A stretch of 64,000 nt of DNA. Origin: a bacterium. GTDB lineage: Bacteria; UBA8248; JACPRG01; G963555815. Of this stretch, positions 1 to 64,000 are shown piece after piece (position 1 is the stretch's first letter; each line of letters starts with the position of its first letter). The notes below the pieces were generated by a model. It did no database searches, had not been told where the DNA came from, and was given only the letters and a program-made list of their open reading frames with translations. The DNA lies in NCBI GenBank assembly GCA_965218795.1, contig OZ244653.1, forward strand, positions 1,888,001 to 1,952,000, given 5' to 3'. The position numbers and the translations under genes were made by a program.

Positions 1-553
1 TCATGGAGCCCGTGCTGTCTTGTTGTTCAAAACCATAAGAAATTTCCCACTGTGGAATAATTACTCGTCCATGCAAAAGATTATTTCTAAGCTCTCGCAG
101 AAATTCTGAAATATCTCTACCGAATAAACCATCCTTTAGTTCAGATATCTCATCGGCAATATCGACTCGCAACTTTTGAATTTCTTTAAGTGTATCCTTG
201 ATCCCAAATGCTAGAGCGCAATAGGCAACTGCGTCCTTTTGCGCAGCGTTTCCGACCGTGTGATCTACTTCATCCTCAAAATATTCTGAACGTGCCAGCT
301 CTCCGAGGGCTGCATCGTGGCGACAGATATCTATAGATGCTTGATGGGAAGCATGAACAAGAGATGCCATACCTTGACGCAATCTCCATTCCTTCCAGAA
401 TATATGATGGCGCAAAACTTGTTGTCTTGTTTCTCCAACAAGAGAATTTATTGTCTTTCGAATGGCATCAGGAGTAGGAAGTTGGTATCTTTTTAGGCAA
501 GATATACACCGATCTACTTCATATTGTTGTTGTCTGTTTTGAATTTCGACCAT
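1..553 (-). CDS. HEPN-motif protein (putative RNase effector), 3' end beyond window; absent from ORF track
   Basis: Hand translation from ATG 553 is open to the window edge: MVEIQNRQQQYEVDRC...EFLRELRNNLLHGRVIIPQW. Rx4H motif RNNLLH at 88-71. AT-rich, starts 34 nt after the RM gene stop. Confidence 0.7.
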   Translation of the reverse strand, partial: MVEIQNRQQQYEVDRCISCLKRYQLPTPDAIRKTINSLVGETRQQVLRHHIFWKEWRLRQGMASLVHASHQASIDICRHDAALGELARSEYFEDEVDHTVGNAAQKDAVAYCALAFGIKDTLKEIQKLRVDIADEISELKDGLFGRDISEFLRELRNNLLHGRVIIPQWEISYGFEQQDSTGSM

Positions 554-587
554 TTTTTGAAAGGATGATAGCGGTTCATTCGTCTCA

Positions 588-3500
588 TTATTTCCATACA
601 TTACCGGAGCCCTTTGTAAATTCTCGACAGAAAGGGTATTGACTACCCGTCAGTATTCCGCAGATACGCCGCGCCATGTTCGTGAAGTGCTGTATCTCGT
701 CGGCGCGTAGCGGACGGTCAAGGATGTCGCGCTCCCGGTAGGATAGCCATTTCTTGAGGACCTGGTAGCCGCCGAGCTTGTAGGCCCAGACGGCGGCGGG
801 GACGTTGCGCCAGAAGGCGTCCCCGTTCAAGAAGATGTCGATGGCCGTGCCGCCGAAGGCGGACACGGCATCGCCGATCGCCGCCCGCTCTTCCGGCGTG
901 AAGGGACGCTCGACGGAACGGCCCTGGCCCGGCATCACGGCATCACCGGTTCCGAAATAGCCCCATCCCGCCGTCACCGCGAAATCCTCACCCGCCATGT
1001 TGCGCCCGCCGACGGTAGCGGGGATGGCGACGGCGGCGATCTCCGGCCGCAGCGGCACCTGCGTCACCTCGGGGACGGGCGTGTCGGGATCGAGCAGCGC
1101 GGCGAGGTCGCGGCCCCGTGACGCCGATCGGGCAAGCGCTTTTGCCGCCTGCCTCGCCGGCAGGCAGGCGCCTTCGGCCACGCCGTCAGGCCAGCCCGGC
1201 AGCGGGATGCGCGGCCATTCCATCTTGAGCGCCCCGGCGTTGGCCTCGCGGTAGGCGGGATCGTGGAGCACGGCGAGGACGTGATGGAACAGGTCTTCCA
1301 CGTTGAGCCCCAAACGGTTGAGCCAGCGTTGCGCGGCATCCGAAAGATTGGGGCGGCGTCCGGCGTCCGGCACGTCCAGCCCCTCATCGTGGAGCCAAGC
1401 GGGGAACCAGTTGGTTCCACGTTCAATCAGATGCAGACATCCCAGGTGTTCCGTAAGACACGCCTGCGGTTCTTCCGCGCCTTTCCGCAGATGCTGTGCA
1501 GCCGACAGCCACACATTCCCCTCGAACACGTGCGGCCTATATTTGGCGCGTTTCTCGTCGAGCAGCTTCGTATCCTTCTCCCAGTAGAGCCAGCGGTCGT
1601 CGAACGGTCGGTAGGCGAAGCGGATGAAGCCGGCTTCGTCCGGCCCGCCGCGTTTCAGCAGCGCGTCCCGCACCGCGCGGGTATCGAACCGGGCCGTGGT
1701 CTTCATCGCGCGCGGATAACGCCGGGCGATCTCCTCATTGCTTAGACTTACATCGAAATAGTCAGCGATTCGTCCCTTCAGGCGATCCAAGTCAATATCC
1801 ACGAGGAACGAATCGCGGCTGGTCTTGACCCCCGGAAACGACACCGGAAAGAGATCGGGCAATGTGGGCCAGTCAAACCAGTCCTTGCTCACCGCCATTG
1901 GCTTGAACGGGAAGCCAAGGCGAAGATTGGGCTCCAACGTTGAATAGCCGTCATCTATGTCACCGGCGTCAAGGCTCTCCAACAGCGCTCGCCGTCTTTC
2001 ATCGGCCCTTGCCTGATGGAAATCGCGATACCGGATGCGTCCGCCTGTCGATGGACCGGCAACGTCTCCCGACCTGGAAAGCAGGGCGATGCTTGTTCCG
2101 ACCTTGATACCCGGCGATTGTCCCTGAAGCGCAAAGACCGTTTCGCTGGTCCGCCCGTCCGGCGCGTATTCCGAGATGATGCGGTCGCCATGCAGACTGT
2201 CGATCCGCACCACATCGAACGCCTCCAGATACCGCTCCCGCATGCCCGTGAAGGACAGGCCGTCCAGCCAGGAGTAGTTGGAAATGAAGCACACCACGCC
2301 ACACCCCGTCTTCTCCGCGATGCGCCGCTCGGCCATGCGGAAGAACCGGACGTACAGATCGTTCAGCCCCTGACCCTCGGGCCGACGCACCCGCTTCGTT
2401 GAGCGGTACGCTTCCGAAAGCTCCCGTTCCTCGTCCACGGCCATGCCGGCGAAGCCGTTGTAGGGCGGGTTGCCCAGGATCACGAGGATGGGCGTGTCCT
2501 GCTTCACTTGCTCGGCCCGGTCCCGCTCCTCCTCAAGCTCGGGGAAGGGCAAGGGTTTGGTCGTCCTCGGCTCCCAGCCGGTCAGCGCGTTGGTGAGAAA
2601 CACACCGGGGCGTTCATCCTCCGAGAGTCGGGCGTCCAGTTCCCGCATGGTCAAGCCGACCTGCAAGTGGGCCACGACAAAGGGCGCGGGCATGATCTCG
2701 AACCCGAACACCCGTTCCAATGCCGCCTCCCTCACCCGAGCGCCGGAGAGCGCGCCGAGCCCTTGGCCTTGCAGATTGGCGGCAATCCGGCGCAGGACCT
2801 CGGCCAGATAGGCCCCGGTGCCGCAGCACGGGTCAAGCACGTAGACGTTCTCCGCCGCGAGACCGTCCGGGATCCCGAGATCCTCCTTCAATGCCCTGTC
2901 CACGCGGGCGACCATGTAGCGGACCACCTCCACCGGCGTGTACCAGACGCCGAGCTGCTTCCTGAGCTCGGGATCGAAGGCTTCCAGGAACGGCTCGTAG
3001 AAATATTGAACCGCTTCGCCCTCGTTGAATTTGGCGAAAAAGGCCTCCCGGTCCACGCGGTCTAGGGCACCGGAAGTCCAGTCCAGGACCTCGACTAAAC
3101 CCAACGGCTCCAGCCGGCCCGGATCGGATATCTGCTGGAACAGCGCCCGCAGAACAGGAGCGCGCAGATGCCAGACAGCTTCGCGCCAGTTGAAACCGCC
3201 TTGAGGCGGCGGAAGTTGCCGCGCCCACAGGACCCAGGCGGAGAACACACCGTAGAAAAGCGTCTGCACCAGGGTCGAACGGAAAAAGGCCGCGCCACGT
3301 CCGCCCTCGAAGCGCACGCCCAGGGCTTCCTCAAGGGAAGAGCGCACCGCCGTGAGCTGCGGCGCATCCCCCGCCGCCTCGACGCGAAAGAGCCCGTCTC
3401 TTGCATAGGAGGCGAGCAGCCAAGCCAGGTCCCTGGGTTCGGCGAGCGCGGCTTGGTGCGAGAGGGCACGGCAGAGATATTCGCCGAGGCCGAGGCCCAC

Positions 3501-4004
3501 TTCCCGGGCAAAGGCGCGCGGCTTTTCCAACAGGCGCTCGAAATCCTCCGCGCTGTCGGCCAGGCGGAAGGTTTCCAGCTTGGCCGGACGGCCCGAGGCG
3601 TCCTCGCCGACCAGAACGAAGTCGCGCGTGTTGGTGACCAGCACCAGGCGGTAGCGGCCCCAATACTTGCTGACCTGATCGGACTCCGCGGTCAGCCAAG
3701 CGTCGTCATCGGCGGATTTCACCTCGACCACGCCACGTTCGGGAACCTGTCCCTCCTTTGGCCGGCCCTTCTGCACCTGTTTGGCCGCGTACAGGCCGAA
3801 GTCGGGGTGGCCCGCGCCCTGCTCCGCAAGCTCCGGGACGCAAAACACCTTGGGTTTCAGCGCGCCGCCCACGGCATCGAGCAGTCCCGCCAGCGCCGGA
3901 TAGTACGACCGCTCCCCGGTCGCGCCGCCCGAGGCGCGTATCCGCCCAAGATCGGCGAAATAGGTCTCCACCGCCGTGGTCAGCTTCGTGTTCGTTCCTG
4001 TCAC
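588..4004 (-). CDS. Type IIG / Type ISP-like fused restriction-modification enzyme (nuclease + N6-adenine MTase + TRD, no helicase)
   Basis: N-terminal PDF...VEVK nuclease motif, MTase motifs LDPCCGTG and GNPPY, ISP-type C-terminal YRPFD. Likely start GTG 4004 after GGGGA; the track's extension to 4469 crosses the oriT region. Confidence 0.85.
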   Translation of the reverse strand: MTGTNTKLTTAVETYFADLGRIRASGGATGERSYYPALAGLLDAVGGALKPKVFCVPELAEQGAGHPDFGLYAAKQVQKGRPKEGQVPERGVVEVKSADDDAWLTAESDQVSKYWGRYRLVLVTNTRDFVLVGEDASGRPAKLETFRLADSAEDFERLLEKPRAFAREVGLGLGEYLCRALSHQAALAEPRDLAWLLASYARDGLFRVEAAGDAPQLTAVRSSLEEALGVRFEGGRGAAFFRSTLVQTLFYGVFSAWVLWARQLPPPQGGFNWREAVWHLRAPVLRALFQQISDPGRLEPLGLVEVLDWTSGALDRVDREAFFAKFNEGEAVQYFYEPFLEAFDPELRKQLGVWYTPVEVVRYMVARVDRALKEDLGIPDGLAAENVYVLDPCCGTGAYLAEVLRRIAANLQGQGLGALSGARVREAALERVFGFEIMPAPFVVAHLQVGLTMRELDARLSEDERPGVFLTNALTGWEPRTTKPLPFPELEEERDRAEQVKQDTPILVILGNPPYNGFAGMAVDEERELSEAYRSTKRVRRPEGQGLNDLYVRFFRMAERRIAEKTGCGVVCFISNYSWLDGLSFTGMRERYLEAFDVVRIDSLHGDRIISEYAPDGRTSETVFALQGQSPGIKVGTSIALLSRSGDVAGPSTGGRIRYRDFHQARADERRRALLESLDAGDIDDGYSTLEPNLRLGFPFKPMAVSKDWFDWPTLPDLFPVSFPGVKTSRDSFLVDIDLDRLKGRIADYFDVSLSNEEIARRYPRAMKTTARFDTRAVRDALLKRGGPDEAGFIRFAYRPFDDRWLYWEKDTKLLDEKRAKYRPHVFEGNVWLSAAQHLRKGAEEPQACLTEHLGCLHLIERGTNWFPAWLHDEGLDVPDAGRRPNLSDAAQRWLNRLGLNVEDLFHHVLAVLHDPAYREANAGALKMEWPRIPLPGWPDGVAEGACLPARQAAKALARSASRGRDLAALLDPDTPVPEVTQVPLRPEIAAVAIPATVGGRNMAGEDFAVTAGWGYFGTGDAVMPGQGRSVERPFTPEERAAIGDAVSAFGGTAIDIFLNGDAFWRNVPAAVWAYKLGGYQVLKKWLSYRERDILDRPLRADEIQHFTNMARRICGILTGSQYPFCREFTKGSGNVWK
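1146..1170. repeat. Short palindromic element inserted in frame in the RM gene
   Basis: CGCCTGCCT-C-GCCGGC-AGGCAGGCG; the 21-nt core 1148-1168 adds about CLPARQA. Confidence 0.6.
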
Positions 4005-4399
4005 GTCATCATCCCCGTTGTCGCCGCTGCACGGCTTGGCTAGTGTCACACCATCCGGCGCGGCGAAGCAACCCCCCGACATGGCTCCAGCGCTTACTGC
4101 ATCATCCGGCATGCATAGGGCCGAGCACAGGCGCGCCCGCGCTGCGGTATGGACCCGCGAGTGCGTGTCTTGTGAATGCCGTCGCCGCGTGCCGCTCGCG
4201 TATGCATTGATTTGTTCCCTCAGGCTTCCTATAGTGACGCTCGGAAGTCGCGCAACGGGGCGGGAGACGTTTCCCCACATGCGCGGCGGACGCTGCCGCT
4301 CAGGCGCCGCTCGGGCTAACTGCTGGATACATAACGGATTGCATCGCCCGAACATTTGAGCGGAACGGAAGCACGGTGCGGACGCCAGTCGGCGTTTCA

Positions 4400-4428
4400 C
4401 TCTCACACCCCACGCACCTTGGGTGCCC
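4400..4428 (-). other. oriT: Putative MOBF-type origin of transfer (nic site)
   Basis: Minus strand GCACC-CAA-GGTGC-GTGGGGTGT^GA: an R388-like hairpin followed by the F-plasmid nic sequence TGCGTGGGGTGT^G. Confidence 0.7.
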
Positions 4429-4519
4429 TGCACACCATGCGCGCGCTTGTCTTGCAACTTTGTGCGCATTCAACAACTTTGGACGCCTTGCTGTTGTTGG
4501 ACAGAGCGTATGTCGCATC

Positions 4520-4642
4520 GATATACGGCCTCAACCTATTGATATATAATGATTTTCGATCGGACCGATATACGGCGGCTATACGGCCGCTACCAATTTT
4601 GGTTGTGCGCATGGATGCGCCGGGCCGATAGCGATATACGCC
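4520..4642 (+). promoter_or_regulatory. Four direct repeats with core TATACG, candidate RHH/relaxosome accessory binding sites
   Basis: GATATACGGC 4520 and 4567, CTATACGGCC 4579, GATATACGCC 4633, between nic and the RHH gene. Confidence 0.5.
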
Positions 4643-4866
4643 GGGATTCCCGGTGTCCGCGGCCATGTCGCGATGTTCCCGCCGGTCCGTCATGCCTCCC
4701 GGCGTCATTTTTGATGCCCGGTATCGCCGCCGAGCCGCTGTTTCATGCTTGGCAGGGTCGTCATGACATGAGCCGTTCGGTAGCTGAACGGCTTCAGGAT
4801 CGTATCGTTTTTCACTCAAGGCGACCCCGTATCATCACCCATTGGGCACCAGGAAGGAGCAAAACC

Positions 4867-5262
4867 GTGACCGAAAACGGTTCCATCGAACCCGAAACCA
4901 ACGACAGTGGAGACCCAGGACAGGGCGGCGCGCGCAGGACCCGGGGCATCCGGTTCTCCGATCCGGAGTGGGAAGAGGTCAAGAAGGCGGCAGAAGAACG
5001 TGACGTTCCGGCCGGGAAGCTTGTCCGGGACACGGTCCTGGACCTCGCCCGGGGCGGGACCGGCAAAGCATCCACGGCGCTTCAGCCCGGTCACGCCGCC
5101 CTTCTCGAGGGCGTCTACCGGGGCGTCTACATCCTTTCGACCCTGAAACGCGAAGAGATGCTCCAACAGGACCGGGGCCAGGAGCTGGACGAGATCGTTC
5201 AGGCCGCGCGCAACGCGCAGGCCGAGGCGCTGAAGCCGTCGCGATCGGAGCAGCGTGAATGA
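4867..5262 (+). CDS. Ribbon-helix-helix protein (MobC/TrwA-like relaxosome accessory)
   Basis: GTG 4867 after AGGAAGGAG; RRTRGIRFSDPEWEEVKKAAEERDVPAGKLVRDTVL fits the RHH pattern; adjacent to oriT. Confidence 0.65.
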   Translation: MTENGSIEPETNDSGDPGQGGARRTRGIRFSDPEWEEVKKAAEERDVPAGKLVRDTVLDLARGGTGKASTALQPGHAALLEGVYRGVYILSTLKREEMLQQDRGQELDEIVQAARNAQAEALKPSRSEQRE

Positions 5263-7709
5263 CGGGCAGCCCCGGTGGTGATTCGGTCCGGCGCGCCCGG
5301 GGAAGAGCGCCGGACCCCGTGCCCGGCCGCGAGGTTCTGGCCGGTCTTGTCGAGCGGGTGACCTTCCACAACCCGGAGAACGGGTTCTGCGTGCTGCGGA
5401 TCAAGGCCCGGGGCCGGCGTGATCTGGTCACCGCGGTCGGCCATGCCGCGACGATTTCCGCCGGCGAATGGGTGACCGCCTCCGGAGAATGGGCCAACGA
5501 CCGCACCCACGGCCTGCAATTCCGCGCGCGGCTGCTGAATACCTCCGCTCCCTCGTCGCTGGATGGTATCGAGAAGTATCTTGGTTCCGGAATGATCCGG
5601 GGCATCGGACCGGTCTATGCGAAACGCATGGTGCGGCTGTTCGGCAAGGACGTGTTCGACATCATCGAGGCCAGCCCCGAGCGCCTGCGCGAGGTCGAAG
5701 GGATCGGTCCGAAGCGGGCGGAGCGGATCACCTCGGCCTGGGCCGACCAGAAGGCGATCCGCGAGATCATGGTGTTCCTGCACCAGCACGGCGTGGGCAC
5801 GGCCCGGGCGGTGCGCATCTTCAAGACCTATGGCGCGGACGCGGTCGAGGTCATGAGCGAGAACCCCTACCGTCTGGCCCGGGACATCCGGGGGATCGGC
5901 TTCCGCACCGCCGACCTGATCGCGGAAAAGCTCGGCATCGGGAAGACCGCGATGATCCGGGTGCGCGCCGGGATATCGTTCGCGCTGTCCGAAGCCATGA
6001 GCGACGGCCATTGTGGGCTGCCCACTACGGAGCTGAAGAAGCTCTCGGAGAAGCTGCTCGAGGTGCCCGAAGAGCTGGTGACAACCGCCGTGGAGATGGA
6101 GTTGTCCGAGCGAACCGTGACCGCGGACAGCGTGGAAGAGACCCCGTGCATCTTCCTGAGCGGCCTGTACCATGCCGAACGGACCGTCGGGGAGCACTTG
6201 CGGAGGATAGCCGCCGGGCCGTTGCCCTGGAGCAGAATCGACGCGGACAAGGCGCTACCCTGGGTCGAGGCCTGTACCGGGCTCACGCTCGCCGGGAGCC
6301 AGGCCCATGCGGTGCGCCTCGCACTGGGCTCGAAGGCGACGGTCATCACGGGCGGTCCCGGTGTCGGCAAGACGACCATCGTCAATGTGATCCTGCGGAT
6401 CCTCTTGGCCAAGGACGCGAAACTCCTGCTTTGCGCACCCACGGGCCGTGCCGCCAAGCGCATGTCCGAGGCCACCGGCATGAAGGCGAAGACCATCCAC
6501 CGGCTGCTGGAGTTCGACCCCAGGGCCTTCGGGTTCCGGCGCAACGAGGACAGTCCGCTCGACTGCGACCTCCTGGTGGTGGACGAAAGCTCAATGGTGG
6601 ATGTGATGCTCATGCAGTCGCTGGTGAAGGCGGCGCCCGACCATGCCGCCCTGTTGCTCGTCGGCGACATCGACCAGTTGCCTTCCGTGGGTCCGGGCCA
6701 GGTGCTCTTTGACGTCATCGCCTCGGGGACCGTTCCCGTGGTGCGCCTGACCGAGGTGTTCCGTCAGGCCTCCCAAAGCCGGATCGTGACCAATGCCCAC
6801 CGGATCAACGCCGGCAGGATGCCGGAGCTGGACGAAGCCGATGGCGGAAACGACTTCTACTTCGTGCCGGCCGAGGATCCCGAGCAGGCGGTCGAGCGGA
6901 TTCTGTCCCTGGTCCGGGAGCGCATTCCCCGCCGGTTCGGCCTGGATCCGGTGCGCGACATCCAGGTGCTGTGCCCGATGAACCGTGGGGGCGCGGGGGC
7001 GAGGTCGCTCAATATCGAGCTGCAGGCGGTGTTGAACCCGGCCGGGGAGGAGAAGGTCGAGCGCTTCGGCTGGACCTTCGCACCGGGAGACAAGGTCATG
7101 CAGATCGAGAACGACTATGACAAGGACGTCTACAACGGCGACATCGGAAGGGTGGAAGCCGTGGACGGGGTGGAGGGCGAGGTGATTGCGGTGTTCGACG
7201 GCCGCAGGGTGTCCTACGGGTTCGGGGAGCTGGACATGCTGGCCCCCGCCTATGCGGCGACCGTGCACAAGAGCCAGGGCTCCGAATATCCCGCCGTGGT
7301 CCTGCCCGTGCTGACGCAGCACTACGCCATGCTACAGCGCAACCTGCTCTACACGGGGATCACGCGGGGCAAGCGCCTGGTCGTGCTCGTGGGTCAGAAG
7401 AAGGCCGTGGCCATCGCGGTCAAGGGCGGAAGGAATGTGTCCATCCGCGATCTCCGCGCCCTTCATGGCGTCCTTGACAATGACGAGGCGGTCATGGCGG
7501 GATTGATCATCATGGACCCCCTTGGACCGACGAAGGACCGGAACTTTCACCGGGACATGGCGAAGGCCGGAGACCTGGAAGTCGAGGGCGTAAAATATAG
7601 CCGGATGCAGATGCTGACCGTCAATGAAATCCTGGAAGGGAAACGCTTTCACACGCCGGGCGTGGTGGGCCGTGGACTCGCTCAGCCAACGTTACCGGGG
7701 ACGGGCTGA
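5259..7709 (+). CDS. recD2: RecD2-like SF1B ATP-dependent DNA helicase with atypical C-terminal tail
   Basis: VERVTFHNPENGF N-terminus, HhH GIGP repeats, GGPGVGKTT, VDESSM, GDIDQLPSV, TVHKSQGSEY, LLYTGITRGK. Confidence 0.9.
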   Translation: MTGSPGGDSVRRARGRAPDPVPGREVLAGLVERVTFHNPENGFCVLRIKARGRRDLVTAVGHAATISAGEWVTASGEWANDRTHGLQFRARLLNTSAPSSLDGIEKYLGSGMIRGIGPVYAKRMVRLFGKDVFDIIEASPERLREVEGIGPKRAERITSAWADQKAIREIMVFLHQHGVGTARAVRIFKTYGADAVEVMSENPYRLARDIRGIGFRTADLIAEKLGIGKTAMIRVRAGISFALSEAMSDGHCGLPTTELKKLSEKLLEVPEELVTTAVEMELSERTVTADSVEETPCIFLSGLYHAERTVGEHLRRIAAGPLPWSRIDADKALPWVEACTGLTLAGSQAHAVRLALGSKATVITGGPGVGKTTIVNVILRILLAKDAKLLLCAPTGRAAKRMSEATGMKAKTIHRLLEFDPRAFGFRRNEDSPLDCDLLVVDESSMVDVMLMQSLVKAAPDHAALLLVGDIDQLPSVGPGQVLFDVIASGTVPVVRLTEVFRQASQSRIVTNAHRINAGRMPELDEADGGNDFYFVPAEDPEQAVERILSLVRERIPRRFGLDPVRDIQVLCPMNRGGAGARSLNIELQAVLNPAGEEKVERFGWTFAPGDKVMQIENDYDKDVYNGDIGRVEAVDGVEGEVIAVFDGRRVSYGFGELDMLAPAYAATVHKSQGSEYPAVVLPVLTQHYAMLQRNLLYTGITRGKRLVVLVGQKKAVAIAVKGGRNVSIRDLRALHGVLDNDEAVMAGLIIMDPLGPTKDRNFHRDMAKAGDLEVEGVKYSRMQMLTVNEILEGKRFHTPGVVGRGLAQPTLPGTG

Positions 7710-7856
7710 AAACACCACAAAGCCCATAACTTATAATTCCGTTCTTTTACAACGAAGCCATCTGCATCGACCTGTCCGATACCGAGCCCTGAGGTGGTCC
7801 CAGCAAATCGGACAGGTTGCTAAGGTGTATTCCACCGACTGAGGGAGGGATACGCA

Positions 7857-8138
7857 ATGACGACACGACGGCGATTCACGGGGGAGTTCAAGGCGAAGGT
7901 AGCGCTGGAAGCACTGCGCGGGGACAAGACGGTTCAAGAAATCGCGGTGCGGCACAAGGTGCATCCGAACCAGGTGAGCGCCTGGAAGCAGCGAGCGGTG
8001 GAGGGGCTGAAGGAGGTATTCTCCAAGGGGGCGGAGCGGGCACGTGGGGACCATGAGGTGGAGATCCGGGACCTGCATGCGAAGATCGGGGAGTTGACGG
8101 TGGAGCGGGATTTTTTGTCCAAAGGGCTCAAGTGGTGA
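7857..8138 (+). CDS. IS3 transposase OrfA
   Basis: RRRFTGEFKAKVALEA HTH; ends ERDFL at a T-run (probable -1 frameshift site). Confidence 0.9.
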   Translation: MTTRRRFTGEFKAKVALEALRGDKTVQEIAVRHKVHPNQVSAWKQRAVEGLKEVFSKGAERARGDHEVEIRDLHAKIGELTVERDFLSKGLKW

Positions 8139-9064
8139 GCCGGGAGGGACGCAGGGCCATGATCCGTCGCGACCATCCCAAACTCAGCTTGAGCGGTCAA
8201 TGCCGCCTGCTTTCCATCAGCCGATCCTCGCTGTACCACACGCCCAAGGGCGAGAGTGCGCAGAACCTGGCGTTGATGCGGCGGATCGATGAGTTGTTCT
8301 TGAAATACCCGTTCTACGGCAGCCGCCAGATGGTCCGTCATTTGTGGCGCGAGGGAGTCCGTGTCGGTCGTCACCGGGTTCGGCGTCTGATGCGGCTGAT
8401 GGGCCTACAGGCCATCTACCAAGCGCCGAGAACCACCAGACCACATCCCGAACACCGGGTTTATCCCTATCTTCTCAAGGGACTCGCCATCGAGCGGCCC
8501 AATCAGGTCTGGACCGCGGACATAACCTATATCCCCGTCCAGCGCGGCTTCCTGTACCTGGTAGCCGTCATGGACTGGGCCACCCGCCGTGTGCTCGCCT
8601 GGCGGCTGTCCAACACCCTGGATGCCCGCTTCTGCGTCGAGGCCCTGACCGAAGCCCTGGACCGCTACGGCCGGCCTCGGATCTTCAATACCGACCAAGG
8701 CAGCCAGTTCACCAGCCTCGCGTTTACCGCTGTCCTCCAAGACGCCGGCGTCGCCATCTCCATGGACGGCCGGGGCCGATGCATGGACAACATCTTCATC
8801 GAGCGCCTCTGGCGTTCGCTCAAATACGAAGCGGTGTATCTGCACGAGCTCACCGACGGCTTCGCAGCCCAAAGGGCCATTGCCAAGTGGCTCGACTTCT
8901 ATAACACCGAAAGACCTCATTCCGCCCTGGCTGGCTCTACCCCGGCCGAGGCCTACGAAAAAGGACTGCCGCCGCAGATGCAGGCCAAGCCCCACCGCTT
9001 GCCTGCCCCTCTGCCGGCTCAACCAGAACAGAAAGACGGGTCAAACAGGACGCTGGCGGCATGA
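8132..9064 (+). CDS. IS3 transposase OrfB (DDE)
   Basis: WTADITY, NTDQGSQF, DNIFIERLWRSLKYE. Confidence 0.92.
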   Translation: MVSREGRRAMIRRDHPKLSLSGQCRLLSISRSSLYHTPKGESAQNLALMRRIDELFLKYPFYGSRQMVRHLWREGVRVGRHRVRRLMRLMGLQAIYQAPRTTRPHPEHRVYPYLLKGLAIERPNQVWTADITYIPVQRGFLYLVAVMDWATRRVLAWRLSNTLDARFCVEALTEALDRYGRPRIFNTDQGSQFTSLAFTAVLQDAGVAISMDGRGRCMDNIFIERLWRSLKYEAVYLHELTDGFAAQRAIAKWLDFYNTERPHSALAGSTPAEAYEKGLPPQMQAKPHRLPAPLPAQPEQKDGSNRTLAA

Positions 9065-9827
9065 TCAATGAACCGAATACACCTTCACTCAGCCGCCTAA
9101 CTGTCCAAGATAGTGGGACCACCTCACCCCGCACCTCCATCCCGCGCGAGCGAATCGAGCAGGAACTCGAGAAAACCGGTCTCGACATCCCGGAGGGCGG
9201 GACTCTCCTTTTTCACCTGGGGCACTACAACCGGTTTTATCCCTCGCCGGAATATTCGACTCAGTACGGGGGCCTGAGCGCCGAAGCGGCGGAATTCATT
9301 TACGTGGAAAAAGGAGCGCTCAACATCGGGACAGACGCGCCCAGCATCGATAATGCCGCCGACAATGCGTTTCCCTGCCACGTTATCTGCCGCCATCACC
9401 AGCGAACCAACACCGAGAACCTCTGTCACCTGGAGGAGCTGGCGGGCCAGCGGTTTCTCTTCATCGGCCTTCCGCTCAAAATTCGCGAGGGCACGGGCTC
9501 GCCAATCCGGGCCGTAGCCGTCCTTGGCGCCTAGCGTGGACCCGCATCCCGCCTTCTCCCGTGCGGAGAATCACGGGCCACGGGACAGGCTCTTCGACTG
9601 AAACACTCGGGGACAGCCCCGGCCGCCTGGGGCGATGATTTGCTCCATTCCCTCCTCTCCCTCATCGCCGTATGATGCGGCTCGTCCAATCCCCATCCGG
9701 ATTGACAGGGACTGCGGTTTCTTGCTTGAATGACCGGATTTTCAGGCTCCAGGATCCATGACAACGGCGTGAGGAAATTCGACCGTTTCAGAAGCTTCGA
9801 GGATTACCCACTCATGGCGGACGAGAC

Positions 9828-11666
9828 ATGAAAGAGAGAACAGAAAGAATCATGCGGCGCGCGGCGTGCGTAATGGTGGCGGGAAAGAGAACGCTCGTCC
9901 TGCTGATGCTGGCCGGCGTGATGATCGCCCAACAGGCGAATGCGGTCGATCTGCCGCGCAACGAGGCCGGCGTCACGGGCTCTTTCGACACGACCCTTTC
10001 GGTCGGCGCCGCGGTTCGGGCCGGGGACCGGGACGACCGCCTGATCGGCCTCGCCAACGGCGGTTCCGCGTACTCGATCAACGGCGACAACGGCAACCTC
10101 AACTACGACAAGGGCGAACTCGTCTCCGCCAACGTGAAGGTGACGCACGAGTTGCTGCTGGAGTGGAAGAACTTCGGCTTCTTCGGCCGGGCTTTCTACT
10201 TCTACGACCACGCGGTCATGAACCGGGAGACCGACCGTACGCCCCTGTCGAACGATGCGGAGGAACTCGTCGGCCGCGACATCGTGTTGCGGGACGCTTA
10301 TGTATCCGGCGATTTCGACGTCTCGGGAGCCCCGGTGTCGGTGCGCGCCGGCAACCAGGTGATGAGCTGGGGCGAGAGCGTCTTCATCCGCAACGGCATC
10401 AACTCGATCAACCCGGTCGACGTCTCCAGATTCCGTATCGCCGGCGCCGAGTTGCGGGACGGGCTCGTACCGATTCCGGCGATCAACGTCAAGGCCGGCA
10501 TTGGCGAGAATCTGTCCTTCGAGGCTTTCTATCAACTCGACTGGGTCAACACCGAGATCGAGCCGGAAGGCACGTTCTTCTCGACCAGAGACCACGTAAG
10601 CCCGGGCGGCCGTTTCGCCCATCTCGGGTTCGGCCTGCCGGGCGCCGCCACCGATGATCCGCCGGGCCCCTGCGCCAGACCGCCGATCTGTGCGAACGTG
10701 CCTCGCGCCGACGACCGGGAGGCCGGCGACGGGGGCCAGTTCGGCCTTGCGCTGCGCTATTTCGCCCCGGCGCTGAACGGCACCGAGTTCGGCCTCTATT
10801 ATACCCGCATCCACAGTCGTCTCCCGCTGGTCTCCGGCCGCACGGGCACGCCGGCGGGGGTATTCGCCCGAGACTACGCCGGCACGATGCGCTATTTCCG
10901 GGAGTTCCCGGAAGACATCGACATTTACGGCGCGAGCTTCAACACCGAGATCGGAGCCACGGGCTTCGCCTTGCAGGGAGAGGTTTCCTACCGCCGCGGC
11001 CAGCCGCTGCAGATCGACGACGTGGAGATTCTGTTCTCCGCCCTGTCGCCTCTCCGCAATGTCCCGGTCCCTCAATTAGCGCGCGCCGGCGCGGCCTTCG
11101 GACAGAGCCAGCTCGGGGCCCGGGGCTTCGATGAGGAGATCACCGGCTTCCGCCGCAAGGATGTCGTGCAGGCGCAGATGGCCGTTTCCAAGATTCTGGG
11201 GCCCCGGCTCGGCGCCGACGGGTTGATCTTCCTGGTCGAGGCGGGCTTCACCCATGTGCGCGACATGGAGGACAAGTCGGAGCTCCGCTACGATGGACCG
11301 GGCACGACGACCAGCGCCAATCCGTTCTTCACGGCGGCGGGCATTCAGCCGGCAACCCAAGACGGCGGCTTCGCCGATCCGTTTTCCTGGGGCTACCGGG
11401 CGATCGCGCGGGCGACCTACAACAACGCCATCGGACCCGTGAACCTGACGCCGCAGGTCTCGTTCTCTCATGACGTGAACGGCACGGCGCCGGCGCCGAT
11501 CGGCAATTTCGTCGAGAACCGGAAGACGATCACGCTGTCGATCGGAGCGAACTATCTGAACTCCTGGCGGGCCAGTATTTCCTACACGAACTCCTTCGAC
11601 GGCGGCGGTTTCAATCTCGTGAACGATCGCGACTACCTGCAGTTCGCGGCAAGCTATTCCTTCTGA
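9828..11666 (+). CDS. DUF1302 family outer-membrane protein
   Basis: Signal peptide, GSFDTTLSVG, NGDNGNLNY, GNQVMSWGES, C-terminal DRDY...SYSF. Confidence 0.88.
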   Translation: MKERTERIMRRAACVMVAGKRTLVLLMLAGVMIAQQANAVDLPRNEAGVTGSFDTTLSVGAAVRAGDRDDRLIGLANGGSAYSINGDNGNLNYDKGELVSANVKVTHELLLEWKNFGFFGRAFYFYDHAVMNRETDRTPLSNDAEELVGRDIVLRDAYVSGDFDVSGAPVSVRAGNQVMSWGESVFIRNGINSINPVDVSRFRIAGAELRDGLVPIPAINVKAGIGENLSFEAFYQLDWVNTEIEPEGTFFSTRDHVSPGGRFAHLGFGLPGAATDDPPGPCARPPICANVPRADDREAGDGGQFGLALRYFAPALNGTEFGLYYTRIHSRLPLVSGRTGTPAGVFARDYAGTMRYFREFPEDIDIYGASFNTEIGATGFALQGEVSYRRGQPLQIDDVEILFSALSPLRNVPVPQLARAGAAFGQSQLGARGFDEEITGFRRKDVVQAQMAVSKILGPRLGADGLIFLVEAGFTHVRDMEDKSELRYDGPGTTTSANPFFTAAGIQPATQDGGFADPFSWGYRAIARATYNNAIGPVNLTPQVSFSHDVNGTAPAPIGNFVENRKTITLSIGANYLNSWRASISYTNSFDGGGFNLVNDRDYLQFAASYSF

Positions 11667-11690
11667 GTCAGAGATGGGGGAGCGGATACA

Positions 11691-13046
11691 ATGAGAACGC
11701 GATGGGTGAGCCTGGTCCTGGTCCTGGCGCTGGCAGCCGCGGGGGCGGCGACCGAGGCCGAGGCGGCGGAGAAGCTCGGCAGGGAGCTGACGCCCGTGGG
11801 CGGGGTCAAGGCCGGCAACGCATCCGGCGACATCCCGGCGTGGGAGGGCGGGCTCACCAAGCCGCCGGCCGGCTACGCGCCCGGGAAGCATCACCCCGAT
11901 CCCTTCCCGGACGACAAGCCTCTTTTCACCATCACCGCCGCCAACGTCGAGCAATACAAGTCACATCTCTCTCCCGGCCATATCGCGCTCTTCCGGCGCT
12001 ATCCGAAGACCTTCCGGATGCCGGTCTACCGGACCCGCCGCACCGCCGCCCTGCCGCAGCGGATATACGACAAGACGATCGCCAACGCGAAGACGGCGAA
12101 GCTGACCGAGGACGGCAACGGGGTGCTGAACGCGGCCGAGGGCATTCCCTTCCCGATTCCGCGAAACGGGCTGGAGGCGATCTGGAACCACCTGCTGCGC
12201 TACCGAGGCAAGACCACGACCAAGGTGTCCGGCCAAGCGGTGCCGACGGCCAACGGCAGCTACACCATGGTGCGGATCGCCGAGCAAGCTCTATTCGCCT
12301 ACCAGCAGCCCGGCGCCACGACCGAGACCATCGACAACAGGCTCGTCTACTTTCTGCAGGAGGTGCTCTCGCCGCCCAGGCTCGCCGGCAACATCACGCT
12401 GGTGCACGAAACGCTCAACCAGGCGATCGAACCGCGCAAGGCCTGGCTCTACAATCCCGGCCAACGGCGGGTGCGCCGCGCGCCCAACGTCGCCTACGAC
12501 AATCCCGGCACCGCCTCGGACGGGCAACGCACCAACGATCAGTTCGACATGTTCAACGGCGCGCCGGACCGCTACAACTGGACGCTGGTCGGCCGGCGGG
12601 AACTCTACATCCCCTACAACAGCTACCGCCTGCACAGCGACCGGAACCGCTTCGACGACATCTTGAAGCCCGGCCACATCAACCCGGACCTCACGCGCTA
12701 CGAGCGGCACCGGGTCTGGGTCGTCGAGGCGAAGGTGAAAGAGGGCACGAGACACATTTACGCCCGACGCACCTTCTATCTCGATGAGGACAGTTGGCAG
12801 ATCGCCGGCGTGGACCAGTACGACGGCCGCGGAGAGCTTTGGCGGGTCAGCGAGGCGCACATCATCAATTTTTACGAGATACCGCTGACCTGGACCACGA
12901 TGATGGCGATATACGACTTGCAGAACGGGCGCTACCTGGTCGACGGACTCGACAACGAACCCGGCTACCAGATCACCCGCTTCGACCTGCCGATGACCCG
13001 CAGTCAGTTCACGCCGGCGGCGCTGCGACGGAAGGGCCGCCGCTAG
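11691..13046 (+). CDS. DUF1329 family periplasmic protein
   Basis: LTPVGGVKAGN, GIPFPIP, YNPGQRRVRRAP, FYLDEDSW, DQYDGRGELWR. Confidence 0.9.
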   Translation: MRTRWVSLVLVLALAAAGAATEAEAAEKLGRELTPVGGVKAGNASGDIPAWEGGLTKPPAGYAPGKHHPDPFPDDKPLFTITAANVEQYKSHLSPGHIALFRRYPKTFRMPVYRTRRTAALPQRIYDKTIANAKTAKLTEDGNGVLNAAEGIPFPIPRNGLEAIWNHLLRYRGKTTTKVSGQAVPTANGSYTMVRIAEQALFAYQQPGATTETIDNRLVYFLQEVLSPPRLAGNITLVHETLNQAIEPRKAWLYNPGQRRVRRAPNVAYDNPGTASDGQRTNDQFDMFNGAPDRYNWTLVGRRELYIPYNSYRLHSDRNRFDDILKPGHINPDLTRYERHRVWVVEAKVKEGTRHIYARRTFYLDEDSWQIAGVDQYDGRGELWRVSEAHIINFYEIPLTWTTMMAIYDLQNGRYLVDGLDNEPGYQITRFDLPMTRSQFTPAALRRKGRR

Positions 13047-13060
13047 GGCGAACCGCCGTC

Positions 13061-14032
13061 ATGCGGAGTCTCCGATCTTTTTTCGCGCTGTTTCTGATAT
13101 GCGCCGCCGCGGTTCCCTCGGGCGCGGACCCGCTGAACGAACCGGCGGCGGAACTGACTCGTCCCGAGCGCGGTCTGATCTCCGCCGCCGTTCGCGGGAA
13201 CGGCGGCATTGTCGCCGTTGGCGCGAGAGGCTTGATCCTCCGCCTCGACGGCGACGGCTGGCGGCAGGCGCCCATGCCGGCTCGCCGGACGCTGACCGCG
13301 ATCGCGGCGGCATCCGATGGCCGTCTCGTCGCCGTCGGTCACGACGCCCTGGTGCTGGAAAGCGTGGACGCCGGAGCTACCTGGCGCGTCGTCCGAGCGG
13401 ACCCGGGTTTCGACGCGCCGCTTCTGGATCTCTGGCTCGGCGCGGACGGACGGGGCCTGGCGGTCGGCGCCTACGGGCTGGCGTTCTCGACGGAGGATCA
13501 TGGGAGAACGTGGGCGCGCCGCGAAATCGATCCGGAGGAACCGCACTTCTACGCCATCCGGCAGGCCGCGGACGGAACGCTGTTCATTGCCGGCGAGTTC
13601 GGCACGTTCCTGCGCTCCCGTGACGGCGGAGCGACCTGGAAGCGACTGCACACCGGTTACGAGGGCACCTTCTTCGGGCTCCGGCCCGGTCGGGACGGGC
13701 GGCTGCTGCTCCACGGGCTGAGGGGCCGACTCTTCGAAAGCAACGACGGCGGCGAGACCTGGCGCAGCCTGGACAGCGGGGTTACCGCCGCTCTGTACGA
13801 CGCCGTCTACCTGCCCGACGGCCGGGCGGTGGTCGTCGGCGACGCCGGCACGGTGCTGATGGAGGAGGAGGCGGGAAGCGGCTCCATGCGGGCCGCGCCT
13901 CTCCCTCGCCGCGGCGCGATCACCACTGTACTGGCGGCGGGGCCGGACGCCGTCCTCCTGTTCGGCGAGGACGGCGTCCACCGCTTGATCCTGCCGGCCG
14001 CGGCGGAGGCGGGCGATGAACCGGTTCGGTGA
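13061..14032 (+). CDS. BNR/Ycf48-like beta-propeller protein
   Basis: ATG 13061; repeated Asp-box motifs SxDxGxTW. Confidence 0.85.
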   Translation: MRSLRSFFALFLICAAAVPSGADPLNEPAAELTRPERGLISAAVRGNGGIVAVGARGLILRLDGDGWRQAPMPARRTLTAIAAASDGRLVAVGHDALVLESVDAGATWRVVRADPGFDAPLLDLWLGADGRGLAVGAYGLAFSTEDHGRTWARREIDPEEPHFYAIRQAADGTLFIAGEFGTFLRSRDGGATWKRLHTGYEGTFFGLRPGRDGRLLLHGLRGRLFESNDGGETWRSLDSGVTAALYDAVYLPDGRAVVVGDAGTVLMEEEAGSGSMRAAPLPRRGAITTVLAAGPDAVLLFGEDGVHRLILPAAAEAGDEPVR

Positions 14033-16352
14033 CTGGATCTTCGCCCACCGGCGGTTCGTGCTCGCGGCTTTTCTGCTGGCGAGCCTGGCGCTGGGCCTGT
14101 CGGCCACCCGGCTCGGGGTCGATACCAGCTTCGGGAAGCACCTGCCCCGGCGCCACCCCTTCATGCAGATCTTCAGGAAACATCAAGCCGAGTTCGGCGG
14201 AGCCAATCGCCTTCTGATCGCGGTTCGGGCGCGTTCGGGCGACATCTTCACCACCTCCTTCATGGAGACGCTCAAGGCCGCGACCGACGCCGTGTTCTTC
14301 CTGCCCGGCGTGAACAGGGCCTCGGTCCGCTCGCTGTTCACGCCCAACGTCCGCTTCCTCGAGATCGTGGAGGGCGGGCTGGCCGGCGGAAACGTCGTGC
14401 CGGCCGATTACCGGGGCAGCGCCGCGGACCTGACCCGGGTCCGCGCCAACGTGCTCAAGGCCGGGATTGTGGGCAGACTCGTGGCCAACGACCTGTCAGC
14501 CGCGATGGTGAGCGCGGAGCTGGTCGAGATCGATCCGCGGACGGGGAAACGGCTGGACTATCTCGAGGTCGCCCGCCTGCTGGAAGACAGGCTGCGCGAG
14601 CCCTTCACCAACGAGTCGGTGGAGATCCACATCATCGGCTTTGCGAAGGCGATCGGCGACGTGGCCGACGGCGCGACGGACGTGCTCCTGTTTTTCGCCG
14701 TTGCCTTCCTGCTGTCGGCGCTGCTGGTTTACGTCTTCATCCATTCGGTCCGGTACACGGTCCTGCTGCTGTCGTGTTCGGCGCTGGCCGTGGTCTGGAC
14801 GCTGGGGCTGCTGGCGCTGCTCGGTTTCGGCATCGACCCCATGTCGATCCTGGCGCCCTTTCTCGTGTTCGCGATCGGCGTCTCCCACGGGTTGCAGGTC
14901 GTGAACGCTTCCGGGGCCGCGATTCGGGATGGTGAAAAGAAGGAGGAGGCGGCGCGCGGCGCCTTCCGCCAACTCGCCACGCCGGGGGCGGCGGCGCTGG
15001 CGAGCGACTGCGTCGGCTTTCTCATGATCCTGCTCATCGACGTGCAGATCATCCAGGACCTGGCGGTGACCATGAGCCTGGGCGTGGCCGCGATCCTCTT
15101 CACCAATCTCGTGTTGTTGCCGGTGCTGATGTCCTACGCGCCCCCGGCCGCGAATTACCGGCGGCGCATCCGGGCGGCGGCCGAGGCAAGGCGGCCCCTC
15201 TGGCGCCGGCTCTCGCGGCTGGCGTCCGGGCGGGCGGCCGCGGCGATGCTCCTCCTGGCGCTCATCGTCGCGGGCGGCGGCCTGTTCGTCGCCCGCGGCC
15301 ACGTGATCGGCGACGTCCACGCAGGCGTGCCGGAGCTGCGCCCGGATTCCCGCTACAACCGCGACAGCGCCGTCATCACGGAGCGCTTCGCGATCGGCGT
15401 CGACTTGCTGACGGTGATCGTGGAGACGAAGGCGAACGCCTGCGTCGACTTCGCGTTCCTGGACCGGGTGGACGATTTCGCCTTTCGGATGAGCCAGGTG
15501 CCCGGTGTGCGGTCCACGATCTCGCTGCCGCAGGTCTCGCGCAGGCTCAACGCCAGCTTCAACGAAGGGCACCCCAAATGGCGAACCCTGCCGCGCAATA
15601 CGAAGACGCTGGTCCAGTCGGTCGCCCCGATCCAGACCGGCACGGGTCTGCTGAACGCCGACTGCTCGGTGATGCCGGTGATCATCTTCACCGACGACCA
15701 CCGCGCCGAGACCATCGACCGGGTGGTCGCCGCGGTCAGGGCCTACGCGGCCCGTCACGAGAGCGGGGGGCTTCGCTTCGGGCTGGCCGCCGGCAATCTC
15801 GGCGTCATGGCGGCGACCAACGCGCTCGTCCGCGACACCCAAGTCGACATGCTGGTCTGGGTTTATTGCGCCGTGATCGCGTTGTGTCTGCTGGCCTTCC
15901 GGTCATTCCGGGGCACGCTCTGCGTGGTGCTGCCGCTGGCGCTGGTCTCCGTGCTGGCGTTCGCGCTGATGGCGCTTCTGCAGATCGGGCTGAAGGTCTC
16001 GACGCTGCCGGTGGCCGCGCTCGGCGTCGGTATCGGGGTCGACTACGGCATTTACATCTTCAACCGCATGAAGCGGGCGCTGGATGACGGCGCGGAGACG
16101 GTCGAGGCGTTCCGGCAGGCCATGGCGACGACCGGCAACGCGGTGCTGGTGACCGGACTGACGCTGGCCTTGGGCGTTTCGACCTGGATATTCTCCGACC
16201 TGCAGTTCCAAGCCGACATGGGAATCCTGCTGACCTTCATGTTCCTCGCCAACCTGGCCGGCGCGGTGCTGCTGCTGCCGGCGCTCGCCCGCCTGTTTTT
16301 TGGCGCCAGGGTCCAAGACCGGGCCGCTCCGGCGGACGGACCCCGACCCTGA
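14016..16352 (+). CDS. RND superfamily (MMPL-like) transporter
   Basis: Two hydrophobic bundles, FGGAN, GIGVDYGIY; usual partner of DUF1302/DUF1329/BNR. Confidence 0.9.
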   Translation: MNRFGDWIFAHRRFVLAAFLLASLALGLSATRLGVDTSFGKHLPRRHPFMQIFRKHQAEFGGANRLLIAVRARSGDIFTTSFMETLKAATDAVFFLPGVNRASVRSLFTPNVRFLEIVEGGLAGGNVVPADYRGSAADLTRVRANVLKAGIVGRLVANDLSAAMVSAELVEIDPRTGKRLDYLEVARLLEDRLREPFTNESVEIHIIGFAKAIGDVADGATDVLLFFAVAFLLSALLVYVFIHSVRYTVLLLSCSALAVVWTLGLLALLGFGIDPMSILAPFLVFAIGVSHGLQVVNASGAAIRDGEKKEEAARGAFRQLATPGAAALASDCVGFLMILLIDVQIIQDLAVTMSLGVAAILFTNLVLLPVLMSYAPPAANYRRRIRAAAEARRPLWRRLSRLASGRAAAAMLLLALIVAGGGLFVARGHVIGDVHAGVPELRPDSRYNRDSAVITERFAIGVDLLTVIVETKANACVDFAFLDRVDDFAFRMSQVPGVRSTISLPQVSRRLNASFNEGHPKWRTLPRNTKTLVQSVAPIQTGTGLLNADCSVMPVIIFTDDHRAETIDRVVAAVRAYAARHESGGLRFGLAAGNLGVMAATNALVRDTQVDMLVWVYCAVIALCLLAFRSFRGTLCVVLPLALVSVLAFALMALLQIGLKVSTLPVAALGVGIGVDYGIYIFNRMKRALDDGAETVEAFRQAMATTGNAVLVTGLTLALGVSTWIFSDLQFQADMGILLTFMFLANLAGAVLLLPALARLFFGARVQDRAAPADGPRP

Positions 16353-16674
16353 CGGATGGAGCGGATCGAAGACAATAACAATAAATCGTCATGAGGGCGG
16401 TCCTGCCTCGCGGCTTCTGCGGGCAGGCGCGATTCACTCCGGTCTGGAGCGGGGCGTCATCCGTGCGGAGGCGGTCGAGGAGTTGGGAGCGCTACGAGCC
16501 CGCCCGAGTGGACCCCTGCCAAAAACCTCCAGGTGTGACACCCGATTCCCTCCCCGCCAGCGACCCGATAAACACCGATGCACCGCCCTTGCAAGAGGCT
16601 TGCACGGGCGATTACCCTCCCCCATTTTCTTTCGTCCTGGACCCCTACCAAGTGATCGTCGGGGCAGGCTCTCG

Positions 16675-17303
16675 GTCATTCCCGCCCACGATAGAAACCT
16701 TCGGGGGCATGCTTGAGCCTTCCCGTGCGCCTGTCTGGCCGGCAGGCGGGAATGACGAGCCGGGGGCGAATCCTCGAAGGCTCTTGTTGGAGGCCATGGC
16801 GCATGGGTTCCCGTCCTTGTCCGGCAACAAGGCCCCTCCGCCGCGTCAAGCCGAACGACCTTCTCTCCCCCCACCGGAAAATCTGCAGGCTACGCCCTTG
16901 ATTTGCCGACTCCCCTCAAGGGGGGGAAGATTGATGGACGAGGAGACCATAACTGGATTCCCGCTTTCGCGGGAATGAAGGGCCGGGGGCGAGTCCCCGA
17001 AGGCCTCTGTTGGAGGCCATGGCGCATGGGTTCTCGTCCCTGTCCGGCAACAAGGCCCCTCCGCCGCGTCAAGCCGAACGGCCTTCTCTCCCCCCACCGG
17101 AAAATCTGCAGGCTACGCCCTTGATTTGCCGACTCCCCCTCAAGGGGGGAGTGATTCGAGGACCAGGGGCGGGCGTCACGTGACGCAGCCGGCGCAATCG
17201 CAGGCAGGACACCTTATGGGAGATGACGGTTTGGTTTGGAGGCTTGGACAGGCATGGGGCCGTATCCTGCAAAGGCGGAAAACAGGACGAAAAAAGGCAT
17301 CAG
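16675..17303. repeat. REP-like composite repeat, two tandem ~150-bp units with hairpins
   Basis: Units at ~16776-16928 and ~16999-17152 ending in the CTCCCCCTCAAGGGGGGAG hairpin; GGATTCCCGCTTTCGCGGGAATGA hairpin between them. Confidence 0.8.
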
Positions 17304-17310
17304 CATGGAT

Positions 17311-17653
17311 ATGGAGGAGAGTGATCACTAGATTTTCCGGGAGATATTCAAGGACCACCAGGCGGAAGGGCTGACGGATGAAGACATGTTCGATGTGACC
17401 CAGATCGTCGGCTAGTTCAATTACACCAACCGGAGGGCCAACCCCCGGGGCGAGCCTCAGCATGCAGGACGGAGAAGGCCGATGGGCGACGTTCGAGGGC
17501 CGCGGACGGGTCATGGAGGATCGCCCTGCGGTGGAAGAGGCGGTCCGGCGCCACCGCCGGCGCTATGGCGGCAACACCTCGGTCTCCCCGGATTTTGTCG
17601 CCATCGAGATTCAGATCGAACGGGTCATCGGCGAGTGGTGGCTGACCCGGTGA
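17311..17653 (+). pseudogene. Fused remnants: AhpD/peroxidase-related C-terminus plus pyridoxamine-oxidase-like (PPOX) C-terminus
   Basis: GLTDEDMFDVTQIVG*FNYTNR then (A)NPR/ASLSMQDGEGRWATFEGRG...VAIEIQIERV; in-frame stops and a frameshift. Confidence 0.5.
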
Positions 17654-17870
17654 AACACACGCCCAGGTTGAGATTCCAGTGCAGCGGAGCGAAACTCATT
17701 GAGCATGGCCCGGAATCGCCCATGAAAGGTCCTTGCAAGGGCGTTGCAAGGGGCGTGCATGGACCGCGCCTGATGCGCGGGCGGCGGCCAAACAGGATGA
17801 AAAACGGCGTCAGCATCGATCAGGAGGCAGATTTTCCCGGCAAGCTGACTTGACCCTCGGAAGGAATTCC

Positions 17871-18746
17871 ATGCCGCCTCTCAGCGTCTGGATCGCGATC
17901 TCGGCCGCTCTGCTCCACGCGGTAGCCAATACGACCGTGCGGTCCGGCCTGCGAACCGCCTCGCCCATCACGGCGTCCCTGATACTGGTCTGGATCCAGT
18001 GGATCGTTTTCGGCCTCCTGTTGGTCCCGGCGGGGGGATTCGGCCGCATAGACGCGGTGGGGCTGCTTCTGTTCTGCGCGGCGGGTCTCACGTCACCCCT
18101 GCTGTTCATGATCTTCTTTTTCATCGGGATCCAACGGATCGGCGCGGCGCGGGCCACCACCATCAAGTCGGCGGCCCCGATCTACACGGTCATCTTCGCG
18201 GTGGCCTTCCTGGGAGAGCGGCCCACCGCGCTTCGATACCTGGGGATTGCGGCGGTCATGGCCGGCGTGCTGAGCCTGGTCTGGGAAACCGCGGACAAAA
18301 AGGGCCATGCGGGAAGGAGAAGCGACTACGTCTTCCCCCTGCTGGCGGGCGCGTGCGCGGGGGTTTCGGCCGTTCTCTACAAAGCGGGCCTGACCCGCAT
18401 GGACACACCCCTGCTCAGCGTCTGGATCGGAGCGACAGAGGCGGTCCTGCTCTTTCCGCTACTCGTCCGGGTGTTCCCCAAGGCGGACCGATACCGGATC
18501 GGCAGTCGGCGGGCCTGGCTGTGGCTCGCACTGGGCGGGCTGGCCTCATCCGGGGCCATCTACTGCCAGATCCTGTCCATCAAGCTGGGCGAGGTCTCGA
18601 CGGTCTTCACCCTGGCCCAGACCTCGCCTTTGTTCGTGGTGCTGATCTCGGCGTTGTTCCTCCGGGATCTCGAGCGGGTGACGCCGAGGGTGGTTCTGGG
18701 GGCGGCGCTGACAGTGGGGGGCGGTATCATGCTCAGCGCCTTTTGA
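17871..18746 (+). CDS. EamA/DMT family transporter
   Basis: ATG 17871 after AAGGA; two EamA repeats (FLGERPT, FLRDLERVT). Confidence 0.88.
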   Translation: MPPLSVWIAISAALLHAVANTTVRSGLRTASPITASLILVWIQWIVFGLLLVPAGGFGRIDAVGLLLFCAAGLTSPLLFMIFFFIGIQRIGAARATTIKSAAPIYTVIFAVAFLGERPTALRYLGIAAVMAGVLSLVWETADKKGHAGRRSDYVFPLLAGACAGVSAVLYKAGLTRMDTPLLSVWIGATEAVLLFPLLVRVFPKADRYRIGSRRAWLWLALGGLASSGAIYCQILSIKLGEVSTVFTLAQTSPLFVVLISALFLRDLERVTPRVVLGAALTVGGGIMLSAF

Positions 18747-18821
18747 CCGGACGCGGCCCATCGCGCTCACCGCAATAAAGCCTCTTCATTCTTCACCCAT
18801 CATCCCCCACCCCCAAAGCGC

Positions 18822-19240
18822 TCACGAACATTGTCTGGACAGAGCAAGATTCATCGCCTTCGCAATGATACCCCCAACCTTCTCCGCTGCCTCGACGAGG
18901 TGCCTGTCGGCAAGATGGGCGTAGCCCGCCGTGGTCCGGTGCCGCCGGTGCCCGAGCAACTTGCCGACCAGCGGCAGATTCTCGCCGGACATAACCGCGT
19001 GACTAGCGGCGGTGTGTCGCAGGTCATGCAACCGCACCCTGCCGAGCTTCGCATCCGCGCAGACCGTCCGCCAACAAGCGACAAAGCTGTCATGACACCT
19101 ACCGTTGGCATATTTCGAAAACACGAAGCCATCCGGAACCCGATCTCCGGGCAGCGTCTCGATCAGCGCCCTGGCGGCCTCGCCGAGCGGCACGGCGCGC
19201 GGGCCGGTCTTGGAGTCGGGCAGGTTGATGGTTCGCGCGC
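18822..19240 (-). pseudogene. Tyrosine recombinase C-terminal fragment
   Basis: INLPDSKTGPR, RLHDLRHT, LLGH, TTAGYAH; no N-terminal domains. Confidence 0.85.
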
Positions 19241-19244
19241 CGGG

Positions 19245-19502
19245 GCTGGGTACGTGAACGGCGGGGCCCTGGGGCGTCCGGCCAACGACGGGCGAACCTG
19301 CGTCTGGTATGCTACGCTATCCACGGACGCGGACCGGCTGGAAGTGGAGCATGTTCCGGTCCGCTACGATCACGAGGCGCTGGCTCGCGAAATGGCGAGA
19401 GAGGGCATCTGTGAGGAGTTCGTCACGACGATTCGCACCGGGTGGTGGACCACCTGCCTGGAGATCCTGCCGGGCAAGGAACGGGCTCGCGGGCGCTACT
19501 GA
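19245..19502 (+). pseudogene. Metallophosphoesterase C-terminal fragment
   Basis: VNGGALGRPANDGRT...VPVRYDHE; no start, abuts the integrase fragment. Confidence 0.6.
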
Positions 19503-19550
19503 GGGTCCGTGGTCCCGGCTTTCCTCCGGTGCGCCAACCGGGAGGCGCCG

Positions 19551-21377
19551 TTGAGTGCTCACATCGCCTATCTGGACGGACCGCGCCTGCGCCGGTCTCT
19601 GGTCGCCGCCTGCGAGTACACCCGCCAGCAGCGGCAGGAACTGAACCGCATCAACGTCTTTCCGGTGCCCGACGGCGACACCGGCACCAACCTGGCCCTC
19701 ACCGTGGAGGCCATCGCGGACCGCCTGCGGCGCAACCGCGACCGGGCAGTTTCCGCCGTCGCGGACGATGCAGCCGAAGCGGCGCTGCTGGGTGCGCGCG
19801 GCAACAGCGGGATGATGCTGTCGCACTTCCTGCTGGGCTTCGCGGCCCACCTGAAGGGACGCAAGCGCGTGGGCCCGCGCGGGTTCGCCGGGGCGCTGGG
19901 CGGGGGCATCGACAACCTCTACAACGCGCTCGACAACCCGGTCGAGGGCACCATTCTGACCGTCATCCGGGACACCGTGAACGCCGCGAAGGAGAGCTCC
20001 GCCACGGACTTCGTCCCCTGCGTCGACCGGCTGGTGGACGCCGCGCGCGAGTCGCTCGAGCGCACGCCCTCGCTGCTCCCGGTGCTCAAGGCGGCGAGGG
20101 TGGTGGACGCCGGCGGCCGCGGTTTCGTGCACATGCTGGAGGGCGTGCTCCTGCTCATCAACGGGGACCCGATCGTCGCCTCCGGAGACGAGACGGATTA
20201 CGCGCAGGTCCCGGCGACCGTCGCCGAGGTCGAGTATCCCGAGGATGAGGAGCAGTACCGCTACTGCACCGAGGCGCTGGTGCGCGGCGAGGGGCTGCCG
20301 GCGTCCGCAATCGTGCGCGAGGAACTGCGCCGCCACGGCGATTCCATAATCGTGGTCAGCTCCGACACCCTGCTCAAGGTGCACGTGCACACGGACGGTC
20401 CTGATGGAGTCTTCTCCTACCTGCGCACGCTGGGCAGGCTCGCCACGAAGAAAGCCGAGGACATGCGCGCCCAGCACGCGGCGGCGCGCCACGGCGGGGG
20501 CGGCCACCAGACCCTGGTGCGGCGTCCCTTCGCGATCGTGACCGACAGCGGCAACGATCTCCCCGAAGACATCATCCGCGCCCACGGCATCCACGTGGTC
20601 CCGGTCGTGCTAGTGGACGGAGGCCGCCCCCTGCGCGACGGCATCGACATCACCGCGGAGGACTTCCACGAGAAGATGCGCGACGCCAGCGGAGAACTGC
20701 CCACCACCTCGCAGCCTCCGCCGCAGGCCTTCGTGGACGGCTTCGCGCGGGCCGCCGAGGACGGCGACCAGATCCTGGGCGTCGTGCTGGGAAGCGGCGT
20801 GTCCGGCACCTTCGGTTCTGCGGAAGCGGCGGTGCGGACCTTCGACAAGGTGCCGGTGCACCTCTTCGACTCCCGCGGAGTGTCGATTCTCGAGGGGCTG
20901 CTCGTGCTGAAGGCGGCGGAACTGGCGGAGAGCGGGACGAGCGCCGGCGAGATCCTGGCCGAACTCTCCCGCGTGCGCGACCAGTCCGGCATTTTCGCCA
21001 CCGTGGACACCTTCGACCGCCTGCTGCACTCGGGGAGGGTGGGGAAGGGCCAGGCCTGGTTCGGGGGCATGCTGGGGGTGAAGCCCATCCTGTCGCTGAC
21101 CGAGGAGGGGAAGGTCGGTCCGGTCGGCAAGGTGATCGGCCGCAAAAAGGTGCTTCCGGCGGTTCTCGGTCTTCTGGAGGACCGCATCCCGGCCGGTGCG
21201 AAGAAACTCCGCTTCGGCGTGGTGCACGTCGGGTGCCCGGAGATCGTCGAGCAGGTCTCGGCCGCCCTGCACGCGCGCTACGGCGACGTGGACATCCTCG
21301 GCGGCCCCACGGCCCCGATCTTCGCCACCCACCTGGGGCTGGGCGCCTGGTGCCTGGCCTACATGGTCGAGGACTAG
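19551..21377 (+). CDS. DAK2-DegV fusion (fatty acid kinase FakA/FakB-like)
   Basis: LNRINVFPVPDGDTGTN, GARGNSG, then IVTDS, PTTSQP, SGVSGT, HLG; TTG 19551 after GGGAGG. Confidence 0.9.
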   Translation: MSAHIAYLDGPRLRRSLVAACEYTRQQRQELNRINVFPVPDGDTGTNLALTVEAIADRLRRNRDRAVSAVADDAAEAALLGARGNSGMMLSHFLLGFAAHLKGRKRVGPRGFAGALGGGIDNLYNALDNPVEGTILTVIRDTVNAAKESSATDFVPCVDRLVDAARESLERTPSLLPVLKAARVVDAGGRGFVHMLEGVLLLINGDPIVASGDETDYAQVPATVAEVEYPEDEEQYRYCTEALVRGEGLPASAIVREELRRHGDSIIVVSSDTLLKVHVHTDGPDGVFSYLRTLGRLATKKAEDMRAQHAAARHGGGGHQTLVRRPFAIVTDSGNDLPEDIIRAHGIHVVPVVLVDGGRPLRDGIDITAEDFHEKMRDASGELPTTSQPPPQAFVDGFARAAEDGDQILGVVLGSGVSGTFGSAEAAVRTFDKVPVHLFDSRGVSILEGLLVLKAAELAESGTSAGEILAELSRVRDQSGIFATVDTFDRLLHSGRVGKGQAWFGGMLGVKPILSLTEEGKVGPVGKVIGRKKVLPAVLGLLEDRIPAGAKKLRFGVVHVGCPEIVEQVSAALHARYGDVDILGGPTAPIFATHLGLGAWCLAYMVED

Positions 21378-21622
21378 GGACTAGCTCAGCTCGGCGAGGG
21401 GGCAGCGCACATGGGCCGCCAAGCGGGCGAGGCACGTCTCCTAGGACGCGGGGCTGGTCACCACGAAGAGCAGATCAACTGCCATGCCGCCATTCTCCAA
21501 ACGTCACCGCGCGGAACCACGCCCACCACGGGACAGCCAGGAACACCCACCCACCACCACCAGACCACTGGAGTTGACCTGTTTCAGTGGACACCTTCAG
21601 ACTGTGCGGAGGAGGTGTTCCG

Positions 21623-21937
21623 ATGGCGAAAACTCATTCACCCTACGCGCCGGAGTACCGGCGCCAGATGGTCGAGCTGGTTCGCTCGGGCCGTACGCCC
21701 GGGGAGCTGGCCCGGGAGTTCGAGTGTTCCGCTTCGGCGATTCGCAACTGGGTGCGTCAGGCCGACCGGGACGAAGGCCGTCGTGAGGATGGTCTGACAA
21801 GCGCCGAGCTTGAGGAGCTGCGACGGCTTCGTCGAGAGGTTCGTCAGCTTCGCGAAGAACGCGAGATACTGGCAAAAGCTACGGCTTGGTTCGCTCGGGA
21901 GACCGGCTCGGTCCGGGCGAAGTCCTCGAGCTCGTGA
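21623..21937 (+). CDS. IS3 transposase OrfA
   Basis: MAKTHSPYAPEYRRQMVELV...LREEREILAKA. Confidence 0.88.
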   Translation: MAKTHSPYAPEYRRQMVELVRSGRTPGELAREFECSASAIRNWVRQADRDEGRREDGLTSAELEELRRLRREVRQLREEREILAKATAWFARETGSVRAKSSSS

Positions 21938-22974
21938 AGGCGAATCAGGCCCATCATCGGGTGGCCACGATGTGCCGGGTGCTGGGCGTCTCCCCCAGCG
22001 GGTACTACGCGTGGCGAGGCCGTGGGCGTTCTCCTCGTGCGAAGCGCGACGAGGTGTTGGGGGGCACGATACGGGCCATCCACGAGGCATCTGGTGGCAC
22101 CTACGGGGCGCCTCGGGTCCATGCCGAGCTGATGGCCGGCGGCTGCCGGGTGAGCCGCAAACGGGTGGCTCGTCTGATGCGCGAGGCAGGGTTGGCCGGG
22201 GTGAGCCGACGCCGAGGTATGCGCACTACGCGCGTGGACCAGAGCCATTGTGTGGTCCCGGACCGGGTCGAACGCCAGTTCCAGGCCGATGGGCCGGATC
22301 GGCTTTGGGTGGCCGACGTGACCTACGTGCCGACCTGGACGGGGTTCGTGTACCTGGCCATCGTGCTCGACGTGTTCAGCCGCCGGGCGGTGGGCTGGTC
22401 CATGACCCACCATCTTCGCACCGAACTGGTGCTCGGGGCGCTGAACATGGCGTTGGGACAGCGCCGCCCCGACGGGGTCGTGCATCACTCCGACAGGGGA
22501 TCGCAGTACACTTCGCTCGCCTTCGGCAAGCGGTGCCGCCAGATGGGGGTGGTTCCCTCGACCGGGTCGGCCGGGGATTGCTTCGACAACGCCATGGCCG
22601 AGAGCTTCTTTGCCACGCTGGAGTGCGAGCTCATCGACCGGCGCTCGTTCCGTACCCAGGCCGAAGCGCGCATGGCGATCTTCCAATTCATCGAAGGCTG
22701 GTACAACCCACGCCGTCGTCATTCGGCCCTGGGTTACCTCAGCCCCAACGACTTCGAACGCGCCGCGGCGAAGGAAACGCCACGTGCAGTGCGCAACGCT
22801 CATCGTCCGGCTCGAGCCGTCCCCGGCGCTTCCCAGAGCGGCGAGCCAAAGGTCAAGACATACCCCCCGGGGGCACCCTATCTATCGGATAGGGAGAAGA
22901 CTTTACGTCCACCGGCTGTCGCCCACCTCAGGGCTGGGGACGACAGCCATAAACTGTCCACTGAAACGGGGTAA
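21886..22974 (+). CDS. IS3 transposase OrfB (DDE)
   Basis: WVADVTY, HSDRGSQY, DNAMAESFFATLECE. Confidence 0.9.
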   Translation: MVRSGDRLGPGEVLELVKANQAHHRVATMCRVLGVSPSGYYAWRGRGRSPRAKRDEVLGGTIRAIHEASGGTYGAPRVHAELMAGGCRVSRKRVARLMREAGLAGVSRRRGMRTTRVDQSHCVVPDRVERQFQADGPDRLWVADVTYVPTWTGFVYLAIVLDVFSRRAVGWSMTHHLRTELVLGALNMALGQRRPDGVVHHSDRGSQYTSLAFGKRCRQMGVVPSTGSAGDCFDNAMAESFFATLECELIDRRSFRTQAEARMAIFQFIEGWYNPRRRHSALGYLSPNDFERAAAKETPRAVRNAHRPARAVPGASQSGEPKVKTYPPGAPYLSDREKTLRPPAVAHLRAGDDSHKLSTETG

Positions 22975-22989
22975 ATCCAACACCACCCC

Positions 22990-23068
22990 CGCCCTCGACA
23001 AACGCTCGGCTGGATGAAACCATGTGAGGTCTTCGCCAAGACCGTTGCGTCGACCGCTTGAGACCGCC
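22990..23068 (+). mobile_element. IS30 family 3' end remnant
   Basis: RPRQTLGWMKPCEVF..VASTA* followed by an IS30-like end TTGAGACCGCC. Confidence 0.7.
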
Positions 23069-23713
23069 CCCGTTTTTGTGGACACCTTCAGACTGTGCGG
23101 AGGAGGTGTTCAGATGGCGAGAACTCATTCACCCTACGCGCCGGAATACCGGCGCCAGATGGTTGAGTTGGTTCGCTCGGGAGACCGGCTCGGTCCGGGC
23201 GAAGTCCTCGAGCTCGTGAAGGCGAATCAGGCCCATCATCGGGTGGCCACGATGTGCCGGGTGCTGGGCGTCTCCCCCAGCGGATACTACGCGTGGCGAA
23301 GCCGTGGGCGCTCTCTTCGTGCCAAGCGCGACGAGGCGTTGCGGGACACGATACGGACCCTCCACGAAGCCTCCCGGGGCACGTACGGGGCGCCTCGGAT
23401 GCATGCCGAGTTGACGGCCAACGGGCGTCGGGTGAGCCGCAAACGGGTAGCTCGTCTGATGCGCGAGGCGAGCTTGGCCGGGGTGAGCCGACGCCGAGGC
23501 ACGCGCACTACGCGCGTGGACCAGAGCCATTGTGTGGTCCCGGACCGGGTCGAACGCCAGTTCCAGGCCGATGCGCCGGATCGGCTTTGGGTGGCCGACG
23601 TGACCTACGTGCCGACCTGGGCGGGGTTCGTGTACCTGGCGGTCGTGCTCGACGTGTTCAGCCGCCGGGTGGTGGGATGGTCCATGACCCACCATCTTCG
23701 CACCGAACTGGTG
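23069..23713 (+). mobile_element. Truncated second copy of the 21569 IS3 with internal deletion
   Basis: Near-identical to 21580-22431 but lacks 209 bp; cut by IS21 at 23714. Confidence 0.88.
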
Positions 23714-23840
23714 TGTAAACGGCGGTGTAAAACTGTCCCACTGAGGCGGTCGGATATTCTGGCCGCGGCGGTCTAAAAGTGGACCGCTCTTTGGTCTTCC
23801 TTCAGGTTGTGCAGGATACGACCTGAAGGGAGGCTGGAGG

Positions 23841-25339
23841 ATGTACTCAGTGGAACTGTACGCACGGGTTCGGCACGCCTGCCGCGTAGAAGGGATGAGC
23901 ATCCGCGAAGCGGCGCGGGCGTTTGGTTTGCACCGGGACACGGTGCGCAAGATGCTGCGGTTTTCGTACCGCCCGGGTATCAGCGGAGTCATCCCCGGGC
24001 GAGGCCGAAGCTGGATCCGTTTACGGGTGTGATCGACCACATCGTGGAGGGGGACCGGAAGTGTGTGAGGAGACAGCGTCACACGGCCAAGCGGATCTTC
24101 GAGAGGCTGCGCGACGAGCACGGTTTCACGGGCGGTTACAGCATCGTGAAGGACTACGTGCGGGAGCGGCGGTAGCGGTCCCAGGAGATGTTCGTTCCCC
24201 TGGTCCACCCATCCGGCCATGGCCAGGCGGATTTTGGCGAGGCCCTGGCGGAGATTGCCGGGGTGGAGGGGAAGGTATCGTTTTTCACCTTCGATTTGCC
24301 CCACAGCGACATGGGTTTCGTGAAGGCCTATCCTGCGGAGAGGACCGAATCCTTCTGCGACGGTCATAACGCGGCCTTCGCCTTCATCGGCGGTGTCTCC
24401 CACAGCATTCTCTACGACAACACCAAGCTTGCGGTGGCACGCATCCTGGGCGATGGGAAGCGTCAGCGCACCCGGGCCTTTAGTGAGTTGCAGTCCCACT
24501 ACCTGTTCAAAGAACGTTTTGGCCGTCTGGGCAAGCCGAATGACAAGGGGAAGGTCGAAAACCTAGTGGGCTATGTCCGGCGGAACTTTTTCGTTCCCAT
24601 CCCGCGCTTTGAGAGCTTCGAGGCCCTCAATGCCCACCTGGAGGAGCAGTGCCGGAAGCGGTGGGGAGCACGCCTGCGTGGGCACAGAGAGAGCATCGGC
24701 GAGCGCTTTGAGCGGGACCGGCAGGTCCTTTTGCCGTTGCCGCCGGTGCCGTACGACGCCTGTGAGAAGAGCGGTACGCGGGTGAGCTCTCTGTCTTTGG
24801 TGCGCTACCGGGGCAACGACTACTCGGTTCCCGTGGCTTACGGCCACCGTGAGGTGCTGGTTCGGGGCTACGTGCACGAGGTGGTCATCACCTGCGGGAC
24901 GGAGGAGATTGCCCGTCACCGGCGCTCCTGCGAGCGGGAGGACCTGGTCTTCAACCCGCTGCATTACCTGGCGCTGATTGAGAAGAAGATCGGTGCACTG
25001 GATCAGGCGGCGCCCCTGGCCGGGTGGGAGTTGCCCGAGGCATTCGGCACGCTGCGCAGGCTGCTTGAAGCGCGCATGGGCAAGGCCGGCAAGCGGGAGT
25101 ACGTCCAGGTCCTGCGGCTGCTCGAGACGTTCGGGTTGGAGGAAGTTGACGCCGGGGTCCGGGATGCCCTGCGGCTGGGAACCATCGGCTTCGATGCGGT
25201 CAAACACCTGATGCTGTGCCGCATCGAGCGCAGGCCTGCCCGGCTGAACCTGGAGGTCTATCCCTATCTGCCGCGCGCCCGGGTTGCGACAACCTCCGCC
25301 CGGGCGTACCTGGACCTGCTCACGGGGGTGCGGCCGTGA
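23841..25339 (+). pseudogene. istA: IS21 transposase IstA, frameshift (~23970) and TAG at 24173
   Basis: MYSVELYARVR HTH, GQADFG, YDN, KGKVE split over three ORFs. Confidence 0.88.
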
Positions 25340-26126
25340 AGGAGACTCCCCAGGTGCTCCTGGCCCATCACCTCAAGGCGCTCAAGCTGCCCACCTTCGG
25401 GAGGGAATACGACAAGGTCGCCCGGCAGTGCGCCGCCGAGGGGGTCGACCACGTGCGTTTTTTGATGCGCCTGTCCGAGCTGGAGCTGATTGACCGGGAG
25501 CGCCGGATGGTGGAGCGGCGAATCAAGGCGGCGCGCTTCCCGGCGGTCAAGAGCCTGGAGAGCTTCGACTTCCTGGCTCTGCCCTCCCTCAACAAGACGC
25601 TGGTTGTGGAACTGGCGAGGTGTGAGTACATCGAACGGCGCGAGAACGTGATTGCCCTGGGCAACAGCGGCACAGGCAAGACCCACATCGCTCTGGGTCT
25701 CGGGCTTGCGGCGTGTCAGAAGGGGTTGTCCGTCGGCTTCACAACCGCCGCCGCGCTGGTCAACGGGTTGCTCGAAGCGCGTGACGAAAAGCGTCAGCTG
25801 CGCCTTCAGAAGCAACTGGCCGCCTACAAGCTTCTGATCATCGATGAACTGGGCTTCGTGCCCTGTCCAAGACCGGCGCCGAACTGCTGTTCGAGGTCTT
25901 CAGCCAGCGCTATGAGCGCGGCTCTATCCTGGCGACGAGCAACCTGCCGTTCGACGAGTGGACCGAGATCTTCGGCTCCGAGCGGCTGACCGGCGCCCTG
26001 CTCGACCGCCTGACGCATCACGTCCACATCCTGGAGATGAACGGCGAAAGCTATCGGCTCAGGCAAAGTAGGAAACGGCGCTCAAACAAACAAGCAAAGC
26101 CTCAAGACTCCGTCCCAATGGAGTGA
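25336..26126 (+). pseudogene. istB: IS21 helper ATPase IstB, frameshift near 25862
   Basis: GNSGTGKTH, LIIDELGF; ALLDRLTHH...MNGESYRL continues in another frame. Confidence 0.88.
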
Positions 26127-26227
26127 GGCCACAACCCAGGAAGGGGGCCCATGGGCCCCCTTCTTCACACACCAGGTGGGACACTTTTACGCCGCCACGC
26201 CGGTACACTTTTACTCCGCCCTTGACA

Positions 26228-26671
26228 ATCCTTCTCCAAGACCACTTGGTTGTCGCGGAAATCCTCAACCATCGTGACTTCGACGTATCGGGCGGAGTCG
26301 GCGTTCTTCTTGGGAATTTTGTCCAGTTCGATGTTCCCGGCCCTCACCTCTTCCACCGCTTCCAGCCATTGGCTCAGGACCTCTTCATCCTTTCGCTCGA
26401 AGAACCTGTGGACCTCTTCCTTGAACTCATTGAAGGCGGCGGGGTCTTCCGCAATATCCTCCAGGATTTCGTTGAAGTTCTTCCGGAACTTCAGATAGGC
26501 GTCATAGATTTCCTCTCCCCCAGCCGACAGGTCCGCCGGCTGAACACCGTCCATCCAAACGCCTTCTTCCTCCTGGGAGGCCAGGACGCTTCCATGCGCC
26601 ACCACGTTCGCCAGGAAACCGTTACCGTAGACTTTCTGCTGGAAGGTAAACAGTAGGGGCCACCGGCTCAT
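26228..26671 (-). CDS. Hypothetical protein, C-terminus cut by IS21 (possible HicB-like fold)
   Basis: ATG 26671 after AGGAGG; the frame runs into the IS21 end. Confidence 0.55.
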
Positions 26672-26956
26672 GCCTTTTCCTCCTGCATTTTTCCGCCAAA
26701 ACACCAATTCACCCGCCTGGAGACGCACCTTTCCTCTCCAGGCTTATAAAATTGGGTGGTCAACTGAAGCATGAACTTGAATATAGATGAGAGAACATCC
26801 CGTGCCAAGGGCGGGTGAAAAATTGTTGATTTCCCCTGTCTGCTGCTCAAGTTTTTGGCAGGAAACCTTGAATCTGCAAGTTTAGACCCGAATGTCATAT
26901 TACCGTAGGCGACTCCGACAACCTTCGAGGGGCACTCCCGACCGAAGCGCTCGATG

Positions 26957-27333
26957 TGGATTCCCGCCTTTGATTGAAGCATTCGAGGGCATGCTTGAGC
27001 GGCAATGACGGGCTGGGGGCGTGTCCCCGAAGGCTCCTATTCGAGGCCATGCCGCAGTGGCTTCCCGTCCTCGTCCGGCAACAAGGCCACTCCCTTTGCC
27101 GCGTGAAGGCGAATGGCCGTCTCCCCCCACCGGAAAATCCGCGGGCTGTGCCCTTGATTTGCCGACTCCCCCTCAAGGGGGGAGTGATTGAAGAAACAGG
27201 GGCGGGCATGACGTGACGCAGGGGGGTTCGCAGGCAGGAGGTCCTTGGGGAGATGAGGGTTTGGTCGGAAGGCTTGAGGCGGCATGGGGCCGTATCCTGC
27301 AAAGGTGGAAAACTGGACGAAAAAAGGCATCAG
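26957..27333. repeat. Third copy of the REP-like composite repeat
   Basis: 27029-27333 aligns with 16999-17303 through AAAAAAGGCATCAG. Confidence 0.8.
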
Positions 27334-27349
27334 AATAAATGTGGATGGG

Positions 27350-27731
27350 GTCACTTGATCCCCTTCGCCGCCCGGTCCTCCAGCCTCAAAAGCCGCTTCG
27401 GACTGGGAGGCCATACCGTTTTTGATCAGGATGTTTGAAGGGTGGGGCTGGAGACTGAGAACCTCTTGAGCTTGAGTTGCCAGCCCAACCTCACGCTCCC
27501 CCGCAGGGGATGCTCCAGAGATAGAGCCAGTTGCGGCTCATGCCCCATCGCCGGCAGGCGTCCGATACGTTACCCAGGACCGCAGCCAGCTGCAGGATGC
27601 TGAGTCGATGATTCATAACCTTTTCTCTGCCGTTGTCATGGCTCCTCCCGCTCTGTCTTCTTCGGTCTTCCGGGGACCTCATGCCCCCTTTGAAAGAGTT
27701 CATCTGTCCGGGAAGAAACCTAAGTCGTACA
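27350..27731 (-). mobile_element. IS481 family remnant
   Basis: TGTA start at 27731; HRLSILQLAAVLGNVSDACRRWGMSR HTH, then broken frames. Confidence 0.65.
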
Positions 27732-27733
27732 GT

Positions 27734-28450
27734 TTAAACATTAATCCGTGATGCATTCAGAAATTCGCATTCGAACCGTGCCGCCTCCGTAAGCCGTGAC
27801 GATACAGTTGGCCATGCTTGGGTAATTTTGTTTTGTCTATGTCGGTAGTCATGTACGTTTTTCTTGAATCGTATCTGCTTTGGCAGGGTAGTGAGTTGGC
27901 CTCCAGGGTTGAGATTACATTCCCAATCGGCTCGTCGAACCCGGTTATTGCTCGGGCAGATAGCGGCCAATACCCAGGCTTCGGTACTTTTGGAAGGCGT
28001 ACATAAGACAACCTGCGGGGGACAAGTTTGTTCTCCAAGCCAGTTGAGAATAACTGATCGCAATGCGTTGGTGGTTCCACTTGGAGGTGGACAGGGTTCG
28101 TGACAGGGCAAATCGTTGCAGGGCGCATCATCAATATTTCCGCTGGAGTATGTTTTGTGTGCAACGTCGGCGTCTACATGCACTATTAATACGTCATGAT
28201 GCGATAATGCCGATGAACCGGACACGGACCCCTGACCCTCTAAAGCTGATTGGCGGCTCCAACGATAAACGCCGACCCATCCAATTCCCGTATCGGTGAA
28301 TTGCGTGGAGCCGAAGGCGACGGATCCCTCCGGCTGCAAGATCTGGAACTCAAATTCGGTATCTGGCAACATTACATCCAAAATTGCTCGAAGCATGATT
28401 GCGTCAGTTGGTCCTTCGACGGCAGCGGCGATGCACAACGGGTCAGACAT
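27734..28450 (-). CDS. TOPRIM-like / DUF4276-like putative nuclease partner of the AAA ATPase
   Basis: VEGPTD, VHVDAD, STEAWVL; overlaps the ATPase stop. Confidence 0.7.
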   Translation of the reverse strand: MSDPLCIAAAVEGPTDAIMLRAILDVMLPDTEFEFQILQPEGSVAFGSTQFTDTGIGWVGVYRWSRQSALEGQGSVSGSSALSHHDVLIVHVDADVAHKTYSSGNIDDAPCNDLPCHEPCPPPSGTTNALRSVILNWLGEQTCPPQVVLCTPSKSTEAWVLAAICPSNNRVRRADWECNLNPGGQLTTLPKQIRFKKNVHDYRHRQNKITQAWPTVSSRLTEAARFECEFLNASRINV

Positions 28451-29633
28451 CAGGAACACCTCCCAGATGTCCCATCACCCACAATCGAGATAGTGACCAG
28501 CCCTGCTTTGCTTTCTCCGATAGCGTACGGTCAACTTTGACACGACGGATGGACGTGCGGCCGGTATTGGTTCGGGATACGGTGAACAACCGCACACGAT
28601 CATCCTGTAAAGGCAGTCCGTCCAATACTAATGGATTATGTGTGGTCAACAAAATCTGGCGCACCATTTCCGCGTCGAGATACCATTGACACAAGTGATC
28701 CATCAGAGATCGCGCCAATCTCGGGTTTAGTCCGTGATCCGCGTTGTCCACTGCACAGAGATCCGGACTTGCTTCGTGGCCGGCGACAACCGCGAGAAAC
28801 AAGGCATACAACGCGCCTTCGGAAGCGTCATAGCCAGAGAGGACGTTTCGTTTCTCGCGCATGAACCGGTCGCGAAACCGAATCACGGTTTTCGAAGCTG
28901 CTGCGGTCGGAGAAAGCGGAAGACGATCGGCCGACACCGAACCGAAGCTTTTGGCCCAATCAATGAGGCCCAGCACGTCTTGGCAAATCCGCTTACCACG
29001 CATATCTCGCTTGCGCTGCTTGAGCAGTTCCAATATTGCCTGTGGAAGGTTGCCTCCATACAAACCCACTGGCTTTCTTGGCTGAGTTTCGGGCGCAACG
29101 CCACGTAGGACCGCGGTTGTTGGAGAAAAAATGACGTAACCTTGAAGCAATCTCAGAAGATCAGGTGCATCCCCGGTAGTGATTTCGACCGCCTTCAGTG
29201 CTGCTATTCCGCGAGTAAGATTAGTTCTGTTTGCTTGTGCGGGTGAACGTCCAACCAGTTTCTCGTTGTCAATTTCCCACAACTCCGTTTTGAATCGCCA
29301 AGCGGGACCGGGATCGTTCAATGGGTTGTGTAGCGAGACTTCGTATTTTGCTTGTCCGCCGAGCGCGCCAAAAAACAAATGTGGAGGAATTCGCTTGCGG
29401 TTTCTCGCGGGAAAGGCGGATTTGTATAATGCGGGAAGGCCAGGCCGGACACCGCGAGCAAGCAAGGTCTGGTCGTCAACTTTTCCGTCTGCTGCAGCTG
29501 AGAGGATCCCCAACGCTTCCAGCAGATTGCTTTTTCCACTGCCGTTGGCGCCAATGAAGACGTTCACCAGTCCGAGTTCAACCGTTACGTCCTCCAAGGA
29601 CTTAAATGTTCTTATCGACAGTTTCTCCAGCAT
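28443..29633 (-). CDS. ABC/AAA_21-type ATPase
   Basis: FKSL, GANGSGKSN, ASEG signature, degenerate Walker B AVDNADHGLNP, TTHNP. Confidence 0.88.
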   Translation of the reverse strand: MLEKLSIRTFKSLEDVTVELGLVNVFIGANGSGKSNLLEALGILSAAADGKVDDQTLLARGVRPGLPALYKSAFPARNRKRIPPHLFFGALGGQAKYEVSLHNPLNDPGPAWRFKTELWEIDNEKLVGRSPAQANRTNLTRGIAALKAVEITTGDAPDLLRLLQGYVIFSPTTAVLRGVAPETQPRKPVGLYGGNLPQAILELLKQRKRDMRGKRICQDVLGLIDWAKSFGSVSADRLPLSPTAAASKTVIRFRDRFMREKRNVLSGYDASEGALYALFLAVVAGHEASPDLCAVDNADHGLNPRLARSLMDHLCQWYLDAEMVRQILLTTHNPLVLDGLPLQDDRVRLFTVSRTNTGRTSIRRVKVDRTLSEKAKQGWSLSRLWVMGHLGGVPDV

Positions 29634-29829
29634 TTAGTCCAGCCCTCCGGTTCCGTGAATCACCATATCCGCGGCCCGAACGGGGCGTCAAGCTGCGGTA
29701 ATCATTCCTGTTATCGGCGGATAGGCTACCTCCATGAGCATAATCGGTGTTGCGGCTCCTGAAGTTCATCGTAAAGGGTAATCGGTGTCAATTGTGGAGG
29801 CGGTGGGAACTTGCTGAATCGTTCCCACT

Positions 29830-30260
29830 CAATAGGTTGCCGTCGATGCTTCTAGTGATGCGAGCCGCTGCAGTCTGGATAGAATCGCGGGCGAGGTGCG
29901 GGTATCGGGCCGTTGTCTGAACTTGAGTGTGGCCCAGAAGTTTTCCAATCATTGTCAGGCTTTCGCCCAGCGCCGGCGTTTATTAAGCGAAACAATATCG
30001 AATGTCATGAATCCGTATATCCACCAGTCCCGCCCGCGTCCGGCTCCGCCGCCAGGGGCGCTGCAGAACGGTGAGCAGGAAGCTGTGCCTGAGATCGGCC
30101 ATGACCGGCTTGGCGTCGCGCGGATCGATGCCTTTCTTCGCCAAAGCCCGTATTTTCAGCGCCTGCGCTTCCTCGGGTGCGAGGGGCCCGTGGGGGCCGA
30201 TGGTGAACCAACGCAGCTTGCCGGCGACACGCCTGGAGAAAACCACGTTCGACACAGAGG
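29830..30260 (-). pseudogene. Phage/ICE integrase, heavily internally deleted
   Basis: Arm-binding-like RWFTIGPHG...GIDP joined to IRIHDIR and GESLTMIGKLLGHTQVQTTARY in shifted frames. Confidence 0.75.
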
Positions 30261-30273
30261 CGTAGCCTACAAA

Positions 30274-30318
30274 CTCATCACCTGAAAATCACAGGTTCAA
30301 ATGCTACCCCCGCAACCA
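30274..30318 (+). other. Degenerate 3' half of initiator tRNA-Met (att-site remnant), not a functional tRNA
   Basis: CTCATCACCTGAAAATCACAGGTTCAAATGCTACCCCCGCAACCA resembles CTCATAACCTGAAGGTC.CAGGTTCAAATCCTG.CCCCGCAACCA; adjacent to the integrase remnant. Confidence 0.75.
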
Positions 30319-30544
30319 AAGAAAACGCCTTCAACTCAATGGGTTGGCGGTGTTTCGTTTTGCGAGCCAGCTCCTATAAGACCGGACTGGCAAAACATTA
30401 GCGAACACTTTGAATCAAACTCCAGCGTACTCAAGAGTACGCCTGACATCGCTCCGGCCACGGGCCTGATGCAAACATCGAACGGCAACGAATAGTCCGG
30501 CATGATATGTTCGCCGACCGGTCTCGACGGTATCAAGCTCTTGT

Positions 30545-31228
30545 CTACTTATCGCTTTTCCTTCTTTCATCAATCTGATGAAAAAGAAGGCTTCCAAGCA
30601 TCAACAGGTGGCACGCTCGATCTGGGTTAATCTCTGTATTTGCATGGGCATTCGGATTGCGAATCGCCTGCATCGCGCCCGCAAAGATGTGAGAATAGCC
30701 CTCTTGAATGTTCCGACCAGACTCTGTTGCGAGGTCGCCCAAAAGGATTACTGGGTCATCACACCGCAACGCCTTCCTCATAAGGTCCCGGCCGTCGAGT
30801 TCTGTCCCCTTTTCCGCTCGATATAGCTCTTTCACGTTGCTGTTCAGCTCTTTGAACGTAGCTTCCACGGCGTCTGCGTAGTGGCCTGCTTCAAACCGAG
30901 GCTTTGCCAGCTTGGCGACCGTGGAATGCATCAGGGACCAATATCCGGAGTCCTCAATTTTCTGATGCTCCGCTAGCGTCCACGGATAAGGCTTGCCGCA
31001 ACTGCCACAAAACGCCGGTCTCTTTGGGAACTGCCACGGCTTCCCATCAAACTTCGATTTCCAGGTAACAAAAGCATTTCCAAGTTGGACGTTACACGAG
31101 GGACAGTCGGACAGATAAGGTTCCCCGCATTTCCAGCAAAAAGTGTCATGCTCACTAGAAGAACCTTCTTCCCAATACAGCATGTGACCGTTTGGGCACC
31201 GCTCAAAGAAGTATCTAGTATTCGTCAT
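30545..31228 (-). CDS. Zn-ribbon (DUF2321-like) + TIGR02391/Ymh HEPN-like protein
   Basis: CPNGH, CWKC, CPSC, FCGSCGKPYPW; then GHYADAVEATFK, ELDGRDLM, GAMQAIRNPNAH. Confidence 0.8.
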   Translation of the reverse strand: MTNTRYFFERCPNGHMLYWEEGSSSEHDTFCWKCGEPYLSDCPSCNVQLGNAFVTWKSKFDGKPWQFPKRPAFCGSCGKPYPWTLAEHQKIEDSGYWSLMHSTVAKLAKPRFEAGHYADAVEATFKELNSNVKELYRAEKGTELDGRDLMRKALRCDDPVILLGDLATESGRNIQEGYSHIFAGAMQAIRNPNAHANTEINPDRACHLLMLGSLLFHQIDERRKSDK

Positions 31229-31405
31229 CAATCAATCCCTTCCGGGTTCTTCACGGCGACTACATGGTTACATTGTGCCTCAGAGCTTCCGAAAACATCT
31301 CAAACGACACAAAATCTATATGCTGGAGTCGAGGCTACCTGACGAATCCGGCGGCCAGCCAGCAGAACGGCGGCGGCAAAGGAAACCTCCAGGGCCCGGT
31401 GCGGG

Positions 31406-33031
31406 TCAGGCGGCAAGGGTCTCGTGCAGGAGGGCGTCGAGCAGGAGGTGGCGGGTTTGGTCGCGGGTGGCGAGGCTGGCTTCCAGGCGGTCGCACAGGG
31501 CCATCAGTTTATCGACCCTGGCGACAATGCGATGCTGTTCGGCAAGGGGTGGAATGGGAATGACCGTTTCGTTGATTTGTTTAGCACTAAGATTCGGGAT
31601 TGCCGTTCCAAAAGATATTTCTAGGTTTTTAGCGACAATCGTTTCGAAGAAAATTCTCACAAAACTAACATCAATAAGAAATGTCTCGATTCGTCCAACA
31701 CGCTGGTTGAGAAGCAGTCTCTCGCCGGTCCTATTAAACGCAACCTTGCCGGTGGTTGCGCCTGACATGGCGATAAGAAGCGCATCAACGGGAATCCATG
31801 TCTCCTGTTCGACAGACTCTGCAATTTTCTCAGAAACGCAAACGGCATTCGATAAATCGACCTCCCCTGCATGCAGATCACCGATACGGATAACAGGTAT
31901 GCCATGCGATTGAAAATCTGCACTTTTAAAGGCAAACCCATTCGAGAGTTTAATAATTTCTCCTAAATAGGCTAATCGCCAACCGGTCGGAATCTCAAGA
32001 TTGGTACGCGCCGTAAGTGAAGATAAAGATTTTTTAACTCGGAGTTTTCCCGCCTTCACCAGCCGCGCTTTCTCCGCCGCGATCCACTTCAACAGTTCCG
32101 AGGCCGGCTCGTCGTTCGGGTCCTGCGGTACGAGCTTGCCGCGGACGGCGAGGTTGAGGATGGTCCGGCGCAGTTGCTTGATCTGATCGGGGCGCGCGGT
32201 GAGGGCCGGGAGCGCATCCAGGGCGAAGCGGGCGTGGTCCTGAAAGGTTTCGGGATCAGGCGCGTCCAGGCGGGCGAGGCTGGCCGCGGCCAGTCGGTCG
32301 CGCGTGACCTCCCGGTCGGCCCGGGCCGTTTCCAGGCGGTCGCACAGGGCCATCAGCTCGTCGACCTTGGCGACAATGCGGTGCTGTTCGGCGAGGGGCG
32401 GAAGGGGGATGAAGGATGCCTTCAACAGTTTGAAGTGGCGTCCATACCCTCGGCTTTCCAACGGAAGCCATTGGAGGGCCAGAAAATAATATGGTGTGTG
32501 AAGAGAAACGGGCTGTAACAGCTTGACCCCATCCGCTCCCACAACAAAATCGAAGTCTATTAGTTTCATTTCACGAGTATGATCTCCGAAAAGCACAATA
32601 GGCTCTTTGACACGGATTACTTTGTTGGCGTCGTTGTAATATCCGCGTATCAGCACCTTACCCTGATCCACCACCGGAAATTCTCCAGTCTTAACAATAT
32701 CCTTTGTCTGAACTTTTTTCCCTTTATCCGAGACGATGTAGCTGGGGTACGTCGAGGGACACCAATCCCATGAATCAGGCAAGTTAAAAGATATTTCACT
32801 TGGGTCAGGTGGTTTAAAGGGAACCTGCTTGCTTATCTTCTTTTCCTTCACCAGCCGCGCCTTCTCCACCGTGATCCGCTTCAACAGCTCCGACGCCGGT
32901 TCGTCGTTCGGGTCCTGCTCCACGAGCCTGCCGCGCACGGCCAAGTCGAGGATGAGCCGCCGCAAGCGGGGGACCGCGTCGGGCGCGTCGGCGATCCGGT
33001 CGTAATGGGCCAGCAGGCGGTCGGCGTTCAT
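31406..33031 (-). CDS. hsdS: Type I RM specificity subunit
   Basis: ATG 33031 overlapping hsdM stop; two LAVRGxLV.QDPNDEPASELL and two PPLAEQHRIV repeats around AT-rich TRDs. Confidence 0.92.
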   Translation of the reverse strand: MNADRLLAHYDRIADAPDAVPRLRRLILDLAVRGRLVEQDPNDEPASELLKRITVEKARLVKEKKISKQVPFKPPDPSEISFNLPDSWDWCPSTYPSYIVSDKGKKVQTKDIVKTGEFPVVDQGKVLIRGYYNDANKVIRVKEPIVLFGDHTREMKLIDFDFVVGADGVKLLQPVSLHTPYYFLALQWLPLESRGYGRHFKLLKASFIPLPPLAEQHRIVAKVDELMALCDRLETARADREVTRDRLAAASLARLDAPDPETFQDHARFALDALPALTARPDQIKQLRRTILNLAVRGKLVPQDPNDEPASELLKWIAAEKARLVKAGKLRVKKSLSSLTARTNLEIPTGWRLAYLGEIIKLSNGFAFKSADFQSHGIPVIRIGDLHAGEVDLSNAVCVSEKIAESVEQETWIPVDALLIAMSGATTGKVAFNRTGERLLLNQRVGRIETFLIDVSFVRIFFETIVAKNLEISFGTAIPNLSAKQINETVIPIPPLAEQHRIVARVDKLMALCDRLEASLATRDQTRHLLLDALLHETLAA

Positions 33032-34485
33032 CGCGTCAGGGCCTCGGCCAGGATCGCTTTCAGCCGATCCCGCAAGTCCGCTGCATCGGCCTCGGCGGTG
33101 TTCAGTTTCGCCAAAAGCTCCTCCGGATCGCCGTAATCGTCTTCCTGCGTGCGCGGGTTCTTGAAGTCGAGGTTGTAGCCGCGCGCCTTCACTTCCTCCT
33201 CCGTCACCTTCCAGGCCCGCTCGGTCTCCTCGCGGCCCTCGCGCTTGGGCCCGCCCCACCAGTCGATGCAGCCCTGCAAATGCTTGAAGCAGATGGGCCT
33301 GGTCATGGAATAAGCCTTCTGGCCCTCGGGCACCCGGTGCTCGTAGAACCAGATGTCCTTGGTGGGCTCGCCCTTGTCGAAGAACAGCAAATTGGTGCCG
33401 ATGGAGGCGTAGGGCCTGAACACGGAGTTGGGCAAACGGACGATGGTGTGGAGGTCGCACTCCGCCATCAGGTGCTCCTTGAGGCGGGTCTTGACGCCCT
33501 CGCCGAACAGGGAGCCGTCGGGCAGGACCACGGCGGCGCGGCCGCCCGGCTTCAGCAAACGGATGATGAGGGCGAGGAACAGATCCGCCGTCTCCCGCGT
33601 GCGGAAATGCTGCGGGAAGTTGGACTCGATGCCGTCCTCCTCCCTGCCGCCGAAGGGCGGATTGGTGAGCACGATGTCCACCCGGTCCTTCCGTTCCCAG
33701 CCGATGTAGGGCCGCGCCAGGGTGTTGTCGTGGCGCACGAAGCCCGGGTCCTCGACGCCGTGCAGCAGCATGTTGGTGACGCAGAGCATGTGGGGGAGCT
33801 GCTTTTTCTCCACGGCGCGCAGGGCCGCCTGCATGGTCTGCTCGTCCTCGGGCCGCTTGACGTAGCGCTCGCGCATGTGGCGGAGCGCGCAGGCCAGGAA
33901 GCCGCCGGTGCCGCAGGCGGGGTCGAGCAGGGTCTCGCCGGGGCGCGGATCGACGCGGTCGGCCATGAAGGCGGTGACGGCGCGGGGCGTGTAGTACTCG
34001 CCTGCGTTGCCGGCGGACTGCAGGTCGTTCAGGATCTGCTCGTAGATGTCGCCGAAGTGCTGGCGCTCGGTCAGATCGTTGAAATCGACCTCGCTGATCC
34101 TGTTGACCACCTGGCGCATCAACTGGCCGGATTTCATGTAGTTGTTGGCGTCCTCGAACACGTCGCGCACCACGCGGCGGCGGTCTCCCGGCCGGCCCGT
34201 GGGTTGCAGGTTCTTGAGAGCCGGAAACAGGCCGTCGTCGATGAAGGCGAGCAGCTCCTCGCCGGTGAGGCCCTCGGGGTCCGCGGCCCATGCGCGCCAT
34301 TGGTAAGGCTCGGGGACCGGCGAGGCGTAGCCCTCCCGGGTCAGCTCCAGCTCCAGGTCCTGATCGTCGATGATCTTGAGAAAGAACATCCAGCACAACT
34401 GGCCGATGCGCTGGGCGTCGCCGTCCACGCCGGCGTCCTGGCGCATGATGTCCTGGATGGACTTGACGAGGGTGCGGACGGACAC
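33028..34485 (-). CDS. hsdM: Type I RM methyltransferase subunit
   Basis: GEYYTPR, DPACGTGGF, TNPPF. Confidence 0.95.
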   Translation of the reverse strand: MSVRTLVKSIQDIMRQDAGVDGDAQRIGQLCWMFFLKIIDDQDLELELTREGYASPVPEPYQWRAWAADPEGLTGEELLAFIDDGLFPALKNLQPTGRPGDRRRVVRDVFEDANNYMKSGQLMRQVVNRISEVDFNDLTERQHFGDIYEQILNDLQSAGNAGEYYTPRAVTAFMADRVDPRPGETLLDPACGTGGFLACALRHMRERYVKRPEDEQTMQAALRAVEKKQLPHMLCVTNMLLHGVEDPGFVRHDNTLARPYIGWERKDRVDIVLTNPPFGGREEDGIESNFPQHFRTRETADLFLALIIRLLKPGGRAAVVLPDGSLFGEGVKTRLKEHLMAECDLHTIVRLPNSVFRPYASIGTNLLFFDKGEPTKDIWFYEHRVPEGQKAYSMTRPICFKHLQGCIDWWGGPKREGREETERAWKVTEEEVKARGYNLDFKNPRTQEDDYGDPEELLAKLNTAEADAADLRDRLKAILAEALTR

Positions 34486-34488
34486 GGG

Positions 34489-36912
34489 CTAAGCGGTCTC
34501 CTGATAGAGGGCGGATTGAAGGCCGCGGGCGGCCTCGACGAAACCGTCCTTTCCGCCAAAGGCGTTGATCAACTGAACGGGCGTGCCGAGCTCGGTGAAG
34601 GGAAGAATGGTCAGGACCCTGGGATCGTCCAGATTGAGGACGCCCTCGTCCGCGTATTTGGCGAGCAGGGCGTCGAGCACGGCGCGGGCCTGGTCCCCGT
34701 ATTTGGCGAACACGTCGCGCTTCCTGACGTTATCGGCCCGCTCGCGCCGGGTGAGCGGCCTGGCGTCGAAGGCCACGTGGCAGATGAGGTCGAAGGGGTC
34801 GAGGTCCTTGGCCAATTCAGCGGCGACGAGATCGAGCGGCAGGCCCTCGGCCGCCAGCTCCTCGATGATCGCCTGCTTGCGCTCGGCGGCCTTCCAGCGC
34901 CTGAGGAAGTCGTCGAGGCCGGCGAAGCGCTTTTTCAGCGTTCTCTTGGTGAAGTCGCGCAGGGACTCGGTGACGAGCTTGCCGTTCTCGTCCAGATACT
35001 CGATCCGATCGGCGATGATCTCCGCGCTGACGCCGTCCACGTAGATTTTCTTCCTCCCGCCGTCTTGAGGGGGCGGAGCGGGATCGGTCGGGTCGTCGAG
35101 GATGGTCTCATCCTCTTCCGGCTCCGGCTGTTCGGAATCTTCGGGCGGGGTCATGGTGTCGTCCTCGCCGGGCTCGTAGATCTGCACCGGCTCGCCGTCG
35201 AACTCCGGATCCGCGAAATGGCGGGTTGCGCCGCGAAAGTCCATCAGCGTGAAATAGAATTTTCGGGTGTCCTCGTGGACGCGGGTGCCGCGTCCGACAA
35301 TCTGCTTGAACTCGGTCATGGAGCCCACCTCGCGGTCGAGGACGATGAGACGGCAGGTCTGAACGTCAACGCCGGTGGAGAGCAGCCGCGACGTGGTGAC
35401 CAGCACCGGGTATCTGGATTCCGGGTCGATGAAGTTGCCGAGCTCCGCCTGCCCGTCGGGATCGCCGCCGGTGATGCGCATGACGTAGCGGTGGTTACCG
35501 TCCACGAGGTCGGCGTTCTCGTTGATGAGGGCCTGGCGCATGCGGGCGGCGTGCTCCCGATCCACGCAGAAAACGATGGTCTTCTGAAAGGGATCGCCGC
35601 TTTCGGTCAGGAACCGGGTGACCTTGCGGGCGACGATCTTGGTCCGTTCGTCGAGCACGAGGTTGAGGTCGAAATCCCTGGTGTTGTAGATGCGGTCCTC
35701 GACCTCGATGCCGTCGCGATCCAACTGCCCTTTCTCGGGGCGGTAGCCTTCCACGTCGCGGTCGATGTGGACCCTGACGACCTTGTAGGGGGCGAGGAAG
35801 CCGTCCTGGATCCCCTGCTTGAGGGAGTAGGAGTAAACGGGCGAGCCGAAGTAATGGATGTTGGAGGCGTAGCTCGTCTCCCTGGGCGTGGCCGTGAGGC
35901 CGATCTGCGTGGCGGAGGAGAAGTAGTCCAGAATCTCGCGCCAGGCTGAATCATCGGCGGCGCTGCCGCGATGGCACTCGTCGATCACGATGAGATCGAA
36001 GAAACCGGGCGAAAACTCGCGAAAAACCTTCTGGTGCTCCTCCGGCCCGGTGATCGCCTGATAGAGGCCGAGATAGACTTCGTAGGCGGTGTCGATGCGG
36101 CGCTGCTTGCCCATAGCCGCGGCGAGGTCTTCCGAGGAGCCGTCCGCGCGCTCGATGGTCTTGGCTCTTGTCGAGAGCTTGGCCATCGCCGCCCCAAAAG
36201 GCCGGAAGTCGTTGACCATGGTCTGATCGACCAGGACGTTGCGATCCGCGAGGAACAGGATGCGCTTCTTGCGGCCCGCCTTCCACAGCCGCCAGATGAT
36301 CTGAAAGGCGGTGTAGGTCTTGCCCGTTCCCGTGGCCATGACGAGCAGGATGCGGTCGCGGCCCTTGGCGATGGCCTCGATGGCGGCGTTGACGGCATTG
36401 GCCTGGTAGTAGCGCGGGGCTTTGCCGCCGCCGTCGTGGTGATAATCCTGGAGGACGACGGCCTCGGCTTCGGGCGTCAGGCCCTTCCATGCGCGATAGC
36501 GCGCCCACAGGTCGCCCGGCGGCGGGAAGGAGTCGTTATCGAGGGTGGTCTCCTTCTCGGGGCCCGCGCCCGTGCGGTCGTGGAAGACGAAGCCGTCGCC
36601 GTTGGAGGAAAACACGAAGGGGATGTTGAGGGCCTCGGCGTAGCCCAGTCCCTGCTGTATGCCGCCGCCCATGGCGTGTGTGTTGTCCTTGGCTTCGATG
36701 AGGGCGATGGGGATGTTGGGCTTGTAATGGAGGATGTAGTCGGCCCGCTTGCCCTTTCCGCGGCTGACCAGCCTGCCGCGCACGGTGATGCGGCCCTTGG
36801 TGAAGCTCACCTCTTCGCGGATTTGCGTCATCTCGTCCCACCCGGCCTTGCGCAGGGCGGGCGTGATGAACTTGGTGCAGATGTCGCTTTCGGTGAGGCT
36901 TTTCTTGTCCAT
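34489..36912 (-). CDS. hsdR: Type I RM restriction subunit, EcoAI/EcoEI (type IB)-like
   Basis: ATG 36912 MDKKSLTESDICTKFITP; IEAK, MATGTGKT, DECH, TAT, QIVGRGTR. Confidence 0.95.
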   Translation of the reverse strand: MDKKSLTESDICTKFITPALRKAGWDEMTQIREEVSFTKGRITVRGRLVSRGKGKRADYILHYKPNIPIALIEAKDNTHAMGGGIQQGLGYAEALNIPFVFSSNGDGFVFHDRTGAGPEKETTLDNDSFPPPGDLWARYRAWKGLTPEAEAVVLQDYHHDGGGKAPRYYQANAVNAAIEAIAKGRDRILLVMATGTGKTYTAFQIIWRLWKAGRKKRILFLADRNVLVDQTMVNDFRPFGAAMAKLSTRAKTIERADGSSEDLAAAMGKQRRIDTAYEVYLGLYQAITGPEEHQKVFREFSPGFFDLIVIDECHRGSAADDSAWREILDYFSSATQIGLTATPRETSYASNIHYFGSPVYSYSLKQGIQDGFLAPYKVVRVHIDRDVEGYRPEKGQLDRDGIEVEDRIYNTRDFDLNLVLDERTKIVARKVTRFLTESGDPFQKTIVFCVDREHAARMRQALINENADLVDGNHRYVMRITGGDPDGQAELGNFIDPESRYPVLVTTSRLLSTGVDVQTCRLIVLDREVGSMTEFKQIVGRGTRVHEDTRKFYFTLMDFRGATRHFADPEFDGEPVQIYEPGEDDTMTPPEDSEQPEPEEDETILDDPTDPAPPPQDGGRKKIYVDGVSAEIIADRIEYLDENGKLVTESLRDFTKRTLKKRFAGLDDFLRRWKAAERKQAIIEELAAEGLPLDLVAAELAKDLDPFDLICHVAFDARPLTRRERADNVRKRDVFAKYGDQARAVLDALLAKYADEGVLNLDDPRVLTILPFTELGTPVQLINAFGGKDGFVEAARGLQSALYQETA

Positions 36913-37153
36913 GCGGTGAATCTCCCGCCCGTCGGTCGTTCGTGCGATGGTGGAGCATGCGGGGTGGATCGTCAAGCACTTTGGAATCATCAACCCGCAC
37001 GAAGGGGGGACAGATTTATTTTTCCAGGATGAGACGAAGGGCGGGACGGGAAACGCGGGATCCTGGGGCCACCCTGCTGAATGAATGACTTTCGGATTGG
37101 TGTGCCCCCTGCTGAAACCATGCAGGGACAGGCTCTGGGTCATTCCCGCCCTT

Positions 37154-37812
37154 GGTGGACCCCTTCAGACTGTGCGCAGGAGGAGTTCAGATGGCAAAGA
37201 CCATCTGCCCTACGCGCCGGAATACCGGCGCCAGATGGTCGAGTTGGTCCGCTCGGGCCGGACGCCCGGGGAGCTGGCTTCGAGAATACGAGGGCTCCAC
37301 TTCGGCAATTCGCAACTGGGTGCGTCAGGCCGACCGGGACGGGGACCGTCGTGAGGATGGTCTGACGGCAGCAGAGCTTGAGGAGCTACGACGGCTTCGC
37401 CGGGAGAACCGTCAGCTTCGCGAGGAGCGTGAGATATTAAAAAGAATCCACGGCTTGGTTACGCACGGGAGACCGGTTGGGTGCCGGGTGCTGGGCGTCT
37501 CCTCCAGCGGGTACTACGCGTGGCGTGGCGGTGGGCGTTCTCTTCGTGCGAAGCGCGACGAGGAGCTACGCGGTGTGATTCGGGCCCTCCACGAGGCGTC
37601 TCGGGGCACTTACGGGGGGCACCTCGGGTCCAGGCCGAGTTGGCGGCTCAGGGATGCCGGGTGAGTCGCAAGCGGGTGGCTCGTCTGATGCGCGAGGTGG
37701 GCTTGGGGAGGTGAGCCGGCGCCGAGGCACACACACCGGGCGTGTAGACCCGGGCCATCGTGTTCGATGGGTTCAGCCGCCGGGTGGTGAGATGGACGAT
37801 GGCCCATCCTCT
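37154..37812 (+). mobile_element. Degraded third copy of the 21569 IS3
   Basis: Shares GTGGAC.CCTTCAGACTGTGCG and PYAPEYRRQMVELVRSG; many indels. Confidence 0.8.
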
Positions 37813-37819
37813 TCTCCAC

Positions 37820-38298
37820 TCGGCTACAAGCCCCTGGTCGGCGCCCAGATGCGCTACGCCGTCCACGACCGCGACGGCCGGCCGGTCGCCATGCTCGGCT
37901 TCAGCTCCGCCGCGTGGAAGCTGGCCCCTCGAGACCGCTTCATCGGTTGGACGCCGCAACTGCGCGAGAAGAACCTCCCCCTCGTGGTCGACAACCCGAG
38001 GTTCCTCATCCTGCCCTGGAGCAAGATCCCCAACCTGGGCTCGCACATCCTCGCCATCGTCCGCCGGCGCCTGCCCGAGGACTGGACCGGGCGCTACAAC
38101 ACCACCCCCGTGCTCATCGAGACCTTCGTCCAGACCCCGCGCTACACCGGCGCCGTCTACAGGGCATCGGGCTGGATCCATGTCGGAACCACCCAGGGAC
38201 GCGGACGCTACGACAGGGACAGACACTACGACAAGCCGAAGAAGGACATCTGGCCGCGACCGCTGCGGAGAAACTGGAAGCAAATCCTCAATCGCTGA
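37820..38298 (+). pseudogene. DUF4338 (Druantia DruA-like) domain gene, 5'-truncated
   Basis: LGYKPLVGAQMRY, AAWKLAPRDRFIGW, NPRFLILPW, LIETFV, GAVYRASGW..VGTTQGRG. Confidence 0.82.
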
Positions 38299-38340
38299 AA
38301 CGACCGCCATCACCCCACGGTTGAATGGTTACCGACAGGG

Positions 38341-38575
38341 GTAACCGTTCAGTCGTGGGGTGATAGAGCGGACTCCAGCATCGTCTGGGTCTAGCTTGAC
38401 GGCGGGTGCACGGACATGATGACCAGGTTGAGAATTTTGGCCGTGTACCGCAACCGCTTGATTCTCCTGCCGCCTTCTAATTGCGAAAGCACTGGGTCGG
38501 GGCGACCACGTTCGGACAAGACAACGGACCGCTGCTGGCCCCGCCGCCATCATCACCCCACGAGCGAACGGTTAT
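38341..38575. mobile_element. 235-bp MITE with IS66-like ends
   Basis: 24-bp IRs GTAACCGTTCAGTCGTGGGGTGAT / ATCACCCCACGAGCGAACGGTTAT; 8-bp duplication CGACAGGG at 38333 and 38576. Confidence 0.85.
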
Positions 38576-38825
38576 CGACAGGGACTCGCCGAGATGCGCA
38601 GGAGTTTTAACGAATCCGCTTTCATTTTGATGACGGACTGCAGAAGGCAGGTTCCGAATGAGATTGGGAATCATGTATATTCCCAATAATATCAATAGGA
38701 TATTAGGTTTCACAGTCGACGAAAATAGATCGATATATCTATCCGAACAAACGATATCTTGCCAAAGGGGAAACGAGAACCCCCGGATGACAGAGGGAAG
38801 GAGCCGTGACATCGGCAGAGAAGAT

Positions 38826-38934
38826 GGATTCCCGCCGCAGTCTGTCCTCGAACGTCATAGTCGAGGGCAGGAATGACCGGGTTGGAGGTCACGTGTGGCC
38901 CGTGCTCGTCATTCCTGCGCAAGCAGGAATCCAG
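38826..38934. repeat. REP-like hairpins
   Basis: GGATTCCCGCC...GGCAGGAATGAC and GTCATTCCTGCGCAAGCAGGAATCCA, same family as 16953-16978. Confidence 0.65.
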
Positions 38935-39067
38935 GCACTGCGAGAGAAGGACCTGGGCAGCCCCTGAAGCTCTACGACACCGAACGACTTCATCAGGGCT
39001 ATCGCAATATGGGGAGGCGACCCACCGTCACGGTCAGGAAGTTTATCCAATCTGTCAGGAAAGATGC

Positions 39068-39349
39068 CTAGTCATACACTTTACGACTTACCTCATCAAT
39101 TCTCGCCTTTTGATAAACAACGTAGCTGTCCCTTTTTACAAATGGGTGCTCTCCGGGTTCTAGAATGCAGGCAGAATCGTGATAGAGATCGTCGTGAATG
39201 CTTGAAAGACTTACAAGTAACACTTTTCTGATTCCATCATCAAAATTGCACAATGGGTCTGTAAGAACAACAAACAAATGCATCCGATCAGGGTCATGAT
39301 CAGGCCCAGAGCGCATAAGTAGAGTAGCTCGTTTGAATGGGAGAAACAA
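39068..39349 (-). CDS. Putative toxin partner of Panacea (MazF/PemK-like), possibly truncated
   Basis: HLFVVLT...VLLVSLSS...CILEPGEHPFVKRDSYV; directly after the antitoxin; same AT-rich block. Confidence 0.5.
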   Translation of the reverse strand: MFLPFKRATLLMRSGPDHDPDRMHLFVVLTDPLCNFDDGIRKVLLVSLSSIHDDLYHDSACILEPGEHPFVKRDSYVVYQKARIDEVSRKVYD

Positions 39350-39364
39350 TGTGAATTCCCAAGC

Positions 39365-39919
39365 CTAAAGAGATTCGAAAGCGGTGTCTACATCTTGGTG
39401 TTCATCAATTCTTTTTGATAATTCACGAGCTTTATCTTCTTCATATCCAAGAGCTAAAAAGATGCTTTTGTATGATGTTGGCTTTGATGTTCCGTATGGA
39501 TTTTTCCATTCTTTAAGGGTGTGTGTGTAATTTCGAAGTTGCCACTTGTCAAAATCACCAAATTCTTTCCAGGTATGTTCAAGAATCTCCATATCAGCTT
39601 CACTAAGCTCATCAAAATCATCAGCACATGTCTGTACTTTGAGTTTGGTATCATACCCCTCACGGGGCGATATCCATGAATCCCAACCGTCCTCAACAGA
39701 TTCAATAGACGTACCATTAGCTAGATTAAGTGTATTTGACAATACCAATCCGTGATCCATTGAAACTACGAAATCGCCTGTCATTGGCATACCATAACGA
39801 TTAAGAGACTCTCGCTCAGAGAGATATAAAAGCTTCATTAGTTTGAGTATCGCCATTTCTCCACCTTGGCGTTGGAGAAAATATGCAGCCATTTGCGCTA
39901 CTTTTCGTTCATCAAACAT
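39365..39919 (-). CDS. Panacea/SocA (DUF4065) antitoxin
   Basis: LKLMKLLYLSER, MTGD..VSMDHGLV, LRNYTH...EW. Confidence 0.85.
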   Translation of the reverse strand: MFDERKVAQMAAYFLQRQGGEMAILKLMKLLYLSERESLNRYGMPMTGDFVVSMDHGLVLSNTLNLANGTSIESVEDGWDSWISPREGYDTKLKVQTCADDFDELSEADMEILEHTWKEFGDFDKWQLRNYTHTLKEWKNPYGTSKPTSYKSIFLALGYEEDKARELSKRIDEHQDVDTAFESL

Positions 39920-40475
39920 ATGGCTTTTCTCCTAGTAGGTGGATGATGACGTTTTTCGGGGTCTTTTGTCGCAAGGAGGGGGTTACACCGTTCATCTTTG
40001 CCGAGGTCTTGACAGCATAGGATTTCGCTTTTCTTTCTTCATCCCCTCTTAGACATATTACCACAATATCAATTGTCAAGAAGTTTTTTTCTTTTTTCTT
40101 GAAAGGCTTCCTTCTCAGTCTGAGTCTGATTCATGATCTCCCCTTGGTTTTAGGGTGTGATAACTACCTAGATCCGTATCCGCTTCATCACCAATGAACG
40201 CTCCTTCCCACTGAAAGCAGTCCCACAAGAAGAATACAAACAGGACTGCCGGCTCCGAATCATCCCTTCAACGTCGAAATCGAGCATAACATAATCCTCG
40301 CCCTGCCCTCCAGAAGTCCGTACAAAGAATAATCTCTACCCACCTCAACGGCTCCCGTTCAAGTCTGCAATTCTGATTGCACGCAGGTTATCCCCATCAG
40401 CAGACCAAGGCTTTCATTCTCCGAATACATATTGAAAAAGCTGTTCATGAGCATGATTCTTTTCTATCTTTCGGC

Positions 40476-41300
40476 CTAAAGGGGCGGAACGGTCGCCTTG
40501 ATAGAGACAGGCATATTTTGAAAGGTTTCTACAAATCCCGTTGTGTTTGTCACGATGGCCTCGAAAATTTTCTCCCCCTTCTCCACTGATGCAAGGGTAG
40601 CCGCTCCGCCAACTCCCGGCACACTTCGGTTCTGCCCGTATTCCTCCATTGTCGGAGGAAAAGAGAGCTTGGGATTTTCGACTCGATTGACGGCGTGGTC
40701 CACAGACACGAACCGGTGTTCGAAATCGCCCACCTCGGGAATTGCGTCCACCGCACGCTCCATCTTGACCTGCTCACCATACTTGTAAAGCATAAAAGAG
40801 GTCTCGGATTCACACCCGTGGCCTATTCCTCCCGGGGGACTCTCGCACACGGCACGAATCTCTCTCCCGGCGACAAGCGCCAGGTCCACGATGGCAACGG
40901 CCGCACCCGTCTGATTCCTGACCCGCACGACTGCAATCTCCAACGGGGGGAGATTCGCGACCCGATGTCCATTGAGGATCACGATATGTTTGAAACCATG
41001 AATGACAAGGCTGTTACATACGTCCTCGACAACACGCGTCAACGTCTCCGCGGCGAGCGATATCGTTCCCGGAAACGCGAGATGATGAGGCGACCACCCG
41101 AACCACAGGGGAGAGGCAATCAAGGCGTCCGCTCGCTCGGCCACCTCCTCGGCGGTCGCGATGGCCTCGGCCGCATCCGTTCCGATTGGGCAATGAGGCC
41201 CATGTTGCTCTGTGGCGCCGACGGGTACGAGCACCGTATCCCCATCCTCGAGGTATTCTTCTACGTCCGGCCAGGTCAGTTCCTGTATCCAACGACTCAT
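40476..41300 (-). CDS. Creatininase family amidohydrolase
   Basis: PVGATEQHGPH, GTD, SPHH, NGH, GHGCESETS. Confidence 0.92.
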   Translation of the reverse strand: MSRWIQELTWPDVEEYLEDGDTVLVPVGATEQHGPHCPIGTDAAEAIATAEEVAERADALIASPLWFGWSPHHLAFPGTISLAAETLTRVVEDVCNSLVIHGFKHIVILNGHRVANLPPLEIAVVRVRNQTGAAVAIVDLALVAGREIRAVCESPPGGIGHGCESETSFMLYKYGEQVKMERAVDAIPEVGDFEHRFVSVDHAVNRVENPKLSFPPTMEEYGQNRSVPGVGGAATLASVEKGEKIFEAIVTNTTGFVETFQNMPVSIKATVPPL

Positions 41301-41336
41301 GAATTCTTTCTCCTCATTTGCCCGACGACCCGATGG

Positions 41337-41804
41337 CTACGATTTGGGCTCCACCCACCTCGGCCAACTTCGCCGGAGGGCCTCGCATTCGGCCACCTGA
41401 ATGCCCGTGATGAGCTTGATGGTTCGATTCGTTATGCCCAAGAGCTTCTCAACTGAATAGTCTCCATAGTCGGTTCGCCCCATTTCAGCATGGCGCGCCC
41501 CCAAAACGACCGTTCCAATGCCTGCCTCGATGATCGCCCAGCAGCACATCGGGCAGGGTTCCATCGCAGTATAGAGCGTCGCCCCGGACAGGTCGGGAGA
41601 ACCCAATGCTCGACATGCGTTTCGAATGGCGTCGGTCTCACCATGACAGGTGGGATCAGCGTCAGAGTTGACGCGGTTTTGTCCCCTGCCGATCACTGCT
41701 CCATTTCTGACGATGACTGAGCCGACGGGAACGTTCCCCGATTCGAGCGCAAGACGTGATTCCTCGATCGCCAACCCCATGAAATGATTATGCTCTTCTG
41801 ACAT
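41337..41804 (-). CDS. Zn-dependent nucleoside/nucleobase deaminase
   Basis: DPTCHGE and EPCPMC; ATG 41804 after GGAGG. Confidence 0.9.
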   Translation of the reverse strand: MSEEHNHFMGLAIEESRLALESGNVPVGSVIVRNGAVIGRGQNRVNSDADPTCHGETDAIRNACRALGSPDLSGATLYTAMEPCPMCCWAIIEAGIGTVVLGARHAEMGRTDYGDYSVEKLLGITNRTIKLITGIQVAECEALRRSWPRWVEPKS

Positions 41805-42070
41805 TGAAGTTCCTCCATGCCTGCGGCGCAATGAAAAAACGCGACGTCTGGGAGCGCGCGCCCGTGGAATGGCAATGGACGCTTACTTGATGCTCACTCG
41901 AATCAGGATACCTGCCCGGAAATTCAGGCGCCGTTCCCGACCTTTGTGCAAGTCCCATGAGACTTGGGGGTATTTTCCCATCGATCAGCCTTTGATGCTA
42001 ATGAGCGCCATTCAAATCATCTTGACTCTGAAAGATGTTTCGCTTGACATGAGCTGAAAGTAGCCTTAAA

Positions 42071-42098
42071 ATAATTTTTAGTCATATCAAATAATATA
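42071..42098. promoter_or_regulatory. AT-rich imperfect palindrome, candidate DtxR/MntR operator
   Basis: ATAATTTTTAGTCATATCAAATAATAT immediately upstream of the regulator in GC-rich DNA. Confidence 0.35.
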
Positions 42099-42107
42099 TT
42101 TTAGGAA

Positions 42108-42770
42108 ATGGAGCGTATGCTTTCGAAACAGTTGGAAAACTATTTGAAGACTATCTGGGCCCTGGAAAAAGAGCACGGCTCAGTGACCACGAAACTCCTG
42201 GCCCAATATCGGGAAGTCTCCCCAGCCTCTGTAACGAGCATGCTGAAGAAGCTGAATGGAATGAAGCTCATCGATTATCAGCCCTATCGGGGAGCCAAAT
42301 TGACCCCGCGGGGGGAAAAGGTCGCATTGGAGGTTCTACGGCATCACAGGATCATCGAGCTTTATCTCTCCGAGGTTGTGGGGCTCCCATTGGATCGCGT
42401 GCATGCTGAAGCGGAGGAACTGGAACACGCGCTCTCCGAGGAGTTGGAAGCGGTTCTCTTTGAAAGGCTGGGTCAACCAACACGCGACCCCCATGGGGAT
42501 CCGATTCCCTCCCTGAATGGTGAAATGGTCACTGATGGGATCCGGCTGCTGGAGGCAAATGCGGGGGAATCTCTGGTTGTGGTCCGGATTAGAGACCGAA
42601 ATCCCCAGATTCTCAAATATCTCACAACGTTGGGGCTCCGCCCCGGCGTAGAAATTACAATCCTGGAAAAGCTCCCATTCAACGGCCCCGTCCGGATACT
42701 GATCGCAGACGTGGAGCGCACGCTTGGACAGGAGGTGTCCAAGGAGGTCTTTGTCTCGTCCTTTGAATGA
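42108..42770 (+). CDS. DtxR/MntR family metal-dependent repressor with FeoA-like C-terminal domain
   Basis: ENYLKTI, SPASVTSM, RHHRIIE, HAEAEELEH, DPHGDPIP. Confidence 0.93.
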   Translation: MERMLSKQLENYLKTIWALEKEHGSVTTKLLAQYREVSPASVTSMLKKLNGMKLIDYQPYRGAKLTPRGEKVALEVLRHHRIIELYLSEVVGLPLDRVHAEAEELEHALSEELEAVLFERLGQPTRDPHGDPIPSLNGEMVTDGIRLLEANAGESLVVVRIRDRNPQILKYLTTLGLRPGVEITILEKLPFNGPVRILIADVERTLGQEVSKEVFVSSFE

Positions 42771-42871
42771 TAAATGCGCTGAAGCCGGAGAGACAAGAAT
42801 TCACAGATATCCACCATCCCGATGTCTGGTGGGCTGAACCGCTGATGTCGCATAGGGAGCACAGGTGAAGC

Positions 42872-44833
42872 ATGAAGGCGCGAGGAAACCAGAACCCCAG
42901 ATTCAGGCGATTCCGGATAGGGGCGCTTGCCGCTGGTCTTGGTCTTCTCCTGGCGGGAGTGACCCTCCCCGGGATGAAACCCGCACGCGGCCATGTCGTC
43001 CCTCCAGAAAAACTCCACCCGGCGGCCGAGAGTTACCGTCGCGCCGCGTTTTTGATGAATCTGAATCCCGTCGTTTGGGGCCAAGTATGGGGCGACATGC
43101 AAATCATCACCAAATCCATCGAGCGGGTCGACCCCGAAGCTGGGAAGAAGTTTCGCGAGGAGATCCAGGCCGCCCGCAAAATCGCAGAGCCTGCCCCGCA
43201 GGACGGAGAGGACCCTGATTGGGTCTCCGCACGCGAAAACGGACGGCGCGCCGTTTTCACGTCAACGACCCGAAGCGTGTCCGGCCTGATTGTTCGTCTC
43301 ATTGAACGAATTACGCCGGGATCCGGACGCCGAACCGTCGAGGGCAATTTGCGTGAAGCACGAAAAGTGGCCCGGGCTTTTGCCGACACCCTTCCTTACC
43401 TCGACCCGCAGGCATGGCGGGAAATGCAGGTGAGCTGGCTGGAAGCCAGCACGAGACTGGGGACGCCCGGCGTCCTCAAGGTCGGGGCCCGCGCGATGGA
43501 CGTCGAGGGCATCCGCGCCGCCTTATCCCCAATTGTGGAATACATGACCCGGAATTTTTCAAATTTCACCGCCGGCCCGGAGCGGCGGCTGGCGCCAAGA
43601 CCGCTGGCCAGCCCCTCCTACGATAAGCAGGCTAAAATCCCCGTGCGGCTTCCCCCCGGGGCCAACATCAACAAGCAGCTCCCCCGCCCCCGGCAGATTC
43701 TGGGGATGGCCGAACGGGGGGTGGACGAGAGAGAAACCACGATGATCGCGCTGGGCGACATGGCATTTGACAGCCCTCGGATCCTCGGGGAACCCGCCAA
43801 GAGCTTGGGGATCAGTTGCAATACCTGTCACAACAAGGGCGTCACCAATCCGCGGTTCTTCATTCCGGGCATTTCCAGCCGAGCCGGAGGCGTGGACGTC
43901 TCGAATTCGTTTTTTGCCGGACACGCCAACAACGGCGTATTCGATCCCGTAGACATCCCGGACCTGCGCGGCATCCGTTTCACGGCGCCCTTTACCCGGA
44001 ACGGCCGATTCCCGACCCTGCGGGAGTTCACGCGAAACGCCATCGTCAACGAGTTCAACGGCCCAGAACCGGATCCCATGATCCTGGACGCAATGATCGC
44101 GTACATGAACGAGTTTGAGTTCCTCCCCAATCCTCTGTTGAACAAGGACGGAACGCTCAACGGGAAAAGGGCCTCGCCCGCCGCTCTGTGGGGGGAAAAA
44201 ATCTTCCGCCGACCCTTTCCGCAGATGATGGGGGGAAAGAGCTGCGCCAGTTGCCATATTCCGTCCGCCCTTTTCATTGACCACAAACAGCACAACATCG
44301 GAAGCGTAAAAGGCGGATACCATAAGCACTCGCACGACGGCGCCTTGGATACGCCGACGCTGCTCTCCGCGAAATTCACAGCGCCCTATTTCCATGACGG
44401 GAGCCTGCCGACGCTCCGCGCCGTGAACGAGTGGTTCAACCGAAAATTCCGACTCGACCTGTCTCGGAAGGAATTGGCCGACCTGACGGCCTATGTGGAA
44501 GCCGTTTCCGACGGCGTGGAGGCACGAGAGGATTCGGTATTCACGCTGAAGCCTGAAATGGAAGAGTTTCAATTCTTCCTTTCGACCTATGATTTTCTGA
44601 AACAGAGGAAGAAGAAAGAACTGATCACCATTCTGCTGCGCACCGTGGCGGACGAGGTCCAGGCGCACAAATGGGACGTTCAGCAAAAGGAGATGCTGCC
44701 GACTTTGAACCGGATGGAAGGTCTCCTTCGCGAGGCCCTGGCGGCGCATCAAGCCGGGAAGATCGATGAAACCGAAGCCAAGCTGGCGGCATATCATGGA
44801 ATGTATGAGGAAAACGTCGAACAACTCAAATAA
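42872..44833 (+). CDS. Secreted di-heme cytochrome c (CCP/MauG superfamily) with extra N- and C-terminal domains
   Basis: Signal peptide; CNTCH (43817-43831) and CASCH (44243-44257); TPTL..., TAPYFHDGS. Confidence 0.82.
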   Translation: MKARGNQNPRFRRFRIGALAAGLGLLLAGVTLPGMKPARGHVVPPEKLHPAAESYRRAAFLMNLNPVVWGQVWGDMQIITKSIERVDPEAGKKFREEIQAARKIAEPAPQDGEDPDWVSARENGRRAVFTSTTRSVSGLIVRLIERITPGSGRRTVEGNLREARKVARAFADTLPYLDPQAWREMQVSWLEASTRLGTPGVLKVGARAMDVEGIRAALSPIVEYMTRNFSNFTAGPERRLAPRPLASPSYDKQAKIPVRLPPGANINKQLPRPRQILGMAERGVDERETTMIALGDMAFDSPRILGEPAKSLGISCNTCHNKGVTNPRFFIPGISSRAGGVDVSNSFFAGHANNGVFDPVDIPDLRGIRFTAPFTRNGRFPTLREFTRNAIVNEFNGPEPDPMILDAMIAYMNEFEFLPNPLLNKDGTLNGKRASPAALWGEKIFRRPFPQMMGGKSCASCHIPSALFIDHKQHNIGSVKGGYHKHSHDGALDTPTLLSAKFTAPYFHDGSLPTLRAVNEWFNRKFRLDLSRKELADLTAYVEAVSDGVEAREDSVFTLKPEMEEFQFFLSTYDFLKQRKKKELITILLRTVADEVQAHKWDVQQKEMLPTLNRMEGLLREALAAHQAGKIDETEAKLAAYHGMYEENVEQLK

Positions 44834-44884
44834 CGGAGCCACCCGACCGACAACGGGGAGGCGACCGCTCCAGCGGATGAGGGC

Positions 44885-45847
44885 GTGTCAGTGGCCCGGA
44901 TGATGGAACGGCCGGTCAGGAGAATCAAGATGGTTCAATTGGCAGGAGGCACCGCGCGTCGGAGAAGATGGGTGGCGATGGGCCTATCCGCCCTGTTCCT
45001 GTTCGCAATGGCGATGGCGGGACCCCCGGCGGAAGGCGCCGAGAAAGGAAAGCCGCCTCTTCGAATCGCCTTCATACCCTTTGAAAATCCGGAGCAGTTG
45101 ATCGACAACGTCCGGCCGGCCATTGTGTTCCTCGAAAAAGAGATGGGCCAAAAGATCAAGCACTTCATCACGATGAATTACTCAGCGGCCGTCGAGGCCC
45201 TCACCGCAGGGCGGGCGGACATCAGCTTCATGTCGCCATTGCCCTACGTGCTTGCCCACAACCAAACCGGCGCGAAGGCCATCCTGGGGGAGATCTACAA
45301 CGGAAAGTCCTATTACCACTCCAAGATCTTCGTCAGAAAAGACAGCGGTATTAAGAGGTTGGCCGATCTCAAGGGGAAAACCATTGCCTATGTGGACCCG
45401 CTCTCCAGTTCCGGCTTCATGTATCCTCACGACGCATTCGTGCGGGCGGGTCTCGTCAAAGGCGGTCTGGACCGGCCGGAGGGCGGCTTCTTCCGGCGCG
45501 TCTACTACGCCGGGGGCGATGAGCAGGCCATCCGTTCGGTTCATGGTCGGTTTGTCGATGCCGGGGGAATCGGGGAGTTTGCGCTGAACCTTCTCCGGCA
45601 GGATGAGCGCGACGACATCAAAGCGATCGGGCAATCCATCCGGATTCCCAGTCACGTCGTGGTCGCCCGAAAGGGCTTGAACCCCGTCCTCAAGAAAACA
45701 TTCATCGATGCCATGGTGAAGCTCAACGACCCCAAGCATCGACAAATCGTTCAGTCCCTGTACGGAACGGACGGATACGTCTGCGTAAGCCATGAAGACT
45801 ATCGGTCGGTGGAAAAGCTGGCGCGCAAATACGGGTTTCTGAAATGA
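44885..45847 (+). CDS. PhnD/PtxB-like ABC substrate-binding protein (exact start uncertain)
   Basis: LRIAFIP, NYSAAVEAL, LADLKGK, VDPLSSSGFMYP. Confidence 0.88.
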   Translation: MSVARMMERPVRRIKMVQLAGGTARRRRWVAMGLSALFLFAMAMAGPPAEGAEKGKPPLRIAFIPFENPEQLIDNVRPAIVFLEKEMGQKIKHFITMNYSAAVEALTAGRADISFMSPLPYVLAHNQTGAKAILGEIYNGKSYYHSKIFVRKDSGIKRLADLKGKTIAYVDPLSSSGFMYPHDAFVRAGLVKGGLDRPEGGFFRRVYYAGGDEQAIRSVHGRFVDAGGIGEFALNLLRQDERDDIKAIGQSIRIPSHVVVARKGLNPVLKKTFIDAMVKLNDPKHRQIVQSLYGTDGYVCVSHEDYRSVEKLARKYGFLK

Positions 45848-46692
45848 CCCCCTCCGAAGCCATCATTCACATCCGGGATTTGACGGTCGAGGCGGGAGGC
45901 CGGCGCGTCCTGTCCATTGACCGGCTCGAACTCGTCAGCGGCGAACGGGTGGCCATCATCGGGAACAGCGGAGCCGGGAAGACCACCCTGCTCCGCATGA
46001 TTAAGGGATACGTCCAGCCGACCCGCGGGAGCGTTCACGTGTTGGGAGAGTCGCTTCCCATCCGTGACGGAGCAAAACGGCGCTCCTATCATCGGCAGAT
46101 CGGCATGATCCACCAGCAGTTCGACCTGATTGGCCGTGAATCCGTATGGCAAAACGTTTGCCACGGCAGACTCGGGTACGTCTCACTTCTCCGCAGCATC
46201 TTCGGCCTCTTAGAGCGCGCCGATCGGGAACGCTGCAGAGCGGCCATCGAAGAAGTTCACCTCGATGACAAGCTGGATCGCCAGGCGCGCTCCCTCTCCG
46301 GCGGGGAGATGCAGCGCGTGGCCATCGCTCGCGCGTTGGCTCAGAACCCGACTATCCTTCTTGCGGATGAGCCGGTATCGAGCCTCGATCCAACGCTGGC
46401 GGAGGAGATTCTTTCCCTCCTCGTGACGATTGACGCGAGACACCCCCTGACCCTTCTGATGAGCCTCCATCATCCGGGGCTGGCGAATCGGTACGCCGAA
46501 CGGATTCTAGCCCTTAAAGATGGGATCATTATCTGGGACGGCCCCTCAACCGAATTGTCTGAATCAAAGGTCAATGAGATATATGGAAGAGATTGGACCC
46601 GCGGAGCCCGAAATGGTCAACCGGAAGAAGAGGAGCGGAAGTTCCCCGATTGGTCAGGCGGTTCTCAGGGGTTTGCCGTGGCTGGCAGCTAG
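45844..46692 (+). CDS. PhnC-like ABC ATP-binding protein
   Basis: GNSGAGKT, LSGGEMQRVAIARAL, LADEPVSSLDP. Confidence 0.9.
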   Translation: MTPSEAIIHIRDLTVEAGGRRVLSIDRLELVSGERVAIIGNSGAGKTTLLRMIKGYVQPTRGSVHVLGESLPIRDGAKRRSYHRQIGMIHQQFDLIGRESVWQNVCHGRLGYVSLLRSIFGLLERADRERCRAAIEEVHLDDKLDRQARSLSGGEMQRVAIARALAQNPTILLADEPVSSLDPTLAEEILSLLVTIDARHPLTLLMSLHHPGLANRYAERILALKDGIIIWDGPSTELSESKVNEIYGRDWTRGARNGQPEEEERKFPDWSGGSQGFAVAGS

Positions 46693-47404
46693 CGGGATCA
46701 TTGTCTGGTCCCTCTATGGATCAGAATTTTCCGGAAGTCTTTTCTGGAAGGGCATCCCGCAGATCCTTCGATTTTTCGGCCGGATGCTCCCGCCGAACTG
46801 GTCGGTGTGGGACGTCCTGCTCCGCGCGTCGGTCGAAACACTCCAGACGACCATCGCGGGAACCTTCCTGGGGGTCGCCTTCGCCTATCCGCTGGGTCTG
46901 CTGGCCGCCTCCAACTGGACGCCTGGTTGGGTTTATCTCCCCCTCAAGGGTTTCCTAGCGTTTATCCGGTCCATTCCCCTTCTGCTATTGGCGCTGCTGT
47001 TCGTATCGGCGGTCGGACTGGGACCTTTTCCCGGGATGCTGGCGCTCGCAGTCCATTCGGTGGGGGTGCTGGCGCGGTTCGTGGCCGAGGAGATCGAAGC
47101 CACCAATCCGAAACCAATACTGGCTCTTCAAGGCACCGGAGCGTCCCCGCTGCAGATCATTCAGCACGGCCTGATCCCGCAGGTCCTCCCGCAGATGGTC
47201 GCACATCTGGCCATTCGGTTCGAGATGAACCTGCGGGACTCGACCATTCTGGGTCTGGTAGGTGCAGGGGGACTGGGCTTTTATGTCTTTCTGTACGTCA
47301 AACAGTTCCAGTGGCAGAAGGCGGGTGTCCTCTGTCTGGCCATCATTATTCTGGTCATCGCAGGCGAATTCGTCAGCTGGCAGGTTAGAAAAAGACTCAT
47401 CTAA
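46613..47404 (+). CDS. PhnE-like ABC permease
   Basis: ETLQ...GT, RSIP, FEMNLRDSTILGLVGAGGLG; ATG 46613 after GGAG. Confidence 0.9.
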   Translation: MVNRKKRSGSSPIGQAVLRGLPWLAASGIIVWSLYGSEFSGSLFWKGIPQILRFFGRMLPPNWSVWDVLLRASVETLQTTIAGTFLGVAFAYPLGLLAASNWTPGWVYLPLKGFLAFIRSIPLLLLALLFVSAVGLGPFPGMLALAVHSVGVLARFVAEEIEATNPKPILALQGTGASPLQIIQHGLIPQVLPQMVAHLAIRFEMNLRDSTILGLVGAGGLGFYVFLYVKQFQWQKAGVLCLAIIILVIAGEFVSWQVRKRLI

Positions 47405-47433
47405 CGATATGAGAGGGGGCCCCTGGACTCCGG

Positions 47434-48231
47434 CTACATGTGGAGACCGCCGTTCACACCCAGAACGATCCCCGTTATGTAATCGGAATCGGGCGAACAT
47501 AAGAAATACACGGCTTGGGCCACATCTTCAGGCTCGCCCTGACGGCCCAGGGGGATGCCTCGCAGGACCTTTTCAATGATCTCGGGCGGGAGGCCCGCGG
47601 CATCCCCCCCCTTTTTCTCCGCGGTCATGCGGGTCTTGATAAATCCGGGCGCAACACAATTGACGTTGATTCGGAATCGGGCCCATTCCCGGGCCACTGT
47701 TTTCGTGAGGGATATGATTCCGCCTTTTGCGGACGAGTAATTGGCCTGTCCCGGATTTCCCGTCTCTGCGACGACGGAAGTGAGGCTGACGATTTTTCGG
47801 TGGTGTGTCTCTCCCGCCTCCAGCTCCCGCTTCGCAACGTCCCGCATCCACGGAGAGGATGAGCGAATCATATGAAAACTGCCCGTGAGATGTACGTCGA
47901 GAACCGACTGCCAGGTGGGATCGTCCATTTTATGGATGAGGGCGTCTCTCAGGTTCCCCGCATTGTTAATCAGAATATCCAGGCCACCGTAGGTCTCGGC
48001 CGCGGTCCGGACAATACTCCCCGCCCCCACCGGATTCGAAACGTCGCCCGCGCAAGCCAATGCCTCCCCCCCGGTACGGCGGATTTCTTCTGCGACCTCC
48101 TCGGCGGGATCCGGATCCAAATCGTTCACGATCACAGCCGCTCCGCCCTCGGCAAGGCGCAAAGCGATGGCACGACCGATGCCCCGTCCCGCGCCCGTCA
48201 CGAGGGCGCGCCGGTGTTCGAGATCACTCAT
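47434..48231 (-). CDS. SDR oxidoreductase, FabG-like
   Basis: TGAGRGIG, NNAG, YSSAK. Confidence 0.92.
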   Translation of the reverse strand: MSDLEHRRALVTGAGRGIGRAIALRLAEGGAAVIVNDLDPDPAEEVAEEIRRTGGEALACAGDVSNPVGAGSIVRTAAETYGGLDILINNAGNLRDALIHKMDDPTWQSVLDVHLTGSFHMIRSSSPWMRDVAKRELEAGETHHRKIVSLTSVVAETGNPGQANYSSAKGGIISLTKTVAREWARFRINVNCVAPGFIKTRMTAEKKGGDAAGLPPEIIEKVLRGIPLGRQGEPEDVAQAVYFLCSPDSDYITGIVLGVNGGLHM

Positions 48232-48459
48232 GAGTATTCCCCTCTAACGAATCAACCTCCCAGTATCGGGAAAGCCTGTCTTCCCGACGCTGCGTTCCCG
48301 GGAGGATTTCCATCGGCCCGTCATCTTCTTTCATCCTGATTCCTATACCGGCCTCAAGTCAATGCCACAATTTCACCTGACGCGACCGAGTCGTCCTCCC
48401 AGAGATTAGGCAGGTTGGAGACGAGGGTGAAAGCATCAGATCACGCCACAGAGAGAAAT

Positions 48460-48990
48460 CATCTTTGAAAAGATCCTTCCAAGGGATAATCATCGGTGCA
48501 GGAATCGGTTGTGTGACCGGTGTGATGGAGACGTACCTGATTCTCTTGGTGGCCCTGCCTTCGTGCGCAGACCTACACACACGACATGGAGCGTTCTTCA
48601 CATCATCCTGACGGCCATGATCCTGAACGCTGCCGGATGTTCGTGAGGGTCAAACCTCATACGGACAGAATCCAGCTGAGCCTCTATGCCGTCGTTTTCG
48701 CCCGGATCCTGCTGTCTGGATACGTGTTTCTCCTTTTCATCACGGTGAATTCCGGGATTGTCCGACTCATTGGCGAACCTCTCCTTTTTACTGGTTGCAA
48801 TCGTTCTCATATGGTTCTTCCTGAGGCAATCTCCTTCCGCCGGGGGAAATGCTCCATCATTGAGCCCAGGTCTGGGAGCGGCAATCGTGGCCGCGGCATT
48901 CACGGGAACGCTGAGTCTGGCGGACGTTCACGCCGCGCTATCGCAATCAGGTCTTCCATCCAGCCGACCCCTCCGTTTTCCGAGCACCCC
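48460..48990 (+). pseudogene. Possible decayed membrane-protein gene
   Basis: Hydrophobic stretches spread over three + frames (GIIIGAGIG, LLSGYVFLLF, FLLVAIVLIWFF). Confidence 0.3.
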
Positions 48991-49175
48991 ACATTATTCT
49001 GATCCTGGTCGATACCCTCCGCGCAACTGCGTAGCATGATTGCTCAATATGATTGAATTTTCCGAGCGGTCCGAATCGGTTTAGAATGACTTGACGAGAC
49101 CAGCGGTGATCCTTGATCTACACATTTGGCCCTCTCACCGAATACCTTCCCCTGCCCGAGAACAGGAGATCAAGC

Positions 49176-50624
49176 ATGGCTTATCGCGACATCCGTGAAC
49201 ATTTGGCTGCGCTGGAATCCAAGGGGAAATTGAGGCGCATCCAGAAATACGTCGATCACACCTGGGAGCTGGCGTGCCTGGCGCGTTGGATGTTTCAGGC
49301 ATTGCCCGATGAGGAGAGATTCGGGCTCCTCTTCGAGCGGGTTCAGGGATTCAATACGCCCGTCATGACAGGCGTATTGGGAGCCTCCCGCTCGACCTAT
49401 GCGACCGCGCTCGAAGTCGAGCCGGACGAGGTCAACGAGAAATGGGTCGAGGCGCTTCGCCATCCGATGACTCCCGTGGAAGTCGAATCCGCTCCCTGTC
49501 AAGAGGTTGTTCTTGAGGGGGATGCCGTCGACCTGAGCGCCTTTCCCATCCCCATCTGGACTCCCGGAAAAGACGTCGCGCCTTACGTGACGACCATCGT
49601 CATCAGCCGGGATGACGATACAGGCGTCCAAAACGCAGCGACCTACCGAACGATGGTCAAGAACACGCAAGAGATGGTCATCAATCTCACTCCCGGGCGT
49701 CACGGGACGCTCTGCTACGAGTCCTACGTCAACAAGGGCAAGCCGGCGCCGTTCGCTTGGGTCATCGGCGCGGAACCCGCGGCCCATTTGGCTGCCGTGT
49801 GCAACGTCCCATACGGGAGGGACGAGCTCTCCATTGCCGGAGGGTTGAAGGGGTCGCCGCTGGAAGTCGTCAAGGCGAGAACATCGGAACTCCTGGTTCC
49901 CGCGAACGCCGAAATGATCATCGAAGGGGAATTGCGGCCGCAGGAAACGTCTGAAGAAGGGACGTTCGGAGAGTTTGCCGGGTATATGGGCCCAGTCGCC
50001 CAGAAACCGATGGTTCACGTCAAGGCCATCACCCACCGCAAAGACCCGATGTATTACGGTTACATCAGCCAGCTTCCCCCGAGCGAGAGCACCGTCATCC
50101 AGAGCATGAGCAATGCGGGCCTTCTGGTGAAAATGCTTCGTCACGATCTGGGTCACAACACGGTCAAGGACGCTTACATCGACCTGACCTACGGCGGCCT
50201 CCTGTCGCACGGCATCATCTCGATGCGGCCGCTCTATCCGGCCCACGCCAAGCGGGTCGGGCGTCTCATCGCCGAGGCCACCTTGCTGAAGCGGATCACC
50301 GTTGTCGATGAGGACATCGATATCCGGGACCCGATGCACCTGGATTGGGCCATGAACTCCCGATTCAACGCCCAGCGGGATACCATCATCATCGACGACG
50401 TATATACGCCCGCCGTGCTGGATCCGACCGTCCGCATCCGGGACGGAGAGCCCGAGATGAGCAGCAAGCTGATCCTCGATGCCACCGAAAAAGAGGACGC
50501 CGGAGACATCTCTCTCCCGCACAAAGACATAATGATGAAGGCTCTCGACGTGTGGAATGAAATCGGGCTTCCCGAATTCAAGATCCCCAAACGCGTCCAG
50601 GCGTTCCTGGACCGCTATCCATAG
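49176..50624 (+). CDS. UbiD family prFMN-dependent (de)carboxylase
   Basis: MAYRDIREHL, NAATYR, EGTFGEFAGY, VDEDID; ATG 49176 after AGGAG. Confidence 0.93.
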   Translation: MAYRDIREHLAALESKGKLRRIQKYVDHTWELACLARWMFQALPDEERFGLLFERVQGFNTPVMTGVLGASRSTYATALEVEPDEVNEKWVEALRHPMTPVEVESAPCQEVVLEGDAVDLSAFPIPIWTPGKDVAPYVTTIVISRDDDTGVQNAATYRTMVKNTQEMVINLTPGRHGTLCYESYVNKGKPAPFAWVIGAEPAAHLAAVCNVPYGRDELSIAGGLKGSPLEVVKARTSELLVPANAEMIIEGELRPQETSEEGTFGEFAGYMGPVAQKPMVHVKAITHRKDPMYYGYISQLPPSESTVIQSMSNAGLLVKMLRHDLGHNTVKDAYIDLTYGGLLSHGIISMRPLYPAHAKRVGRLIAEATLLKRITVVDEDIDIRDPMHLDWAMNSRFNAQRDTIIIDDVYTPAVLDPTVRIRDGEPEMSSKLILDATEKEDAGDISLPHKDIMMKALDVWNEIGLPEFKIPKRVQAFLDRYP

Positions 50625-50761
50625 AGAACCAGGCCGAGAAGACCATAGACGCACAGCGGGCATGAGATCCCTCATGCCCGCTTCTTCATTGAATTTCTGG
50701 AATAGCGCTGTCCAATCGGGATTCCAGTGGATAGCGATTCCGAGATCGAAAGGGAGAGCCT

Positions 50762-51175
50762 ATGAAGGCCCACACCGAATACTTCTGGTTCAGCACCAAA
50801 AATCACCGTGAATACCTCAACATCACGGACAAGGTGGAGGAGACCGTTCAAAAAAGCGGTATTCAGGAGGGGATGGCCCTGGTCTCGGCCATGCATATCA
50901 CGGCGTCCGTTTACGTCAACGACGCCGAATCGGGACTGATCGCCGACATCGAAGACTGGCTTCAGGAATTGGCGCCGGAAGGTCCGGACTACCGCCATCA
51001 TCGAACCGGCGAAACCAACGGGGACGCCCATCTCAAGAGCCTGTTGATGCACCATCAGGTGATCGTTCCCATCACCGGGGGACGGCTCGACCTGGGCCCC
51101 TGGCAACAGGTCTATTACGCAGAGTTTGACGGCCGGCGAAGGAAGCGCCTGATCATCAAGGTGATGGGCGAGTGA
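50762..51175 (+). CDS. yjbQ: YjbQ/UPF0047 family protein
   Basis: [24 protein letters not shown]. Confidence 0.92.
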
Positions 51176-51304
51176 CAGCCCCGGCTCCCATCTGGAATCC
51201 GATCCTGAAATGCGTTACAATTCGTCGGTTCTCGTGAGTCTTTCCGGGAAGGGTTCGATGTTCCTCCCCGTTCCATCCTGTAAGCAATACCCGATTCGAA
51301 CGAA

Positions 51305-52489
51305 ATGATTGTAGGAATTCCCAAAGAGACCTTTCCGGATGAACGCCGTGTGGCGATGATCCCTTCTCAGATTTCCGCACTCATCCAGGCGGGGCTCGAA
51401 GTGCTCGTCGAGCCGGGGGCCGGGGCGGCCGCCGGCGTCCCCGATTCCGAATATCAGGAAAAAGAGGGTCGGATGGCCGGATCCCGGGCGGATGCGTTCG
51501 GCGGGGCGGACATCGTCCTTCAGGTCCGGACGCTCGGCGCCAACCCGGATGCGGGCCAGGCCGATCTCGACCTGATGCGCTCGGGGCAGACCCTGATGGG
51601 CTTCTGTGAGCCGCTTACGCCGGGCGAAGCACTACCATCCCTGGCGTCGCGCGGGGTCTCTCTGTTCTCCGTCGAGCTCCTGCCCAGAATCGCACGCGCC
51701 CAGAGCATGGACGCGCTTTCGTCCATGGCCACGGTTTCTGGCTACAAAGCGGTCCTCCTGGCGGCCAACCATCTTCCCAGAATGTTCCCCATGCTCATGA
51801 CCGCGGCGGGCACCATGGCGCCGGCCCGGGTGCTCATCATCGGCGCGGGGGTGGCGGGTTTGCAGGCGATCGCCACGGCCAACCGACTGGGCGCCGTCGT
51901 GCAGGCCTACGATGTGCGTCCCGCCGTCAAGGAACAAGCGGAGAGCCTTGGGGCCAAGTTCGTAGAACTTCCGCTCGAATCCGAAGACGCCGAAGACCGG
52001 GGCGGCTACGCCACCGACCTGGGAGAGGATTTTTACCGGAAGCAGCAAGAACTGATGGGAAAAGTGGTCAGCGAGAGCGACGTGGTCATCTGTACAGCGG
52101 CGGTCCCCGGGAAGAAGGCCCCCATCCTGGTCACCGCGAAGATGGTGGAAGGGATGTCTCCCGGCTCCGTCATCGTGGATCTGGCCGCCGAACGAGGCGG
52201 CAATTGTGAGCTCACCCGCCCGGAACAAACCATCGTCGAACACGACATAACGATCATCGGTCCGGCGAACCTACCGTCCACCATTCCCTATCACGCCAGC
52301 CAGATGTACGCCAAGAACATCGCCACCTTCCTTCTGCACCTCGTGAAGGACGGGCAATTGACCATCGACCTGGAGGATGAGATCACGCGTGCAACCCTCG
52401 TAACGCGGGGGGGAGACGTGGTCCATCCCAGGGTGCGTGAAGTCCTCGGCCTGGCGGGAGGGTCTTCCGATGGAGGGGAGAACGCCTGA
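51305..52489 (+). CDS. pntA: NAD(P) transhydrogenase alpha subunit part 1
   Basis: ERRVA, RAQSMDALSS, GAGVAGLQA, DLAAERGGNC. Confidence 0.95.
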   Translation: MIVGIPKETFPDERRVAMIPSQISALIQAGLEVLVEPGAGAAAGVPDSEYQEKEGRMAGSRADAFGGADIVLQVRTLGANPDAGQADLDLMRSGQTLMGFCEPLTPGEALPSLASRGVSLFSVELLPRIARAQSMDALSSMATVSGYKAVLLAANHLPRMFPMLMTAAGTMAPARVLIIGAGVAGLQAIATANRLGAVVQAYDVRPAVKEQAESLGAKFVELPLESEDAEDRGGYATDLGEDFYRKQQELMGKVVSESDVVICTAAVPGKKAPILVTAKMVEGMSPGSVIVDLAAERGGNCELTRPEQTIVEHDITIIGPANLPSTIPYHASQMYAKNIATFLLHLVKDGQLTIDLEDEITRATLVTRGGDVVHPRVREVLGLAGGSSDGGENA

Positions 52490-52767
52490 TGGATTTCGTC
52501 ACGATCCTGACCATCTTCGTCCTCGCGATGTATATCGGCTGGGAGGTCATTACGAAGGTCCCGCCCACGCTTCATACCCCGCTGATGTCGGGGTCGAACG
52601 CCATCTCCGGGATCACCATCATCGGGGCCCTCCTCGCCGTGGGAACGCAGGAGTCAACACTGACCACAATCCTCGGGCTGATCGCCTTGATCTTCGGAAC
52701 CATCAACGCGGTGGGCGGGTTTCTGGTCACGAACCGAATGCTCGGAATGTTCCGGAAGAAAGACTGA
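52489..52767 (+). CDS. pntA: NAD(P) transhydrogenase alpha subunit part 2
   Basis: LHTPLMSGSNAISG, GGFLVTNRML. Confidence 0.95.
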   Translation: MDFVTILTIFVLAMYIGWEVITKVPPTLHTPLMSGSNAISGITIIGALLAVGTQESTLTTILGLIALIFGTINAVGGFLVTNRMLGMFRKKD

Positions 52768-52770
52768 GCC

Positions 52771-54162
52771 TTGCAACTCTCCCTGATCAACCTCTCTTAT
52801 CTCGTCGCCTCGGCCTTGTTCATCGCCGGCCTGAAGGGGCTGGCCCACCCGCGGACAGCCGTCCGCGGCAACCTCATGAGCGCGGTCGGGATGCTCCTGG
52901 CCATCGTGGTGACGCTCGTGAACCGAAGGATCCTGAGCTACGAGATGATCGTCGTCGGGTTCATCATCGGCGCGGCGATCGGCGCGGTCCTTGCCCTCAA
53001 GATACAAATGACCGCCATGCCGCAGATGGTCGCGCTGTTGAACGGCTTCGGGGGCGGCGCGTCGGTTCTCGTGGCCGCGGCGGCCTTGGCCATGGCCGGA
53101 ATGAAGACCGGACCGCTCGACAACCAGTTCACGGTGGCGACCGCCGCTTCAGGAATCATCGGGGCCGTCACGTTTTGGGGCAGCCTCGTAGCCTTCGCCA
53201 AGCTTCAGGAGCTCATGTCCGGGAATGCCATTCTGTTCACCGGTCAGCAGGTCTTGAACGCCCTCCTCGGGGCCGTGACCCTCGCCATCGCCGTTTGGCT
53301 GGTCAACGACCCGCACGCCTTCTGGAACTATTGGTTGCTGGTGGCGATTGCCTCCGTTCTCGGCATCCTGCTGGTGATTCCGATCGGCGGCGCCGACATG
53401 CCCGTTGTCATCGCCCTCCTGAATTCCTATTCGGGTCTGGCGGCGACAGCCACGGGCTTCGTCCTGAACAACAATATCCTCATCATCGCGGGCTCGCTGG
53501 TGGGGGCCTCGGGTATCATCCTCACGCGGATCATGTGCAAGGCCATGAACCGGTCGATGACCAACGTGCTGTTCGGCGTCCTGGGGCCCGTGGAGGGCCA
53601 GACCGCCACGGCGGATGAGGTCTACGAGGGCAAGATCAAATCCGTCTCGTCCGAGGAAGTGGCGATGGTGTTCGACACGGCTCGCAAGGTGGCCATCGTC
53701 CCCGGTTACGGGATGGCCGTCGCCCAGGCCCAGCACGCCGTCCGTGACCTGACGGAACTGCTGGAATCCAAGGGCGTCGAGGTGCTCTATGGCATACATC
53801 CCGTCGCGGGCCGGATGCCGGGCCACATGAACGTCCTGCTCGCCGAGGCCAACGTCCCGTACGACCAGCTCAAGGAAATGGACCAAATCAATCCGTTCAT
53901 GGAGCAGATAGACGTCGCCCTGATCATCGGAGCGAACGACACCGTCAATCCGGTCGCGCGTTCCGACCCCTCCAGCCCGATCGCCGGGATGCCCATTATC
54001 GACGTCGACAAGGCCCGCACCGTGATCGTCATCAAGCGCAGCCTGAGCCCGGGATTTGCCGGCATCCCCAACCCGCTGTTCGCTTTGGACAACACGCTGA
54101 TGTACTTCGGAGACGGGCAGAAGGCGGTGTTGGATCTCATCGGAGCCATCAAGGAATCCTGA
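52771..54162 (+). CDS. pntB: NAD(P) transhydrogenase beta subunit
   Basis: GGADMPVVI, CKAMNRS, IHPVAGRMPGHMNVLLAEA. Confidence 0.96.
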   Translation: MQLSLINLSYLVASALFIAGLKGLAHPRTAVRGNLMSAVGMLLAIVVTLVNRRILSYEMIVVGFIIGAAIGAVLALKIQMTAMPQMVALLNGFGGGASVLVAAAALAMAGMKTGPLDNQFTVATAASGIIGAVTFWGSLVAFAKLQELMSGNAILFTGQQVLNALLGAVTLAIAVWLVNDPHAFWNYWLLVAIASVLGILLVIPIGGADMPVVIALLNSYSGLAATATGFVLNNNILIIAGSLVGASGIILTRIMCKAMNRSMTNVLFGVLGPVEGQTATADEVYEGKIKSVSSEEVAMVFDTARKVAIVPGYGMAVAQAQHAVRDLTELLESKGVEVLYGIHPVAGRMPGHMNVLLAEANVPYDQLKEMDQINPFMEQIDVALIIGANDTVNPVARSDPSSPIAGMPIIDVDKARTVIVIKRSLSPGFAGIPNPLFALDNTLMYFGDGQKAVLDLIGAIKES

Positions 54163-54242
54163 TTCCCCGTCGCTGGACATCCGGGCGCGTCCAGCGGACC
54201 CCCCGGAATTGTTCATTCCCTCGCGAGAAACCCCAATCCGGA

Positions 54243-54370
54243 CTACCCCGGCAACTGGACGGCCAGGCCGGAGATCCGGTTGGCTTGGCTGAGGATGGCA
54301 GTGGAGGTCTGGGTTTTCGTGAGCGCGGCCGGCTCCTGCGCGATGTCTGCATCCCGCAACACCGAGGAGC
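54243..54370 (-). pseudogene. Flagellin C-terminal remnant
   Basis: SVLRDADIAQEPAALTKTQ-TSTAILSQANRISGLAVQLPG*. Confidence 0.7.
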
Positions 54371-54587
54371 ACGGGCATTGCCACACCCCTGTTCCCTCGT
54401 TTTCGGCAGGCTCCGGAAATCGCTGAATGGAGGAGGTATCTTGAAAATGGAAAATTGCAGGAAAATACGACAACCCGCGGCCGTCAAGCACTCCGTCAAC
54501 TGCCCGCGGTGCGGCCAGGGTGTTCCAGCGATCGGTGAAGCTGATGTGCTATCGCCCCGCGATCAAGCCTCGTGCCCAGCGCCTTTT

Positions 54588-55277
54588 TCAGCAGCACCCT
54601 TTCACCCAGCCTCGCTCAACGTTCGGCTCACAGCGAATCCAATCATAGACCCGCGCGGCGAGGAGCGCCCCCGCGATTGGACCGATCCAGTACACCCAAT
54701 GGGCGGAGAAATAACCCCCGACCAATGCCGGACCGAAGGATCGCGCCGGGTTCATCGAGGCGCCTGAAATCGGTCCCGCGAACAGAGCCTCGAGCCCGAC
54801 CGTAGCTCCAATGGCGATGGCCGCCATGGAGCCGTTGGCCCGGGCGTCTGTCGCCACGGCCATGATAACGAACATCAGGAAGAAAGTCAGGAAGAACTCG
54901 AGACCGAGCGACTGGCCTGCCGAGCCAGCCGGAAAAGTCGCGCCCAAGGCGGCATGATTCCCGATGAGGCCCCGGATGGCGAGGCTGGCGAAGCAGGCGC
55001 CCAGCAATTGGGCCGTTACGTAGGACGGAACCTCCCGACCCGGGAAACGGCCCACCCCCCAAAAAGCGAGTGTAACGGCCGGGTTGATGTGAGCACCTGA
55101 GATGTGGCCCGTGGCGAAAACCATCGCGGCGATGACCAGACCGAAGGTCAGACCGATCCCCACATGGGAGACAGCGCCGCCGCTCGCCTGGTTGATGACC
55201 AACGCGCCCGTCCCCGCAAAGACAAGGCCGAAGGTGCCGATGAATTCAGCCGCCGATCGCTGAACCAATGATTTCAT
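54588..55277 (-). CDS. MIP family aquaporin (likely arsenite channel)
   Basis: SGAHINPA and SMNPAR; downstream of arsC; ends GCC. Confidence 0.92.
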   Translation of the reverse strand: MKSLVQRSAAEFIGTFGLVFAGTGALVINQASGGAVSHVGIGLTFGLVIAAMVFATGHISGAHINPAVTLAFWGVGRFPGREVPSYVTAQLLGACFASLAIRGLIGNHAALGATFPAGSAGQSLGLEFFLTFFLMFVIMAVATDARANGSMAAIAIGATVGLEALFAGPISGASMNPARSFGPALVGGYFSAHWVYWIGPIAGALLAARVYDWIRCEPNVERGWVKGCC

Positions 55278-55346
55278 CGTTCTCTCCCTTACAACTGATT
55301 CGCGCCTCCCGAAACAGGAGCCACGACCAAGTCCGAAGAAAGGTCG

Positions 55347-55784
55347 TCATTCGGCTTGGTGAAGGGCCTCCGGTAATGATTCGATGAACGCCCGTATCTC
55401 ATCCCTCACCCTCGCAAACGTGGCCAGGATTTTCTCCTCGCTCCCCCGCGCCTTGGCCGGATCGTCGAAGCCTCGATGAATCACCGCGGCATCCCCCTGG
55501 AAGGTGGGGCAATGTTGGTCGGCATGACCGCAAACGGTGACAACATAGTCGAATCGGACTTGTTCCAGTGCGTCCACGGTTTTCGATTTCTGGCCCGAGA
55601 TTTCAACACCGGCGGAGCGCATGGCCTTCACTGCCCTGGGATTGAGCCCGTGGGCCTCTATGCCGGCAGAAAAAGGTTCAATCTGATCTCCTTTGAGATG
55701 CCAGGCCCATCCTTCCGCCATCTGGCTGCGACAGGAGTTCCCCGTACACAGGAAAAGAACCTTCAGCTTTTTGTCCGGTGTCAC
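55347..55784 (-). CDS. arsC: Thioredoxin-type (LMWP family) arsenate reductase
   Basis: CTGNSCRSQMAEG, VTVC...HCP, FDDP. Confidence 0.92.
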   Translation of the reverse strand: MTPDKKLKVLFLCTGNSCRSQMAEGWAWHLKGDQIEPFSAGIEAHGLNPRAVKAMRSAGVEISGQKSKTVDALEQVRFDYVVTVCGHADQHCPTFQGDAAVIHRGFDDPAKARGSEEKILATFARVRDEIRAFIESLPEALHQAE

Positions 55785-55985
55785 CTTTCAACCCTTCGAA
55801 GTTTCCCGCACCGGGCCATTTTCAAGAAAAAGATCATCCTCGGCGCGTCTTCTTACTGAAATCCTGCGGTCTGATCCTACCGTCATCCAGCCGGAAAGAA
55901 CCGTGACGGTTCTGTGGAAACCGCATCTTCCAGCGGGACTGATGGACCTAATGGGACGGAGTGCCGCGGGGGAGGTGGCGCGCCC

Positions 55986-56891
55986 TCATCCCCCCTGGGC
56001 CGAAAAGGCCAGAATGGCGGCAACGGCAAACGCGAGGCCGATTATTTTTGAACGCGTCAACGGCTCCCCGAGGAATATTGCAGCCCAGATCATCGTCACC
56101 AGAAAGCTGAGTTGAACGATCGGAACCACCACGCTGGCGTTCCCGCCCCTTCGGAATGCGAACAGCATCAGGCTGAACGAAATCGCTTTCAGGCATCCGG
56201 TCATCGGAAGGAACACCCAGTTGGCTCTCGGCATCGAATACCTCTTCCTCGCGACAACCAGGATGCAAGCGCAGACGGCCCACGACATCGAGCCCAGGAC
56301 GATCGCCCATCCAATGTTCGCTCCCTCCTGGATGCCGATCTTCAGAGTGACCCCCAGCATGGCGAAGAGGACCATGGCCAGAAGAGCAAGGCCGATCGAC
56401 CGCCCCGAGCCCGTCCCGTTCGTCTTCCGGCGGCCTGCGAGCAGGGTCACCGATGCGATGCCGAGAGCCGCGAAGATCAGCCCCGCGCCCACGGCGGCGG
56501 TCCAAGGCTCGCCCAGCCAAAGGATCGCGAAGACCGCCACCAGGACGAAATTCAGACGGAAAATCAGCGTGTTGACGCCGACCTCCCCTTCGCGCAATGA
56601 AGAGACAAAGAAATAAACGGCCCAGAAGGAAAACACCCCGAAGACCAGACCATACAGGACCGTGGCCTGATTGATGATCAACCCTTCCATCAGATACCCG
56701 AACAGCAGGGCGACGCCGGCGAACGGGACGCACTCGACGGCGAAGTAGGACTCGAAGACGACCCCTCTTTCCTGAGCCCGCTTGTAGATGAAGTCGGAGG
56801 TGCCCTGCGTCACCATGCTGAGTACGGCCAGAAGAATATTGAGCACGGACGCGCCGCTCCCTTTCGCGCGATTGGAGGCATCCGTCGGCAA
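55986..56891 (-). CDS. EamA/DMT family transporter (start uncertain)
   Basis: Two EamA repeats (WLGEP, FLGEP). Confidence 0.85.
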   Translation of the reverse strand: MPTDASNRAKGSGASVLNILLAVLSMVTQGTSDFIYKRAQERGVVFESYFAVECVPFAGVALLFGYLMEGLIINQATVLYGLVFGVFSFWAVYFFVSSLREGEVGVNTLIFRLNFVLVAVFAILWLGEPWTAAVGAGLIFAALGIASVTLLAGRRKTNGTGSGRSIGLALLAMVLFAMLGVTLKIGIQEGANIGWAIVLGSMSWAVCACILVVARKRYSMPRANWVFLPMTGCLKAISFSLMLFAFRRGGNASVVVPIVQLSFLVTMIWAAIFLGEPLTRSKIIGLAFAVAAILAFSAQGG

Positions 56892-56957
56892 GGCCGCCGA
56901 ACCCCTTCAGCCCGCCGGTCTCAGGGAAGGTCTTGAGGAAGGTAAATCAACCCCGGC

Positions 56958-57371
56958 CTAGGATGCGTTCCCGTAATCCTCGTCCGAGACCGCTTCCATC
57001 CATTCGGTGGGGCCGCCCATGGAATGGGCGATGTGCTCCATGGTCTCACCGGGGGAGGCCCCATGCCAATGCTTTTCCCCGGATGGGATGTATATAACGT
57101 CGTCCGGCCGGATGAGGTGCGCCTTTTCGCCCCTGTTTTTTTCGTCCCAGCTCTGAATCAGCCCCGCGCCTTGGGTGACGTGGAGGATTTGGCCAACCGG
57201 GTGGGTGTGCCAGTTCGTTCGGGCGCCGGGCTCAAATCGGACGTGGGCAACGCGCACCAAGATGCGGTCCTCGAGATTCAGCATGGGCGTCATTCCGACA
57301 AGCCCGGTAAAGTCATCCATCTCTTCCGGCGCCGCGAGCGGCGTGTCGTCCTTCAAAAAGAACTCCATCAT
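56958..57371 (-). CDS. Cupin domain protein
   Basis: FEPGARTNWHTHPVGQ, GEKHWHGA. Confidence 0.9.
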   Translation of the reverse strand: MMEFFLKDDTPLAAPEEMDDFTGLVGMTPMLNLEDRILVRVAHVRFEPGARTNWHTHPVGQILHVTQGAGLIQSWDEKNRGEKAHLIRPDDVIYIPSGEKHWHGASPGETMEHIAHSMGGPTEWMEAVSDEDYGNAS

Positions 57372-57431
57372 CCAATCCTCATTTTCAGTATTTCAGGCAG
57401 TCCCGAAGAGCGAAGTCTGATGAACGTCCGG

Positions 57432-58736
57432 TCAGGCCGCCAGCACGGACTCGAACGAGGCCTTCAGGATGTCCATGGCCCGGTCGACATCCGATCTGTC
57501 GATGTTCATGGGCGGTGTGATCCGAATGATATTCCCGGAAAGCCCTCCTTTCCCGAGGAGCAGGCCGCGTCGCCTGGTCTCCTCAAAGACCCGGTTGACG
57601 GCGTCGGGTGCAGGCCGCTTGTCTTCCCAGACCAGCTCGATAGCCTGCATCAGCCCCATCCCGCGGACATCGCCGATGACCGGGAACAATTCCTTCAGCT
57701 CGTTCAGCCGATTCGCCATGTGCGCGCCGACGACCTCGGAGTTGTAAACGATCTCCTCGCTGACCACGACGTCGATTGTGGCCAGGGCGGCCATGGTCGA
57801 TACCGGGTTTCCGCCGAACGTGGAGATCGTCAGCCCCTGCAGGCTGTCGGCCACTTCAGGCATGGCGACGGTGGCGCCGATGGGCGCGCCGTTCCCCAGC
57901 GTCTTGGCCATCGTCATGACCTCGGGCTCGGTGTTGAAGTGCTGAATGCCGAACATTTTTCCGCCCGTCCGGCCGAAACCCGTCTGGACTTCATCACAGA
58001 TGAAGACGCCCCCGTATTTCCGCACGATGTCCGTCACGACCTGGAAGTACTCCTTGGGCGGGACGATGAAACCGCCTACGCCTTGAATGGGCTCGGCGAT
58101 GAACGCCGCGATGGAACCGCTGGTTGCCGTCTGGATGACCTGCTCCACGTCGCGGGCGCAGAGCAAATCGCAGCTGGGGTAGGTTTGTTCGTACGGACAA
58201 CGGTAGCAGTAGGGATTGGGCGCATGGACCACGCCACCCATGGTCCCCGCCGCGGATGAGCGCCAGGGAGCCTGCCCCGTGAGGGACATGGCCATCCCCG
58301 TCCGACCGCTGTAGCCGGAGCGCAACGCGACGACCTCGTGGTTTCCCGTGTAACTTCTGGCCGCCAGGACGGCCGTTTCGTTCGCCTCGCTTCCACTGTT
58401 GGTGAAAAAAGATTTCTGCAGCTTTCCGGGCGTGATGTTGGCCAGTTTCTCGGCCAGGGCGACGGAAGGCTCCGTCAGATAGAGTGTCGAGGTATGCTGG
58501 ATCTTCTCCGCCTGCTCGCGGGTGCGCCTCGTGATCTCCGGATGGCAATGGCCGAGCCCGACGGTAAGAATGCCGCCGAAGAAATCCAGGTACTCCTGAC
58601 CGTCGGCGTCCTTGACCGTGGCCCCTTTGCCCTCTTCGACGACCAGCGGTTCCTCGTAATACGAAAAAGCGGCGGGAAAGACGTACTCCTTTGCCTTATC
58701 CCGGACTTTCTGCGACCGATTGTCGGAATCCGACAT
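57432..58736 (-). CDS. Class III PLP aminotransferase (AGXT2/omega-amino acid type)
   Basis: YLDFFGG, NSGSEANE, EPIQG, DEVQTGFGRTG, TMAK; ATG 58736. Confidence 0.92.
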   Translation of the reverse strand: MSDSDNRSQKVRDKAKEYVFPAAFSYYEEPLVVEEGKGATVKDADGQEYLDFFGGILTVGLGHCHPEITRRTREQAEKIQHTSTLYLTEPSVALAEKLANITPGKLQKSFFTNSGSEANETAVLAARSYTGNHEVVALRSGYSGRTGMAMSLTGQAPWRSSAAGTMGGVVHAPNPYCYRCPYEQTYPSCDLLCARDVEQVIQTATSGSIAAFIAEPIQGVGGFIVPPKEYFQVVTDIVRKYGGVFICDEVQTGFGRTGGKMFGIQHFNTEPEVMTMAKTLGNGAPIGATVAMPEVADSLQGLTISTFGGNPVSTMAALATIDVVVSEEIVYNSEVVGAHMANRLNELKELFPVIGDVRGMGLMQAIELVWEDKRPAPDAVNRVFEETRRRGLLLGKGGLSGNIIRITPPMNIDRSDVDRAMDILKASFESVLAA

Positions 58737-58937
58737 GGCGGCGTTTCCTTTCGTCACGGGGAATTCCTGCGAATCCCGTTTCCATCCCAATCCATGAGCC
58801 GAACGATGGGGCGTAGTCGTAAAGATACCCAAGACTGTTCAGCCGCTCAAGGAGGGCGGCATCAGGGAGAACGAAAGCTGGCAACAGAAATCAAAAGCGA
58901 CGCCGGGAGTCAAAATATCAAGGCGGGGGCCTCGCCC

Positions 58938-59471
58938 CTACGACGGTTCGACCATCTCCTCCCCACCCGCCGCGACGAGGGCTCTGGGATCGAGCAGGTC
59001 AGTGCCTTCAAATCGATGGGCGTTCCCGATGGCTTTTACGATCTTTGTGTACCCCGTACACCGGCACAGGTTTCCCCCGATCCCCTGATGAATGTCTTCC
59101 AGTTCGGGGCGGGGATTTCTGTCATACAGCGCCTTGGCCGCCATCAGCATTCCGGGAATACAGATCCCGCACTGCGCCGCTCCGTAATAGACAAACGCCG
59201 CCTGCAACGGGTGGATCTCGTCAACCGAGCGGGCGAGGCCCTCCACGGTCGTGACCTCCCGGCCCTCACATTCCACCGCGAGCGTCAGGCAGGAAAGCGC
59301 GAGGCTCCCGTCGATATTCACCGAACAGGCCCCGCAGTCTCCTGTGTCGCAGCCTTTCTTGCTTCCCGTCAGCCCGAGCATGGCGCGGTTGACATCCAAG
59401 AGCGACCAGTGGTCCTGAATCTCCATCTCATGCTCGACGTCATTGACCTTGAGGGCGATTTTCCTTTTCAT
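58938..59471 (-). CDS. Xanthine dehydrogenase family 2Fe-2S subunit
   Basis: GCDTGDCGAC, QCGIC, NLCRCTGY. Confidence 0.93.
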   Translation of the reverse strand: MKRKIALKVNDVEHEMEIQDHWSLLDVNRAMLGLTGSKKGCDTGDCGACSVNIDGSLALSCLTLAVECEGREVTTVEGLARSVDEIHPLQAAFVYYGAAQCGICIPGMLMAAKALYDRNPRPELEDIHQGIGGNLCRCTGYTKIVKAIGNAHRFEGTDLLDPRALVAAGGEEMVEPS

Positions 59472-60496
59472 CCACCTGTCTCCATCACTTCGAGCACCTC
59501 GGCATCACTTCGGCACCTCGAGACGGCACTTTGAATCGCGTCCCTGACTATCAGTTCAACCATCCTCTTCCGGTGCGGGGGCGGCATCACCGTAGTCTTC
59601 AGCGGGCGCGCCTGGGACCTGGCGGCTTTTGCCGCCATGCCGATGACCTCCTCTGTCGGCGGATTCCCCGTGAGGGTCTCTTCCACCTTGGGCGAGCGTT
59701 CAGGGGCGCAGCCGACCGCCGTCAGCGCAACCTGTACGTCGGCGCATCGCCCCTGTTCCAGACGAAGGGCGACGGCCACCCCCGCGAGCGGAAAATCCAC
59801 GCTGTCGCGAAGGCGGTATTTCTTGTAGGCCGACCCCGTACCCGGCGCAGGCGCCGGAACCAGGACATCGACGACCAACTCACCGGGTTCGAGTCCGATG
59901 GGCACCTTGCCGTCCCCCGTATACAGCTCGCGGACCGGCGCGGTGCGTACGCCCTTCGGCCCGGCGATCCTCATCTCCGCACCGAGGACCATAAAGGCCG
60001 GGGCCGTATCCCCCGAATAGTTCGCGTAGCACTCGGTGGCATCTTTCACGACAAAGCAGGCCTCCCCTCCCATCTTCAGGCACGGCCCCAATGTGCCGCG
60101 CCACATCTCGGATTGGTTAAAGTACCAGCATCGCGTATCAAGACAAAGATTTCCGCCCAGGGTTCCCATCGTCTGCTGGGCAATGGCGGCAACGCTGTGC
60201 GCGGCTTCGGCGATTGCCGCATAGCGAAGACGGACGACCTCGCTCTGGCTGAGGTCCCACAATTTCGTGGAAGCGCCGACGGCAAGCCCTTTCGATTCAT
60301 TGAAATCCAACCGGTGTAACTCGGGAAGCCGCTTGATGTCCACCACATACCGGGGTGTGAAGACGCGCTGCTTGAGCGAGACCAGCAAATCGGTCCCCCC
60401 GGCGAGAATCATGGCATCCGGGCCGTGCCGCTCCAGGAGGGCGCAAGCGTCCTCCAGGGAATCCGGCCGAACGTAATCGAACGCCGGCATGGTCAT
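59468..60496 (-). CDS. Xanthine dehydrogenase family FAD subunit with HcrB-type 4Fe-4S insert
   Basis: AGGTDL, TLGGNLC, RCWYFNQS...CLKMGGEAC...C. Confidence 0.9.
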   Translation of the reverse strand: MTMPAFDYVRPDSLEDACALLERHGPDAMILAGGTDLLVSLKQRVFTPRYVVDIKRLPELHRLDFNESKGLAVGASTKLWDLSQSEVVRLRYAAIAEAAHSVAAIAQQTMGTLGGNLCLDTRCWYFNQSEMWRGTLGPCLKMGGEACFVVKDATECYANYSGDTAPAFMVLGAEMRIAGPKGVRTAPVRELYTGDGKVPIGLEPGELVVDVLVPAPAPGTGSAYKKYRLRDSVDFPLAGVAVALRLEQGRCADVQVALTAVGCAPERSPKVEETLTGNPPTEEVIGMAAKAARSQARPLKTTVMPPPHRKRMVELIVRDAIQSAVSRCRSDAEVLEVMETGG

Positions 60497-62781
60497 GAGC
60501 CGTTCCTCTTTTTCTTTCCCAAAGCCGCCAGCACCTTGTCAGGCGTAATGGGGAGGTCGTGAATCCGGACACCGATGGCATCATAGACCGCGTTCGCAAT
60601 CGCCGCGGCCGTGGGGATCTGCACGAACTCACCGACGCCCTTGGCGCCGAAGGGGCCTTCCTCCTCCCGGGTCTCCACGATGATGGTCTGCATCTCGGGC
60701 ATGTCCGTCACCTGGGGCAGGCGGTACTCCAACAGCGACGGATTCAGCATCAACCCGTCGCGCGCGTAAAAGCCTTCCATCAGGGCCTGACCGAGCCCGC
60801 CGGAGACCGAGCCTTCCACCTGGCCTTCAACGGCCGTCGGATTGATGGCCACGCCGCAATCGATGGCGCTGCTCATCCGCGTCACCTTCACGTGCCCCGA
60901 CTCCAGGTTGACGTCTACCTCCGCTACCTGGGCCCCGAAGCTGTAAGCGGGCGAGGTGTTGCCCACGCCGGTTTCCCGGTTCAGCCGGTCGGTCTGCGGG
61001 TTATACGCCCCCCTTCCCACAATGGGCGTTCCGGACACCTGGTTGAAATTGTGCTGAATCACCTCTTCCACGGTCGCCCTGACGTCGGGGGCCGCCTCGA
61101 CCCTCGCGAATCCGTTTTCGAACACGATATCCTCTGCAGCCGCCTCCAGGAGATCGGCCGCCGCTTCCAGCAACTGCTCCTTGGCATCAGTGGCGGCCCG
61201 CTTGACAGCGTTGCCGGCGATGAAGGTGACACGGCTCGCGTAGGACCCCAGGTCCATCGGGGTCACCTCGGTGTCCGCCGTCGTCATTTCAATCTTGTGA
61301 TAGGGGATCCCCAGTTCCTCGGCCGCAATCATGGCCAGCACGGTGTCGGACCCTTGGCCTACGTCCGACGCCCCCGTCAGAACGTTCGCCGTACCGTCGT
61401 CATTGAGCTTCACCATCGCGGCCGATGAATCGTGCGGAAGGAGCGATTTGAAGCCGCAGGTATGGTGTCCGCAGGCGAGGCCGATGCCCTTGCCGAATGG
61501 AAGCTTGCCCCACTGCTCCTGAAACCGGGTAGCCTCGCTCACTTGTTCCATGCACTCCTTCAGTCCGCAGGATGTAATTACCGCTTCGTTGGGAGTGATG
61601 TCTCCCTCTTCGCGCAGGTTGATGCGTCGGAACTCCACAGGATCCATGCCGATTTCGGTGGCGATGATGTCCATCTGGCTGTCGTCGGCAAATCTCATCT
61701 GCGGGTTGCCGAATCCGCGGAAGGCGCTCCCGGGAGGATTATTCGTATAGACGAGGTACCCGTCGAAGTGAATGTTCGGGGTCCGGTACAGGACGGTGAT
61801 GTAGTTGGGGCATGAGGCCAGGATATCCGGTCCCCGTCCATTGTACGCCCCGTTTTCCATGATCATGTGGCAGTCTTTGGCGATGACGCGGCCGTCCTGG
61901 GTCACACCGGTCTTGAGCGTGATCTTCGTCGGATGACGCTGGCGGGTGGCCGAGAAGACCTCCTCCCGCGTATACGTCACCTTGACCGGACGGCCGGTCT
62001 TCGTGGCGAGGATGGCTGCCGAAAAGTCATTGGCCATCATCTCGCGCTTGCCGCCGAACGCGCCTCCCACCTTCGGCTTAATGACGCGAACGCGCGTCAA
62101 GGGTAATTGAAGGGTCTTGGCCATGTTGGACTGCACGAGAAACGGCGTTTGGCATGAAGACCAGACCGTGATCTTTCCGACCGGGTCGTACTCGGCCACT
62201 GACGCGTGGGGTTCAATGGCCGCATGATTCACGAGCTGCGTCTCGAAGGAATGCTCAAAGAAATATTCGGCCTCGGCAAACCCCTTTTCCACATCACCGT
62301 AGGTCAGATGGGTGCGGCGGGAGATGTTCCGGGACGCGTCATAGATATCGTCATTCTGCTCATGGATGACGGGCGCGCCCTCCCGCATGGCTTTGACGGG
62401 GTCTTGGACCGATGGGAGGACCTCGTAGTCGACATCGATATATTCGAGAGCGGCTTCCGCTGTTTCCTCGTCAGTCGCGGCAACCGCCGCTACCTCGTCC
62501 CCGATGAACCGGACCTTGTCCATCGCCAGCCCGTACTCGTCGGGAATGGTTCCGTAACTGATCCCGGGAGTGTCCTTGCCGAATACGACGGCCCGGACGC
62601 CGGGGAGGGCCAAGGCGCGATCGGCATTGACGTTCAGAATACGGGCGTGTGCGTGGGGGCTTCGCAGGAGCTTCCCGTACAACATGCCCGGTAAATAGAA
62701 ATCATCGGCGTATTTTGCATCGCCGGTGACCTTCTGGAGCCCGTCATTGCGGGGCAGCCGCTTCCCGATGGCCGTTGTCAT
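60493..62781 (-). CDS. Xanthine dehydrogenase family molybdopterin-binding subunit
   Basis: GGAFGGK, AFRGFG, GQG, YASR, GAKGVGE. Confidence 0.93.
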   Translation of the reverse strand: MTTAIGKRLPRNDGLQKVTGDAKYADDFYLPGMLYGKLLRSPHAHARILNVNADRALALPGVRAVVFGKDTPGISYGTIPDEYGLAMDKVRFIGDEVAAVAATDEETAEAALEYIDVDYEVLPSVQDPVKAMREGAPVIHEQNDDIYDASRNISRRTHLTYGDVEKGFAEAEYFFEHSFETQLVNHAAIEPHASVAEYDPVGKITVWSSCQTPFLVQSNMAKTLQLPLTRVRVIKPKVGGAFGGKREMMANDFSAAILATKTGRPVKVTYTREEVFSATRQRHPTKITLKTGVTQDGRVIAKDCHMIMENGAYNGRGPDILASCPNYITVLYRTPNIHFDGYLVYTNNPPGSAFRGFGNPQMRFADDSQMDIIATEIGMDPVEFRRINLREEGDITPNEAVITSCGLKECMEQVSEATRFQEQWGKLPFGKGIGLACGHHTCGFKSLLPHDSSAAMVKLNDDGTANVLTGASDVGQGSDTVLAMIAAEELGIPYHKIEMTTADTEVTPMDLGSYASRVTFIAGNAVKRAATDAKEQLLEAAADLLEAAAEDIVFENGFARVEAAPDVRATVEEVIQHNFNQVSGTPIVGRGAYNPQTDRLNRETGVGNTSPAYSFGAQVAEVDVNLESGHVKVTRMSSAIDCGVAINPTAVEGQVEGSVSGGLGQALMEGFYARDGLMLNPSLLEYRLPQVTDMPEMQTIIVETREEEGPFGAKGVGEFVQIPTAAAIANAVYDAIGVRIHDLPITPDKVLAALGKKKRNGS

Positions 62782-63022
62782 CCGCTTCTCCCCTTCTCAT
62801 ATAGAGGGATTCCGTCGCATCCAGCTCCAAGCGGGAATCACATGTTTCGATCTGACCTTGGGCCCGAACGGAGAATAAGACCCACTCATACCGAAGAAAC
62901 CCTGGAGGATGGAGTAGCCTGTTGCGAAATAAGTACTCTTGTCCGGCGCCCCCAATCCATCATTCACGTTGATTGTACTGGATCAAAGGCCGATCTTTCA
63001 ATCGATAATGGGTCTTCGCGGC

Positions 63023-64000
63023 TCATCCGGTCACCATGCCCAACAGCCGCTCACCTGCATCGCGCAGGGTCTCCTCTTTTTTCGAGAAGGTGAAACGGAC
63101 AAAATCCTTCCCCAGACCGTGCGTGTGGTAAAAACTGCTTCCCGGGACTGTTGCCACGCCGTGTTCCCGCACCAGCCGCATGGCGAAATCGACATCATCC
63201 TTCGCGTCAAAACCGGACACATCCGCCATGATGTAATAAGCGCCTTGGGGCTCGATGAAGGGAAACTCCGCTCTCCGCAAATAATGCTGCAAGAATCCCC
63301 GCTTCTCCTCATACATCGATGAGAGCCCTTCGTAGTAGGAATCAGGGAGGGAGAGAGCGACCGCCGCGGCTTCCTGTAGCGGAGCGGCGGCTCCAACGGT
63401 CAGGAAGTCGTGAACCTTGCGAATTCCATCGGTGATGGGTGGCGGAGCCAGGACATACCCAACCCTCCACCCCGTGACGCTGTACGTTTTCGACAAACTG
63501 TTGATGGTGACGGTCCGCTCCCGCATGCCGTCGATTGCGGCCAGGCTGATGTGCCTTCTCCCATCAAAAATGATGTGTTCGTAGACCTCATCCGTCACAG
63601 CTACGAGGTTGAACTCAACGCAGAGATCCCGAATCCGCTCCAGCTCCTCCAGGGTGAAAACGTGGCCGGTGGGGTTATGCGGAGTATTGACGATGATCGT
63701 CTTGGTCGAGGGACCAATAGCCGCTCTCAAATCGTCCGGGTCAAAAGTAAATTCCGGAGCGCGAAGAGGGACAAACTTCGGAACCGACCCGCTCAGAATC
63801 GTATCGGGTCCGTAATTCTCGTAGAACGGCTCAAAAACAACGACCTCATCCCCCGGGTTCAGCAGAGCCATAAGCGTTGCGATCATCCCCTCCGTGGCGC
63901 CGCAGACAACGGTAACCTCCTCTTCGGGATGAATGTCAAAGCCATTGAACCGGGCGGTTTTCCGCGCGATGGCCTCGCGAATGCTCTGTGCTCCCCACGT
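63023..64000 (-). CDS. Class I/II PLP aminotransferase, 5' end beyond window
   Basis: Open from the right edge: CGATEG, NTPHNPTG, DEVY, SLSKTYSVTGWRVG. Confidence 0.9.
   Translation of the reverse strand, partial: TWGAQSIREAIARKTARFNGFDIHPEEEVTVVCGATEGMIATLMALLNPGDEVVVFEPFYENYGPDTILSGSVPKFVPLRAPEFTFDPDDLRAAIGPSTKTIIVNTPHNPTGHVFTLEELERIRDLCVEFNLVAVTDEVYEHIIFDGRRHISLAAIDGMRERTVTINSLSKTYSVTGWRVGYVLAPPPITDGIRKVHDFLTVGAAAPLQEAAAVALSLPDSYYEGLSSMYEEKRGFLQHYLRRAEFPFIEPQGAYYIMADVSGFDAKDDVDFAMRLVREHGVATVPGSSFYHTHGLGKDFVRFTFSKKEETLRDAGERLLGMVTG

Follow-up and report, generated by a model that had tools for sequence, protein, structure and literature searches.

The window analysed here is a 64,000-nucleotide stretch of bacterial DNA, in which the ORF listing places five co-directional genes on the + strand between 42108 and 47404. 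The first (42108..42770, 220 aa) encodes a DtxR-family metalloregulator of the MntR type. It is followed by the genes for a 653-aa secreted di-haem protein (42872..44833, stop codon included), a binding protein with the PhnD/PtxB fold and an altered pocket (44885..45847, 320 aa as the longest ORF), a PhnC-like ABC ATPase (45844..46692) and a PhnE-like ABC permease (46520..47404 as the longest ORF). The ORFs bear out the five-gene arrangement described in the initial annotation.

The ATPase ORF overlaps that of the binding protein by 4 nt. The ATPase scores 119 bits with PF00005 and 235.5 bits with TIGR02315 (cut-off 266.1), and the permease reaches 260.6 bits with TIGR01097, above the cut-off of 216.7. 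The TIGR01097 match starts at residue 55, and the true start of the permease probably lies downstream of 46520. The next gene, an SDR gene (47434-48231), is convergent.

Promoter, operator and regulator

A sigma-70-like promoter (TTGACA - 17 nt - TAAAAT, 42044..42072, + strand) with 11/12 consensus matches precedes the regulator gene. Within 41800-47700, it is the only match of such strength, and the region holds 5 promoter-like sites versus 1.9 ± 1.4 in shuffles. As the sole consensus-like promoter 5' of the cassette, it agrees with the earlier view that the five genes form one unit. Just 3' of the -10 hexamer and 12 nt 5' of the regulator start codon lies a palindromic operator-like box, TTTTTAGTCATATCAAATAATA (42075..42096, + strand).

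Scanning the 5.17-Mb genome with an operator matrix, for which 22 distinct boxes from relatives' operons served as the training set and the window was left out, revealed that this box is the top match at 25.8 bits. The next unrelated match has 18.6 bits, and two shuffles gave maxima of 14.0 and 17.9 bits. Compared by eye, the box is identical to that of locus L024 at 23 of 25 positions. In L014 and L093, the same box is found 5' of the regulator gene, with 24.4 and 15.8 bits. Five relatives carry the regulator gene (49–52% identical) elsewhere in the genome, and their operon box is still conserved. Matches with at most one mismatch are confined to the cassette operon in four of these five genomes; in the fifth, the operon box has two mismatches. 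Because the box is unique to the operon in the window genome and, at this threshold, in four of the five relatives' genomes, the operator cannot be linked to a gene with an established role in Mn, which counts against the metal reading. No Nramp was found in the genome. The sequence shows the box, its conservation and its link to the regulator; we infer from them both the binding of the repressor at 42075-42096 and the identity of its metal.

The regulator contains an HTH, a dimerisation/metal domain and a FeoA/SH3-like domain, and its Pfam scores are 66 bits (PF01325), 92 bits (PF02742) and 64 bits (PF04023). Its top NCBIfam model is MntR of the Thermus type, at 196 bits under the cut-off of 350, and the structures closest to it are those of 8pvt (156 bits), 5zr4 (133 bits) and ScaR (96 bits). 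Among solved structures, chains named MntR-type, ScaR and SloR outrank DtxR/IdeR chains. At the position of DtxR/IdeR Cys102, the regulator has Glu; in the printed structure alignments, ScaR and the two best matches also have Glu, and the DtxR-family chain 7b25 has Cys. An alignment of 17 DtxR-family sequences includes 13 cassette-linked regulators, of which 11 have Glu and 2 have Cys there. Metal specificity cannot be read safely from one residue in DtxR-family proteins, and two linked regulators bear the iron-type Cys; both points count against the favoured manganese-type reading.

Conservation of the cassette

We assessed the downstream gene order in the unique loci whose DNA extends 2.7 kb or more past the haem gene. 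In 77 of these 78 loci, the genes for PhnD, PhnC and PhnE come after the haem gene and in its orientation, L051 being the sole exception. In the reciprocal search, seeded on the binding protein, 78 of 80 loci carry the haem gene immediately 5' of the binding-protein gene. A 4-nt overlap of the haem stop codon with the binding-protein start is seen in 38 of 79 loci (longest-ORF starts). A gene order recurring in 77 of 78 loci excludes chance, and the last four genes hold as an obligate cassette; the proposed synteny of haem-protein homologues with phnDCE is thus found in both directions. The hosts are all uncultured and belong to about ten named phyla.

The DtxR family is the only recurrent regulator of the cassette. 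In 30 of the 88 unique loci, the fetched flanks contain its gene, which may stand upstream in the same orientation, be divergent or lie downstream. Mapped on a tree of 80 haem proteins, the presence of the regulator requires 11 gains or losses, at least nine of them forced by well-supported branches, so the co-occurrence with DtxR suspected from the window recurs independently. That the regulator adjoins the cassette in just 30 of the 88 loci counts against a role in metal starvation.

An outer-membrane barrel gene of family PF13557, which we take to be equivalent to COG4313, is present in 19 of 88 loci, and in L165 it separates phnD from the haem gene. Given this presumed equivalence, a role of the barrel in moving hydrophobic molecules would count against metal import. 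For the one solved member of the outer-membrane family, the authors judge hydrophobic-molecule transport likelier (PMC4493636).

The binding protein retains an oxyanion site but has an altered pocket

The binding protein scores 195.5 bits with PF12974 and 174 bits with TIGR01098, above the cut-off of 112. With the PhnD model TIGR03431, it has 168 bits, below the cut-off of 261 (best E among 30 members 9.9e-59). Its structural model (pLDDT 88) matches ArrX (6x8w, TMt 0.88) and PtxB (5o37, TMt 0.85). PhnD, HtxB, the glycerol-phosphate binder GpxB and AioX also match the fold. Beyond the PhnD family, the fold class that comes next is that of the transferrin lobes (E about 1e-13, TM about 0.61).

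In PtxB, the pocket includes the phosphite-binding His155, a capping Tyr and the latch Asp16, according to PMC5700983. The window's protein retains VDPLSSSGF, the DPxSxSG loop already recognized in the initial annotation. The SSS triad of the oxyanion site (S174-176) is kept in 65 of 79 binding proteins; its first two serines are Asp-Met in 14 of 79, and 11 of those 14 loci have the regulator. Across the 30-sequence alignment, Y99, Y138, Y144, Y293 and His257 are invariant. At the position of His155, all 79 sequences have Gly, in the window's protein within the AGGDE that had been noticed earlier. In place of the capping Tyr (P-Q-Y), 71 of 79 sequences have His, the remaining 8 having escaped the pattern, and the window's protein reads IPSH; Asp occupies the latch position in 0 of 79. 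The pocket is indeed altered, with its phosphite/phosphonate signature residues lost.

Since both Y99 and Y144 and the Ser triad are kept and the permease exceeds the PhnE equivalog cut-off, an oxyanion or organophosph(on)ate is still a possible ligand. The cassette might import a phosphorus compound (phosphite, phosphonate or organophosphate), which the di-haem partner would oxidise or trim in the periplasm, the DtxR link being cross-talk. Consistent with this reading, all three transporter parts are of PhnCDE families, the fold resembles PtxB, PhnD, HtxB and GpxB, and the oxyanion-site residues persist. However, we consider it unlikely: the third-oxygen His has become Gly throughout, the capping Tyr is replaced, the latch Asp is gone, Asp-Met enters the anion loop of 14 sequences, and the PhnD equivalog cut-off is missed. 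The gene context argues in the same direction. A separate canonical phnD-C-E-E operon exists in the genome, whose PhnD retains S-T-S and G-A-H-D and shares 30% identity with the cassette binding protein. No PhnJ was found in the 98.9%-complete genome and no C-P lyase or ptxD-like gene in the operon, as the initial annotation had remarked for its surroundings; the neighbourhoods of the cassette loci have no conserved phosphonate-catabolic gene, and the sole recurrent regulator is of the DtxR family.

The haem protein carries two extra domains around a di-haem core

The haem protein begins with a signal peptide (aa 1-40; 42872..42991, + strand) that contains a helix at 9-34, and cleavage is predicted between A-R-G and H41. 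A strict pattern for the HVVPPEKLHP motif matches in 69 of the 83 unique loci holding the N-terminus. In these 69, the small-x-small site ahead of the His is AxA in 36, VxA in 13 and other variants in fewer, and cleavage would leave His as the first residue in 67 and Asp in 2. With signal peptides seen in their sequences, the haem protein and the binding protein would both be exported to the periplasm.

The all-alpha, family-specific N-terminal domain (aa 41-262; 42992..43657, + strand) begins H-V-V-P-P-E-K-L-H-P, in which H41 and H49 are near-invariant. Its model has seven helices over 50-229 (pLDDT 91-99). A phmmer search with this domain against 1.84 billion representatives gave 79 matches, which look like the same family or fragments, judged by their lengths and match positions; no other architecture is evident among them, and an Atlas search with the domain gave no usable match. 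In L093, the closest relative, Asp and Leu occupy the places of the two N-terminal His, which counts against a metal importer.

The di-haem core (aa 263-555; 43658..44536, + strand), which has the CCP/MauG fold, carries its CxxCH motifs at 316-320 and 458-462, and C316-N-T-C-H320 and C458-A-S-C-H462 are invariant across 112 relatives. It is followed by a C-terminal four-helix bundle (aa 556-653; 44537..44833, + strand; helices 559-570, 582-602, 606-627, 631-652; pLDDT 92-98) with the invariant residues E562, E565, E595, H599 and W601. The bundle resembles those of the cytochrome b562/BRIL type (Z about 12, rmsd 1.9-2.1, ~95 residues), although helical bundles easily score so. Pfam CCP_MauG covers residues 441-517 only (45.2 bits, above the gathering threshold), and solved CCP/MauG chains align to about residues 276-555 only. 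The ~250-aa N-terminal and 100-aa C-terminal extensions, which the initial annotation had attached to a secreted protein with two CxxCH motifs, are therefore real. In these extra domains, H41, H49, E562, E565, E595 and H599 count as support for a function in metal starvation.

Superimposing the core on solved structures gave BccP (3o5c, Z 13.8, 228 aligned, rmsd 3.7), the MbnH-like 6e1c (Z 13.2), hydrazine synthase gamma (5c2v_C, Z 12.8) and MauG (Z 12.7). An internal-repeat alignment places PFTRNGR (373-379; family consensus P-Y-G-R-N-G-R) where CCPs have F-W-D-G-R, which agrees with the earlier reading that the inter-haem Trp is absent. The Met-ligand position is Trp521, and that of MauG Tyr294 is Phe522. 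The protein falls outside the canonical CCPs, MauG and MbnH and reaches no equivalog model.

MauG and 6e1c both modify a partner protein. The di-haem protein might likewise act as a maturase that oxidatively modifies Tyr or Trp of the binding protein into a metal site, the metal then passing to PhnCE. Both are among its nearest folds, the title of 6e1c links it to copper homeostasis, the haem and binding-protein genes are obligate neighbours with a frequent 4-nt overlap, and the binding protein offers its four invariant tyrosines and His257. Against this stand Phe522 at the Tyr-ligand position, the absent inter-haem Trp and model scores far under the cut-offs for MauG (26.5 vs 443.85 bits) and MbnH (40 vs 362.85 bits). 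We regard the maturase as slightly less probable than phosphorus import.

A possible mechanism of metal import

We favour, at about an even chance, the reading that 42108-47404 is one autoregulated operon, in which an MntR-type repressor gene of the DtxR family and the conserved four-gene cassette specify an importer induced by metal starvation, of the manganese type, with a periplasmic redox partner. The metal-limitation uptake proposed earlier is supported in part: the transcription unit, the obligate pairing, the DtxR link and the altered pocket stand, and the ligand, the redox step and Mn over Fe are what we infer.

When metal is replete, most likely Mn(II) and possibly Fe(II), the repressor would sit on the palindrome after the -10 box and turn off the operon together with its own gene; when metal is scarce, the cassette would be produced. 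After export of the haem protein and the binding protein into the periplasm, the latter, blind to phosphite and phosphonate, would pass a metal, either as the ion or complexed with an oxyanion, to PhnCE for import. Its ligand may thus be a metal or a metal chelate, whose redox state the di-haem protein may change before the hand-over. Mn(III) or Fe(III) complexes could be reduced, with electrons arriving via the second haem, like a peroxidase run on another oxidant, or M(II) could be oxidised by the di-haem protein. In about a fifth of the loci, the outer-membrane barrel would complete the route.

Import of another small anion of a type that PhnD-fold proteins bind (arsenate, arsenite, selenate or a sulfur oxyanion), with its redox state converted by the haem protein, seems less probable again than the maturase. 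The arsenate binder ArrX tops the structural matches by TM-score and AioX is among them, each of the 30 members scanned matches the NCBIfam model of a putative selenate binder (the best with E 1.3e-29), and there is a faint match to a tetrathionate sensor model. However, the selenate model gives 75.8 bits against a cut-off of 250, the neighbourhoods of the cassette loci contain no conserved arsenic, selenium or sulfur gene, and the regulator is a DtxR-family metal sensor rather than ArsR-type or two-component. Very improbable is an enzyme of peroxide defence that would be induced once protection by manganese fails and would stand beside an unrelated importer by history: the peroxidase fold of the core and the Mn-type regulator fit it, but the reciprocal synteny and frequent start/stop overlap argue for one function, the Trp and Met ligand of canonical peroxidases are absent, and two large conserved extra domains are present.

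For the favoured metal-starvation importer, a literature search found no paper on the haem-PhnDCE module, in keeping with the initial annotation, which knew of no described system of such make-up. Many uncultured bacteria carry this cassette, and we found no description in print of what it imports.

Comparison with known systems

The cassette shares its transporter families and the order D-C-E with the PtxABC/PhnCDE importers (binders Ps_PtxB 5o2j, Te_PtxB 5jvb, E. coli PhnD 3p7i). Its binding protein has the fold of liganded PtxB (TMt 0.84-0.85; 105 bits to 5o2j), and PtxB Y49/Y94 and the Ser/Thr triad correspond to Y99/Y144 and S174-176. In contrast, His155 is replaced by Gly, the capping Tyr by His257, and the latch Asp16 is lost. 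Unlike those importers, the cassette always has a di-haem gene ahead of its transporter genes, a DtxR-family protein is its recurrent regulator, and it has no oxidising or C-P cleaving partner (ptxD, htxA, phnJ).

With bacterial di-haem cytochrome c peroxidases, MauG, MbnH, BthA and YhjA, the haem protein shares its pair of CxxCH motifs and the two-domain fold of its core (Z 11.9-13.8, 216-235 residues). It is twice as long, however, with a 220-aa helical N-terminal domain and a 100-aa four-helix bundle, lacks the inter-haem Trp, has Trp521 and Phe522 at the ligand positions and reaches no equivalog; its partner is an ABC importer, not preMADH or MbnP. Hydrazine synthase gamma (5c2v_C) is its top solved relative by profile (47 bits) and by Foldseek E-value (4.7e-05), sharing the second-haem segment including C-x-x-C-H ... 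H-D-(I/V)-G. That protein is a subunit of a multi-subunit anammox enzyme, whereas the cassette has no alpha or beta subunit genes, and core identity is 19-26%.

In redox-coupled iron uptake, EfeUOB with its haem peroxidase EfeB and the ferroxidase-permease pairs of the Fet3-Ftr1 type also couple a periplasmic redox protein obligately to a metal importer, and FbpABC/transferrin ferric binders combine a type-II fold, Tyr/His ligands and a site for a synergistic anion. The likeness is a working analogy; no sequence relationship of the cassette to EfeU/O/B or FbpA was seen.

As with MntABC, SitABCD and MntH, the operon would have its ABC importer controlled by a DtxR-family regulator through an operator that overlaps the promoter. 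Unlike them, its binding protein is not of the ZnuA/TroA type (cluster A-I), its permease is PhnE-like, and a haem protein belongs to the unit. Moreover, its regulon, in contrast to those of MntR/DtxR importers, is one operon, as judged by matrix or pattern matches in the window genome and four of five relatives' genomes.

Operon layout and genomic surroundings

ORF calling places five plus-strand ORFs at 42108-47404 of the window. The first (42108-42770) encodes a DtxR-family regulator of 220 aa, composed of HTH, metal/dimerisation and FeoA/SH3-like domains. It is followed on the same strand by a 653-aa haem protein (42872-44833) that matches CCP_MauG and RoxA-like cytochrome c, a binding protein of PF12974 (44885-45847), a PhnC-like ABC ATPase (45844-46692) and a PhnE-type permease (46520-47404). 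The neighbouring genes are unrelated, with a creatininase and a deaminase upstream on the opposite strand and a convergent SDR downstream. An Rfam scan of 41000-48500 with E up to 1 returned zero matches, and thus no riboswitch was found there. We notice that the longest PhnE ORF shares 173 nt with the end of phnC (46520-46692); the tblastn matches of relatives to PhnC and PhnE overlap too, by about 65-170 nt. Two sequencing runs, which are RNA by guess only, yield contigs of 150-230 nt inside the haem gene and phnE.

A low-GC patch at 37654-39919 (0.42 at 39-40 kb, about 0.58-0.64 around) contains a SocA/Panacea antitoxin-domain ORF on the minus strand (39365-39919), a small unassigned ORF adjoining it (39068-39349) and a DruA (Druantia) match that looks truncated (37654-38298). 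This patch, just upstream of the genes around the operon, may be a defence or mobile islet.

The haem gene and the transporter genes form a conserved cassette

Two genome scans seeded with the haem protein gave 131 pooled loci, of which 88 are unique; all cassette counts refer to these two scans, and the loci of a third scan are left out. At 78 of the 88, the 3' end of the haem gene and at least 2.7 kb of downstream DNA are present, making the locus assessable. The phnD, phnC and phnE genes lie at the expected distances and on the strand of the haem gene in 76 of these 78. At one further locus (L165) they stand behind an inserted outer-membrane gene, and L051 is the only one of the 78 without them. 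A preliminary tally over the first 57 loci had found the transporter genes after the haem gene in 49 of 50. When the binding protein served as the seed, the haem gene was directly upstream in 78 of 80 loci (exceptions L282 and L303), which is a reciprocal view rather than independent data, since most of these loci stem from genomes that the haem-seeded scans had also found. Counted from longest-ORF starts, the haem stop and the start of the binding-protein ORF share 4 nt in 38/79 loci. Within the GTDB phylum of the window, exactly one cassette copy occurs in 31 of 51 genomes, including all 23 genomes of one genus.

Judged by this gene order, the four genes constitute a conserved unit. The initial annotation proposed checking synteny with phnDCE and co-occurrence with dtxR. 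The former is borne out at 77 of the 78 loci, L165 included. The latter proves recurrent, with many changes on the tree, although the regulator gene adjoins only 30 of the 88 loci. Clustering of the flanking ORFs identified only two extra widely shared neighbours, this DtxR-family gene and an outer-membrane barrel gene (19/88).

Two rare, disrupted arrangements deserve description. In one Hydrogenedentales MAG (L030 and L303), the haem gene and the transporter genes are on separate contigs, and a regulator gene follows the haem gene. In the Planctomycetota MAG of L051, the haem gene that stands without a transporter is shortened, with residues about 127-263 missing.

All hosts in the three haem-seeded scans are metagenome-assembled or single-cell genomes, and no cultured host was found among the matches of these scans. 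By record title they belong to Nitrospinota, Acidobacteriota, Planctomycetota, Verrucomicrobiota (Opitutales, Moanabacter), Hydrogenedentota, Sumerlaeota, Lentisphaeria, Nitrospirales and Oligoflexia, together with one Deltaproteobacteria MAG. The topology of a tree of 80 haem proteins disagrees with these phyla: Planctomycetota rows are scattered over four places, and one 'Nitrospinae' single-cell genome clusters with members of this phylum. Such a pattern is expected under transfer, suggesting that the cassette has moved between lineages.

A DtxR-family regulator is recurrently linked to the cassette

The three Pfam domains of the regulator all score over their cut-offs (PF01325 66.2, PF02742 92.1 and PF04023 63.6 bits). 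Against the NCBIfam equivalogs it stays under the cut-off, both for MntR of the Thermus type (196.3 vs 350 bits) and for DtxR (91.5 vs 290 bits). The closest solved chains are 8pvt (156 bits), 5zr4 (133 bits) and ScaR (96 bits).

Within the DtxR family, Glu in place of DtxR Cys102 is characteristic of the Mn-responsive branch. The window's regulator carries Glu at this DtxR/IdeR position and keeps E105 and H106, reading H-A-E-A-E-E-L-E-H vs V-H-L-E-A-C-R-W-E-H of an iron-type chain. Of 17 aligned DtxR-family sequences, 13 are cassette-linked regulators; 11 of these 13 have Glu at this position, and the two with Cys are both from Hydrogenedentota. From the Mn-type residues we infer that the signal of the operon would be metal scarcity.

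By gene position, the link between a DtxR-family regulator and the cassette is recurrent. The placement varies: the gene may precede the cassette on its strand, be divergent from it or follow it. On the tree of the 80 haem proteins, the presence of the regulator takes 11 changes, of which well-supported branches force at least 9, and shuffled labels on the same tree take 22 on average. Five complete genomes of relatives (L071-L075) possess an unlinked orthologue of the regulator, 49-52% identical.

In these five genomes, the unlinked regulator gene lies directly downstream of a gene of ~450 aa with a TonB C-terminal domain. Among the loci with scanned downstream ORFs, it is followed by a cupin gene (L072) and a gpsA-like gene (L072, L075). 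The window's own genome encodes a second, short DtxR-family regulator of 182 aa (G000:C1:82270-82464, locus L067), which has Cys at the Cys102 position and adjoins an ABC ATPase with a TOBE domain.

A putative operator lies at the cassette promoter

The promoter TTGACA-17-TAAAAT at 42044-42072 shows 11 of 12 consensus matches; no comparable promoter was found ahead of the haem gene. In relatives without an adjacent regulator, a palindrome TTTAG-N6-CTAAA, then AATAT, is located upstream of the haem gene. We built a matrix from 22 distinct boxes of 24 such loci, with the window excluded. Its best match in the 5.17-Mb genome is in the window, at 42075-42096 (25.8 bits), followed by an unrelated site at 18.6 bits; two 2-Mb shuffles peaked at 14.0 and 17.9 bits. 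The box begins 3 nt past the -10 hexamer, and the stretch just after this hexamer is the classical position for a repressor. It is also present in loci outside the training set, namely L009 (30.7 bits), L117 (27.7), L022 (25.9), L014 (24.4) and the window's closest relative, L093 (15.8). In L014 and L093 it precedes the regulator gene, which is also the arrangement of the window. The box is a conserved feature of the cassette promoter and a putative operator. Other clades have other palindromes at the same position, e.g. TTTGA-N4-6-TCAAA and TTAAC-N4-6-GTTAA; these types were defined post hoc on the same promoters, which makes their enrichment descriptive only.

Pattern matches with at most one mismatch occurred at the cassette promoter only in four of the five relatives' genomes, and in the fifth the cassette site itself carries two mismatches. 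Two-mismatch matches elsewhere in the five genomes are as frequent as those of a reversed-pattern control. The matrix scan found no second operator in the window's genome, nor did the pattern scan find a second site with at most one mismatch in the five relatives, and no box was found beside their unlinked regulator genes (best 5.4 bits). With no second operator in the genomes scanned, the box could not be linked to genes of known Mn function. As far as can be read from sequence, the regulon would be the cassette operon alone. A weaker matrix match at 49228-49249, inside the start of a UbiD-like gene, scores 16.7 bits, within the range of the shuffled sequences, and is probably due to chance.

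The di-haem protein lies outside the characterised clades

The haem protein was modelled with a pLDDT of 84 and a pTM of 0.80. The model comprises a signal peptide, a seven-helix N-domain predicted with confidence (residues 50-229), a di-haem core and a C-terminal four-helix bundle (556-653). The two CxxCH motifs sit on a two-domain CCP fold (3o5c, Z 13.8, 228 residues aligned). The structural matches of the core, at Z 11.9-13.8, are BccP, YhjA, an MbnH-like protein, hydrazine synthase gamma, MauG and BthA. The wide fold search covered mainly residues 276-653, and Foldseek E-values were weak (5e-05 and worse).

The inter-haem Trp is absent, the motif being P-(Y/F)-(G/T)-R-N-G-R where canonical CCP has F-W-D-G-R, and Trp521 occupies the position of the Met ligand (A-V-N-E-W vs A-V-N-T-M in 3o5c). 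With both conserved residues missing, we reject an identity as canonical bacterial di-haem CCP, a grouping that would have spoken against the initial annotation. We also reject MauG, since the position of its Tyr294 is Phe522, TIGR03791 gives 26.5 vs 443.85 bits and mau genes are not among the conserved neighbours. MbnH itself is rejected at 40 vs 362.85 bits (TIGR04039), with mbnP not among the widely conserved neighbours. The protein stands outside all characterised clades.

His474, in an H-x-I-G motif past the second CxxCH, is invariant and falls on the T-H-D-V-G segment when aligned with hydrazine synthase gamma; it is a candidate for the sixth ligand of haem 2. In the C-terminal bundle, E562, E565, E595 and H599 are invariant. 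The N-domain was not detectable by phmmer in other architectures, and an Atlas search with it gave no usable match. The whole protein retrieved from the Atlas only clusters named 'cytochrome c peroxidase', and a cluster look-up of 10 relatives returned no names.

We also considered a histidine-brace metal site formed by His41 and His49. Of the 69 loci fitting the N-terminal motif, 67 have His as the predicted mature N-terminus and 2 have Asp. In L093, whose haem protein is 73% identical, His41 is replaced by Asp and His49 by Leu together. The brace idea is weakened by L093 and the two Asp variants; the joint loss hints that the two residues may act as a pair. Residues 35-44 of the model have a pLDDT below 50.

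The binding protein has an altered pocket

The binding protein scores 195.5 bits against PF12974 and belongs to the NCBIfam subfamily TIGR01098 (174.2 bits, cut-off 112.05). Its model (pLDDT 88) adopts a closed PhnD-fold, most similar to ArrX (TMt 0.88) and liganded PtxB (0.84-0.85), then to PhnD, HtxB, AioX and GpxB. Transferrin lobes are the next fold matches, with E about 1e-13.

In the PtxB paper, as excerpted, phosphite is held by two Tyr, an S-T-S triad, a His, a capping Tyr and a latch Asp (PMC5700983). We located the corresponding positions by alignment to Ps_PtxB and by tallies over the family. The two Tyr are kept as Y99 and Y144 in 30/30 aligned sequences. The triad position reads S-S-S in 65 of 79 and D-M-S in the remaining 14, and the regulator is present in 11 of these 14 D-M-S loci. 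The position of His155 is Gly in 79/79, the capping Tyr is replaced by His in 71/79 (P-S-H; the pattern failed on the other 8), and no family member has Asp at the latch Asp16 position. Judged from the aligned positions, the pocket has lost its phosphite- and phosphonate-specific residues. A functional PhnD/PtxB identity was rejected, with the His, capping Tyr and latch Asp lost and, besides the Tyr pair, only the Ser triad kept (65/79). The score against the PhnD equivalog TIGR03431 is 167.9 bits, under the cut-off of 261.1.

The window's genome contains elsewhere a canonical phnD-phnC-phnE-phnE operon without a haem gene (G000:C1:2506000-2510400; L092 4766-8347). The PhnD of that operon retains S-T-S and G-A-H-D, and its identity to the cassette's binding protein is only 30%. 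Searches of the same genome found neither PhnJ nor Nramp. Its ZnuA-family binders are one ZnuA-like protein and another that is ambiguous between AztC and MntC.

Possible function of the module

We infer that the binding protein would take a metal or metal-anion species as its ligand, on which the haem protein would perform a redox step. The main rival is that the substrate is a phosphorus compound or another oxyanion. The Tyr/Ser site retained in the binding protein is in its favour, as is the permease, which scores 260.6 bits against the PhnE model TIGR01097, over the cut-off of 216.7, with a match that begins only at residue 55. The ATPase stays just under the cut-off of the PhnC model TIGR02315 (235.5 against 266.1 bits). 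The outer-membrane gene family, PF13557, which we take to be COG4313, favours neither the metal nor the oxyanion. Excerpts on the sole solved COG4313 member describe a narrow channel passing ions and glycine, and its authors deemed hydrophobic molecules the likelier cargo (PMC4493636). A further possibility is a MauG-like maturation of the binding protein by the haem protein.

The metal-uptake reading can be carried to a more specific proposal, which we put forward tentatively and regard as rather unlikely in its full form. Under Mn starvation, the periplasmic di-haem enzyme would convert environmental Mn(III)-ligand complexes (or Mn(II)), and a PhnD-fold protein rebuilt as a metal or metal-plus-anion binder would hand the product to the PhnCE importer. 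The module would be the first redox-coupled Mn acquisition system, and gene transfer would have distributed it among uncultured bacteria of marine, sponge-associated and groundwater origin. Should the metal reading hold, bacterial Mn (or Fe) uptake in low-metal habitats would gain a redox step. No cultured host is needed to test the matched regulator and putative operator in vitro.

The annotation as a PhnDCE-type 'phosphonate transporter' is probably wrong for this subfamily, which matters when phosphorus cycling is inferred from metagenomes. Within the CCP/MauG superfamily, our analysis also delimits a large, uncharacterised clade with two new domains and a fixed partner, and these provide a concrete handle on its function.

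Comparison with known systems

The module was not found in the literature on MntR/DtxR with a phosphonate transporter or peroxidase, on di-haem families, on Mn limitation or on Nitrospinota. The excerpted account of the superfamily network in the BthA paper does not mention such a clade (PMC6405878). That all hosts are uncultured explains the missing description. By sequence profile, the haem protein has hydrazine synthase gamma as its best solved relative (47 bits), and its fold is similar to the MbnH-like 6e1c (Z 13.2). Its C-terminal bundle resembles those of the cytochrome b562 type at Z about 12, a score that helical bundles easily reach. The parts all come from known families, and what sets the module apart from the systems in the literature searched is their combination.
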